The position numbers and the translations under genes are program-made. Shown piece after piece: positions 1 through 52,457 of a DNA stretch of 52,457 bases; the first letter of the stretch is position 1, and each line of letters starts with the position of its first letter. The DNA is from Phycisphaerales bacterium (GTDB lineage Bacteria; Planctomycetota; Phycisphaerae; WQYP01): contig DAIDJN010000064.1 in NCBI GenBank assembly GCA_027451365.1, positions 1 to 52,457 of the forward strand. The letters run 5' to 3'. The notes under the pieces were generated by a model. The model ran no database searches. It saw nothing but the letters and a program-made list of their open reading frames with translations, and was not told the DNA's origin.

Positions 1-153
1 TCTGGTCCGCCTGCCACAGGTCCGGCAGCAGTTCATCAAGTTTGTCCGCGGGCTGTGCCGGAATTCGGGTCAGGATATCTCGCAGATAAGCCCAGGGTTC
101 CACGCCATGGCGTTTGCAGGTCTGAAGGAGGCTGTAAAGAAGAACCGCGGCGG
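1..153 (-). pseudogene. IS66-family transposase (TnpC) C-terminal remnant
   Basis: Minus-strand frame (not in the ORF track) reads AAVLLYSLLQTCKRHGVEPWAYLRDILTRIPAQPADKLDELLPDLW, matching the IS66 C-terminal element pattern YSLxxTCKxxGVxPxxYLxDxLxRI...LLPxxW. Similarity is lost at the repeat starting ~154. Confidence 0.8.
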
Positions 154-357
154 TGGTTCCACTGATTCGATAGTCGCCTTAAAAGGCCCGCATCATTAAC
201 ACTGCTGGCTGGATGGCCAACTGGTACCCAAAAATAGTGGCCAACGCAGGCAAGCTTGGTCCACAGATAAGCCATGAATGGTTACAATGGCAACGTCTTG
301 AAAGAATGGTGCCGGCTGGTAAATGACGGGTTTGGGGATGATAAATGCGGATGGCGA
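154..357 (+). repeat. Dispersed direct repeat, copy 1
   Basis: Core 181-332 (aaaaggcccgcatcattaacac...ggtaaatgacgggtt) is near-identical to 4249-4400 and 11049-11199. Flanks 154-180 and 333-357 also match copy 3. Confidence 0.95.
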
Positions 358-464
358 ATGGGGACGACACATTTAGTCTTACCAGTTTTCAGGCGCTGCC
401 GGCAGGCCGCCGACAGCGGTCCGCGATGGGGGCGAGCGTGCCGAATGTCGGGTCTTGCCGATTG

Positions 465-518
465 GCGGGCAAGATGCCCACGCCCCACAATGATCTGGGG
501 GGCGGGCGTCTCGCCCGC
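465..518. repeat. REP-like palindrome doublet in inverted orientation
   Basis: gcgggcaagatgcccacgcccca followed by tggggggcgggcgtctcgcccgc. Each unit is partly self-palindromic and the two are imperfect reverse complements. Confidence 0.55.
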
Positions 519-539
519 TTCGTCGCCGTCGCAGGGCGG

Positions 540-1952
540 ATGAATGGCATGATTAGCCTCAACGCGGGCCTTGGTTCGGTGACGGTGACGGGCAGCGGTT
601 CAAATTCATTTGAGCTTTCAGCGACGCTGTTTTTTCCGGCAAGCGCTGCGGGCAATGACACTGTAACGTGCACCGGTGCATTGACATTAAGCGATGGCAC
701 GCAGGTGGGCAGCAGCCCGAGCGGCTCGGTGCAGGTGGCCGCCGTCGCGGTGGATTCAGTTGCACTGGCGGATGATCCATCCACGGTGCAGATCGGCCAG
801 ACGCTGACGCGGTCCGATTTTACAATCACGACGACCCCGACTGGCTATGGCGATTACCAAGTACCGAGCAGCAACGACACTCCTGGGCCATATTTGGTGA
901 CGCTGTCGCCGGAAAGTTTTACGGTCGCGGTGGGGGATAACGTTGTCACGGCGACCTGCGGGGCATCGAGTGCAAGCGTGGACGTCATCGGCGCGGAGGA
1001 GGCTTCCTCCTGGATATCCTCGAGCTTCGACGACGCCACTGGGCTTGTGACCAACAAATTTACTGCGGAGATCAACGGTATCAATGGCACATATTCGGTT
1101 ACCGGACCTAATGTCGTGGGCGGGGATATCTCGGGACAACTTGCGGAGGACGTGCCGTTCACCGGCACGGTGACGATGGACCCGAGTTCCGATGGGACCG
1201 ATTATGCAACCGTATCGACGCCGTCGAGCGAATCGGGCACATCGGGTAGCTCGGCGCTTATGGCCTCCCGGGCCGCCGTCGTTGGGGGGCCGGCGTTGAC
1301 GACGAAAAGCGCTGGCAGCGTCTTTTGGGACGCAGTCGGTGTGGTGACAGCCGTCGCGACGGCCGCCGGAAAGACAACCGAAGCGGTAAGCGGCGCGGTC
1401 GTCTATGCGGCCCACTGCGAGTTCCTATCTGACGACGTCCAGATTATTCCAAAAAGCTCGATGGCGTTGTTATCGCTGACCACGGCCAATCCGAATAATT
1501 ACACACCTGCCGTTAATCAGGTCACCAGCACATGCACGTGGTCGGCTAGCGGATATTCGCGATGGGGTGTCATCGGCGGCTACTACTACACCGTGAACCC
1601 CAAGTTTCAGGTGAACTGCTCGCCACCGACAACGTTGGGAATAGAGACTTACCAGGGTCCTCCGGCGGTGCCATTCGTATTCGACACGACTTCGTTCATT
1701 GATATCCCGACTGTCCCGCTTAGCCAATTCCCAAGCGGCGAGGGCACCGCCTTCTGCAGCGGCAATCCGAATGGCCTTACGGATACGGCCAACAACGCCA
1801 CCCAGATCAAGGGATCGTTCAGTGGCAACTGCGGGATCGTGAGCGATGATGGAAAGGGTACCCTGTTTACCTCTCCCAATGCCCCAGGCGTGGTGGCCGG
1901 GCCGGCGCCGCTGCCATCGTCGCAGACGATAAATGTAAATTGGTTTTATTGA
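540..1952 (+). CDS. Ser/Thr/Gly-rich, beta-strand-rich (Ig-like) extracellular-type protein, probably N-terminally truncated
   Basis: ORF 345-1952, but the first 65 codons run through repeat and REP DNA, so ATG 540 is a more plausible start. Composition is rich in S/T/G/V/D and poor in K/R. No signal peptide is evident. Confidence 0.7.
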   Translation: MNGMISLNAGLGSVTVTGSGSNSFELSATLFFPASAAGNDTVTCTGALTLSDGTQVGSSPSGSVQVAAVAVDSVALADDPSTVQIGQTLTRSDFTITTTPTGYGDYQVPSSNDTPGPYLVTLSPESFTVAVGDNVVTATCGASSASVDVIGAEEASSWISSSFDDATGLVTNKFTAEINGINGTYSVTGPNVVGGDISGQLAEDVPFTGTVTMDPSSDGTDYATVSTPSSESGTSGSSALMASRAAVVGGPALTTKSAGSVFWDAVGVVTAVATAAGKTTEAVSGAVVYAAHCEFLSDDVQIIPKSSMALLSLTTANPNNYTPAVNQVTSTCTWSASGYSRWGVIGGYYYTVNPKFQVNCSPPTTLGIETYQGPPAVPFVFDTTSFIDIPTVPLSQFPSGEGTAFCSGNPNGLTDTANNATQIKGSFSGNCGIVSDDGKGTLFTSPNAPGVVAGPAPLPSSQTINVNWFY

Positions 1953-1998
1953 CACCATCCCAACCGGTGCACACCGCGGCTTTGCCGACCGGCCAAAT

Positions 1999-3366
1999 AT
2001 GGAGATAAATCGGATGCGTAAAGTGCTTTTTGGAACGGTTGCCGCTCTTACCGCCGTCGTTGTCGGGGCGGCCGCGCCGTCGGCCTCGCTTGGCGCTGCG
2101 CTGCCGCGGGATAAAATTTTGCTGACTTACGGAGGAAAGCCGGTTACGTGCCGGGACTTGGTGTTGCTCACTTGGCCGCAGATACAAGGCCGACTTCGCG
2201 CCATCGCACGCTATGTAAAACGGCCGCCAGCTGGCGACTGGCCACGCTTGGAGGTGGGGCTGGCGACACGGCATGGCTCGCTTATTTTTTACCAGCCTCC
2301 GCGAGGAGCGAGCGTCCAGCGGGTGTTACTCGGGATGTGCCGCGACTACATCCAAATGGCGGTTAATGATTACCTGGCGGAAAAAGTTCGGTCGGCTTTC
2401 GCTAGCGACTGCAAGTTCAACTACCACGCGCATTTTCATCTCTCGAGGCTCCACGCATACAATCTTGGTGCCGCCCGCGTATGGGACGCATACGAGCGAG
2501 TGTACGCCCAATTGATCCGAAAACGGTGGACGGACGCCCAGCTCAAAGCGGCGCTGGCCGCGGCCTTCCCGAACTTGCCGCAGTTGCAGCTGGCGGCTTG
2601 GGCTAAGGGATCGCTCGCTGCCGAACAACAACCGCTCCTGATGCTGATGGATGCTGTCTTCCCGTGCGAGCGCCGGGGGAAGGTGGCAAAGTGGTACAAG
2701 AAAGCGGTGCCTGATATTTGTTTCCGATTTCCGATCCGGGCGGCGATTCTGGCGGGTAGGGCCAAATATACAAAGATGGTTGCGCGGTGGCTGGGTCACA
2801 GCGGATTCGTGGTCATCGAAAACCTTTTGCCCAAAGATGAGGCCTGGGCCTTGCGGATCATTCATGCCTGCACCGGGCGGGGGGGGAGGATTGACAAGCT
2901 CCAACTCGCGCAGGTTCAGGTCTGCCTTTGGCTGGAGGGATCACCCACCCGGATCGATCCCGGCCATGGCGGCAATTATTCATATTTCTCGGATCTAACC
3001 GGACTGCGATCCCGCGCGATATCACCGCAAAAATTTATCCCGCTGAAAGGTAACCCGCACTCGTTTCTGTTCATCTTCCAAAGGCATCCTAGGGTTAACA
3101 AGGCGTTGGTCGCGCTGAATATGGCCTCCTTCCTTTGGGATGTGGGCGAGGTTCATGTGCTCACGCCGCCAGCGAAAAATGTTTGGGCGAAGGTGCGTAT
3201 CGTGGTGCCGTGGCTTGCCAAGCCCAGCGTGAAGCAACTGGTGCACTGGAGCATGGCCTCGGCAGGCCTCCCGGCCACGCAGACCTTTGGTTTCAAGCTA
3301 CCACAACTGGTGCGGAAAAAGTACCGCCTCGGAAATGTTGATTTTTCGGTGGGGCGGGGTCATTGA
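1999..3366 (+). CDS. Secreted basic hypothetical protein
   Basis: 455-aa ORF with a Sec-type signal (MRKVLFGTVAALTAVVVGAAAPSA); rich in K/R/W. Confidence 0.75.
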   Translation: MEINRMRKVLFGTVAALTAVVVGAAAPSASLGAALPRDKILLTYGGKPVTCRDLVLLTWPQIQGRLRAIARYVKRPPAGDWPRLEVGLATRHGSLIFYQPPRGASVQRVLLGMCRDYIQMAVNDYLAEKVRSAFASDCKFNYHAHFHLSRLHAYNLGAARVWDAYERVYAQLIRKRWTDAQLKAALAAAFPNLPQLQLAAWAKGSLAAEQQPLLMLMDAVFPCERRGKVAKWYKKAVPDICFRFPIRAAILAGRAKYTKMVARWLGHSGFVVIENLLPKDEAWALRIIHACTGRGGRIDKLQLAQVQVCLWLEGSPTRIDPGHGGNYSYFSDLTGLRSRAISPQKFIPLKGNPHSFLFIFQRHPRVNKALVALNMASFLWDVGEVHVLTPPAKNVWAKVRIVVPWLAKPSVKQLVHWSMASAGLPATQTFGFKLPQLVRKKYRLGNVDFSVGRGH

Positions 3367-4394
3367 AGAGGTGGAAAATGGATGAGTCTGCGTCAAAGCG
3401 TTTAACCCTCGGCTTATTGGCTGGCCTCATGTTTGTCACGTCGGCTGTGGCCGTTGGCCGCAGCCGCGCGGCCCCGGTGCCGGCGCGCCGGAGTTTGGCA
3501 GCAGCGGCAAGCCGTCTGGGAAAAGGGGATCCTTTCACGAGCGATCCCAGCCTGCGCACGCTCAACTCGTGGTACTTACGTATCGCGATTGCGGCGGGGG
3601 TGACCAAGGACCCGGCGAAATTGCGAAAATATGCCGCGAAAATGCGCCAGTTTGCTGGCGATAAATCGCGGCCATATCTTTGGTTCCCCGCCACACGGGC
3701 CAGGACTTTTTGCCTGGCGCGGCTGAAAAGTGAATCTGCGTTCGTCAGTTCGTTTGCAATCCTTTGCCAAGCCCGGGGCAATCTGACGGACCGTAATAAA
3801 TTGGTCGGTTTTACCCAATATATTTTTACCGGCTTAAACAAGCGTCACCACATTGCGTGGGTGAACGCGGCTGTGCAAGCGGCTTTGCCGCAGGCCGGCC
3901 CGCCTGCGGGCAAGCTGTATATGATGCTGCTGAACGCCCGATTGGCGCAATTACCTGACGCCAAACAGCGTTACAGACTGATTCACAACGCGATTGGTCA
4001 GGCGAAGGTTTGGAACCTGAAGCAGCGTTCCGGCAACGGGAAGCAGTTCGTGTTTTCCAGCGGATTGCGATCCCTGCGTTTCGTGGCTGTGAATGATGAT
4101 GCCGCCGGTTCGGATATTCCCCACCTGCAAGCGGATGCGACAGAATACCTCGCGCGGTACCACGCGGATGGCAAAGGCTCACCATTGGTGTTTCTGGTTT
4201 CAGAACAGGCGTATATTCATGCGTGGCTGCTATCGCCAAAACCGGCACAAAAGGCCCGCATCATTAACACTGCTGGCTGGATGGCCAACTGGTACCCAAA
4301 AATAGAGGCCAACGCAGGCAAGCTTGGTCCACAGATAAGCCATGAATGGTTACAATGGCAACGTCTTGAAAGAATGGTGCCGGCTGGTAAATGA
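3363..4394 (+). CDS. Secreted basic hypothetical protein whose 3' end is the repeat unit
   Basis: 343-aa ORF (alternative start ATG 3378) with signal peptide KRLTLGLLAGLMFVTSAVA. The last ~48 codons are repeat copy 2. Confidence 0.75.
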   Translation: MKRWKMDESASKRLTLGLLAGLMFVTSAVAVGRSRAAPVPARRSLAAAASRLGKGDPFTSDPSLRTLNSWYLRIAIAAGVTKDPAKLRKYAAKMRQFAGDKSRPYLWFPATRARTFCLARLKSESAFVSSFAILCQARGNLTDRNKLVGFTQYIFTGLNKRHHIAWVNAAVQAALPQAGPPAGKLYMMLLNARLAQLPDAKQRYRLIHNAIGQAKVWNLKQRSGNGKQFVFSSGLRSLRFVAVNDDAAGSDIPHLQADATEYLARYHADGKGSPLVFLVSEQAYIHAWLLSPKPAQKARIINTAGWMANWYPKIEANAGKLGPQISHEWLQWQRLERMVPAGK

Positions 4395-4471
4395 CGGGTT
4401 ATGGGGATGGCAAATTGGATGCGACGAGTTTTCAGGTTTCGCCGGCAGGCCGCCGACAGCGGTCCGCGATG
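4249..4471 (+). repeat. Dispersed direct repeat, copy 2
   Basis: Core 4249-4400 differs from 181-332 at one base (atagAggcc vs atagTggcc). The downstream block gccggcaggccgccgacagcggtccgcgatgg is also shared with copy 1 and ends at the mauD-like ATG. Confidence 0.95.
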
Positions 4472-5047
4472 GTAATCTGGGCTACGATCAACTCAATTGG
4501 TCTTCTGCTGTTAGCCAACGTGCTTTATGTCGCGCTTCGACAGATCGGCCTGATGCTCGGGCGTCTTGGCCCGGTCGGGGCTCGTAGCACCGCCGATCTC
4601 TCGCCGCGCATAGGTGAATACATTTCGCAATACACGGCGAGGATCGCGTTGGAGCAAAGCGATCTATCAACTCTTTATTTATTCGCCGGTAGGTCGTGCT
4701 CCGTTTGCGGTGCTGTACGTGAAGCGGCGGACGCATTAGTTCCGCAATGGCGAGGGGTGGTGCGGATCGTCATGATCTATGACAAACTGCCGATCGGTGG
4801 GTCGCCGCCCAAAAGCCATGGACTTATTTTGGCGGAGGACACAGCGCTGCGAGGCGATTTGGGTATTGGATTCGTTCCATTTGGCGTGTTGGTTGATGCG
4901 GGGGAAAAAGTTTTAGCTCGGGGGCTGGTTAAAGAGATCAGCCACGTCGAAAGTCTGCTCGAGGCGGCTGGTGATCTGGCGGAGTCCGCAGCATCTGCCA
5001 GTCCGCTGGCAGACATGCCTGCGGCAGAGGTTGCCAAGGCTCGGTAA
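4469..5047 (+). CDS. mauD: Methylamine dehydrogenase accessory protein MauD-like (membrane-anchored thioredoxin fold)
   Basis: N-terminal TM helix followed by LRQIGLMLGRLGPVGA, a CSVC motif, VPFGVLVD and RGLVKEISHVESLLEA. These parallel MauD motifs (RQIGVLHERIAPAGA, CPVC, KGLVNTREHLESLLEA). ORF track start is 4391. Confidence 0.75.
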   Translation: MVIWATINSIGLLLLANVLYVALRQIGLMLGRLGPVGARSTADLSPRIGEYISQYTARIALEQSDLSTLYLFAGRSCSVCGAVREAADALVPQWRGVVRIVMIYDKLPIGGSPPKSHGLILAEDTALRGDLGIGFVPFGVLVDAGEKVLARGLVKEISHVESLLEAAGDLAESAASASPLADMPAAEVAKAR

Positions 5048-5074
5048 GAAGGAATTTAAGAAAGGGAATCTGAA

Positions 5075-5683
5075 ATGACAGATTGGAATGGTTTTGATCG
5101 CAACCTGGCCCGCAAGCTCACACGTCACACGAGATTGGCGAGCCGTCGGATGTTTCTTTCGAGGCTCAGCAGAGGCATATTCGGGGCTGCGGGCATAGTC
5201 ATCGCCACAAAGGTGGAGCTCTTCGAGATTACAAAATCTCAAGCCGACAGCGCCTCCCTGAATCTTGCGGCACCGCCGGCAAATGTCGTGGCACCCCCCA
5301 ATCCGAACCCGCTTCCTTGGAATTGGTGCGGCCTGCACGGCCACGTGTGTTCGGCCACGTGCACGGCTCCATGTGGCTACACAAGTCAAGGGTATGGTTG
5401 GGTTCAGTGTTGCCAAAACCCCGCAGATTCGAAATGGTACTGCTGCACCTACAGCGACCTTTGCAGCACGACGCCGCCGTCGCCGAAAGACGTGGCGGGC
5501 TCTACCGGTACGACGCCCTGCGGTCCCATGTGGTGTGCTCAACCCAGCTCAGGTGCCAGAGGATATTATATATGCACGAATATATCCTGCGGCAACGCGG
5601 GTAGCGGAACCGATTCCGGCTGCACCGGCGGTTGCAACCCCACTCAACTCGGCGGTGATCGGTGCGGCCAGGAAAATTGTTGA
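5075..5683 (+). CDS. mauA: Divergent TTQ amine dehydrogenase light chain-like protein (MauA-like), Tat-exported
   Basis: Tat motif SRRMFL. WNWCGLHG, GWVQCCQNP, YSDLC, PMWC and YICT correspond to MADH light chain YWRHCSIDG, SWVASCYNP, YRDCC, IIWC and YHCT. 17 Cys. Lies directly after the mauD-like gene. Confidence 0.72.
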   Translation: MTDWNGFDRNLARKLTRHTRLASRRMFLSRLSRGIFGAAGIVIATKVELFEITKSQADSASLNLAAPPANVVAPPNPNPLPWNWCGLHGHVCSATCTAPCGYTSQGYGWVQCCQNPADSKWYCCTYSDLCSTTPPSPKDVAGSTGTTPCGPMWCAQPSSGARGYYICTNISCGNAGSGTDSGCTGGCNPTQLGGDRCGQENC

Positions 5684-6075
5684 TCGAGTTCCGCTTGCCC
5701 CACTTAAATCGGCTATTTGAAGGGTGTCGAAGATGCGAACGTTCCGAAGAATCATTTTCTTTCCGATACAACGACGGTTGACCGTCCTCGTCTGGCTGGC
5801 CGTGGTCGTTCAATGCGGCCTCGCATACGCTCATTCGGCTTCGCTGCTGATGCTAGCCAGGAAAGGATGGACCCTACAGACTCTCCGCGAGGCGGGGGCC
5901 TTGCGTCAGATGCATTTGTTTCATGGCGTGATTTCGTTTGGTGTCGCTGGCAAGACATTGGCCGTCGTGGGTGTCAGACCCGGGGCAAATGGTTCTTCGC
6001 CGAAATTGGCCTTCACGCTCTGGAATACGACGACCATGACGACGATATCAAAGGGTGCAGCCGGCGCGTTAAGAT

Positions 6076-7447
6076 GAGCTATTGTCAAATCTTGTGGACA
6101 GGAGAAAAAAGGCGGCGTAACCTAAACGCGAATATTCAACGTTCAACTTTTTTAGGAGTACGCCACCCATGAATAAGATTATGACTGAAACTTTGAAAAT
6201 GCCAAGTCTGTCTGCTGGCGATTTGCTGACCGAAATCATTCGAGAAAGCGCGCAGAGCATCCTGGCCCAAGCGGTGCGGCATGAAGCCGACCAGTGGCTT
6301 GCCCAGCGCGCCGATCAACTCGATGAGAACGGCAGGCGGCTTGTGGTAGCCAATGGCTACCTGCCGAAGCGTAACGTGCTTACGGGCGTTGGTGCGGTGC
6401 CTGTCAAGCAGCCCCGCATTGAGGACCGTCGGCCCAGGGAACTACGAGAAAAACTGGATCGTAAAATTCTGCCGCCCTATCTACGTCGCACGCAAAGCAT
6501 TGAGGAGGCGATTCCATGGATGTATCTCTACGGCGTAAGCACCAACGACATGGGCGACTCGCTTAAGGCCCTGTTGGGGCCTGCGGTGGAAAGCCTGTCA
6601 CCCAATACAGTCACACGTCTGATCTCTCAATGGCAAAGCGAATATGATCAATGGAATACCCGTTCACTGGCAGAAAAGAATTACCTTTACATCTGGGCGG
6701 ATGGGATATATTTCAACGTTCGGCTGGGAGAAGATAATACCGCCTGTATCCTGGTTTTAATGGGTGCGACCGCCCACGGTGATAAGGAAATCATTGCCAT
6801 TGCCGACGGGTATCGCGAAAGCAGGCAATCCTGGTTGTCAGTGCTTCTGGACGCCAAAAGCCGTGGTCTAAAGACTCCGCCCAAGCTGGCCATCGGAGAC
6901 GGAGCCTTGGGCTTCTGGGCGGCTCTGGAAGAAGTGTATCCATCCACCAGGCATCAGCGTTGCTGGGTGCACAAGACGGCCAACGTTTTAGCCAAGCTTC
7001 CCAAAGCATTGCAGACACAGGCGAAGGATAAAATTCACCAGATATGGATGGCTCCAACCAAAGCCCAGGCCAATCAAGCTTTTGATTTGTTCATCGACAC
7101 TTACGAAGCCAAATACCCGGCTGCGGTCGAATGCCTGAAAAAGGATCGGGAACAAATGTTAACGTTCTATGATTTTCCGGCAGAGCACTGGGTTCATCTG
7201 CGAACAAGCAATCCCATTGAAAGTATGTTTTCAACGGTGCGATTGCGCCATGACAAGACCAGAAACAATGGCAATCGAAAAGCCTGCGTGACCATGGTTT
7301 ATAAATTATGCCAAAGCGCCCAGCGAGGCTTCCAGCGATTAAACGGTTCTCAACTGATGCAGGATGTTCTGGAAGGAATCGTCTTCGAAGATGGAGTTAA
7401 AAAACACGCCGCCTGAAACTTCCGCCCACAAGATTTGACAATAGCTC
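6076..7447 (+). mobile_element. Complete IS256-family insertion sequence
   Basis: Perfect 22-bp terminal inverted repeats (gagctattgtcaaatcttgtgg at 6076-6097 and its reverse complement at 7426-7447). 9-bp target duplication cgttaagat at 6067-6075 and 7448-7456. Confidence 0.97.
6169..7416 (+). CDS. IS256-family (Mutator-type DDE) transposase
   Basis: Motifs WADGIY, IGDGALG, QRCWVHK and RTSNPIES; 415 aa, intact. Confidence 0.97.
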   Translation: MNKIMTETLKMPSLSAGDLLTEIIRESAQSILAQAVRHEADQWLAQRADQLDENGRRLVVANGYLPKRNVLTGVGAVPVKQPRIEDRRPRELREKLDRKILPPYLRRTQSIEEAIPWMYLYGVSTNDMGDSLKALLGPAVESLSPNTVTRLISQWQSEYDQWNTRSLAEKNYLYIWADGIYFNVRLGEDNTACILVLMGATAHGDKEIIAIADGYRESRQSWLSVLLDAKSRGLKTPPKLAIGDGALGFWAALEEVYPSTRHQRCWVHKTANVLAKLPKALQTQAKDKIHQIWMAPTKAQANQAFDLFIDTYEAKYPAAVECLKKDREQMLTFYDFPAEHWVHLRTSNPIESMFSTVRLRHDKTRNNGNRKACVTMVYKLCQSAQRGFQRLNGSQLMQDVLEGIVFEDGVKKHAA

Positions 7448-8302
7448 CGTTAAGATTCATGCCGCCGCCTCCCATTGCGGGCATTCAAGAAGGGGTCGGC
7501 ATCGTGGGAGCCGGAGCGTATTTCCAAGCATGGAAGCTGCGAAAAGCGGGGAATCCGGCTTCACTTTCACCGGAGAAGAGTTGGATTGCATGCGTCAACA
7601 CAAGAACCGGTGTTACCGCGGGTAAATTATCGCTTCCCCTCAAGAAGCAAAGCGATCCGCTTTTCCGGGCTGTAACTGTGCCGCGCGGCGTAATATTCTA
7701 TTGCGCATGCGGCAGGAAACACGCAAGGGCCTGGTGGTATACGCCTTCCACCGGCGCGATCTCCCGACGATTCCTGCGGTCGGTTCCGAAGGGCGGCGGT
7801 CTGGTTTATGCGAGCCGATATGGCTTGGTTGCCTGGGACCGCCATGGAGGCTTCAAGCGGCTCGCGCAAGCGAACATGGCCACGGCCAGAAAGAGGGTGT
7901 TCGCCGGGCCACCTGGAATCGCCAATGCGCACGTCGTGTACGTTGGTGGCAGGCCCCTCCTGGCTTGCGTTGCCTTCCTGGGCGGTACCGGCAATCCTGC
8001 TCCGCGGCCTGCGCAGACCGTGCTTTACATGTACGATTTAAGCGCACATAAAGTGCTATGGAGCAAAACATTCCGTGGCACTTTTGGGTCGCTGGCAAAA
8101 TCTTTTGCCGCTTCACCTGGCGGCAACTTGTTTACCTTCATCAATTGGCGGCGGCAAACAATCCAGTTCTATAACCACCGCAACGGGCAGTTGACTGAGG
8201 TCCGTCTCCCATCGGAATACCAGGCTTCGTCCCTCCGCTACGACCGGGTCATATCGGTACGGTAGTCTGGATTGAGGGTGGGGCTGCACCAGGGCGAATG
8301 AA

Positions 8303-9619
8303 ATGCAGAGGCCGCAGGGCAAAATATTACCTTCCGAAGTGCGCAGGTACCAAATACCTGCGGTCTTCGCGCTCCTGCTGGCGGCTGCGGTCGCCACCGC
8401 GTTGCTTTGGGCCGCCGATCAATTTGGTTCGCCGCCATCCAACAGCTATACTGATTCCATAAGCCCATCGCAGCCTTCGACAGGCTCAAGCGCCGGTCTG
8501 GAGTTTACGCCGAAGATCGCGGGTTATTGGAGCGTTTCCACGAGTTGCACGGTGACGGTTACCGACACGAAGAACAACGAAAAATGGAGCGGTAGCGCCA
8601 ACTGCGGGCCGGATAATTTGACCAGCTATACGCTGGATATCACCTACAGCGGCCCGGTGGTTGGACAGACCAACCCCGACAGCGGTACGGTGGTGACCAG
8701 CGGGCAAATCAATGTTCACGCTGGCTGGCCTATACAGCTCGGCGCGGCGCTCGCGCCGTCTGATCTGGCTAGCCAGTTTACCTGGAGCATCGATGGTGCG
8801 GGCCCAAAAAATGGCTCGGCGGCGATTAACGGCTTCATCGTGGGAGAAAACGACAACTCAGGAACCGTATACCCACTGGTTCCGGCTAATGACACGACCA
8901 ACGCGTTTCCTAGCCAAACGCCGCTGGTTCTAAACCCCATACTTTTCCACTACTATTATACCGAAGGGGGCAGGCCCACGGCCTCAGTTCAACCGCAGGG
9001 CATCAACGGTGTGTCTGCCAAAACTACCTTCATCGTTACAGTGCCCGCAATCACGGTCAGTACCGTCAAGGGCGTTGTGGCCTTTGACAGCAATGACCCC
9101 GGATTACTGCAGCCAGCGATGCATGATGGGATTCCCGAGGCCGGATTGGATGGAATCAAGTTCACAGCAACCAAGGTGCCGGACGGATTTTCAGGCGGCG
9201 TGAAATGGGGTCAGATATATTCAGAGGATGATTCATTCACAGACGCCGCCGGAAACCAATTTCATAGACGAGATACAGGCTTGGATACGGTTTGGCCATA
9301 CGGGGCGGATGCAAATCTTGGCGATGGCGAATACGGAACTGACGATAGCCCGGCCGTCAGCTCGCGAATCGAACCGAATTTAATAAATATGTCCATAAAT
9401 GACAATCCGACAATGTATCTTATGTACGCCCCGGGAACGGCTGGCTCCATCTGGGTTCCCATACAATATATGCCTTGGTCATGGAGCGGCAGCGCGAGTG
9501 TTGTAAATGGCCAATGGCAAGCATCTGGGCTTAATAACACAGGACCACAGGGAAAAGCCACGAATTCCTACCCTGTATGGACGCATTTGGCGGCCGGATC
9601 GCCACAGCCCGGCCCCTGA
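8303..9619 (+). CDS. Secreted Ser/Thr/Gly/Asp-rich beta-strand (Ig-like) protein
   Basis: Signal peptide IPAVFALLLAAAVATALLWA. Composition resembles 540-1952, with a similar L.F....AG...V...T..D segment. Confidence 0.8.
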   Translation: MQRPQGKILPSEVRRYQIPAVFALLLAAAVATALLWAADQFGSPPSNSYTDSISPSQPSTGSSAGLEFTPKIAGYWSVSTSCTVTVTDTKNNEKWSGSANCGPDNLTSYTLDITYSGPVVGQTNPDSGTVVTSGQINVHAGWPIQLGAALAPSDLASQFTWSIDGAGPKNGSAAINGFIVGENDNSGTVYPLVPANDTTNAFPSQTPLVLNPILFHYYYTEGGRPTASVQPQGINGVSAKTTFIVTVPAITVSTVKGVVAFDSNDPGLLQPAMHDGIPEAGLDGIKFTATKVPDGFSGGVKWGQIYSEDDSFTDAAGNQFHRRDTGLDTVWPYGADANLGDGEYGTDDSPAVSSRIEPNLINMSINDNPTMYLMYAPGTAGSIWVPIQYMPWSWSGSASVVNGQWQASGLNNTGPQGKATNSYPVWTHLAAGSPQPGP

Positions 9620-9707
9620 GCTTTAGGGACAGGGGAACAGAGCTATCTGGAGGCAAGTCGGATGGGACGATTCCCGTACGGTGGACTGCTAAAGAAAGGT
9701 TATTGGT

Positions 9708-10919
9708 ATGAAGAATAGTGATAAATGGAAGGTGAATTGCATTTCGATTTTGGATATCTTGATGCGAATGCTCACGCCCGCGAGGATAAATACCCGTATG
9801 ACTGTTGCGGTACTCCTGCCTGCAATATTGCAATTAAACTCTATATTCGGAATCTCGGCGAGTGTGGTTCATAACGCGTCGGATGAGGTGAATGCGGCAT
9901 CTGCTTCTAATCGGATACCGCGTTGGGCAACTCCGCTAAGGGTTCCTGCCAAACCCCATCCAGCGCTTTCGGCCCATGACGTATCACTTATAATTTCTGG
10001 CCCGGTATCTATTACATCCGGTTCGGAAATGGCGGTACGGGTTAATCTATCGAACAAAGGACAAAAGTTCTTCTCGATTGTGGACCTGGTGCCTCCGTGG
10101 GTTAATTTCCCGGGGACTTGGTGCTGGGGACCGGCTCCAGGGCAACCATCTCGTGTTTTGCGTTTCGTTAGCGGTGGTTTTAGAGGCTATTATGGCGGTT
10201 CTGCTCGCGGTGGAGGCGCTCCGTCTGGGGGAAAATATTTCGTAGCACTCCCGTTGTATTTTTCCCATATCTTCGACCTTAGCGTTCCAGGCAAATACAA
10301 GGCCCAATTGGCCGGCAAAGGCATGGTCAGCAACGTGATTACATTTCATGTGCTTCCACCCAAAGACAGGTCGTCCGGCCCGGCCATCCGTGAATTCGCG
10401 GCCAAGCTGCCCAAGAGCATTTCCTGGGGAAATGTATGGCATGGTGTGCAAATCGCTGCCTGTATAAAAGCCAATCCCAACGCGGATCCAATCGCTCGCG
10501 TGCAGACATTATTCCGCTGTGTCGGCAAGCATGCGGCATCGATATCATTAACAGGAAATCCGCATATCGATTTTGCATCCCGTCAGATGGCCGGCCCGTT
10601 TGACTCGGGAATCAAGGCTATTGATGGTAAGCCCGCACCGTTGACCGCCTACGGAAAACTTTTGGCTAATCGGAGTCGGAAACACCTTCCAACCGCGCAG
10701 ACTTACACGCTCAAACCAGGTGTTGTTTATACCTATTGGAGGCGTTTGGTTTTGAACCGTGAATTTGATCTCTCAATGTATGGGCCGTACCGATTTTTCC
10801 GCCCAGTTGCATGGCACAGAACTCAAGACGGCCCCTGTCATAATCTATATAGGGGTGCAATCCCGGTTCTATGCGCACTGGAAAATGCCGAAATAGCCAG
10901 CTTTGTCAGCGAGGAATAA
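9708..10919 (+). CDS. Secreted basic protein with two related beta domains; probable frameshift near the 3' end
   Basis: Hydrophobic N-terminus. Internal repeat FDLSVPGKYKAQLAG / FDLSMYGPYRF. The second copy continues as SAQLHG only in a shifted frame after the T5 run at 10794-10798. Confidence 0.7.
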   Translation: MKNSDKWKVNCISILDILMRMLTPARINTRMTVAVLLPAILQLNSIFGISASVVHNASDEVNAASASNRIPRWATPLRVPAKPHPALSAHDVSLIISGPVSITSGSEMAVRVNLSNKGQKFFSIVDLVPPWVNFPGTWCWGPAPGQPSRVLRFVSGGFRGYYGGSARGGGAPSGGKYFVALPLYFSHIFDLSVPGKYKAQLAGKGMVSNVITFHVLPPKDRSSGPAIREFAAKLPKSISWGNVWHGVQIAACIKANPNADPIARVQTLFRCVGKHAASISLTGNPHIDFASRQMAGPFDSGIKAIDGKPAPLTAYGKLLANRSRKHLPTAQTYTLKPGVVYTYWRRLVLNREFDLSMYGPYRFFRPVAWHRTQDGPCHNLYRGAIPVLCALENAEIASFVSEE

Positions 10920-11021
10920 AAAACGGAATGCGGGGTACAAGGGGCTATCCGGCTTGCCGGTGTTTTGGCCGCTTGTTTCCTTGGACCGCTGGTGCAGTCG
11001 GTGTGGCAATCCGCTGGCGGA

Positions 11022-11224
11022 TGGTTCCACTGACTCGATAGTCGCTTTAAAGGCCCGCATCATTAACACTGCTGGCTGGATGGCCAACTGGTACCCAAAA
11101 ATAGTGGCCAACGCAGGCAAGCTTGGTCCACAGATAAGCCATGAATGGTTACAATGGCAATGGCTTGAAAGAATGGTGCCGGCTGGTAAATGACGGGTTT
11201 GGAGATGATACATGCGGATGGCGA
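11022..11224 (+). repeat. Dispersed direct repeat, copy 3
   Basis: Matches copy 1 from tggttccactga through gcggatggcga with a few substitutions. Encodes the same orphan KARIINTAGW...MVPAGK* tail. Confidence 0.95.
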
Positions 11225-11521
11225 TAGCGCAATCAGGGCTATTGATGCACCCGCACCCGCGGCATTGGACTGCATTGGAAGGGGGATGCTGTCCACAATC
11301 GGCAGTCAAATTTTAAAATGCGAAGGCCATCCATTTTCCCGCGATACAAGCAGTCTTCCATGGGGCCAAGCCTAAGTCGTGGGATGGAACAAGCGTACTG
11401 TATTTATTTGTGGCTGCGAAGCTCGACCGAATTTTCAGAAAGCCTGGGCAGGCCAACGATTGCTATATTTTTTGTGCAGGCCGCATAGATATGTTTAAAT
11501 AAAACCGTGGTTCGCCACCGG

Positions 11522-12466
11522 TTACCGAAAATCGGCAGACCCATCAAACAGTGGCGTGCTGAAATAACGTTCCGCGCGGTCGCACAACAGTGTCACCACG
11601 CGTGATTCTGTCCCTGTTTGGGCCGCAACCTGCAGCGCCGCGGCAACATTTGCACCCGATGAAACACCCACCAACAGCCCGAACTCACGATGCAGTCTTT
11701 GTGTCATGGCAATTGCGACGGCACTGCTTACTTTGACATGCCCATTTATCGGTGCATCCTCAAGCAATTTTGGAATAAACCCGTCCGCAATGCCTTCAAT
11801 GTGGTGACAACAGGGATATTCTCCCGCCAGCAATGCCTGCTCTGCCGGCTCCATGGCAATTATTCGTGACTGCGGCCAACGCCTCTGAATGGCCCGGCCA
11901 CAGCCTGCCAGGGTGGCTCCAGTGCCATAGCCGCTGACAAACGCATCAATTTGCCCATCCACCTGCCGCAATATCTCCTGCCCAGTCACCTGTTCATGGT
12001 CATCCCGATTCAGTTTATTTTCAAATTGACGCGGCAGAAAATAGCGACTATCGGTCGCGGCCATCTGCCGGGATAAATCAATACCCATTTCATAATGTCC
12101 CCGGCCCTTAAAGGTAATCACCTCGGCCCCCATTTGTCGCATTAGTCGCATCCGCTCGCCGCTGGCGCTGCTGTCCAGCAGAATGGTGACGGCATAACCC
12201 ATGGCCGCTCCCACCATCGCCAGCGCTATACCCGTGTTGCCACTGCTGCATTCCAGGATGACGGAATCCGGCCGTAAAAGTCCCTGCTGTTCGGCGTCTA
12301 ACAACACACTTCTGGCGAAGCGATCCTTCACGCTGCCGCTGGGATTCAGGAATTCACACTTGACCTGCAGTGTGATACCTTCACGGGCAAAGTGCAATGG
12401 TATCAGGGGCGTGTGACCAATGAGTTCCAAAACCGCCCGCCTGTGTGGCACCGCGCTGTTGCTCAT
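11522..12466 (-). CDS. cysK: Cysteine synthase family PLP enzyme (CysK/CysM-like)
   Basis: Motifs NPSGSVKDR (PLP Lys), SSGNTG, GYGTGAT and VGVSSGAN. Confidence 0.9.
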   Translation of the reverse strand: MSNSAVPHRRAVLELIGHTPLIPLHFAREGITLQVKCEFLNPSGSVKDRFARSVLLDAEQQGLLRPDSVILECSSGNTGIALAMVGAAMGYAVTILLDSSASGERMRLMRQMGAEVITFKGRGHYEMGIDLSRQMAATDSRYFLPRQFENKLNRDDHEQVTGQEILRQVDGQIDAFVSGYGTGATLAGCGRAIQRRWPQSRIIAMEPAEQALLAGEYPCCHHIEGIADGFIPKLLEDAPINGHVKVSSAVAIAMTQRLHREFGLLVGVSSGANVAAALQVAAQTGTESRVVTLLCDRAERYFSTPLFDGSADFR

Positions 12467-12798
12467 AAAATAGCCCGATCAAAACGTGATGGTTTCTATG
12501 CCGTAATGCTGACACAATGAAGCCATATTTTCCGCGAAAATCCGGGGCAACGCAACCCGGAACAGGGTGCGGAAAAAAGGGAGCGATGCAAATTTCCAGC
12601 CGCTGATTCTAATGCGTTGACGCGATTCGTCGGGACGATAATGCTCGCGTGCCGGTCGGCGCGCCAGCGTTTTTGCTTGCGGCTCCCGATAAAAAGGGCA
12701 CACCTTTTTTTGCGGTATGGCGCATATTCAGCCATGTGGCTAAAATCGGCACGATGGTGCCCGGCACCCCCGGTGGCCATAGAAATTGCTTTAATGAA

Positions 12799-12885
12799 CG
12801 GAGAGATAGGGATTCGAACCCTAGTAGGACTTTCGCCCTAACCGGTTTTCGAAACCGGCGCCTTCAGCCACTCAGCCATCTCTCC
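12799..12885 (-). tRNA. tRNA-Ser(CGA)
   Basis: Minus strand reads GGAGAGA...CCGGT-TTCGAAA-ACCGG (anticodon CGA), has a long variable arm, GGTTCGAATCC T-arm and TCTCTCC-G end. CCA is not encoded. Confidence 0.95.
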
Positions 12886-13073
12886 TGAATACCGAATCGG
12901 ATTCGGTTCAAGACCATTTATCATGGCGTCTGCGTGTTGGCAGGTCAAGTTGACGGTCTTTTGGCGGAAATCGGAGCGGCCGCGGTGCAGTGCATAGTGG
13001 TGGTCTGTGGGGTGCAGGCCGGCCGATGGCGCAGCAGAATCAATTCCCGGTCGCGTTGTGAACCACGTGCCGC

Positions 13074-15554
13074 TTAATGCAATGGAATAACCGGTGGGGG
13101 TGGCGGAGGTGGCTGGCTCGGAAGCGCAGTCTGGTTTGGCAGCAATTTGACGGTGGAATTCGGGCCACTATTGGCACGTTCGGTTGTCGATTTTGACCCA
13201 TTAAGGGCGGCAACTTTCCGTTGCGGTTGGGGCGGCAGTGGAATTGTTTTGCCGTCAGCGGCCGCATACAGCAGTATATTCATCAGCAGTTTGCGGGCGG
13301 CGGAGGGGGCGTAACCATTAATGCCCCAGGCATGGGTATTGATTAATCCGCTGGAGATATCATAGGGGGAAAAAATAACCACGTATCGGCCATGGTGCAC
13401 CAGACCTAATAGCTGGGGCCGGGTGGTAAAACCATGGTAACGCAGATAAAAGCGACGGTATTGAATATGGGTGATGCGGCGGCTGGCCGTAATTCTGCCG
13501 TTATAGATTCCGCTTGCGCCCGGAATTGGCTCCAGATAGGCCTGCGGATAAATGCGGCTGACCATTTTTTCAAACGCGGCGGTAAAAGCGGGGGAGGCGT
13601 TCATCGCTTCGCCCACCAGGGTTCCGCCATGGTTCAGGTAATCGCGGAGTTGGCGAGCCACCTTTGAATGAACGTGAAATGTGCTGCCTCCCGCCAGATA
13701 AACGAGGCTTCGGGAATTGGCTTGGGTAATGTCCGCCAGCGGCTTTGCCCGCGTGGTCAGTGTGGTGCGGTAACGGGCCGCCGCGAAGGCCGCCAAATTT
13801 CGCCAGCCGTTGGGTTCCGGATTCCACCGGCCAGTATGGCTCGCCAATATCAGATGGATGGTGCGTTGGGGTGAGCCAAGACTCGTCAGCGGCGGTGATG
13901 GATTAAGATGCAGTTGAATGCGGCGTTTGCTGGTGGCATAAAAATAAACATTTGCCGCCAGTTCAAATGAAAGTTTTCCCGGACCAAAATCATTCATTCC
14001 CTGCCAGTCGGCACCCAGGTCGTGCGGGCTGTGTACCCATGTCACCCGCACACCATTGGAGAGCCCCATCACTCCCATGCTTGCCGGCAGCGGAAATTGA
14101 ACGTGGTAAATCCAGTTGTTCGCCTTAAGCGGCGTCAGCTTGCCCGTATGGCGAGTGACGCGCTGGACGGCTTTTTCGATGGCCGCGGTGAACGTTTTAG
14201 ATCCGCCGTCCGCGGACGAAAAGATAATTCCGCCATGGTCCATAAAAATGCGGAAATGACGGATGTCCTGTGCAGTGAAATGCGGATCGCCATGGCCTGT
14301 AATAAGCAGGACGGGCGCATCCAGCCAGTGGAGAGGGTTGGAATTAACGTGAACCACCTGCCAGTTCAGCGTTTGTTCAAAGGCATTGCCAACCCATTGG
14401 GTCAGGTTGGCGTCATCATGAGGCCGGGCGTCCCATGAACCGGCATAGGCCAGTTTGTTAAACACTATGGGGTTGAGTCCGCGGGCCAGGAAAAGCAGGG
14501 CATACGCGGTGGAGACCGCGTCCGTCGGCTGACCCAGAACATATCCCTTCCAGGCACCGCTTGGGCTCTGCTGGTGCATAATAAGATCGGCACCGGCGCG
14601 ATACCAGTTCACGCTGCCGAGCTTGCGCAAGCCGCTGGCCAGGCCCACGCGCTCAACGCCGTAAAGATAGTACATGTTGCCGCTGGTTTTGAAATGTGTT
14701 GCCAGCCAGGTCAGGCCATTTTTAATATTCGCGTCATGATGTGGATTCAGATGCACGCCATTATGGATGTATAAATCTACAATAAACAGACTGGCCAGAC
14801 CGGCCGCGGTCATTGCCCGTGTGGAAGCGGACCCTTTCATGTAACCCCAGCCGCCATCGGAATTCTGGCATTTTCGCCAGTGGGCATCGCAACGCTGCCA
14901 GTAATCAAGTTTGGGATTAATGCCGACAATTCCCGCCGCCCATACGCCCAGCGCGCCGTACTGGCTGTTGGAATTGTCCCAGTCTCCGGGAAGAACGGGA
15001 TTGGCGATTTGGCCGTTCCAGGTGTAGTGGTAGGCCCCGTCGCTGTGTTGGGAATCAATCAGATATTGGGCGGCGCGGCGTATGGCATTCATGGTTGCCG
15101 TGCGGTGACTGGGATACACGGTTAATGCACTGATCTGCAAAGATGCCACATACGTACTTGCCGGATGCAAATGGTCCAGAAAATGCATGATCGGTTGCAT
15201 GGTTTTGGAATCCGGCTGAAGGCTGTTCCGGCCGGTGGCCTGCCCGGCTTCCAGCATGGCGTATGCGGCCAGGCAGGTTGGTCCGCCCCAGTACTGCTGG
15301 CCGGGGCTGGCAATTTCCCAGAATTTTGGCGGCTTTTCATGACCCAGCAGATATGCGATGCCGCGGTTAATCGCCCTGATTACCCGAATGCGTGTGATTG
15401 TGGGCCGGGTGGCTTTGACTGCCGGGCTGGCCTGAGCCATGCCGGGTGAAAGCAATAGAATCAGGGCGATGGCCAAGAACAGTGGCCCCAGCGGCCCCAG
15501 TGGCCCCAGCGGCCTTCGGTAAGCGGGTATTGAGGGCATTCGGGTGGTTTGCAT
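13074..15554 (-). CDS. Secreted prenyltransferase/squalene-oxidase-repeat protein with two DUF4159 domains
   Basis: Signal peptide, QHSDGAY/QNSDGGWGY/QSPSGAW repeats, YYLYGVERVG, and two DUF4159-like segments (PVLLITGH...GGIIF; LRDYLNHGGTL...SPYDIS). Confidence 0.8.
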   Translation of the reverse strand: MQTTRMPSIPAYRRPLGPLGPLGPLFLAIALILLLSPGMAQASPAVKATRPTITRIRVIRAINRGIAYLLGHEKPPKFWEIASPGQQYWGGPTCLAAYAMLEAGQATGRNSLQPDSKTMQPIMHFLDHLHPASTYVASLQISALTVYPSHRTATMNAIRRAAQYLIDSQHSDGAYHYTWNGQIANPVLPGDWDNSNSQYGALGVWAAGIVGINPKLDYWQRCDAHWRKCQNSDGGWGYMKGSASTRAMTAAGLASLFIVDLYIHNGVHLNPHHDANIKNGLTWLATHFKTSGNMYYLYGVERVGLASGLRKLGSVNWYRAGADLIMHQQSPSGAWKGYVLGQPTDAVSTAYALLFLARGLNPIVFNKLAYAGSWDARPHDDANLTQWVGNAFEQTLNWQVVHVNSNPLHWLDAPVLLITGHGDPHFTAQDIRHFRIFMDHGGIIFSSADGGSKTFTAAIEKAVQRVTRHTGKLTPLKANNWIYHVQFPLPASMGVMGLSNGVRVTWVHSPHDLGADWQGMNDFGPGKLSFELAANVYFYATSKRRIQLHLNPSPPLTSLGSPQRTIHLILASHTGRWNPEPNGWRNLAAFAAARYRTTLTTRAKPLADITQANSRSLVYLAGGSTFHVHSKVARQLRDYLNHGGTLVGEAMNASPAFTAAFEKMVSRIYPQAYLEPIPGASGIYNGRITASRRITHIQYRRFYLRYHGFTTRPQLLGLVHHGRYVVIFSPYDISSGLINTHAWGINGYAPSAARKLLMNILLYAAADGKTIPLPPQPQRKVAALNGSKSTTERANSGPNSTVKLLPNQTALPSQPPPPPPPVIPLH
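15481..15514. repeat. 9-bp tandem repeat (~3.8 units) encoding PLG repeats
   Basis: agtggcccc agcggcccc agtggcccc agcggcc, in the N-terminus of the DUF4159 gene. Confidence 0.8.
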
Positions 15555-16404
15555 TGAATATGGTCCAGAAGCAGGGCGTTTAAAAAAGTCCGGACTAATC
15601 CATCCGGATTCAACTCCCGCTCCCGGCGTTAAGGCGCAACCGCGGCCCAGGCCAGCGGTGCAGAGTTTCGGTCAGGCGAGCCAAGGGACGCATGGGCCTC
15701 GCCAAACACATTGCGTCCCAATTTTATCGGCATTGCGGGGGCATTCACTTGGCAAAATTTGGTGGATTCTCCAGGCTTGCTGGCCGGGCAAAAAGTTTTC
15801 TTTAACTGCTTTATGAAAAATGGGTTAGCAATTTGGTTCGGGCGGCAAACGGACCAAGCGAAAATACCTGTAAATATGCCCCGGTCCGACGTGGCCGGTC
15901 GGGAAATAAGTGAAAATTCGCGAGAGGTGCTGCCAAAATCCAATTTTCCAAATGCAATTTGCCTGCGAAGGTCGGCGGTTCGTATACATGGGGGGCTATA
16001 CTTGGTCTGACGAATGGGCCACCAGTAACTTCACACCATTTTTGTTGCGCTGCTGAAACAAGACCGACATACGGGGCGGTTTTCAGCTTTCAGGTGCCCT
16101 TTGGCGGCGCATGGCCGTCGCGCGGAGCGCTGGCAGAACGTGTTGCTCCAAGGATGACACCGCGCGGATGTGGTGCAACTGATCCGCGGGCGGAGATATT
16201 CGGTAAAATCATGGATGCGCGTATCTGTTGTCACAATTGCCCGCCGGTAAATTACCCCTATCGGTTTAATCGTTGTCATTCATTGTTCGGCTGGTAATTG
16301 GTAATCAAACCACAAATGAGGTTACACCGATTTCCCGGCGCAACAGGTTCAGGCTCGCACTGCACACGAACAAGCACACAACGCGGCCGGTTTATCAGGC
16401 CAGG

Positions 16405-17001
16405 TTATACCTCTTCGGCGAGTATTCCGGACAATTGTGTGGATACTTCGGTGATCTGTTCCGTGGTCAGATGCGGATTTATGACCAGAGTTTCCGGTTC
16501 CTGACCGCGCGGCTGCATGCGCCAGAGTTCCGGCAGGGGGTTGGCACCTGCAAATTGCTGTTGCTGGGCGGCGGAAAGTGCGGCGGTGCCCTCATAACGC
16601 AGTTGGCGTTTGCGCATCAACAGCAAAGCCAGCACAAAGCGGAAACGCACATCCTGGGCGTCGTGGCGGTCTGCCAGGCGGTTGAAAAGATCCAGCAGTA
16701 CGGAATCATCCACAAAGATGCTCGGCTTTTTTTCCCCCACGGTCAATTGTGCCCGCCACCAGGAAAACATTTCCGCTGGCGGGTTGGGACGTTTGCCTGC
16801 TTCCCAGCAGCTTACGCAAAAGTCTAGCCGTTCATAAGGCGGCTTGTCTTCATCAGCTTTTTCACGTTTTTCAGTTGCCGGCCATTCAACCAGGGCGGCC
16901 CAGCAGGGGCTGCCGGCGGTAAGCTCGGTTTGGCAGGCGGCGCATAGTTTGCCAGCCTTGCCTACATTCCACGTCTGATTCTGTAAAAGTCCTGTTGCCA
17001 T
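16405..17001 (-). CDS. Conserved hypothetical protein with Zn-binding CxxC pairs
   Basis: Motifs CAAC and RLDFCVSCW, LALLLMRKR; promoter-like TTGCGA-N16-TAGGAT directly upstream. Confidence 0.8.
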   Translation of the reverse strand: MATGLLQNQTWNVGKAGKLCAACQTELTAGSPCWAALVEWPATEKREKADEDKPPYERLDFCVSCWEAGKRPNPPAEMFSWWRAQLTVGEKKPSIFVDDSVLLDLFNRLADRHDAQDVRFRFVLALLLMRKRQLRYEGTAALSAAQQQQFAGANPLPELWRMQPRGQEPETLVINPHLTTEQITEVSTQLSGILAEEV

Positions 17002-17366
17002 GCCGTTATCCTATGCGGATTGGAAAAAATCGCAATCCATGGGGGCGGAGTACCAGGATTCAATACACGGAATTCTTAACGGGCAATGCGCTATCCAGAT
17101 TGGCCGAATCATCCGGTATCAGGATTTAACGGTCGGTGCCGCAATGGAGGACCATGACGACGATTTGCATGATAAAGCCAGAGTCCAGAAGGCGGACGCA
17201 AATGGAATTTGGCCGACCTGCGAGGCCAGGCCGGTTTTTCAGATATTCTGCGGTTTGTGCGCCTCTATTTGCGTGGATTTGGTAAGAAGAATTGGAAAAA
17301 TTAGCGCTCCAAATCGGCCCACCATGTTGGGCCGCCATGCTGGCGATTGTGGCGGAGTACCAGATG

Positions 17367-18065
17367 CTACCGGCGGTCGATGCGTATGACTGCTCGCACC
17401 GCGCCGCGGGCGTTGGCATGATGCCAGGTGGCGCACGATAACTGCATCAGCCCGGTGTGTGTACACAAAATCGTGCGGCCCGCTCCCACAGTCACACCCG
17501 CACCGGCGATCTGGGCATTTAAATAGTGCCGACAATTGCCGTTCACCAGAATTCCCTCTGGTCCGCTTCGCACGAGTTTGCCCTGTTCCATGGCGCTCCA
17601 GGTTCCGGTGGCTGTAATCGTAATCAATTCGCCCTGATATACATGGCAGACCGGCACCCAATCCAGCGATGCGGGCACAGCCACGTGCAATACGGCGCCA
17701 TTTCCCGCCCCATTTGGGCCGAAGCCAGCGCCTGGCACGGCTGCCCCATGCTGGTTATCGTGCTTAAACCGTCGGCTGACCGATTTCATAAAAGTTGCAA
17801 TGCGAACAACCTCATTGGCTCTGCCGGCATGCATGGCGGCCTGCTGTGCCGCCAGAAGGGCGTTGTATTCCAACCGGTCGGCGCGCAGCACCGCGGCCCG
17901 GTAGGCGACTTTGGCCGCCTTGATTTGCCGGTTGAATCGTCGGATAGCCGCTATCGCCCGGCTGCTTTTTGGGGCCGCTGGAGCGGAAGTTGAATCGGCC
18001 CGCAACCCTGACGCGGCCAACAAAACCAAGCCAAGCATAACAACCGCCAAAATGCGACGTCTCAT
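17367..18065 (-). CDS. Secreted protein: helical N-terminus plus LecA/PA-IL-like beta domain
   Basis: Signal peptide MRRRILAVVMLGLVLLAASGLRA. The C-terminal VPASLDW...GELITITATGTW...GPEG resembles the PA-IL lectin-like pattern. Confidence 0.6.
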   Translation of the reverse strand: MRRRILAVVMLGLVLLAASGLRADSTSAPAAPKSSRAIAAIRRFNRQIKAAKVAYRAAVLRADRLEYNALLAAQQAAMHAGRANEVVRIATFMKSVSRRFKHDNQHGAAVPGAGFGPNGAGNGAVLHVAVPASLDWVPVCHVYQGELITITATGTWSAMEQGKLVRSGPEGILVNGNCRHYLNAQIAGAGVTVGAGRTILCTHTGLMQLSCATWHHANARGAVRAVIRIDRR

Positions 18066-18134
18066 GGAACATGCTCCTGTCATTGAATGCGGCTGAAGGC
18101 GGAGCGGCGGCAATCGCCGATGACGGCACGAGTC

Positions 18135-18737
18135 TCAGGCTACGTGCAGCAGCTTGCTGACATCCTCGCCATTGCGCCATTTGCGGTAAATCATCAGCGA
18201 TTGTTCAATGACCGGGAAGGCGTAATCTGCGGGAAGCACATCATCCACCACCACGCGCTTGTTTTCCAGGGATTTGTAGTCTTCAAAAAACCGTTTAAGC
18301 ACCGCCAGCCGATGCGGGGGCAATTGGTGCACATCTGAATAGCTGCTGAATTCCGGGTCATTTACATGTACCGCGATCACTTTATGATCGACTTCATTCT
18401 GGTCTTTCATGGTCATCAGTCCGATGGCACGGGCTTCCACCAGTGTCAGCGGATAGACCGGCTCGGCACCCAGCACCAGCACATCCAGCGGGTCGCCATC
18501 GTCGGCCATGGTTTGCGGGATAAATCCGTAGTTGGCCGGATAATAAACCGCCGAATGCAGGACGCGGTCCAGCCGGAGCAGCCCCGTATATTTATCGAGT
18601 TCATATTTATTGGAGGAGCCAAGTGGAATTTCGATGATGGCGTTAAAAACGGAGGGAAGGATGCCGTTTCCCGGATTCACATCATGCCATGGACTTACAC
18701 CAGCGGTGGGTTTATACGGACCAATCAGACGCGCCAT
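18135..18737 (-). CDS. ppa: Family I inorganic pyrophosphatase
   Basis: Motifs EIP..SSNKYE, YPANYGFIPQT and DGDPLDVLV; SD GAGGAGG before ATG 18737. Confidence 0.95.
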   Translation of the reverse strand: MARLIGPYKPTAGVSPWHDVNPGNGILPSVFNAIIEIPLGSSNKYELDKYTGLLRLDRVLHSAVYYPANYGFIPQTMADDGDPLDVLVLGAEPVYPLTLVEARAIGLMTMKDQNEVDHKVIAVHVNDPEFSSYSDVHQLPPHRLAVLKRFFEDYKSLENKRVVVDDVLPADYAFPVIEQSLMIYRKWRNGEDVSKLLHVA

Positions 18738-18840
18738 GGAATACCTCCTCGGGTACAATTCAAATCCTAGGGCAAGTGTAACTTGGGGCGGCAAAAATTG
18801 CCATGCCTCAAGGCCGGATTTCGGGTTTCACCGATTAATA

Positions 18841-19341
18841 TCAGCTTTTTTTTGCGATAAAATCCGCCAGCAGAGTCGACACGCTTCCCGCCTGACCAAA
18901 CACACATTTTTCCCACAGGATTATTTTGTCCACACGGCGTGAATGGCGGCCATTTTCAAAATCAGTGGAAAGCCAGACCTTTGCGATACGTTTGATGAGT
19001 TCCTCTCCCAGCAGGTCCGCCGCCAGGCAAAGCGCATTGGCATCGTTGTAACGACGCGAAATTTCAGCGGTCAGTTCATCATGCACCACCGCGGCGCGAA
19101 TGCCCGGCAGTTTGTTGGCGACAATGGACATCCCGATGCCGCTGCCATCTATCAGAATGGCCCGATCCGCCTTGCCGTCCATAATTGACATGCACGCCGG
19201 AAGTGCCAGATCCGGATAATCACAGGCGGTGGAAGTGTGCACTCCGAAGTCCTCCACTTTGTGTCCGGCCGCGGTCAGCGCCGGCACCAGATGAACTTTC
19301 GCGTGCAAACCACGATGGTCCGAGGCCACAGCAATAATCAT
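18841..19341 (-). CDS. rpiB: Ribose-5-phosphate isomerase B family protein
   Basis: Motifs ASDHRG, DYPD, GSGIGMSIVANKLPGIRAA and FENGRHSRRV. Confidence 0.9.
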   Translation of the reverse strand: MIIAVASDHRGLHAKVHLVPALTAAGHKVEDFGVHTSTACDYPDLALPACMSIMDGKADRAILIDGSGIGMSIVANKLPGIRAAVVHDELTAEISRRYNDANALCLAADLLGEELIKRIAKVWLSTDFENGRHSRRVDKIILWEKCVFGQAGSVSTLLADFIAKKS

Positions 19342-20468
19342 GAGAGTATCTCCGCCAGACGGTTTTTTATCAGGTCATCCATGCGGCGCGCCACCGCAAG
19401 ATACTGGTCATAACCGGCACCAATCGGGTCGGCGATATCAGCATCCGGGTCGAGTGTGAAAGTTTTTGCGCCCGCGTCGGGCAGCATCGCCAGAACATCG
19501 GCCCGATGGCCAGACGTCATCGTGTAAATCAGGTCCGCGCGGCGCAACATGTCCACTGTAACCGATCGCGACCGATGGCGGGAAATATCCGCGCCAAAAA
19601 TTCCGGCGGCCTTCACGGCGTCGGGCGTCGCCGGCGCGCCAGGACCGGCATACAAACCGGCCGATTCCACCACAATATGCCGCAGCGGAAGATCCGCCGG
19701 TTGGGTGCCAAGCTTTTTGGCCATACGCACCGCCGCAATGCCCGCGGCCATAGGCGAGCGACAGGTATTGCCACTGCACAGAAAAAGCACAACCTGGTCG
19801 GTCATGCGTTCAATAATACGTCTGGCCAGCATGCCTTCGCGCAGAAATGTCATTTGATCATCCCGCACGCGCACCAGTGTGGAAGCCTTGCGATACCGTG
19901 TCGGGCCTGTGTCAACCACCAGCGGTATGACGCTGCGGATATTTTCCGGTATGTCTGCGGCTTCTTGAATCGCGCGGGCATTGCCCGCGCCGATCATGAC
20001 CACCGGATGACTCACGGACGCCAGCACCGCCAGCGTGGAAGGGTTCTGCGGGCAGCGAAAGGTCATAAAGCCATTGGTGATACATTCCGCGGCGGCTTGC
20101 GCCCCGACCACCTCGGTCAGTCTTTGGACATCTGCCGGGCTGGCGGGCAATTCAATTGCCAGCGGGCCGGGCCAGAGCTTTTTCATCAGGCGTTGGGCAA
20201 TGGCCGGCACGTCGGCCACTATTCGCTTCACCGCCGTGCTATCCGCAACATGAATAACCCAGTTGGGCGGACCGCTGATTTGTTTTAGCGTCTTAAGCTG
20301 CGCAATTGCCGCCGGTGCCGACAGCATCGCGGCCAGCGCGTAGACTGTCTCGGTGGGCAGGCCAACGATGCGGCCCTCCCGCAGATGTTCGCACGCCTGA
20401 AGAATCAGCCGTTCAGTTGCTGTAGCCATCTGTGGGGTTGTGGAATCCATGGGCATTGAATCATCCAT
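19338..20468 (-). CDS. Sua5/TsaC-like domain fused to YwlE-type low-molecular-weight protein (arginine) phosphatase
   Basis: N-terminal PTETVY and WPGPL; C-terminal CSGNTCRSPMA and DIADPIG. Overlaps rpiB by 4 bp, echoing the Bacillus ywlC/ywlE/ywlF neighbourhood. Confidence 0.88.
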   Translation of the reverse strand: MDDSMPMDSTTPQMATATERLILQACEHLREGRIVGLPTETVYALAAMLSAPAAIAQLKTLKQISGPPNWVIHVADSTAVKRIVADVPAIAQRLMKKLWPGPLAIELPASPADVQRLTEVVGAQAAAECITNGFMTFRCPQNPSTLAVLASVSHPVVMIGAGNARAIQEAADIPENIRSVIPLVVDTGPTRYRKASTLVRVRDDQMTFLREGMLARRIIERMTDQVVLFLCSGNTCRSPMAAGIAAVRMAKKLGTQPADLPLRHIVVESAGLYAGPGAPATPDAVKAAGIFGADISRHRSRSVTVDMLRRADLIYTMTSGHRADVLAMLPDAGAKTFTLDPDADIADPIGAGYDQYLAVARRMDDLIKNRLAEILS

Positions 20469-20692
20469 TGTCGGCAAAACCGGCGTTTACCGATTTTGAT
20501 TTTTACATAAGTCCGCCGAATCAAGGCGGACCATTCATCGCGGCCTGAAATTCCGCTGCGGCCCGGGCCGCAATTTCGAGCCGCGAAAAAGGATTATAGC
20601 AACTCACGTGCCCCGACCGGAGATTGCCCGAAAAATGGTTCTTGCAGTCCCAGTGGTCTTCCGTGGACGCAGTTCTCGGCACCGTACGGGTA

Positions 20693-21520
20693 TTATTTTT
20701 TCTCCGGATAAAAGGTGTTATAAAAAAGCGCATAATTGTTGCGCACCATCGCGCTTAGGTCCCGCCCCAGCACATCCTGGAAGTCCGGGGTAAGCGGTTC
20801 CACCTTCTGCCGGATGCGATGATCGCCATAAATTGTGTGCAACTGGTCGTTTTCCTGGGTGGCCTGTTCCACGTGGTCAAAATTATGTTCAAACCATGGT
20901 TCGCCCAGGTAGTCATAGACCTTTTTCATGGTGTCGCGCGGATTGGTCGTCAGGTCCTCAAACCGGACGATGTGCAATTGTTTAACCACCCCGGTCTGAA
21001 TTGCCTCAATCAGGCGGCCAATGGCAATACCCACGGGCGGTCCGTTTAACCAGCGCATCACACGATTGTTAATGGTAATCATGTTCAGCGTGCCGGTCAC
21101 TTCTTCCGGGTCGGATCGGTCGCGATTCTTGCGGAACAGCTTTTCCATCGAAGAAAGTATGGCCCGCAGATCCCGGATGCAGACCACAAATTTCGGATTG
21201 GGATAAAACTGCTTCACCCAGTCATAATAATGGAACCAGCTTCGGCATTTATCAATGCAGACGGGTTTATCTGTGACGCCGTCATAAAATCCGTGGAAGC
21301 CATATTTGCAGTAGTTGATAAATCCCTTCTGCATCAGGTCGGCATCCTGAGCTTTGAATTCGGCAAGTTCCGTGTAATATTTGCGGCTCGCCAGCATCAG
21401 GTCTATCACCGCGCTGGTCGGCGTGCAGTAAAACCGCGGATTTTGCGCCAGAATATTCTGCATCAGCGTAGAGCCGGACCGGGGAAGCGATGCATTAAAG
21501 TAAATTTTCTTGTCGAACAT
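20693..21520 (-). CDS. Sulfotransferase family protein
   Basis: 5'-PSB motif LPRSGSTL, IRD...SS and VRFEDL. Confidence 0.88.
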   Translation of the reverse strand: MFDKKIYFNASLPRSGSTLMQNILAQNPRFYCTPTSAVIDLMLASRKYYTELAEFKAQDADLMQKGFINYCKYGFHGFYDGVTDKPVCIDKCRSWFHYYDWVKQFYPNPKFVVCIRDLRAILSSMEKLFRKNRDRSDPEEVTGTLNMITINNRVMRWLNGPPVGIAIGRLIEAIQTGVVKQLHIVRFEDLTTNPRDTMKKVYDYLGEPWFEHNFDHVEQATQENDQLHTIYGDHRIRQKVEPLTPDFQDVLGRDLSAMVRNNYALFYNTFYPEKK

Positions 21521-21920
21521 GCCGAAAGCCTTTCTTAGAGCAAAAAGAACAGACCATTGGGTTATCGGCCAGATTATACTGAATCGTGCAGTATTGGAAA
21601 CTATCAGGGGAAATCCGCCGGCCTGCCTGGCGGATCCGCTCGCGGGTTACCGCCCAATATGTCATGGCCGCCGCGCCTCACCAGTTGGCGGCCGGACGTG
21701 AAATCTCCGGAAAAGGCGTTGTGCCTGAAACCCGTCAGGCGCGGCGTCGCGTTAGCCATTGATTGTCATCGTGGCAGGCGCTGCGTTGCATGCTCGCCGC
21801 GTCTCCGGCGGGAGCGCCTGAACTCCTAGGGCCGCGGCTTTCCGCCGCGCCATTCGCGATTCGCACACTGCCGTCGATCCGCGCTAGACCCCTGGCGGCC
21901 ACGGGCGTTAAAATGCATGC

Positions 21921-23177
21921 ATGACCGACGTTACCAAGCCATCTTTGTATGCCAGTGCCACGGGTGTGGTGCGAAAATTGCAAGAAGGCGGTTATACAGC
22001 CTATTTTGCTGGCGGGTCGGTGCGCGATCAACTCCTGGGGCGCACCGTCAAGGATTATGATATTGCCACCTCGGCCCATCCCGAACAGGTTGTAAGATTG
22101 TTCCCGAAAAGTCGGCGGGTTGGCGCGGCTTTTGGTGTTATCCTTGTTTATTCGGGCGGCCATGCAATGGAAGTCGCCACTTTTCGGACCGATGGCGTCT
22201 ATTCCGATGGTCGGCGACCCGCCGAGGTGAAATTCAGCACCGCCGAACAGGATGCTCTGCGGCGGGACTTTTCCTGCAACGGGCTGTTTTTTAATCCGAT
22301 CAACGGCGACATTCTGGATTTTGTCGGTGGACGACGCGACATTGCGGAAAAACTGCTTCGCGCCATCGGCGATCCGATGGAACGCTTTGCCGAAGACCAC
22401 TTGCGTATGCTGCGCGCCGTGCGCTTTGCCGCCCGGCTGGATTTTCACATTCACCCGGACACCTGGAATGCAATGTGCAGTCTGGCCCCAAAATTACAAC
22501 AGATCAGCCGCGAAAGAATCGGTCAGGAAATGCGATTTATGCTTACCCACCCCACCCGCGGCCAGGCGGTTGAGATGCTGAAGGCAAGCGGCCTGATGGA
22601 TCAGGTCCTGCCGGATGTGCGTCCACTGAATGCGGGCGCGGCTAATCACATAGAGAAGTGTTTATATGTATGTAAAATGCCGCCGACCGCGGGCGTTGCG
22701 GCATGTCTGGCGGCGCTGCTTTTTGAACTTGGCCCGGCGCGGGAAGTGTCGCCGGGGCTGGCCGACAATCTGCAGAAAGCCCTTGTATTAAGCGGTCAGG
22801 AACGGGCGGACCTTGCGTGGCTTCTGGAAAAGCTGCCGGTCTTGCGAAACTGGCGCAATTTACGCGTCGCCGCAATCAAACGGTTAATGGCCGATGCGCG
22901 ATTTTCTGAACTGGCGGCTTTGTATCAGGCGACCTTGCCTTCCGCGTTGCCGGATATTGAACTGCAGTCAAGACTCGAAGCACTGGCCAGGGATCCGATT
23001 GGCCCGCCGCCGCTGGTCACCGGCAATGACCTGCTGAAAATCGGCGCACCGGCGGGACCCCAATTTCGCCACTGGCTGGATGAATTGTATGACCGGCAAC
23101 TGGAAAACAATTTTCCCGATCAGGCCAGTGCTCTGGCGGCGGCCAAACAGATGATCAGTTCCGCGCTGCCCAAATAG
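21921..23177 (+). CDS. cca: CCA tRNA nucleotidyltransferase / poly(A) polymerase family
   Basis: Motifs GGSVRD...DYDIAT, EVATFR, RRDF and EDHLRMLRAVRF. Confidence 0.9.
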   Translation: MTDVTKPSLYASATGVVRKLQEGGYTAYFAGGSVRDQLLGRTVKDYDIATSAHPEQVVRLFPKSRRVGAAFGVILVYSGGHAMEVATFRTDGVYSDGRRPAEVKFSTAEQDALRRDFSCNGLFFNPINGDILDFVGGRRDIAEKLLRAIGDPMERFAEDHLRMLRAVRFAARLDFHIHPDTWNAMCSLAPKLQQISRERIGQEMRFMLTHPTRGQAVEMLKASGLMDQVLPDVRPLNAGAANHIEKCLYVCKMPPTAGVAACLAALLFELGPAREVSPGLADNLQKALVLSGQERADLAWLLEKLPVLRNWRNLRVAAIKRLMADARFSELAALYQATLPSALPDIELQSRLEALARDPIGPPPLVTGNDLLKIGAPAGPQFRHWLDELYDRQLENNFPDQASALAAAKQMISSALPK

Positions 23178-23285
23178 AATGAAATTGCAGCGGCTGTATG
23201 CCCTTTTTCCGTCAGAATCTGCGGAAAAACGATCGGCCATGCCGGTTGCATTGCATTTAATCCCCTGCGGAGCGACAATTTTGCC

Positions 23286-24422
23286 ATGGACTTAAGCGAT
23301 TTCATATCTCGCCGTCAGGCCCGGTGGCAACAGCTTGCAACACTGCTGGACCGTGAATCGGACAAGAACTCCGCAAAACTGACAGGAGCCGAAATTGAAG
23401 AGCTTTTCGCGATGTATCGCCTGACATCAAGCGATTTAAGCCTGCTTCAGACGCGTGGGGGCAGCCCCGCCCTGACCGATTATCTTGAGGCGCTTGTCGC
23501 GCGGGCGTATCAACAGATTACGGTCCCACGCGGCGGAGGATTTTTCCGCGGCTGGTGGCGCATTATCCGCCACGATTTTCCCCTGACCGTTCGTCGCCAG
23601 TGGCCGCTGGTGCTGACCGCAACGCTGATAATGGCCGCGGGCATTCTGGCCAGTTACGTCCTTACGCTTGCACATCCGTCGGCCGCACTTAGTTTTGTGC
23701 CGTACGAATTTTTCCGGCAAAGCCCGGCGGCAAATGTGGCACATCGGGTAAAAGAACAGGCGTCCGGGCATTTTGAATTCAGTGCGGCCAAAAATTTTGC
23801 TTTTTCAGCATTTCTTTTTACGCATAATATTCTGGCGGGCATTCTGTCTTTCGCCTTGGGAATGACCTTTGGAATTGGGACCGTGGTTTTCCAGTTTTTT
23901 AACGGCTGCGATGTCGGGTCGCTGGCGGCAAGGTATCAGGCGGACAATGTGTTCACTTACTTTATCGCCTGGGTGGGGCCGCACGGCGCGTTGGAATTGC
24001 CCGCTCTGACTTTTTCGTCCACGGCCGGCCTGGTGCTGGCTCAAGCCCAATGGACCCGTGGCGGTCGCCACGGAAGTGTGCTTCGGGCCATTCAGGCGCA
24101 GCGGCTGGATATCGTGAATCTGCTGGTGGGGTCGGCGACACTTTTTATTTGTGCCGGTTGCATTGAAGGCGGGTTCAGCCAGTTGGCGGCGCCGGTTATT
24201 CCGTATGGCCTGAAGATTGCCGTGGCGGCGGCTATTTTTGGTGTGCTACTATGCTATCTGTTTCTCATGCCCGCCCGGGTGATTACGCCGGCAAGCCCGC
24301 GGCTGGCTTTTTCCAGACCGGTTCAAAACAAAGATCGGCCGGGGCGCGCGGCCGCGCCTGATGCGATTGAGCCTGCGAAGAAATGGTGGCGGCGGCTGAG
24401 CCGAAAACCCGCCACGGCTTGA
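23286..24422 (+). CDS. Stage II sporulation protein M (SpoIIM/DUF95) family membrane protein
   Basis: Motifs YR..SSDL, FTHNI, PHGALE and IEG; multiple TM helices. Confidence 0.85.
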   Translation: MDLSDFISRRQARWQQLATLLDRESDKNSAKLTGAEIEELFAMYRLTSSDLSLLQTRGGSPALTDYLEALVARAYQQITVPRGGGFFRGWWRIIRHDFPLTVRRQWPLVLTATLIMAAGILASYVLTLAHPSAALSFVPYEFFRQSPAANVAHRVKEQASGHFEFSAAKNFAFSAFLFTHNILAGILSFALGMTFGIGTVVFQFFNGCDVGSLAARYQADNVFTYFIAWVGPHGALELPALTFSSTAGLVLAQAQWTRGGRHGSVLRAIQAQRLDIVNLLVGSATLFICAGCIEGGFSQLAAPVIPYGLKIAVAAAIFGVLLCYLFLMPARVITPASPRLAFSRPVQNKDRPGRAAAPDAIEPAKKWWRRLSRKPATA

Positions 24423-24510
24423 TACCGGAAGAATCAATCGCAGGCCTGGAATGACGGACAAAATTCAGGTACCGGCCCGCCTGCTTTGTAGACTTACAAA
24501 AGGAAGACGT

Positions 24511-24909
24511 ATGACTACCCACCCGTCAAACCGACCCGCGGACCGCAATTCATCCGGCGGCAAAGGCGAAATTCAGATTAATCCGGAATGGGAAATTCAT
24601 CCCCAGGATGTGCGGCGCATGTTTGATGATCGCGCAGAATTTCTACTGCTGGATGTCCGTCTGGAAAAAGAAGTTCAGACCGCCCGAATTAACGGTTCAG
24701 ACTGGGTTCCTTTACATGAACTTCCGGGCGCTTTGGCCAAACTTGAACAGTGGCGCGGGAAACAAATTGTGGTGCACTGTCACCATGGCGCACGCTCGCT
24801 GCGGGCCACCGCGTGGCTGCGGGAACAGGGCTTTGCGCGGACGCATTCAATGGCCGGGGGCATTCACGCGTGGAGCCTTTTAATCGACGCCGCAGTGCCA
24901 CAGTATTAA
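24511..24909 (+). CDS. Rhodanese-like domain protein
   Basis: Motifs LLDVR, CHHGARS and GGIHAWS; SD-like AGGAAG before ATG 24511. Confidence 0.9.
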   Translation: MTTHPSNRPADRNSSGGKGEIQINPEWEIHPQDVRRMFDDRAEFLLLDVRLEKEVQTARINGSDWVPLHELPGALAKLEQWRGKQIVVHCHHGARSLRATAWLREQGFARTHSMAGGIHAWSLLIDAAVPQY

Positions 24910-24946
24910 AAAAGTCTCCCCTTACCAACGCGGCTTAAACCGCGGG

Positions 24947-25462
24947 CTATAGAACGTCCGCAAATGGCCTGGCAATTTGCCGGAACGCGGCCGTGGGCAG
25001 ATGAACCGTTCCCCAGGATTCAGAGCGGGCCCGCATGTGCGTACGGTAATCCGCCACGGTAACCACCATCATGCCGTACCAGCGGTCCTGAAAACCAAAC
25101 AACTCGCGAAACGGGGATTTGTCCGGATCATGTGGCCAGTGATACATAAATAGAAACATGGCGGTAAAGCCGCTGCCAAAAATGTCCTGCCATTGACGCA
25201 GATCGTCAATATCCTCGCGTGTGGCCCAGTTGGGGAGCGACGGATTGGCGGTCAGCCGCTTGCCGCAGGCCCGCCCTTTGACGTCCACCAGCAGATTATT
25301 CCCTTTGGGGCGGTAGACAACAAAATCAAAACTCTTAAGTTTGGCCCCGGAAAAGAGCGCCCGTTTGGCTTCATCCACCGCAATGTAAGGCAGGCCATTG
25401 CGACGCAGGAAATCTTCAAAGGCGGCCTCGTAATGACTGCTTCTTTTGGATCGTGGCCCCAT
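24947..25462 (-). CDS. HYExAFE family protein (PD-(D/E)xK-like)
   Basis: Motifs HYEAAFE, KSFDFVV and LLVDVKGR. Confidence 0.85.
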   Translation of the reverse strand: MGPRSKRSSHYEAAFEDFLRRNGLPYIAVDEAKRALFSGAKLKSFDFVVYRPKGNNLLVDVKGRACGKRLTANPSLPNWATREDIDDLRQWQDIFGSGFTAMFLFMYHWPHDPDKSPFRELFGFQDRWYGMMVVTVADYRTHMRARSESWGTVHLPTAAFRQIARPFADVL

Positions 25463-25487
25463 CCATCACCTTCCTTTCCCGAAACCG

Positions 25488-26879
25488 TCAGCCGCCGGTC
25501 TGGACGGCGGATGCATCCGTCAAGCGGGGGGACTGAATCATGCGGCGAATCTCGTCGGCAACGCGGTCAAGCGGAACCTCTGTTTCGCTGCGGCGCACCA
25601 GATCTTTTAATTTAACGGTGTTGCGGTCGGCTTCCTGGGGGGCCAAAATAACAGCGACTGCGGCTCCGGAAGCGGCGGCGTCCTGAAGCAATTTTCCAAT
25701 GTTGCGCGTGGCACGGTAACTGGTCTGTACCCCAAGGCCATAATGCACAATTTCGGTATGGTCCCCGTTCCAATGCGATCTTCGCAGTTGGGCCATCAGC
25801 CGGTCGGCCGTCTGCGGGGTTTCCAGTGTGTTAATCACGAAGACATCCGCCTTGGGCAGAAGATGCGCCGGAATAAGGCCGCGGTCGCGCAACAGAATTT
25901 CCAGAACCACATCACCCATGCCGAATCCGACCGCGGGCATGGCTGGCCCGCCGAAGGTTTCCACAAGGCGGTCATAACGACCGCCGCCTGCCAAGGCGCG
26001 ATTTTCGCCGTGAGCGTCGGATACTTCAAAAACAAAACCGGTGTAATAGGCCAAGCCGCGGACAATACTGATATCAAAGCGGCAGATGTCGCCGAGTCCC
26101 ATGGCCTCCAGGCGGGCCTGAAACTGGCCGATGGCGGCGGTAATATCCGCGGGCCACGCGCTCATTAATTTGGCCAGCGCCGGTGAACCATGCCCCTCTT
26201 TTATGGCGTGGCTGATTAATTCGAAATTTTCCACTTCAATGGAGGGGCATCCGCGTTGTTCATACATGGCCCGCCGGCCATGCGCATCAAGTTTTTGCAG
26301 ACGATCGAGAATGTAATAGGCGTCCGGCAATCGCGGTTCGGCAACAAAAGTCGCCTGCAAGGCCCGTGTGAGAAGTTCGCGATGGTTCCAGCCGATGCGG
26401 AAATCCGCCGCGGAAAGCCCCAGTTCGAACAGCGCGTCGGCACATAATCCGAGGCATTCGCCATCCGCCCGGTCGCCCGCTTCGCCCACGAAGTCCACAT
26501 TCCATTGCATAAATTCCCGCAGGCGTCCTTTCTGCGGTTGTTCCGCGCGGTAGCAGCGCGGTATCGAGAACCATTTGATGGGCCGGGGCAAACCCGCGGC
26601 GCGCTGCGCGATCATGCGGGCAAGTGTGGGAGTAAATTCCGGCCGCAGGGCCAGGTCGCGTTCCCCGCGATCGGTAAAGGAAAAAAGCTGGGATACAATT
26701 TCGTCGCCGCTTTTGACCTTGTATAGATCAAGTGATTCAAAGGTGGGGCCATCCACTTCCAGAAAGCCGTGGCGCACGGAAACACGGCGCCATGCATCTT
26801 CAATATGCCGGCGAACCGCCATTTCCTGGGGATAAAAGTCGCGGGTGCCTTTCGGTGCTTGAAACGATGGTGTTGTCAT
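25488..26879 (-). CDS. hisS: Histidyl-tRNA synthetase
   Basis: Motifs PKGTRDF, LRPEFT, GRLREF, RGLAYYTG and GGGRYD. Start moved to ATG 26879, which has a promoter directly upstream. Confidence 0.97.
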   Translation of the reverse strand: MTTPSFQAPKGTRDFYPQEMAVRRHIEDAWRRVSVRHGFLEVDGPTFESLDLYKVKSGDEIVSQLFSFTDRGERDLALRPEFTPTLARMIAQRAAGLPRPIKWFSIPRCYRAEQPQKGRLREFMQWNVDFVGEAGDRADGECLGLCADALFELGLSAADFRIGWNHRELLTRALQATFVAEPRLPDAYYILDRLQKLDAHGRRAMYEQRGCPSIEVENFELISHAIKEGHGSPALAKLMSAWPADITAAIGQFQARLEAMGLGDICRFDISIVRGLAYYTGFVFEVSDAHGENRALAGGGRYDRLVETFGGPAMPAVGFGMGDVVLEILLRDRGLIPAHLLPKADVFVINTLETPQTADRLMAQLRRSHWNGDHTEIVHYGLGVQTSYRATRNIGKLLQDAAASGAAVAVILAPQEADRNTVKLKDLVRRSETEVPLDRVADEIRRMIQSPRLTDASAVQTGG

Positions 26880-27086
26880 GGGGAAAAGTGTACGCGATAA
26901 CGGCAATTTCTTGAAGGACTCGAAGGCGAACCGTTAAACCGTCGCCAAAGGCATGGGTCCTGCCTGATCCGCCAAGCTGAAGCGCTCCGCGGATTTCCCC
27001 AGCGGCGGTGACGCTGCCAAAAAGCGCACGGCTTTCAGTTTTCACAGGATTTTTCATGATTCGGCCCTATCCGTATAATGCCATCT

Positions 27087-27728
27087 ATGGTGAAAAGAAA
27101 AGCGGATTCGGTTGCCGGAAATTTTCCGGTTCAAGGGCTGGCGATCAGGCTTGTTTCAAAGCCGGAAGCGATATTGAAGCTGTTGACCACCGCAATGAAT
27201 TCCCCGCCGCTGCTTGCGGCGATGGGCACGTGCGATTCGTCCGGCAAAAGCCGGGTGCGAATGGTGGTGATTCGAAAAGTGGATAAAGCGGGCCCGGCCG
27301 TTTACGCATGTACCGACATTCAGAGCAAAAAAATAAAAGACATTCAACGATTGGCACTGGGCGAATTGTGTTTCTGGCTTCCGAAATACCGCGTTCAGAT
27401 TCGCCTGCTGGTTCGCTGGACGGTTTTGAATATGTCAGCCACCGAGTACGGAAACAAAAAGAATCGTCATTTACTTGAGGAACTATGGGCGGGGCTTAGC
27501 GCTGCTTCCCGGCGGCTGTTTGACAGTGGACGGCCAGAATTGATTGATCAGACTCAAAGCGGTTGCAAGCTGGAACTCAACGCCAGTGCGACGCCGCCGA
27601 TGAAATTTGCGGTTTTAGCCGGACAAATCCTTGAGATCGACGCTCTGGCGATTGTGGAACCCGAGCATATTCGTTTTTCGCACCGGAAGACCGGTAAAAA
27701 CTGGAAGACCGCACGAACGCCCCTGTAA
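27087..27728 (+). CDS. Pyridoxamine 5'-phosphate oxidase-like FMN-binding protein
   Basis: Motifs RVRMVVIR, TDIQSKK and ELCFW...QIR; TATAAT 7 nt upstream of ATG 27087. Confidence 0.75.
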   Translation: MVKRKADSVAGNFPVQGLAIRLVSKPEAILKLLTTAMNSPPLLAAMGTCDSSGKSRVRMVVIRKVDKAGPAVYACTDIQSKKIKDIQRLALGELCFWLPKYRVQIRLLVRWTVLNMSATEYGNKKNRHLLEELWAGLSAASRRLFDSGRPELIDQTQSGCKLELNASATPPMKFAVLAGQILEIDALAIVEPEHIRFSHRKTGKNWKTARTPL

Positions 27729-27761
27729 GCGGCAGGCGGATATTGGGCGGAATTTTTTGCG

Positions 27762-28688
27762 TCAAAGAATACCATTGCGACGGATGTATTCCATATAGGG
27801 TTGCAGGCCTTTTCCAGGGCATTCGGTGGCAACCAATTCCTGATGCGTGTAGCAGTGGTAAATGGGAATCTGGTAAAGCCGCCGCAGCAAAAGACCCATT
27901 TGCACAATGCGCCGTTTCTGCTGCGCGGTGGGGCTTTGAACCATGAAGTTGCCCAATGACACCACGCCGATGTTATGAGCGTTCCAGACGTAACGTCCAT
28001 GGTAGGGTTGCGTGGCGCTGTTCCTGTACTGACGATACTGATCCAGCCAGCGCGGCGGGGCAAAACCATCGCGCACGTGTTCGCCACGGTATTTGAGTTC
28101 GCGCAATTGCCATACGCGACCAGCGCGGTCAATGCCAAAATGATAGCCAATATCTTCAAAGCCATCACGGCGCTGACTCTCGCGGATCAGTTCCCAGTAA
28201 CGGGCCGAACCGGCGTAGGAGTCGTCATAAACCGGTTTCGGATCACCGGTGTGATGAAAGGTAATCAGTCGCACGCCCGCCATTGGCTGAATGGTACGCA
28301 TGTTCGGGCCGGCCAGCGCCCAGGCTGAGCGCTGAATAATCGGAATTGAACCCACCTCTACCACCGGACTGGCCTTGCGCTGTACCGGTGGGTGGTAGGG
28401 CGGCATAACAAAATTCGCCGGGGGAGCATATCCGGTATCCGGCCGGTTCCAGGCGGTGGAGACATCCGCTGGCAGAAAACCACGCGGCAGATTGGAAATG
28501 CTGCTGGAGGCATTGGATTGATCAGACGCACACCCGGCCAAGCCCAGAAGCGCAGCGGCCGAACCTGCAGCAAGAAATCCGCGGCGGGAAAGCGATGCCA
28601 ATTTCGAGGAATTCTTTGATGAATCTGGAACACTGTTTGGCGAGCCGGTGCGGGAGTCGGTTTGCGGAAAAATGTCTTGGGGACTCAT
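27762..28688 (-). CDS. N-acetylmuramoyl-L-alanine amidase (Amidase_2/PGRP-like), Tat lipoprotein
   Basis: Tat motif SRRGFL with lipobox LAGC; motifs FHHT, DIGYHF, NIGV and HQE...TECPG. Confidence 0.88.
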   Translation of the reverse strand: MSPQDIFPQTDSRTGSPNSVPDSSKNSSKLASLSRRGFLAAGSAAALLGLAGCASDQSNASSSISNLPRGFLPADVSTAWNRPDTGYAPPANFVMPPYHPPVQRKASPVVEVGSIPIIQRSAWALAGPNMRTIQPMAGVRLITFHHTGDPKPVYDDSYAGSARYWELIRESQRRDGFEDIGYHFGIDRAGRVWQLRELKYRGEHVRDGFAPPRWLDQYRQYRNSATQPYHGRYVWNAHNIGVVSLGNFMVQSPTAQQKRRIVQMGLLLRRLYQIPIYHCYTHQELVATECPGKGLQPYMEYIRRNGIL

Positions 28689-28965
28689 GAAAGCTCCTTG
28701 CTTTTGGCGATTGACCATTTTTTGCTGGCAAAAGCCTGTGGAAAAATGCCCGCAATTCGGGAGTTCTGCGGGCGAATCGTTCGCGGGCCACAGCTTCACA
28801 CGTCATCCATGATGCGTTCCGCGATGTCTAAAGCCTAACAACCCGGTGCATCGGATTCAAGTTTGGCGGCAGATTTTTGTCGCCGAAGGCCTTTCCCGTC
28901 CATTAATACGTTGAAAGCGGCACGCGGGTTTTCAAAAATACCACCTTTTTTATTTCCCCGGCAAA

Positions 28966-30246
28966 TCAGGCGGTCGGCCGAACCGCGATGCGCCCGATGC
29001 GCCGCTTTCCCACCTGAAGAACAGGCTGGCCAGCCACGGAAACCATCAGCTTCGGATCGGTCACTTTTTCTCCGGCGAAGCTGACTGCGCCATTTTCCAC
29101 CAGACGGCGAGCCTCAGACGTGGAGGGGGCAAAACCGACCGCTTTAATCAGGTTCAGTACGCCAATACGGTTGTCGATTATAAGACCCGCATCCACCGCC
29201 AGTTCCACTATATTGGACGGAAGTTCACCCTCCGAAAAACGCCGGCGAAAATCATCTGCCGCGGCCCGGGCGGCATCCGCGGAATGGAATTGCTCCACAA
29301 TGGTTTGGCCTAGGATTTCCTTGGCCTTACGCGGATGCGTCTGCTGGCCATCGATCAGGGATTTAATACGGTCTTCCGGCAGCGGCGTACACAGCCGGAA
29401 CCAGGCGGGCATGGCCGCATCCGGAATGCTCATGGTTTTGCCGAATTGCTCGGTTGGCGGCTCATTGACGCCGACATAATTGCCAAGCGATTTGCTCATT
29501 TTCTGCTGGCCATCGGTACCGATAAGAATCGGCATGATCATGACCACCTGCGGGCGCTGGCCCTGACTTGCCTGAAGGTCTCGTCCGACAAGGTTGTTAA
29601 AGGTCTGGTCGGTGCCCCCTAGTTCAACATCGGCGCGGATCATAACCGAATCCCATCCCTGCATCAGGGGATACATGAATTCGTGGATGTAAATGGCCTC
29701 GCCGCTTTTGTGCCGGTCATGAAAGGTGTCGCGTTCCAACATACGCGCGACGGTCATCTGCTGGGCAAGTTTTAAAGCGTCGGCGAAATTCATAGCCGAC
29801 AGCCATTCGCTATTTCGGCGAATTTCCAGTTTTTCAGGACTGGTATCCAGAATTTTCCCCGCTTGGGCGAAATAAGTCTGTGCGTTGGTATCAATCTGTT
29901 CGCGGGACAGAACCGGCCGAGTCTTCTTTTTTCCTGTGGGGTCGCCGATCATGGCGGTGAAATCACCGATAATCAATACGGCGCGGTGGCCCATATCCTG
30001 AAACTGACGCAATTTGCGCAGCACGACGGCGTGCCCCAGATGCAGGTCCGGTGCGGTCGGATCCATTCCGAGTTTTATACGCAGTTGCCGCCGCTCTTTT
30101 TCCGCCAGAATCAGCAGTTGGCGCAATTCGGCCGGGCTGTACACATGATCCGTCCCGGCTAATAGATCAGCCAGGCGTCCATCCACGGATTTGCCCGCTG
30201 TCAAGTTCTCAAAAGCAGGTTCTTTATCTGCGGGTGTTGCGGTCAT
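28966..30246 (-). CDS. tyrS: Tyrosyl-tRNA synthetase
   Basis: Motifs DPTAPDLHLGH, YPLMQGWD and KMSKS; C-terminal S4 domain. Start is approximate. Confidence 0.97.
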   Translation of the reverse strand: MTATPADKEPAFENLTAGKSVDGRLADLLAGTDHVYSPAELRQLLILAEKERRQLRIKLGMDPTAPDLHLGHAVVLRKLRQFQDMGHRAVLIIGDFTAMIGDPTGKKKTRPVLSREQIDTNAQTYFAQAGKILDTSPEKLEIRRNSEWLSAMNFADALKLAQQMTVARMLERDTFHDRHKSGEAIYIHEFMYPLMQGWDSVMIRADVELGGTDQTFNNLVGRDLQASQGQRPQVVMIMPILIGTDGQQKMSKSLGNYVGVNEPPTEQFGKTMSIPDAAMPAWFRLCTPLPEDRIKSLIDGQQTHPRKAKEILGQTIVEQFHSADAARAAADDFRRRFSEGELPSNIVELAVDAGLIIDNRIGVLNLIKAVGFAPSTSEARRLVENGAVSFAGEKVTDPKLMVSVAGQPVLQVGKRRIGRIAVRPTA

Positions 30247-30334
30247 GGGAGTGAAGTATCCTTCCGTTAAAGCTTTGGCTGCCAGATTTAATCTGTCTGT
30301 CTGGCGGTTATTGTACCGTGCCACGCGGTTTTGC

Positions 30335-31450
30335 TCACGAGTGGCCCGGTTTGGGCAGCCCGTGAAAGGTAATATACAGAACCGAGACAGTGTTGAAGGT
30401 CGCGTGGAGTGTCATATCCGACCAGAGATTGCCGGTCCGTTCATACAGGTAACCCAGCCCGATGCCCAACAGGAAAAGCACGGGAAACCAGTCGGCCGCT
30501 CCCGGGGCCATCAGCATGTGCACCGCCGCAAAAATGGCGGCGGTAATAAGGATGCCCGCCCACCGATGCACCGGCCTGATCGACAGCAATTCGGCCGCGC
30601 GGGTATCCTCCGCCGACTGCAGCGCCGGCACTGTCGGCTGGCTGGCCGAAAAGCGATCCAGGGCCGGGGCTGGAATTGAATTTTCGCAAGCAGCGTCTAA
30701 ATTGCCGACGGTTGTTTCAGGAGGCTTTACAGACGGCTTTTCCGGCGCATTGGCGGAGGTATCTGTCCGGCTGATGCTGGGCGATTCGGCTTGTGTATCC
30801 AATGCCGGCCAGACTGCGGAACGGGCGGGACGATTTCCAAGGCGGGCAAACCGTTCCACCAGATAGGATTGAATAATGCCCCGAAAAAACAGCTCTTCGC
30901 CAATGGGTGCCGAGACACAGGCAAGCAGCGCAAGCGCCCATTGATGCAGTGGCGCCGGATGCGAAGCCAACTCCTTGATCAACGGATGGACCGGCTCGGG
31001 AGCGGCATGGGCCGACTTCAGCAACAGGGTCACGATTACCGCTACATTTATCAGCAGGGGAAAAAGCAGAACATAGGCCAAAAGGCCGCGCCAAAGGCCC
31101 GCAGGCAGGCGTCGCCAGTTCCAGCCCAAACCGCCAGCCTGGCCGATATGACCGATAAAAGCACGCCTTGCGATATAAAGAATCGCGGCAATGCCCAGAA
31201 TTTTTCCGACAGTGTCCGAAGCGATCAGTGTCCAGGAATTCCAGATCGCATTTTTTGCGATCGGCGGCGGTACCAGTATCGTGCCGATCAGATTACCGAC
31301 AAGAAATATGCCCATAACGGCTAAAATATGAATCCATGTCAGGCTGTTGCGGCGCTGCGGCGCATGGACAAAGCCAATGGAACCGAACACGCCGACACGT
31401 TTGAATATCGACAGACTTGTGATACATAGAAGCGGCAGGATAAGATTCAC
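30335..31450 (-). CDS. CPBP (CAAX protease/Abi) family intramembrane metalloprotease
   Basis: Motifs EELFFRG, FAAVH and H..FN; many TM segments. Confidence 0.9.
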   Translation of the reverse strand: MNLILPLLCITSLSIFKRVGVFGSIGFVHAPQRRNSLTWIHILAVMGIFLVGNLIGTILVPPPIAKNAIWNSWTLIASDTVGKILGIAAILYIARRAFIGHIGQAGGLGWNWRRLPAGLWRGLLAYVLLFPLLINVAVIVTLLLKSAHAAPEPVHPLIKELASHPAPLHQWALALLACVSAPIGEELFFRGIIQSYLVERFARLGNRPARSAVWPALDTQAESPSISRTDTSANAPEKPSVKPPETTVGNLDAACENSIPAPALDRFSASQPTVPALQSAEDTRAAELLSIRPVHRWAGILITAAIFAAVHMLMAPGAADWFPVLFLLGIGLGYLYERTGNLWSDMTLHATFNTVSVLYITFHGLPKPGHS

Positions 31451-31492
31451 GAAGTTTTAGTTCCTTAAGGTTGCAGGTTAAAGGATAGTCCG

Positions 31493-32308
31493 CTGAATAT
31501 ACTCCAACAGATTGTTGAAACGAAAAAAATGGAAGTCCAGGCCGCGCGGGAAAATGCGCCACTGTCCGACCTGCAAAAGCGCTGCTCGGACTTGCCGCCA
31601 ACCCGCAATTTTTTTGCCGCCATTACTCGCAAGCCCACCGGGCTTGTGAATGTCATTGCCGAGGTCAAAAAGGCGTCACCATCCGCTGGCGTGATTCGCG
31701 CCGACTTTGACCCGGTGGCCACCGCCCAAGCGTACCATAATGCGGGTGCGGATGCACTTTCCGTTCTAACCGATGAGAAATATTTTTCGGGCCATTTATC
31801 CTATCTCCAGCGGATACGCGATGCCGTGCCGCTGCCGATTCTCCGCAAAGATTTCATGATTGACCCGTATCAAGTCTGGGAATCACGGGCGGCAGGTGCC
31901 GACGCGATTCTTCTGATCGCGGAAATATTGACCGATTCGCAGCTTTTTGACCTTCAAATTCTGGCGGCGGAGCTTAATCTGACGGCGCTCGTGGAAGTAC
32001 ATGAACTCGACAGCCTGCTGCGTGTGCGATCTATTCTTGGCTTTCCGATGCGCAGTTACAGCCTGCTGGGAATCAACAATCGGGATTTGACCACCTTTGC
32101 GGTGGATTTAAAAACAAGTCTTCGCCTGGCGGAATTTGTGGAAGATAAATCCATTCTGGTGGCCGAGAGCGGCATTAAAGACCGGGCCGATATTCAGCAG
32201 CTTAACGGAGCGGGTATCGGAGCTGTTCTGATCGGCGAAACATTGATGCGCAGCGGCGACATTGGCGGCACCATGGCCAATCTGAAAGGCATTTTCCGGC
32301 GGTCGTAA
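31493..32308 (+). CDS. trpC: Indole-3-glycerol phosphate synthase
   Basis: Motifs IAEVKKASPS, LRKDF, GINNRDL and AESGI. The N-terminal helix NILQQIVETKK lies upstream of ATG 31529, implying a CTG start at 31493. Confidence 0.95.
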   Translation: MNILQQIVETKKMEVQAARENAPLSDLQKRCSDLPPTRNFFAAITRKPTGLVNVIAEVKKASPSAGVIRADFDPVATAQAYHNAGADALSVLTDEKYFSGHLSYLQRIRDAVPLPILRKDFMIDPYQVWESRAAGADAILLIAEILTDSQLFDLQILAAELNLTALVEVHELDSLLRVRSILGFPMRSYSLLGINNRDLTTFAVDLKTSLRLAEFVEDKSILVAESGIKDRADIQQLNGAGIGAVLIGETLMRSGDIGGTMANLKGIFRRS

Positions 32309-32666
32309 ACGAGTGGGCCATCAGCACGCCCGCCGGGGGGCATGTATCAATTCGGTCATAAATCAGATTAAAACCGGTGCGTTCCCGCCCGCGGGTGGAT
32401 GGGGCTATGTTGTGGGAAAATCCGACCGGAACGGGAATTGGCGATGCGGCCTGGAAAAAATACGGGCCGGTTCACATTGAACCGGCCCGCTGCCTGTGGT
32501 TTTGTTAGCTCGCCTGAACCGTTGTATCCGTTACCGGAGTTGAACTTTTCAGCGCGCTCATCGTGGCGGCGAAATGCCGCCGGAAAAAAGGGGTTAAAGA
32601 AACTATGCTTCGATTAACCGCGAAGCGCGGTACAAAAGCGCTCGGGTTCAAAGAGCGGGAGTCGGT

Positions 32667-33053
32667 TTAGCGACCACCTGCCCGCTGAGCCTGGAAGCAA
32701 TCGCGACAATAAACCGGCCGATTACCGGACGGCTTGAAGGGAACTTCGGTGGGTTGGCCACACGAAGCGCAAGTTGCCGGGAACATCTGACGTGGGCCGG
32801 ACGAGAATCCGCGTCCACCGCCACCGCCGCCACCGCCACTGGAACGACCAGCGCCGGAGAAACTCCGACCGCCGCCGCCGCCACCGCGTTGACCGCTGTC
32901 ACCCTGCTGGGCCTTGCGGGTATCCCGGCATGTTTTGCAACGTTTGGGTTCATTGGTAAATCCACGTTCTGCGAACCGTTGCTGCTCGTCCGCGGTGAAA
33001 GTGAATTCTGTGCCACAATCGACACATACAATTGTTTTGTCGTCGTACGACAT
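32667..33053 (-). CDS. Zinc-ribbon protein with CxxC-x17-CxxC domain and Gly-rich linker
   Basis: CVDCG..F.F...EQ..F...GF.NEPKRCKTC followed by CASCG...VPFKP...PVYCRDC. Confidence 0.9.
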   Translation of the reverse strand: MSYDDKTIVCVDCGTEFTFTADEQQRFAERGFTNEPKRCKTCRDTRKAQQGDSGQRGGGGGGRSFSGAGRSSGGGGGGGGRGFSSGPRQMFPATCASCGQPTEVPFKPSGNRPVYCRDCFQAQRAGGR

Positions 33054-33309
33054 AAGTGTGCTCCACTGGATAAACCAGAAATGAGAGGAATAGAGCGATG
33101 GGCGGTGCGGGAATGGCTTCGGCCAACCTCGAACTCGGGCGCTACAGCCCACAGGCGTTTAGGATTATACCCATTCGGAAATGAAACGCAACTAAATAAT
33201 TTGAATTTTGTAAAAAGGATGATTTCCCGCTATCTGGCTCAACCGTGGGGTAAAAGGGCACCAAACGCCCCAGCTATGGGTTTGCCGCCCCGCGAGAACG
33301 GGGCGGGAT

Positions 33310-34440
33310 TTAACCCTGCGGAGGCGGAAGATTTCGCACAAATTCGGTTAGCTCGTTTTGGCCGGGGCTGGCGGCATTGCGTACATAGTAGCCGCTGGTG
33401 GCTGTTCCCATGCAAAGTGCCTCGTGCAGGTTCAGGCCAAGCAACAGACCTGATACGAAGCCCGCGTTGAAATGATCACCGGCGCCGGTGCTGATTTTTG
33501 GTTCCTGCACAAACGGCCCGGCAAACCAGCCGGAGCCATGAATATCAGCGGCGGCCGCTCCGGACCGCGGGTGCACCACGACGCAAGCCAGCTTCAGGGC
33601 GGATTGAATGTCTACGGCAAGCTTCAGCGCGGCGGAGTCGTCCGTGGGGGCGGGTGGCCGCTTTAGTGCGCGGGCGACCTGCTGTGCTTCTTTCAGATTC
33701 AGGCCTAGAACCACCTGAACGTGCCGCTGAAGCTTCTCCAGAAGTTTAAGTGCGCCAACAAGGTCTTCCACCGTCCGCTTTTCCGGATCGGCCAGATCCA
33801 CGAATAACAGCTTTCCCTGCATTTCCACCTCGGGAAATATATCCGCGATCAGATGTTCCCAGATTTCATTCATCCAGGTCAGCATGGTCCAGTTTACAGT
33901 CGCGACCAGCCGCGACGATTTGACCATGGCGACCAGTTTGTCCCGCCCGACGCGAGATTGAATGGTCGCCCAGTTGATATCCGCAATGGCGGTGAGTTTG
34001 CCGAGCATGAGCTTGCCATCCAGAAATTCCAGCGCATCGGTATTGCAAGGTTCGGCAATGCTGATAACCGTGGCGATTTTAGCCATCGGCTGAAATACCG
34101 GGTGAATTTCCGGATAACCCAGGCCCCCCAGATAGGTCACCCGGAATCCCAGCGAGGCCATGGCATTGGCCATAATCGGACCATTGCCGCCCAGCTTGCG
34201 CTGGACCCGCACCAATTCGATATTGGCGCTTTGGCCGGCGGCTTCCGCGGTGCGGCGTGAAAACTGGGCAATTGTTTCCATGCGTTGAAATTCTGTGGCG
34301 CTGGCGCGTTTATCCACCACGTGAATAATTTCATCCACAAAGCCATCCAGCCCGATCAGGGCGTCAATCTGTATGGGGTGGGCTGCGGCCAGCTTGCCGG
34401 CCACGGCTGTGCAAATGTCCGACCGGGAGGGTTGATCCAT
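33310..34440 (-). CDS. PfkB-family carbohydrate kinase
   Basis: Motifs KLGGNGPIMANA and STGAGDHFNAGF. Confidence 0.85.
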   Translation of the reverse strand: MDQPSRSDICTAVAGKLAAAHPIQIDALIGLDGFVDEIIHVVDKRASATEFQRMETIAQFSRRTAEAAGQSANIELVRVQRKLGGNGPIMANAMASLGFRVTYLGGLGYPEIHPVFQPMAKIATVISIAEPCNTDALEFLDGKLMLGKLTAIADINWATIQSRVGRDKLVAMVKSSRLVATVNWTMLTWMNEIWEHLIADIFPEVEMQGKLLFVDLADPEKRTVEDLVGALKLLEKLQRHVQVVLGLNLKEAQQVARALKRPPAPTDDSAALKLAVDIQSALKLACVVVHPRSGAAAADIHGSGWFAGPFVQEPKISTGAGDHFNAGFVSGLLLGLNLHEALCMGTATSGYYVRNAASPGQNELTEFVRNLPPPQG

Positions 34441-34573
34441 TGATGAGGTCTCCAGAAAACCGAATGTAAGGTCAAAAGGATAACAGGTCGGCGGCGCAAC
34501 CGCCAATCTGCCCGCGTGGGCGGCGGCGGACCAATTGTCGTCACGACCTGATGTCAGCATAACTGGAATAGGG

Positions 34574-36157
34574 TTAAACGACCTGATCCACCAGCACCAC
34601 GGTCCATGGTGAAAGGGTGCGCCTGATGGTCAGCGTGCCTTGTCCATCCGCCAGGACCGTCTGGTGATCTGTGGCTAGCGCGGTGCGACGCAATTTCTGG
34701 GTCTGTTCCAGCGAAAGCGATGCCGGCGAGCCCATGTGTTCCCAGGCGGTTACCACATTGCCGTGCTCGCGATCCAAACTTTCCAGCGTGAACGCCTGAC
34801 CGGCGGTGAATCCGGGAATCACAATTTCCAAATCGGTTGCCGAACCCATGGCCAGAATCTGTCGCGCGGTGTCCGCATTTTCCATGGATGCGGGAATGGA
34901 AAGTTTCATTTCCGGCGGATAATGATAAGCCAGCAGGGTAATCTTTCCTGAGTCGCTGTGGCGTGTTGCCACCGCGCCAGGAACAGCGGAAATCAGTTCG
35001 TCACCCAGTGCATTCAAAAAGCGATAGGCATGGAAGACCGGCTTGGGAATACCCTGAAAATTGATCATGCCAAAGCCGCCATGAAAGGGCGTATGACCGG
35101 CACCGCCTTCTTCAAACACATCGGTAAACGTCCAGTACGAAAGTGAATCCACCAGGCCGATGGATTCCAGATTGGCCTTGACTACAAACGTGGCGGCCTG
35201 CAGAAAATCATGGGTATGATCCCGCGGCGAGGAACTGGAACTCCATTCCGTCAGATGAATTTCGGCGGCCGGAAACGCGGATCTGTTCACGATTTTTCGC
35301 AACAACGCCAGGTCGCGCGGTGTGGCCCCCGCACCGCGCGTGTGCCCGCGGCTTTGCCCATGGGAATCCAACGGCCAATCGGTGGGATACGGATGGCAGG
35401 AAATAAAATCAAGCGGCAGATTTTCGCGCTGGCAGAATTCCATGAACGGTTCAATCCAGACCGGCTTCCAGTTCAGTGCATCAAGGTCTTCCGCGTTTAA
35501 AACCGCGGTATGACAGGAAAAATCCTCGGTCTGGCCGTCAAACCGCGCGTCGGGCACAAAATTGCTGGTGGCCGGGCCGCCGACACGCAACTTGCCATCT
35601 ATGGCTTTAATGGCCTTGGCGCTTACCTTGTAAAGATCAAAATACTGGTCGCGCGTACCGGTGAAAAACGGCTTGAGATTCGGCTCGTTCCATATTTCAA
35701 AATACCATTGGCGCACTTCCTGAATTCCGTAGCGGTCCACCCAGTGGCGGACCGTTCGCGACACAAGTTCGGACCATGTCCGGTTGTTCGTGGGCGGCGA
35801 ACCATTGGCTTTCCACCAGAATACAGTGCCGCATTGCGTTGCCAGGTCGCCGGGACAGAAGCCGAATTCCACAAATGGCCGGATGCCGCGCGCCAGCAGG
35901 CTGTCAAACAATTCATCCACATACTGAAAATTGTAAATGTCCTGGCCGTTCACACGCCGGAAAACAAACATGTCATCATGAAACAGTCCATGAAAACGAA
36001 TGTACCGAAAACCGCAGTTTTCAACAGCGCGTTCAAGCTGGGAAAGCCAGTTGGCTCTTAACCCTTCATTGGCGCGGCCGGCCCCCACGCACAGATTCCA
36101 AAAATGGGCCAGCGGTTCGGCCGCGTCCATGCGATGATTGAAAATAGAAATAGACAT
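34574..36157 (-). CDS. Glycoside hydrolase family 39 (beta-xylosidase-like)
   Basis: Motifs YIRFHGLF, WNEP (acid/base), ISCHPY, LTEW (nucleophile) and SYWTFTDVFEE. Confidence 0.92.
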   Translation of the reverse strand: MSISIFNHRMDAAEPLAHFWNLCVGAGRANEGLRANWLSQLERAVENCGFRYIRFHGLFHDDMFVFRRVNGQDIYNFQYVDELFDSLLARGIRPFVEFGFCPGDLATQCGTVFWWKANGSPPTNNRTWSELVSRTVRHWVDRYGIQEVRQWYFEIWNEPNLKPFFTGTRDQYFDLYKVSAKAIKAIDGKLRVGGPATSNFVPDARFDGQTEDFSCHTAVLNAEDLDALNWKPVWIEPFMEFCQRENLPLDFISCHPYPTDWPLDSHGQSRGHTRGAGATPRDLALLRKIVNRSAFPAAEIHLTEWSSSSSPRDHTHDFLQAATFVVKANLESIGLVDSLSYWTFTDVFEEGGAGHTPFHGGFGMINFQGIPKPVFHAYRFLNALGDELISAVPGAVATRHSDSGKITLLAYHYPPEMKLSIPASMENADTARQILAMGSATDLEIVIPGFTAGQAFTLESLDREHGNVVTAWEHMGSPASLSLEQTQKLRRTALATDHQTVLADGQGTLTIRRTLSPWTVVLVDQVV

Positions 36158-36534
36158 GTATTCCTTGTTGTCAAGTTAAATTCGCTGCCGGAAATTCCTC
36201 CGCCGCTTCGCCGTGGTGCCACTTTGCCCTTTTAGCCTCCGTGGAACCGTACCGGCGCGGCACAACGCGGCTGTGGGTGCACTGTATGCAATCGCCAAAA
36301 TGGCCGCCGCCGGAAAACCACGCGGAACCCAACGCGTGGAAAAATCCATCAGCCATTTTGGCATGAATGATATAACAGATTTCAGTCCTACGCGACATGG
36401 GCTTCGGCGGCATCCAAACCGCCGCGCAAAGTGCCAGGCACGCGGGTGCCGTGATAGTGTCAGCGGGTTGTTTGTCGGTGTGGGCGATTGCCGTTAAACT
36501 TTTGCCATGTCGTCGGATATTACATTTATCACCA

Positions 36535-37371
36535 ATGAAGGTGTTTGGGCGTTGTGGGAACACTTCGCGGGTTCACCCCGCCGCAGGCCCTTCCGCCGCG
36601 CCGTTTATATGGGGGAGAGAAAAAATCGGCAGCGCCTGTAAAAACTCGCCGCAAGACTCCGCATCGAGCAGCCGATTAAGGGACCAGCCCGTGGCCGAGC
36701 GGCCACGTGAGCGGCTTATTGAATGTGGGGCCGAGGCGCTAAGTCCTGCGGAACTTATCGCCATTCTTGTCCGGACCGGCACACGTGGCACGAATGCTTT
36801 GGACATTGGTCGGCAGTTGGTGCAGAAGTATGGCTCGCTTGGTGCCATGGCTCAGGCATCGGTGGAGGATTTACAGAGCGTTCGGGGCATTGGTCGCGAT
36901 AAGGCCGTTACGCTCGTGGCGGCGTTTGCGCTGGCCCGCACACTGGCGCAGGAATTACAGCGCGAACAGCCCTTACTGGATAACCCGGAGGCCATTGTCC
37001 GGCTGCTGCGCGATCAGAACCGTATGAAGGATGTGGAGACCGTGGAGATTGTGCTGCTGAACACCCGCCGCCGCTTGATTCGTATTGAGCAGGTGTCGCA
37101 AGGCACGCTCGATACAATTCTGGTGCATCCCCGCGACGTGTTCAAGGCCGCGATCACCGCTTCCGCGGCTGCCATTGTTCTGGTCCACAACCACCCCAGC
37201 GGAGACCCGACCCCAAGCGAAGCCGACATTAAGGTTACGCGCGAAATTATTCAGGCCGGGAGAGTCTTAAAAATTGAGGTGCTGGATCATCTGATACTTG
37301 GCCGGGCCACGTCGGACAGGCCGAAGGATTACTCGTCCCTGCGGGAGCTTGGATATTTCGAGGAAAGATAG
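36535..37371 (+). CDS. radC: RadC/JAB-domain protein (full-length type with HhH region); start uncertain
   Basis: Motifs ERPRERL, GIG..KA, HPRDVF, HNHPSGDPTPSEAD and LDHLI. Confidence 0.9.
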   Translation: MKVFGRCGNTSRVHPAAGPSAAPFIWGREKIGSACKNSPQDSASSSRLRDQPVAERPRERLIECGAEALSPAELIAILVRTGTRGTNALDIGRQLVQKYGSLGAMAQASVEDLQSVRGIGRDKAVTLVAAFALARTLAQELQREQPLLDNPEAIVRLLRDQNRMKDVETVEIVLLNTRRRLIRIEQVSQGTLDTILVHPRDVFKAAITASAAAIVLVHNHPSGDPTPSEADIKVTREIIQAGRVLKIEVLDHLILGRATSDRPKDYSSLRELGYFEER

Positions 37372-37487
37372 GGTTTCCATTGCAATTACGGCAAGTTTAC
37401 AGAAAGGATTCAGCGGGGTAATATCCGCTTCTGCTATGGCTTTATGCCGTAGAGTGTCAGGCCGAACGTTGGCTTTGGGAAATCTTT

Positions 37488-38885
37488 ATGATAAAGAAGT
37501 TAGAAATACCGGCCGGCAGCCCTTCGGAGGAGCAACTCAAGGCCTTGCACGCCCGCTTCCGCGCGTCGCTAGCGCTTCTCAAATCCGAGGATTCCGAGGT
37601 GAGGCTACCATTGATTGTTGAGTTTTCAGGTTCCCCTAAATCGGGGAAATCTACAATCATCAATATCCTTACTCATTTATTTAAGCGTCTGGGAGCCGAT
37701 GTGGCGGCTCCAGCGGAGGGTGCCTCGTTACGAACTCCGCCGGGTTTGCGCGACGATTGGCTTTCCTTCAACGCCTGGTCGGGATGTTATGCGCTGCAAA
37801 ATATCCTCATTGATTGTCACGAAAATCCACCATACCAACTCGTAATTTTGGATCGAGGGCTCTTCGATGTTGCCGGATGGATGGAATTCCTATTCCGCGC
37901 CCAAAAGCGTATAACCGATCAGGAGCGCGACGCCATCACTAAGTTCTTCAACCTGGATGCTTGGATGCGCCGGGAGAATATCATCTTTTTGTTTACTGCG
38001 GATCACGAAACATCGCTTGCGCGCGAACGCCATTCCAAGCTCATTGACGAGGAAGGGTCGGTAATGAACAAAGACACACTCAAGCAACTGCAGGATGCCT
38101 ACCAGACTGCCGCTAATGCATTTGAGGGCGATACCGCACCGAAGATTTTCCATGTGGATACATCAGACACCGGGGCTTCTCGCGTAGACTTTCAGCAGGT
38201 CGCGTACGTTGTTGCGGATGCTGTCACCACGCTCATAGAGGATGTGTCGGCACAGTTGTTGTTGGTGACGAAGCCCGTAACATTTGAAATGTTCAACCGT
38301 GACAAGAAGGTTATTGAAGACACCATTCGCGCCATTCTCCAAGACGGCAAGCCTCAATTCCTTAGGCGCGAGCAAGCCGAAAAATCACGTGAGGTGCAAC
38401 AGATCGTCATTTACGCGTTGCTGGTGAACTCGGAGGGTAGATATTTCTTCGCCCGGCGGCGTAGCGATGCCCGGCGTGTGGAGCTGCGGAAAAGGGGGAC
38501 TCTGCTCGTCGGCGGTCACGCCGAGCAGCGCGATTGGGACCCCAAGGCCCCACGTTCCATTTTCCAACGTTGCTTGGGCCGTGAGCTGGATGAGGAGCTC
38601 ATCGGCATTTCCGCCGACCACATCGATCCAATTGGCTTTGTCAACGACAATAGGAACGAAATGGGCAAGCAGCATCTTGCATTTATCCATCAGGTGAAGG
38701 TCGGAGGGAAGGCTGTCATACGCCGACAGGCCCTAGATGCTGAGTTTGGACGTGGCTCCAATGAATGGTTGACCCGTGATGAAATTGCCGCACGGATGGA
38801 TTCATTGGATCCTTGGTCGCAGCTTGTTGCATCCGAATTTTTTAACCTTCCGATGCCGACAAATTCACAGATGCCGCTATTCTAA
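37488..38885 (+). CDS. Thymidylate-kinase-like P-loop domain fused to a Nudix-like phosphoesterase
   Basis: Walker A GSPKSGKST and LDRG motif; C-terminal GGHAE...RELDEEL, GFVND and HLAF. Confidence 0.8.
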   Translation: MIKKLEIPAGSPSEEQLKALHARFRASLALLKSEDSEVRLPLIVEFSGSPKSGKSTIINILTHLFKRLGADVAAPAEGASLRTPPGLRDDWLSFNAWSGCYALQNILIDCHENPPYQLVILDRGLFDVAGWMEFLFRAQKRITDQERDAITKFFNLDAWMRRENIIFLFTADHETSLARERHSKLIDEEGSVMNKDTLKQLQDAYQTAANAFEGDTAPKIFHVDTSDTGASRVDFQQVAYVVADAVTTLIEDVSAQLLLVTKPVTFEMFNRDKKVIEDTIRAILQDGKPQFLRREQAEKSREVQQIVIYALLVNSEGRYFFARRRSDARRVELRKRGTLLVGGHAEQRDWDPKAPRSIFQRCLGRELDEELIGISADHIDPIGFVNDNRNEMGKQHLAFIHQVKVGGKAVIRRQALDAEFGRGSNEWLTRDEIAARMDSLDPWSQLVASEFFNLPMPTNSQMPLF

Positions 38886-38923
38886 TTTTGCCACCCCCGT
38901 TGGGTTAATCCGTCTCCCACGCC

Positions 38924-38953
38924 TTGGCGGTTTGCCGAACCCGCCCGTATAAT
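38924..38953 (+). promoter_or_regulatory. Sigma70-like promoter of hsdR, probably leaderless
   Basis: TTGGCG-N18-TATAAT, ending 7 nt before ATG 38961; no SD. Confidence 0.55.
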
Positions 38954-38960
38954 CGCAAAC

Positions 38961-41387
38961 ATGCAAAATCAGGCAAATGAGGCATTTTCGCGGGTTCTCA
39001 TTGATAAGGCACTGGAATACAGTACCTGGAATTTGCTGGATCCCCGCCAAGTCCGTTTTGAGTTCACCGGGGCCACCGGGCGGGCGGATTATGTACTTTT
39101 CGGCCAGCGTGGCCCGCTTTGTGTTTTGGAAGCCAAGCGCGAAGATGTCGATCCGTATGATGCCAAAGAGCAGGCCCGTGGCTATGCGGAAAATCTCCAA
39201 GCCCCGTTCGTGATTCTCTCCAATGGCCGCGAGCACTGGTTCTGGAATTACGCCCGTAAAAATCAGGACGCCTACCGTATTGAGCGGCTGCCATCTCTTG
39301 CAGACCTCGAGCGGTTGCGTCTGAAAAATCTGCAACCGCCGCGCGCGTTGATGAGCGAGATCATCAGCCCCGATTACCTGCAAAAATTTCGCCCTGACCG
39401 CGAACTGCGGCGCTACCAGATTGAAGCGTTGGACACCGTATCGCGACAGTTTGATGATCACGCCTGCCGCCGATTCCTGCTGGAAATGGCAACCGGCACA
39501 GGTAAGACGCTGCTGTGCGCCGCGTTGATTCGGCGTTTTCTTGCCACGCGCAACGCCGAACGGGTTTTGTTTATTGTGGATCGCATTGAACTGGCCAAAC
39601 AGACGCTGGAAGAATTCAATATCATGCTTGCCGAATACAAGCCGGTTCTCTATAAAACAGCCCGCCGGAAATCCGGCGAATTGCTTGGCTCATCGGTGGT
39701 GGTCGCCACGCTGCAATCGCTTATGGTGGATCGCCGCTACCGCGAGGAATTCACACCGTTTCATTTTGATCTGGTGATTAACGACGAGGCCCACCGGTCC
39801 ATTTACGGAGATGCCAGGGAAGTGGTGCAATTTTTCCAGGCTACGCGCGTCGGTCTGACGGCCACGCCCAAGGCCTATCTGAAAAATGTGGATATTCAGC
39901 AGCTTGAACAGGAAAATCCCAAGGCCCTTGAAGCGCGGCTGTTTCGTGATACCTACAATTATTTCGGCTGCAAGCCTGGCTTTCCAACCTTCCGCTATGA
40001 CATTGTTGACGCGGTGAAGGACCCGGAAGGCCCATTTCTGTGCCTGCCGAAAATAATTGACCTGCGATCAGATATCACCACGCAGGCGCTGGCCGATTCC
40101 GGCTGGGCGGTGGTCATTAACGAACAGGAAGAAAACTTCAAAATCAGGGACCTTGAGCGCAAAATCTTCACCCCCACGCGCAATCGCGTGATCTGCGAGG
40201 CGTTTTTGGCTGAAGCGCAGCGGGATCCGGCGGGAAATATGGGGAAATCTCTGGTGTTTGCGGTGAACCAAACTCATGCAACGGAGCTGACGAAAATTTT
40301 TAACTCGCTTCAGGCCGGTGTTGCCGTCACCATCACCAGCCGGATTGAGGGTGCCGCGGAAATAGCCAAGGAATTTCGCGACGGCAAACGGAGTGAACGT
40401 ATAGCCGTTTCCGTGGATATGCTTTCAACTGGTTACAACTGCCCGGACTTGCTGAATATTGGACTGATGCGGCCCATTTTTTCCCCAACTGAGTACATCC
40501 AAATTAAGGGACGCGGCACGCGACTATTTACCTTTAAGATCGGCAATACGGAATACGAAAAGAAACATTTCCTTATACTGGATTTCTGCGCGGTGGCCGA
40601 ATATTTTGAGGAAAAATACGATTATAGTATTCCGCTCAAGCTGCCGCGCCCCAAGCGGCAATCCGAACCTGCCACCTACCCGCCACATTTACCACAGGGA
40701 CTGGTTTTGCGCGAAGGTGATGGTGAGGATGGCACTGCGGACGTTGTGCCGTCCGGCACGGCCCCGCCGCCGGCGCGGGATATTCCCACCTGGGAGGGCG
40801 TGGACACTCTGGTGAGCCGGGAAATCACCGTTGTCGGGCCGGACGGGCAGAAGGTGGATCTGATGACCTTTCGCGGCGGTTATGAGCGGGACATCAGAGA
40901 TTTTGTCGCCCGGACTCCGGAAATGCAGAGCGCTGTTGAAGCGGAAGATGATGACACGGTGGAAACCCTGGTTAACGAACGGTTTTATCACCGGCCGGAA
41001 ATGTACTACTCCCCGGACAAGCTCATTGTGTCTTATGGCGTGCCGGCCAGCACACCGGCTTTTGTTTACAACGCCGTCGGGCGAAAGCCGCTGCCGACCC
41101 GCGACGCAATTATTTCCGATACGGTGGAATCCATCGCTGCGCGGTTTAATCTGCGTTACAATGAGCAGAAGTGGCTTAACGCCACCGCCGAACTGATTGC
41201 CGAGGATGGCAACTCGCTGAAAAAATTCATGGCGGGGGATATGACGATATTTAACGCTGGCCAGTTTAATCCGCTGGGCGGCGTATCGGCGCTATCCCGG
41301 TTTGAAGCGCGTGGCGAAGTATTTGAAGCGCTGCGGCAGTCCGGCCTTGTTCGGCAATCTCTGTTGGCCACTGCGGCCCGTGCGTAA
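38961..41387 (+). CDS. hsdR: Type I restriction enzyme R subunit
   Basis: Nuclease motif ADYVL...EAK, MATGTGKT, DEAH, GLTATP and QIKGRGTR. Confidence 0.93.
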   Translation: MQNQANEAFSRVLIDKALEYSTWNLLDPRQVRFEFTGATGRADYVLFGQRGPLCVLEAKREDVDPYDAKEQARGYAENLQAPFVILSNGREHWFWNYARKNQDAYRIERLPSLADLERLRLKNLQPPRALMSEIISPDYLQKFRPDRELRRYQIEALDTVSRQFDDHACRRFLLEMATGTGKTLLCAALIRRFLATRNAERVLFIVDRIELAKQTLEEFNIMLAEYKPVLYKTARRKSGELLGSSVVVATLQSLMVDRRYREEFTPFHFDLVINDEAHRSIYGDAREVVQFFQATRVGLTATPKAYLKNVDIQQLEQENPKALEARLFRDTYNYFGCKPGFPTFRYDIVDAVKDPEGPFLCLPKIIDLRSDITTQALADSGWAVVINEQEENFKIRDLERKIFTPTRNRVICEAFLAEAQRDPAGNMGKSLVFAVNQTHATELTKIFNSLQAGVAVTITSRIEGAAEIAKEFRDGKRSERIAVSVDMLSTGYNCPDLLNIGLMRPIFSPTEYIQIKGRGTRLFTFKIGNTEYEKKHFLILDFCAVAEYFEEKYDYSIPLKLPRPKRQSEPATYPPHLPQGLVLREGDGEDGTADVVPSGTAPPPARDIPTWEGVDTLVSREITVVGPDGQKVDLMTFRGGYERDIRDFVARTPEMQSAVEAEDDDTVETLVNERFYHRPEMYYSPDKLIVSYGVPASTPAFVYNAVGRKPLPTRDAIISDTVESIAARFNLRYNEQKWLNATAELIAEDGNSLKKFMAGDMTIFNAGQFNPLGGVSALSRFEARGEVFEALRQSGLVRQSLLATAARA

Positions 41388-41397
41388 AAGGCTAAAT

Positions 41398-42909
41398 ATG
41401 GCAACCGACCTACCAGTAAAAACCAACGGCTCCAATTTCTTCTCCTCGGGCCTGCGCCAGCGGGTGGACCAGCTTATGGACATCCTGTATTCCGGCGGGG
41501 TGAACAACCCGATGGACTCCATTGAACAGATTTCCTATCTGCTGTTCTTACGCCTGCTGACGGAAAAGGATGAGACGCTGGCAGGGATTGATAAAAATTA
41601 TACCCGGATTTTCTCCGGTAAATGGGCACGCTTTGCCTGGGGTAATTTTGTGACCTTGGCCGGTGATGAACTTTTTAACGCCGCCCGTGACGCCATTGAA
41701 AGCCTGCATGAGTTGCCAAACTTAAGCGACACGGGCAAGCTGCTGTTTGGCCGCGCCACATTGAAAATCTATGACCGCCCCACGTTGCGCGCCATCATTC
41801 AGGGCATTGCGGAAATGGACCTTACCGCCCATGATGGCCACGACGTGAAGGGCGACATGTATGAGTATCTGCTTTCCAAGCTTTCCATGTCCGGTACCAA
41901 TGGCCAGTTCCGCACGCCGCGCCATATCATTGATCTGATTGTTGAATTGGTGGACCCGCAGCCCGGCCAGCGAATATGCGACCCGGCCTGCGGCACAGCG
42001 GGTTTTCTGATCTCCTCACTGAATCACATTCTGCGCCAAAACACCAAACCCGCCGACCTGAAGCGGGGGCACATTGATGGCTCACTACTTAAACCGGCGC
42101 AATGGAAATTTCTGGAATCGCAGGCTTTTACCGGTTTTGATAATGACGCCAACATGGTGAAAATCGCCATCCTTAATTTATATCTGCACCAGTTGGAACG
42201 GGCGCGGATTGAGCATTTCAACCCGCTGACTACGGGGTTTGGCGGGGTGTATCCGGGTGAACGCTTTGAAATTATTTTGGCCAATCCGCCATTCTCCGGC
42301 AAGGTGCAGGATGAAAGCATCCTTGCTGATCTGAATTATAAGTTGAACACCCGTGCCACCGAATTGCTATTTCTGAAATGGTTTGTGGATCATCTGGCAC
42401 CGGGCGGGCGGGCCGGTGTTATTGTGCCCAATGGCGTGTTATTTGGATCAACAAAGGCCGCCGTGAAACTACGCGAAGCGCTATTAACCGAATGCGATCT
42501 ACAGGCCATCATCAATTTGCCCAGCGGGGTTTTCAAGCCGTATGCGGGGGTGGCCACGGCCGCGTTGATATTCCAGAAGGGCACACCCACCCAGTCTGTT
42601 TGGTTTTACGATTTGGGGGCCGACGGCCTGAGCCTGGACGACAAGCGCAGCCCCATAGAAGCCAACGACATTCCGGATATTTTGGCCAAATGGCCGGGGC
42701 GTGAAGAAAGCAAAAAAAGCTATCGCGTGGCGATCGAAAAAATCAAGGAAAGCGATTGGAGCCTGGCCGCGGGGCGGTACAGGGCCGTTACCAGCGAAGC
42801 CGTGAACCATGATGCACCCGCCGACATTCTCCGTGAGGTAATTAAATTGGAAAATGAGATTATCCAACGCGGCGAGGAATTGCTGGCAAGGATCAGGGAG
42901 AGCAGATGA
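41398..42909 (+). CDS. hsdM: Type I R-M N6-adenine methyltransferase subunit
   Basis: Motifs GQFRTPR, DPACGTAGF, NPPF and LPSGVFKPY. Confidence 0.95.
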   Translation: MATDLPVKTNGSNFFSSGLRQRVDQLMDILYSGGVNNPMDSIEQISYLLFLRLLTEKDETLAGIDKNYTRIFSGKWARFAWGNFVTLAGDELFNAARDAIESLHELPNLSDTGKLLFGRATLKIYDRPTLRAIIQGIAEMDLTAHDGHDVKGDMYEYLLSKLSMSGTNGQFRTPRHIIDLIVELVDPQPGQRICDPACGTAGFLISSLNHILRQNTKPADLKRGHIDGSLLKPAQWKFLESQAFTGFDNDANMVKIAILNLYLHQLERARIEHFNPLTTGFGGVYPGERFEIILANPPFSGKVQDESILADLNYKLNTRATELLFLKWFVDHLAPGGRAGVIVPNGVLFGSTKAAVKLREALLTECDLQAIINLPSGVFKPYAGVATAALIFQKGTPTQSVWFYDLGADGLSLDDKRSPIEANDIPDILAKWPGREESKKSYRVAIEKIKESDWSLAAGRYRAVTSEAVNHDAPADILREVIKLENEIIQRGEELLARIRESR

Positions 42910-44069
42910 GGCGCTGGTCGGTGACACCGCTGGGCGAATTACTATCGCAACGGCTCGAGGAGTTTCAGCTCACCGACCCGTCAGTCGAGGGCTTTGTTAC
43001 AGTCCGGCTTTATGGGAAAGGAGCGACTCGGCGGAAAATTGGCGACGGCAAGACCCCCGTTCTGCGGGTGGCATACCGCGTGCGTTCAGGCGACCTAATC
43101 TACTCCCGCATAGATGCCCGCAATGGTGCATTCGCAATTATCCCGGACGAACTGAACGGCTTTGTCGTATCAAAGGATTTTCCATCATTCGCGATCAAAC
43201 ATGATCGCATTGATACGCGCTTTCTAATAAGATTCCTCGCAAGCGAGCAGTTCTTCCGCCAATTACAGGCGTCAAGCTTTGGGACGACCAACAGGCAAAG
43301 AATTCAGGAAGCGTCACTGCTCTCATACGGAATTCCCCTTCCGCCGCTGGCGGAGCAGGAGCGGATCGTGAAGTTGCTGGACGAGGCCGACGGACTGCGA
43401 AAACTCCGTGCCCAGGCCGACCGCCGCACCGCCGACCTCATCCCCGCACTCTTTCATGAGATGTTTGGCGAAGTGAAATTCGCTGTTTCCCCAATCGGCG
43501 ATGTTACATCCCTTGTAACCAGTGGCGCAACGCCACGGGGAGGTGAGGAGGTCTATACCACGGAAGGCCCCTACTTTATCCGGAGCCAAAACGTCCAAAT
43601 GAATCGGCTCGATCTGGCGGGCGCAGCGTGTCTGCCAGCCGGGGTCCATCATCAAATGGCCCGCACCCAAGTTGCGACTGGCGACGTGCTGCTAAACATC
43701 ACCGGTGCTTCGATCGGGCGTGTCGCATGGGTGGGCGAACTCGACCGCGCGGCGAACGTCAGCCAGCACGTTTGTTTAATCCGCCCCAAGCCTGATTTGG
43801 TAGATTCGATCTACCTTTCGGCTCTCATCTCCTTGCCGACGACGCAGAATTTTATTCTTCGGAATCAGGCCGGTGCCTCGCGGCAGGCGCTAAACCATAA
43901 GCAGGTGCGAGCCATCGAAATCCCACTGCCGCCGTTACCGCTACAAAATATATTCGCTCGGCGGGTATCTGAAATCCGCCAGATCGAATCCGCCCAAGCC
44001 ACCAGCCGTGCCCGGCTTGATGCCCTGTTCCAGTCCATGTTGCATTGTGCGTTTAATGGGGAATTGTAA
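42906..44069 (+). CDS. hsdS: Type I R-M specificity subunit
   Basis: Two TRDs with IPLPPLAEQERIV and IPLPPLPLQ conserved regions; C-terminal AFNGEL. Confidence 0.95.
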   Translation: MRRWSVTPLGELLSQRLEEFQLTDPSVEGFVTVRLYGKGATRRKIGDGKTPVLRVAYRVRSGDLIYSRIDARNGAFAIIPDELNGFVVSKDFPSFAIKHDRIDTRFLIRFLASEQFFRQLQASSFGTTNRQRIQEASLLSYGIPLPPLAEQERIVKLLDEADGLRKLRAQADRRTADLIPALFHEMFGEVKFAVSPIGDVTSLVTSGATPRGGEEVYTTEGPYFIRSQNVQMNRLDLAGAACLPAGVHHQMARTQVATGDVLLNITGASIGRVAWVGELDRAANVSQHVCLIRPKPDLVDSIYLSALISLPTTQNFILRNQAGASRQALNHKQVRAIEIPLPPLPLQNIFARRVSEIRQIESAQATSRARLDALFQSMLHCAFNGEL

Positions 44070-45550
44070 TGAATGAAACCGATAAATCCCCCGCCCGGAT
44101 ATATTTCACGGATTTTTTCGGCGTTTCTGAGGACACCCTTGCAAAATATGGCGCGTTCAACGTGTCATGCATAGTTGACTTACCTCTCTTTATAGACCCA
44201 TTCCTGCTCTTCACGAGCAAAAAATGGGAGTACCAGAACCTGCACGAGGAAATCATAAAATATCTACGATTTCTGAGGGATGAGTCACTAAAGGGTGGCA
44301 TGAACGACGGCCAGTTAAGGGCGTGGTACTGTTTCCATGAGGTGCGGCAGAACCAGTTTGGATTTTGCTTGAAGGGGAATCGCGGCAGTGGGCTTGGAAT
44401 GGGTTTTGCGCGTGCACTGCATGACAATTTGAACAAGATATTCGGTGATTTTGGGAAAGAGAAGGTCACAAAGGGGTCGCATCTCGAGAAGCTCGTTCTC
44501 ATTCGTGACGGCGTGGGCCGGGATAATATAAGCGACTTCACCACAAACCTGATCAAGGGTTATCTGCTTGGATATACGCAATCGTTCGCAAAGGGGCATA
44601 TCTCGCCGGAAAAATTAAAGCGGGTGAACGTCGCCGGAGTAAGATTTAATTATGAGTTCGGCACTTGGGAGAGTGAAACGTTTGAGTTGCCGTGGCTCGG
44701 CGATGACTACGTGTTATTAACTCCGGAAGATATTCTAACTAAGGATGATACATGGATTAATAAAGAGGATCTGCGAAAGGACTTCCCGGAAATAAGATAT
44801 GCCATCTCGAACCACGCACTCAGGGCTCAGATAGATGCTTACCTGCGAAAATCGTTGCCAAGGAAACCGACCGCTAAGGATAGGCGCGCGGCACTCGAGA
44901 TGACCCTACGACAGTTCCCTGAACTCATCGACTATTATATCCGCGAAAAAGAAAGGCACGGCGGCCAGGCGATCAGCCGCAGTGCAAAGAGGGTGGCGGA
45001 GGTCAACGATCGCTTCGTTCAGAATATCCGTCAATTGATCGCATTAATCGCGACGCATAGCCCGTTTTTTCATACCGCGGATACTACGCTAGAGGAAACA
45101 CGCCGGAAAATCGACTACCTAAAACAAGTCATCGAAAACCAAGACGGCTACAGGTTATTTTACGTGAAGGGGGTGCCAGTCGAGCGGGAAACCGATCTCC
45201 ATATTATGTTCAAACTGCTCTGGGAAGGATCGGTAAGTTCCGTGGATGCCGAAGTGAATAACGGGCGCGGCCCGGTCGATTTCAAAGTGTCGCGCGGTGC
45301 GCACGATAAGACGCTGGTCGAATTTAAACTGGCGAGCAATTCCAAGCTCCAACAGAACCTCGAGAGCCAGGTCGCAATTTATGAGAAGGCGAACAGGACG
45401 ACCCAATCGTACAAAGTCATTGTCTTCTTCTCTTTCGAGGATGAGAAGAAGGTCAAGAGAATATTAGCAAGGTCGAAGGTGCCGCAAGATTCCGGCGTAA
45501 TTCTGATTGACGCTCGCATGGACAATAAGCCCTCCGCGTCGACGGCCTAG
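44069..45550 (+). CDS. Hypothetical protein with C-terminal PD-(D/E)xK-like nuclease motif
   Basis: E...NNGRGPVDF...LVEFKL...Q...YE pattern; TAATG overlap with the hsdS stop. Confidence 0.75.
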   Translation: MNETDKSPARIYFTDFFGVSEDTLAKYGAFNVSCIVDLPLFIDPFLLFTSKKWEYQNLHEEIIKYLRFLRDESLKGGMNDGQLRAWYCFHEVRQNQFGFCLKGNRGSGLGMGFARALHDNLNKIFGDFGKEKVTKGSHLEKLVLIRDGVGRDNISDFTTNLIKGYLLGYTQSFAKGHISPEKLKRVNVAGVRFNYEFGTWESETFELPWLGDDYVLLTPEDILTKDDTWINKEDLRKDFPEIRYAISNHALRAQIDAYLRKSLPRKPTAKDRRAALEMTLRQFPELIDYYIREKERHGGQAISRSAKRVAEVNDRFVQNIRQLIALIATHSPFFHTADTTLEETRRKIDYLKQVIENQDGYRLFYVKGVPVERETDLHIMFKLLWEGSVSSVDAEVNNGRGPVDFKVSRGAHDKTLVEFKLASNSKLQQNLESQVAIYEKANRTTQSYKVIVFFSFEDEKKVKRILARSKVPQDSGVILIDARMDNKPSASTA

Positions 45551-45986
45551 CCAGGCGGCTGCTTTTTATCTGTGCCGGATCCTACGGGCTGGCTCACCGT
45601 TGGGCAGCGGCTCTGCGAGGACTGGACGAAGCGTGCCGGCAGTAGCGAGACGCGTAACCGTCATGCTCTGGTGGCCAAACAGGCACTGTGGGCCCAAGGC
45701 TTTCCGACAGCCGGCAACCCGGGCCAAGCGGCGGTTCCCCCCGCCCCGTGCCCCGAGCGGGTCGGTTCGTCACGGCTGCAGGCCGCCGGCGATGGTTGCC
45801 TGCCCTGGCGAAATCCGGTAAGCTGGACCTCAGTCTCGTCGTGTTGCGCATCCGCCCCGGCTCCGTGCGAAAGCAGCAAATGGCCCGACCCTTGGGGTGC
45901 AAGTTGGCCAGATGTTCGGAACCGAGCGATGCCGACTGCGACCCGAAGGTCGTGCGGAGGGCATCGCGTGAAGGAGGAACGAAGTT

Positions 45987-47075
45987 ATGTCCGATTCGAC
46001 AGGCATTGAAGGGCAAAATAGCGACCGGGGAGCCGGATCGACCCCGGCGGACGCTGGCACCAGAATGCCCTCAGGGGGGGATACAACCGGGGGAGGCCCC
46101 CAATCCGCAGAAGCGCCAGCTAACGGCGCCGAGCCGCAATCGCCCGCCCAGGTTGATCCGATGAGCGAATTTTTTAGCGTTATAGGCCGAGGCGAGATTG
46201 AGAAAGACAAGTCTAGGATCGAGAGCTTGATCGGGGATGTTGTTACGAGCACGATTGGTAAACAGCCCATTTCGGCAGACTATAATGTGTTAATCTTCCA
46301 CAGCCCCAATGCCATTGTGCATGGGCATGCCGATAAAATCTACGAAGCTGTGAAGGCCTTCGGGAAGCCCAAGCCGCTGCTTCTGGTGCTCTTCTCGCCC
46401 GGCGGCCAAATCGACGCGGCCTACCTAATAGGAAAACTGTGCAGGGAGTTCTCGACGAAACACGCGACAAAGTTCGCGATTGTCGTCCCACGCCAGGCCA
46501 AATCCGCCGCCACGCTTTTGTGCTGCGGCGCCGACGAGCTCCACATGGGGAGTCTGAGCGAATTGGGGCCGATAGATCCGCAAATTGACGGGGTCCCGGT
46601 TCTCGGCCTGAAAGACGCCGTCGATCACCTTGCCGACCTTGTAGAGAAGCACCCCGCTGCGTCCAAAATGTTCGCGGCCTACCTTCGGGAATCCATGCCA
46701 CTGATTAACCTGGGCTACTACGAGCGGGTCGCGAAATCGGCGGTTCAGTATGCGGAGCGGCTACTCAGGCTCCCTGCAGGAGTCCAAAACAAGCTCAAAA
46801 AAAACCCAACCGAGATAGCCCGAAAGCTCGTGTATTCCTACCAGGACCACAGCTTCGTGATCGACAAAGAGGAGGCGACGGACATCTTTAGCAGCGAAAT
46901 TGTTAACTCAGATTCCAAGGAATACTCCCTAGGAAATGCGGTCTACGAGGAACTTTCCCGTTTTGGCGCCATTATGGAGGTATTAAATTACAATTTTTCC
47001 TTCGTCGGATCGTGTGAATCAGGTTGCAATCTGAGCAGGAAAAGCCGGAGGCCTTCCGGTTCATTCGGGGCTTGA
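45987..47075 (+). CDS. SDH-family (ClpP-fold) serine protease-like protein
   Basis: Motifs SPGG, AKSAATLL, LGPIDPQ and DHSFVI; SD GAAGGAGG upstream; low-complexity N-terminal extension. Confidence 0.85.
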   Translation: MSDSTGIEGQNSDRGAGSTPADAGTRMPSGGDTTGGGPQSAEAPANGAEPQSPAQVDPMSEFFSVIGRGEIEKDKSRIESLIGDVVTSTIGKQPISADYNVLIFHSPNAIVHGHADKIYEAVKAFGKPKPLLLVLFSPGGQIDAAYLIGKLCREFSTKHATKFAIVVPRQAKSAATLLCCGADELHMGSLSELGPIDPQIDGVPVLGLKDAVDHLADLVEKHPAASKMFAAYLRESMPLINLGYYERVAKSAVQYAERLLRLPAGVQNKLKKNPTEIARKLVYSYQDHSFVIDKEEATDIFSSEIVNSDSKEYSLGNAVYEELSRFGAIMEVLNYNFSFVGSCESGCNLSRKSRRPSGSFGA

Positions 47076-47149
47076 TGGTGACCCGGTATCCGATATCCCC
47101 AAGGGACAGACCGCAGGGCACCGACTGCCCACGCGAAAAGGAGTAAAAC

Positions 47150-47485
47150 ATGGCCGTGATGGTCTCAACCAATAATCCCGCCGCCCTCTGGCGGCTGGTG
47201 CAAGAGAAGATCGGGGACGGGTCCATAAAAACATGGGACTTGATTAAGGGGACCTACCTCACGCACAATCCGGCGCAATGGAATCGGAACGCATTCTTCA
47301 GGGTTCTCATCCAAGAGGAACAGTTGAACTTCTTCATTGTTCCGCCCGAAGGCCAGAAAATATCGACGGAGGACTATGCGGTATACCATGGTCGACTGAT
47401 CGAAATGTTGCTTGCCCACTTTGACCGAAGATTTCGGCGTGCGTCCGCGTCGGCCAACCCAGTACCGGGCGATTCAGTGGGCTAG
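47150..47485 (+). CDS. Small hypothetical protein
   Basis: 111 aa with SD AAGGAG, globular composition and YAVYHGRLIEMLLAHFD; co-oriented with the protease. Confidence 0.75.
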   Translation: MAVMVSTNNPAALWRLVQEKIGDGSIKTWDLIKGTYLTHNPAQWNRNAFFRVLIQEEQLNFFIVPPEGQKISTEDYAVYHGRLIEMLLAHFDRRFRRASASANPVPGDSVG

Positions 47486-48026
47486 AACTGCCCAATTGCG
47501 ACACACACCGCTTTCGTGACCGGCCAACCCAGACGGCGGACAAGCCGCCAATATTTCCACAGCGTCATCCCCGCAGTCGCCGTAGTCAGTTTCCCCCGTG
47601 GGGCGTAATGGAGCCGAGAGTTATTTTCGGCCAACGACGCAACTTATATCACGGTCCCCGGCGAAATTCAGTAGGCCGTCTGGCCCCGTCCTGCGCGTCC
47701 GAAACCTTAGCAGCAATTTCGACGTGAATTAGGACAACGAGTAGGCTGCAAGCGCGAACGTTCCGCTGTTAGCATGATGAATGCGGAAAATTCGGTAAAC
47801 GTCCCGCGAAGCGCCGGTAGACTCAGGCCGTGTGTTTTGTTTTAAATTTCAACTGCTGCGGTCGGATGGGTGGTCGACGGTTTGGCTATTTTGATTCTGG
47901 CAGGTTGCGGGCCGTCCGCGCCTCTGGGCCGGGTTTTTACGCGGCGGATTTTCCGCTACGGATGGGGCGTGGCGGCCATCGCCGCGGAGCGGGGGAATTT
48001 GGAGCAGGTGACCAGGCGAGCACATT

Positions 48027-48141
48027 TGGCGGGCGGGACTGCGCTCAATGGACAATGATCAATGATCAAAGGGGCGCGGGGGTTAGAGGTTTTGGAGGGC
48101 GGATTGCGCTGGGTTACGGGGGCGGGAGCGCGGGCACGATG
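48027..48141 (+). repeat. Degenerate direct repeat, left of the AbiE-VapBC block
   Basis: 48027-48058 matches 51299-51330 at 29/32; 48083-48114 matches 51385-51416 at 26/32; followed by gcgggc(a/g)cgatg. Confidence 0.75.
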
Positions 48142-48171
48142 GGGTCAAATAGTTGCTTTTATGTCGGAATC

Positions 48172-48230
48172 GGTATATTATAAATGCATAAAGACGAACT
48201 GGGTGAGACTTTATGGAGACACAATATACC
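48172..48230. promoter_or_regulatory. Inverted-repeat operator of the AbiE operon
   Basis: GGTATATT-N7-CATAAAG, a 15-bp spacer, then CTTTATG-N7-AATATACC, overlapping the abiEi start. Confidence 0.6.
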
Positions 48231-49046
48231 AAGAGGTCCAAGGGGATCGATGCTTCGAATCGTGCCTTGCTCGACCAGATGGTCCGTTCGATTTCCGGTC
48301 CTTTTACACCAGCACAGGCAGCACAACTGCTTTCCGTTGACGTGGTGCGCGCCAGAAAACTGCTTGCTTACCTAGCCTCTCGAGGTTGGCTATCCCGAAT
48401 CCGCAATGGCCTTTATACCCCAATCCCGCTTGGGGCGACTGCGCCCACACAGTGGAGAGAGGATCCGTGGATTGTCGCGGCGACAAGCTTCGCACCGTGC
48501 TATCTAGCAGGCTGGAGCGCCGCCGAACACTGGCACCTTACCGAGCAGATTTTTCGTGATGTCATGGTGATCACGGCGGCACCCGTCCGAACCAGGATGG
48601 TGAAAATTCAGGACACGTCGTTTCGTCTGAGCCATCGGAAGGAAAGTGAACATTTCGGACTGGCCATTGTCTGGAGAAATCAAACCAGCGTGAAGGTATC
48701 CGATCCGTCACGCACACTCATTGACATGCTTGACGATCCCGCCATGGGAGGCGGAATTCGTCACGTTGCCGATGTGCTTGATGCCTGCCTTCGCAGTGAA
48801 CATCGCAACGATGATAAGATCATTGCATACGCCGACCGGTTGGGAAATCACACGGTTATGAAACGCCTGGGCTATCTTATCGAGACGCTTAAAATGGATG
48901 CCGAAACACTTCTGGGTGCATGCCTTGATCGACGCAGCCTGGGCCTGACCAAACTTGACCCATCAAGTAAGAGCCAAGGACGCATCCTGAAGCGATGGGG
49001 GCTTCGCATTAACGCCACGATACAACCAAGGGACAACCATTCATGA
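48213..49046 (+). CDS. abiEi: Type IV TA antitoxin AbiEi (wHTH regulator)
   Basis: Motifs LASRGWLSRIRNGLY, YLAGWSAAEHW, SDPSRTLID and KRLGYL; ATGA overlap with the toxin gene. Confidence 0.88.
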   Translation: METQYTKRSKGIDASNRALLDQMVRSISGPFTPAQAAQLLSVDVVRARKLLAYLASRGWLSRIRNGLYTPIPLGATAPTQWREDPWIVAATSFAPCYLAGWSAAEHWHLTEQIFRDVMVITAAPVRTRMVKIQDTSFRLSHRKESEHFGLAIVWRNQTSVKVSDPSRTLIDMLDDPAMGGGIRHVADVLDACLRSEHRNDDKIIAYADRLGNHTVMKRLGYLIETLKMDAETLLGACLDRRSLGLTKLDPSSKSQGRILKRWGLRINATIQPRDNHS

Positions 49047-50434
49047 TAAACCGGCTTGCCATTGAGGAACGAGTTCGTGAATGGGGCTTGCGCGAGGACG
49101 TGGTGGAGAAGGATTACGTTCTTGGCTGGGTGCTATGGGGCATTGGAGCCCATCCATCGCTTTCCGTTAATTGGGCGTTCAAGGGTGGTACCTGCCTCAA
49201 GAAGTGCTATATCGAAACCTACCGATTTTCCGAGGACCTTGACTTTACGGTGCTGCCCGGAGGCCCTATTCTCAATGCTGATCTTGATCCCATTTTCCGG
49301 GCATTACTCCAAAACGTGGCTGACGAGTCGGGAATTGTTTTCAGCGGACGTCCGCCCCTCTTCATGACACACCCCTCCGGCAACTACACTGAGGGACGCA
49401 TCTACTACCAAGGGCCGCGAAATGCCCCACACGTTGCAAGCATTCGGCTCGACCTAAGCGTATCTGAGAAAATAGCAAGACCTACTGTGCTGCGTTCCAT
49501 CGCTCATACGTTCCCGGATCAACTTCCCCCGCCACAAACTGTTCGCTGCTATTCATTTGAAGAACTCTTTGCAGAGAAGCTCCGTGCAATGGGCGAACGC
49601 TCCAGGCCGCGTGATCTTTATGACATCGTAAATCTTTATTGGCGCACAGATTTACGATCTCATCCGGAAATCATTCGTACAGTTCTTGAGGAAAAGTGTA
49701 GATCGAAGAATGTTCCGATGCCTACCGCAGCAACTATTATGCGCGAAGATATCCGGAGCCAAACCGAGGCCGATTGGTCTAACATGTTGGCACACCAGTT
49801 ACAGGCTCTTCCTCCATTTGCACATTTTTGGGATGAACTGCCAGATCTCTTCAATTGGCTTGACGGCACGGCTCCGATTGCGACTTTGGAGGCCATTCCG
49901 CGAATCACCGGTGAGGAGACGACGGAGCAGTGGAGCCCTCCACCCACCGTTTGGACGTGGCACGCCGGCGTGCCACTTGAAACCATCCGCTTTGCTGCAG
50001 CGAACCACCTGTGCATCAATCTTGGTTACCAGGGCACAAAACGCATTATCGAACCGTATTCGATTCGGCAGACGCAGGAAGGCAACCTCATTCTGCACGC
50101 GATCAAAGTCGATTCACGAGAGACGCGTTCATATAGTGTAGATCGTATTCAAAGCATTGAAGTCACCATGCGGCCATTTACCCCAGTCTTTCTGGTCGAG
50201 TTTTCTGGAGCAGGACCAATTGAGGTGTCAGCCTCCACAGGCGAATTGATGACTCGACTACGACAGGGGGCCCATCATGGTGGTAGCGGTATTGTGTACA
50301 TCGTGGAGTGCCCCTACTGCGGAAAAAAGTTCAAACGAACGACAGATGACACATCGCTGAACCCACACAAGGACACAAGCGGCTATCGTTGTTCAGGACG
50401 AACCGGATATCTCGCAGATACGCAATATGACTGA
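49043..50434 (+). CDS. abiEii: AbiEii nucleotidyltransferase toxin fused to a WYL domain and C-terminal Zn ribbon
   Basis: Motifs EKDY, FKGGT, RFSEDLDF and RPRDLYD; WYL-like Y...KRIIEPYSI...RSYSVDRI; terminal CPYC...H...C. Confidence 0.88.
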   Translation: MINRLAIEERVREWGLREDVVEKDYVLGWVLWGIGAHPSLSVNWAFKGGTCLKKCYIETYRFSEDLDFTVLPGGPILNADLDPIFRALLQNVADESGIVFSGRPPLFMTHPSGNYTEGRIYYQGPRNAPHVASIRLDLSVSEKIARPTVLRSIAHTFPDQLPPPQTVRCYSFEELFAEKLRAMGERSRPRDLYDIVNLYWRTDLRSHPEIIRTVLEEKCRSKNVPMPTAATIMREDIRSQTEADWSNMLAHQLQALPPFAHFWDELPDLFNWLDGTAPIATLEAIPRITGEETTEQWSPPPTVWTWHAGVPLETIRFAAANHLCINLGYQGTKRIIEPYSIRQTQEGNLILHAIKVDSRETRSYSVDRIQSIEVTMRPFTPVFLVEFSGAGPIEVSASTGELMTRLRQGAHHGGSGIVYIVECPYCGKKFKRTTDDTSLNPHKDTSGYRCSGRTGYLADTQYD

Positions 50435-50548
50435 CATTTTGCCAGTTGGTACTGGCATGCATCAATTACCCAGCCGAACTCCCGCCTCCTAAATTGCAGT
50501 CTGCCGCCCCCACCGCCTTCTATTTGCGTTTGCATTGCAAAGTAGTAA

Positions 50549-50568
50549 TAATACTTGTAAGAGTATTA
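50549..50568. promoter_or_regulatory. Putative vapBC operator palindrome
   Basis: TAATACT-N6-AGTATTA in the AT-rich region upstream of the antitoxin. Confidence 0.45.
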
Positions 50569-50631
50569 CCATACGTCGCCCGCTGTTAACGATCAAAAGC
50601 GTGGAGCGGCCGGTGCATAGGAGTTTCAACC

Positions 50632-50853
50632 ATGAAAGTGACAGTGAAGGGCCAGGTAACAGTTCCTCGGGCGATTCGCGAACGCGCTGGAATTCTGCCA
50701 CATACGGACGTGGAATTTATCATTCGCGGCCGGGAGGTTGTTTTACGCAAGGTATCCAAGGGCCGACGAGGAAACGCTTTGATTGCACAGATGCGCGGCC
50801 GCGCCGGCACCGGCTTATCGACCGATGAGATTATGAAACTTACACGGATGTGA
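50632..50853 (+). CDS. vapB: AbrB/MazE/SpoVT-family antitoxin (VapB-like)
   Basis: KVTVKGQVTVPRAIRE...G..P..DVEF. Confidence 0.88.
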   Translation: MKVTVKGQVTVPRAIRERAGILPHTDVEFIIRGREVVLRKVSKGRRGNALIAQMRGRAGTGLSTDEIMKLTRM

Positions 50854-50856
50854 CAC

Positions 50857-51270
50857 ATGCCCGGCATCATGGTGGATTCTAATGTGTTGCTCGATATTCT
50901 CACTGAGGATTCCCAATGGTTTCAATGGTCCAGCGAGGCATTGGCCGAGGCGGCGGAACGCCATACGCTGGTCATCAATGCGGTAATTTTCGCCGAGGTA
51001 TCGGTGCGATTTGCCCGTATTGAGGATGTCAACGAAGCACTTCCGCCGGAGTGGTTCGAACGCCGTGCCATGCCTTACGAGGCGGCCTTTCTGGCGGCCA
51101 AATGCTTTTCGTCATATCGACGGCGTGGCGGTGAGAAGATAGCGGTATTACCTGATTTTTTTATTGGCTCGCATGCGGCGGTTGAAGGACTCAAGCTGAT
51201 CACGCGCGACAAGGCACGTTACCGAACTTATTTTCCACGGTTGGACATCATCAGTCCCGCTGGAAAATAA
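50857..51270 (+). CDS. vapC: PIN-domain toxin VapC
   Basis: Motifs VDSNVLLD, AEVS, PDFFIGSHA and LITRD. Confidence 0.9.
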   Translation: MPGIMVDSNVLLDILTEDSQWFQWSSEALAEAAERHTLVINAVIFAEVSVRFARIEDVNEALPPEWFERRAMPYEAAFLAAKCFSSYRRRGGEKIAVLPDFFIGSHAAVEGLKLITRDKARYRTYFPRLDIISPAGK

Positions 51271-51298
51271 GCGTGGACCCCAACTTACCAGGCCTCTA

Positions 51299-51436
51299 TG
51301 GCGGGCGGCGCTGCGCTCAATGAACAATGAGAAACCAGACAGCCTCGGCGCGGGGCCTTCATGTGGCGCGGTGCGGGGTGCAGCTTAAAGGTTTTGGATT
51401 GCGGATTGTTTTGGGTGGCGGGGAGCGGGCGCGATG
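51299..51436 (+). repeat. Degenerate direct repeat, right of the AbiE-VapBC block
   Basis: Partner of 48027-48141, with the same three blocks in the same order. Confidence 0.75.
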
Positions 51437-51501
51437 CCCGCGTCTTAATGGTGTGCGGTGGGTGGTGACGGGCATTTTGGGCGGGGGCCGGCGGTTCGGC
51501 T

Positions 51502-52014
51502 TCATCGCGTCGGGTCGATTCTGCTGGGATCAACGCCTAATGATTTGGCGATTCGGTCAATGGTTCGGTGGGATGGGCTAAGTTCCGCATTTTCAATGCG
51601 GCTGATGTGGCTTTGCGTCAGCCCACACTCCCGCGCCAGATCCACCTGCGTCTTGTTGGCCGCTTCACGTAGTGACCGAACACTGGCGGCCACGTGTTGA
51701 TTCCATCTGGATAATCCGGCGTGCTCGGCCGGCTGATCGAACTTGAGTTCAATGGCCGTATATTTTTCCTGATCCAGTATCTTCACCATGCCGCTGCGAA
51801 TTGCCTCCAATTCCTCCTCACTGCGGGCGGTCTCCAGCGCTTTTACCAATTCAAACCAGTCCTGCCGATCTTGAGCCGGCAGGCTGCTGATCCGTTCAAT
51901 AACGATGCCGATCGCCATCGTTATTGCCGCCTCACCGACGTTCGTTGTTTTTCGTATTGTGTCTAATTCTTTTACACCAACCATTTTACACCTATCCTTG
52001 CATAAGCTAATCAT
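51502..52014 (-). CDS. XRE-family HTH protein (HigA-like antitoxin/regulator)
   Basis: C-terminal LREAANKTQVDLARECGLTQSHISRIEN...IAKSLGV. The true start may lie further downstream. Confidence 0.85.
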   Translation of the reverse strand: MISLCKDRCKMVGVKELDTIRKTTNVGEAAITMAIGIVIERISSLPAQDRQDWFELVKALETARSEEELEAIRSGMVKILDQEKYTAIELKFDQPAEHAGLSRWNQHVAASVRSLREAANKTQVDLARECGLTQSHISRIENAELSPSHRTIDRIAKSLGVDPSRIDPTR

Positions 52015-52026
52015 TCTGAGCCGAAA

Positions 52027-52377
52027 CTAGGTTGCCTGTTCGTCAGCCCCTCCTTTGCTCCGAACCGGCATGGCCGGAATCGCGCCCGGAGTTTCACCGA
52101 ACAATCGCTTTCGGCGACGCATCGTTACACGGGTTCCATCTGGCGTCGGCCCATTATTTTCTTTCTTAATGACGCCCAATATGACAATCGCGCCCCTGGC
52201 TCGGTCGAGAAAAAAGAAAACCCGAAGATTTATTTTCCCAAGCACACCATGTTTTTCCCGCAGCTCATGGAAATCCACAACGGCATCCCCCGAACAAAGG
52301 TTGCTGTGCGTTGGGTCCAGGGCAAATTCATATAGAGTGCCATGTATATCAAGTGTGATTTTGATAGCGTACCTCAC
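52027..52377 (-). CDS. RelE/HigB(Gp49)-like toxin, putative
   Basis: HELRE...NLRVFFF...IVILGVIKK pattern, directly upstream of the XRE gene. Start uncertain. Confidence 0.6.
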   Translation of the reverse strand: MRYAIKITLDIHGTLYEFALDPTHSNLCSGDAVVDFHELREKHGVLGKINLRVFFFLDRARGAIVILGVIKKENNGPTPDGTRVTMRRRKRLFGETPGAIPAMPVRSKGGADEQAT

Positions 52378-52457
52378 GCGTCAGCGGATGTTATTGGGGC
52401 AATAAATGTCTGGCGACGGTGATTATCGGAAAAAAGGGATGATTTTGCGCAGCAGCT

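Follow-up and report, generated by a model that had tools for sequence, protein, structure and literature searches.

A kinase-Nudix fusion protein with a candidate clamp-binding tail, encoded in a restriction-modification island of a Phycisphaerales bacterium

The open reading frame at 37488..38885 (forward strand) of the window, by which we mean the whole 52,457-nucleotide stretch of DNA that was analysed, is a real gene encoding a 465-residue protein in which a kinase domain is fused to a Nudix domain. Comparison of homologues indicates that this pair of domains is an old module, which is fused here and encoded as a tightly coupled two-gene operon in Dehalococcoidia and other lineages. The protein ends in a tail that resembles motifs for binding the DnaN sliding clamp (beta-clamp); this tail was absent from a preliminary description of the gene, and it suggests a connection with the replisome. 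We favour, with a probability of roughly 0.45, a reading in which the kinase and the Nudix domain constitute an accessory, clamp-tethered module that would edit the dNTP pool at the replication fork. Both domains are already known and the fusion has been labelled automatically; as far as sequence comparison goes, the new feature appears to be the clamp-like tail, and no described system was matched.

Architecture of the fusion protein

The gene call was supported by homologues and by an AlphaFold model of the product (pLDDT 91.8, pTM 0.88). The gene starts 116 nt downstream of radC and ends 75 nt upstream of hsdR. A scan for promoters and terminators, with 3 sites of each where 2.0 and 3.7 were expected, gave nothing above chance. 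Matches of the protein to Pfam and NCBIfam profiles were all below threshold, and the ESM Atlas returned only unnamed clusters (0.98-0.99). The preliminary description had proposed a thymidylate kinase-like and a Nudix-like domain from their motifs. All of these are present (GSPKSGKST at residues 48-56, DRG at 122-124 and GGHAE...RELDEEL at 342-371), and both folds were matched. It had also called for a check against described systems, and none of the PADLOC 2.0 families matched the protein at E≤0.1.

The kinase domain (residues 1-254; 37488..38249, +) matched the fold shared by thymidylate kinase (TMK), deoxynucleoside kinase (dNK) and PPK2 over residues of about 40 to 255, with Z scores of 15.9-16.4 that were tied among TMK, PPK2, dCK and AbmG. 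Profile alignment with hhalign slightly favoured TMK (98.3% to TIGR00041, and 96.8% to dNK, PF01712, for which only 8 rows were available). The domain had no Pfam dNK or PPK2 match at E≤0.1, a search of PDB sequences with its profile came back empty at E≤0.01, and the TIGR00041 score of the fusion protein, 15.6 bits, was far below the curated cut-off of 83.25. The family shares with TIGR00041 and PF01712 the fold, the P-loop, a Glu after strand 2 and the DR motif. Across 206 kinase domains E45, G48, P50, K54, E77, D122, R123, D127, W131 and R179 were conserved at a rounded 100%; these include residues of the P-loop GSPKSGKS (37629..37652, +) and of the motif running from DRG through D127 to W131 (37851..37880, +). 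F94, N95 and W97 were 95-99% conserved in the same set.

Unlike TMK, the family has an invariant F94-N95-x-W97, together with D127 and W131, at the sites of the TMK motifs ELLLF..R and S..AYQ, and its invariant Pro50 aligns with the P-loop Asp of TMK. We presume the roles of that Asp and of the thymidylate-site residues in making this comparison, and N95 and D127 resemble residues which we take to read the amino base in dCK (dCK numbering). The altered acceptor site suggests that the kinase would act on a non-thymidine deoxynucleoside or deoxynucleotide. Again unlike TMK, the family is found in hosts that retain a separate, normal tmk: a canonical copy was present in 50 of 50 tested carriers and in the window's own genome, and replacement of the housekeeping tmk was thus rejected. 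At two loci (L119:2665-5564 and L123:5519-8359), a divergent family kinase is preceded, two genes upstream, by a second gene resembling thymidylate kinase; L119 also encodes a membrane protein that weakly matches HAD.

The Nudix domain (residues 256-455; 38253..38852, +) is of the Tm1382/YmaB type. It matched Tm1382 (PDB 3e57) in sequence (phmmer E 3e-8; profile E 2.4e-29) and in structure (VIA Z 21.0, rmsd 2.3, 173 residues aligned), and it shares with Tm1382 and Bacillus subtilis YmaB the fold and the motifs R-x-x-A-E...Q, GGH, RExxEE, H and W-S. The Nudix box GGH...RELDEE (38511..38597, +) is intact, with G342, G343, H344, R365, E366, E369 and E370 all present and 85-99% conserved, and the last four at 85-89% among 169 full-length homologues. 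This type of Nudix, which we take to be COG4112, carries the JGI label 'predicted NUDIX family phosphoesterase' and was found in 129 of 301 Planctomycetota genomes. In contrast to the copies studied here, standalone members had no kinase partner within 1.5 kb in 28 of the 29 top Planctomycetota loci, and the standalone and kinase-linked domains fell on opposite sides of one branch (SH-aLRT 93) in a tree of 93 rows for which every second linked copy was taken. A plasmid homologue of the Nudix domain directly follows nrdI-nrdE-nrdF, as ymaB does, and a helicase and a primase precede a homologue in a phage. Preliminary dNTP pyrophosphohydrolase activity has been mentioned for YmaB (PMC5960316, as far as its accessible text goes). 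Since YmaB is also termed a putative RNA pyrophosphohydrolase in the part of another source available to us (PMC10860749), the substrate of the Nudix domain may be other than a dNTP.

The closest described design is that of the defensive dCTP deaminases of the AvcD type (Tal et al., 10.1101/2021.04.26.441389), in which an N-terminal P-loop kinase domain is likewise joined to a domain that destroys nucleotides. In the present family, however, the effector is a Nudix domain and the C-terminal zinc deaminase domain is absent; the family is often split into two genes, carries a clamp-type tail and has a lower rate of defence neighbours, and the fusion protein lacks a PADLOC match. Literature searches, covering mostly open texts without supplements, returned nothing for Nudix with thymidylate kinase and anti-phage or for COG4112, and, among the papers listed, no description of a kinase-Nudix module or of a Nudix protein with a clamp motif. 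The kinase-Nudix pair may be mentioned in two papers of comparative genomics that treat nucleotide-centred conflict and DNA-modification systems.

Linkage, distribution and genomic neighbourhoods

Of the 70 homologues found by a protein search, the closest to bear a name belong to Phycisphaerae, and a profile built from 55 of the 70 recovered 478 clusters at 50% identity (E≤1e-30). The family spans several phyla under automatic names only; members bear the JGI label 'predicted NUDIX family phosphoesterase/thymidylate kinase', so the fusion is automatically annotated yet uncharacterised. For the analysis of loci the 80 best were taken from each of two sets, 259 genome loci and 370 metagenome loci, a sample skewed to close relatives because the best-scoring loci were chosen. 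The ORF caller reported 59 of 169 loci as fused, the remaining 110 including split operons, truncated contigs, 5 loci with the Nudix gene only and 1 without a call. In complete split loci the kinase and Nudix genes overlapped or were separated by ≤20 nt in 69 of 70 cases, and a quick tree of the kinase (145 rows) required at least 4-5 changes between the fused and split states. The 'standalone gene' of the preliminary description is therefore a feature of the window's clade only, since at the majority of related loci each domain has its own gene, the two lying side by side.

The module is rare. Among 251 Dehalococcoidia genomes the kinase was found in 9, with the Nudix gene directly downstream in all 9, and a tenth genome had a partial Nudix only; in the window's class it was found in 7 of 201 genomes, the window's own included and one copy being in pieces. 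These counts in two classes bear out a patchy distribution, as of an accessory gene. Tight linkage, rarity and the canonical tmk of carriers together argue that this is a coupled, accessory module and not a housekeeping kinase. Close homologues at four loci (L011, L016, L009 and L092) are frameshifted or deleted. None of 72,556 plasmid and 50,697 phage records contained a full-length match; they yielded only Nudix-domain matches, and IMG/VR held only 3 loci of the family.

In the window, the gene is preceded by radC (JAB domain; 36691..37371, +), the sole radC detected in the genome, and followed by the type I restriction-modification (R-M) genes hsdR-hsdM-hsdS (38961..44069, +), identified by domain and PADLOC matches, with AbiE and toxin-antitoxin genes beyond. 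DNA comparison showed that the segment from radC, at its left end, to hsdM (36.6-42.9 kb) is common to two relatives, G018 (85-88% identity) and G030 (76%), but has no match in a genome of the same genus (G001). Upstream housekeeping genes were only 64-76% identical; as the shared block stands above them, the gene arrived here with the R-M island. The local association with R-M that had been proposed is thus borne out as co-transfer with radC-hsdR-hsdM, and the position just before hsdR holds here, but hsdR is retained as a neighbour only in the closest relatives and its movement with the fusion gene, together with hsdM, is seen in two relatives and not family-wide. The homologue at L011, at 81-84% identity, lies broken among housekeeping genes.

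The rest of the island (window 44069-52377) encodes a 493-residue protein that partly matches PADLOC PDC-M36A, a Clp protease of the SDH type, AbiEi, AbiEii fused to WYL and to a weakly matching zinc ribbon, an AbrB/PIN pair, an HTH gene and a Gp49-like gene. On the other side, at window 32667-33152, lies a gene for a small protein with two treble-clef zinc fingers joined by a glycine-rich linker.

Enrichment of defence genes around homologues across the family, the first check proposed in the preliminary description, found no clear support in these small samples. The control consisted of 40 windows of 16 kb placed at random in 20 carrier genomes, of which 19 were Dehalococcoidia. The PADLOC comparison (±4 genes, E≤1e-10) covered 37 loci drawn from a non-syntenic set of 47, after 89 loci had been set aside for having too few neighbours, and 39 control windows, the control L210 and one gene of L209 lying outside the scan. 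Any match was seen at 14/37 loci of the family and in 15/39 control windows. After removal by hand of housekeeping look-alikes the counts were 7/37 and 7/39 (p 0.57), or 8/38 and 7/39 (p 0.48) when the defence island L127, which had been collapsed in error, was added. Hand-labelled Pfam matches within ±2 genes gave defence neighbours at 10/53 loci versus 3/40 (p 0.10), on small samples, and defence or mobile neighbours at 17/53 versus 5/40 (p 0.024). Enzymes of nucleotide metabolism (5'-nucleotidases, HADs, RNR and a dCTP deaminase-like protein) adjoined 7/53 loci versus 0/40 (p 0.016), with a control unmatched for these mostly metagenomic loci; labels of 'ambiguous' neighbours (p 0.005-0.016) were hand-assigned and so were not relied on. 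For comparison, in the preprint on nucleotide depletion (bioRxiv 2021.04.26.441389) 53% of close homologues of the dGTPase are reported to lie near defence genes, and a cut-off of >0.33 is applied over a wider window of ±10 genes.

A minority of loci lie plainly within defence operons, with BrxL, AbiE and Cas3-like helicases at L127, a type I R-M system at L128, TIR and Fic at L020, SLATT at L079, and a methyltransferase and GmrSD at L036. At other loci synteny with hisS, aspS-rpoD or lpxD-lpxI is stable, and in several Dehalococcoidia lineages the kinase-Nudix pair is stable between housekeeping genes. Adjacency to R-M systems as a family trait was rejected on a hand count of 5/53 versus 1/40 (p 0.18), and so was a conserved third partner, recurring neighbours reflecting lineage synteny.

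Single loci showed further arrangements. At L079:7127-9376 a SLATT-like gene for a two-helix membrane protein overlaps the start of a split pair whose Nudix lacks the tail motif. One strand of L099:3068-11047 carries dnaE, a small gene, a 5'-deoxynucleotidase (NT5C), the kinase, the Nudix gene and an RmrT/RmrA-like pair. Two Phycisphaerae records (L006 and L012) have the fusion between lpxD-like and lpxI genes, and at L213:6316-7713 a fused copy sits within a prophage head module, antiparallel to the terminase and portal genes.

The C-terminal tail

The fusion protein ends in QMPLF (residues 461-465; 38868..38882, +), in a predicted disordered segment where pLDDT falls below 50 at residues 463-465. 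QMPLF fits the consensus Q-phi-x-L-F given for beta-clamp binding in the accessible parts of two sources (PMC9690074; bioRxiv 2026.05.27.728225), and no other ORF called in the window has such a tail. The fusion protein shares a short motif in a disordered C-terminus with clamp-binding proteins such as Pol III alpha, Pol IV, MutS and Hda. The clamp clients named in the literature text that we could consult are polymerases, repair enzymes, regulators and a toxin, and the word 'Nudix' has zero occurrences in the text of a clamp-binding review, whereas the protein described here is a Nudix enzyme.

We then counted tails that carry Q-x-x-[LFM]-[FLM] or a hexamer motif past the last helix, a definition looser than the published motif, chosen after viewing alignments and applied to related, non-independent sequences. 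Of 125 kinase-linked Nudix domains 7 without an anchor were dropped, and 64 of the other 118 had such a tail, against none of 32 standalone ones. In 500 shuffles of the tails the count averaged 9.4 and never exceeded 21, and among representatives of 50% clusters the motif was present in 39 of 107 (shuffle mean 6.5). The background in the last 15 residues was about 1% (15/1122 neighbours and 27/1923 ORFs of the own genome), similar tails occurred in 36 of 2532 own-genome proteins, and a stricter motif was found in 19 of 126 tails versus 1 of 1122 in the background. By group, the motif was present in 44/59 Chloroflexota copies, 10/25 Planctomycetota fusions, 8/15 other split forms and 2/19 distant fusions. 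An LF-type pair was retained in 35 of the 54 non-matching tails, and was kept in 25/25 Planctomycetota fusions and 17/19 distant fusions. Prediction of a complex between the genome's own DnaN and residues 431-465 gave scores of 0.02 and 0.01 against a mark of 0.32, with the control complexes left unfolded, and carries no weight on either side of the binding question. Judged from the motif and its conservation, the QMPLF tail probably binds DnaN.

Possible roles of the module

In the favoured reading, the Q-x-x-L-F tail would dock the Nudix domain on the DnaN sliding clamp, and the domain, if it shares the activity mentioned for its family, would cleave unwanted dNTPs to dNMP and PPi beside the polymerase. 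The likely targets would be damaged or base-modified nucleotides, for example, more speculatively, methylated ones released by turnover of methylated DNA. The kinase domain would bind ATP and a non-thymidine deoxynucleoside or deoxynucleotide, and may re-phosphorylate the normal dNMP only, such that the pair proofreads the pool; alternatively, it may gate the Nudix domain allosterically. What the comparisons establish are the fold, the intact motifs, the tight kinase-Nudix linkage, the conservation of the tail and the dispensability of the module; the pool-editing role further draws on the plasmid and phage homologues of the Nudix domain, on the preliminary activity of YmaB and on the neighbouring enzymes of nucleotide metabolism. 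Against it, the full motif is missing from about half of the tails, and an enzyme with a sanitising function ought to occur in more than 3-4% of genomes; moreover, several close homologues are broken, and the Nudix substrate may not be a dNTP at all.

The main rival is depletion of nucleotides against phages, in which the kinase would sense a nucleotide change linked to infection and the Nudix domain, switched on by it, would then destroy a dNTP; the clamp tail would direct the Nudix domain to forks loaded with the clamp, among them the forks of phages relying on the host's clamp. A patchy and easily lost gene, moving with radC-hsdR-hsdM at 76-88% DNA identity, is consistent with such a role, as are the five defence operons, the excess of defence or mobile neighbours and the fused copy in the prophage. 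The defensive dCTP deaminase, moreover, requires its own kinase domain according to the accessible part of the preprint (bioRxiv 2021.04.26.441389). However, PADLOC neighbours are without excess where over half of the close dGTPase homologues reportedly lie near defence genes, synteny with housekeeping genes is stable in several lineages, and the plasmid and phage records contain no full-length copy, and we consider this explanation rather unlikely.

A cargo role, in which the module would tune dNTP supply for replication or transfer of a mobile element or counter the host's defence, could draw on the same prophage copy and horizontal block with radC and on the integrase, resolvase and IS neighbours of several loci. 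Mobility genes are, however, absent from most loci, and the scarcity of the family in IMG/VR and its absence at full length from plasmids and cultured phages make this very improbable. An accessory pair for salvage or clean-up in the bulk cytoplasm, acting on nucleoside analogues, RNA 5' ends or other NDP-X, with a tail that binds something else or nothing, would suit a family that has many housekeeping neighbours and no conserved third partner. The own genome lacks a dNK-family kinase at E≤1e-15, and in many Planctomycetota the standalone Nudix gene of the YmaB type belongs to the core genes at family level. This explanation leaves a clamp-type tail restricted to kinase-linked copies unexplained, and it too seems improbable.

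What the pool-editing reading and fork-directed phage defence would have in common is a kinase-gated Nudix enzyme that rides the clamp and edits or drains dNTPs at the fork, whether as a local proofreader or as an anti-phage effector that spares the bulk pool, and this wider formulation we put forward tentatively. If the tail does bind DnaN, a nucleotide-pool enzyme would be tethered to the bacterial replisome, for which our literature searches found no precedent, and local cleaning or control of dNTP pools at forks would become testable. Were a defence role to hold, a fork-targeted form of nucleotide depletion would be added to those described.

Two homologues also differed in their Nudix content. 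P0071 and P0163 carry, respectively, a duplicated Nudix domain (663 residues) and an extra, partial Nudix region (575 residues).
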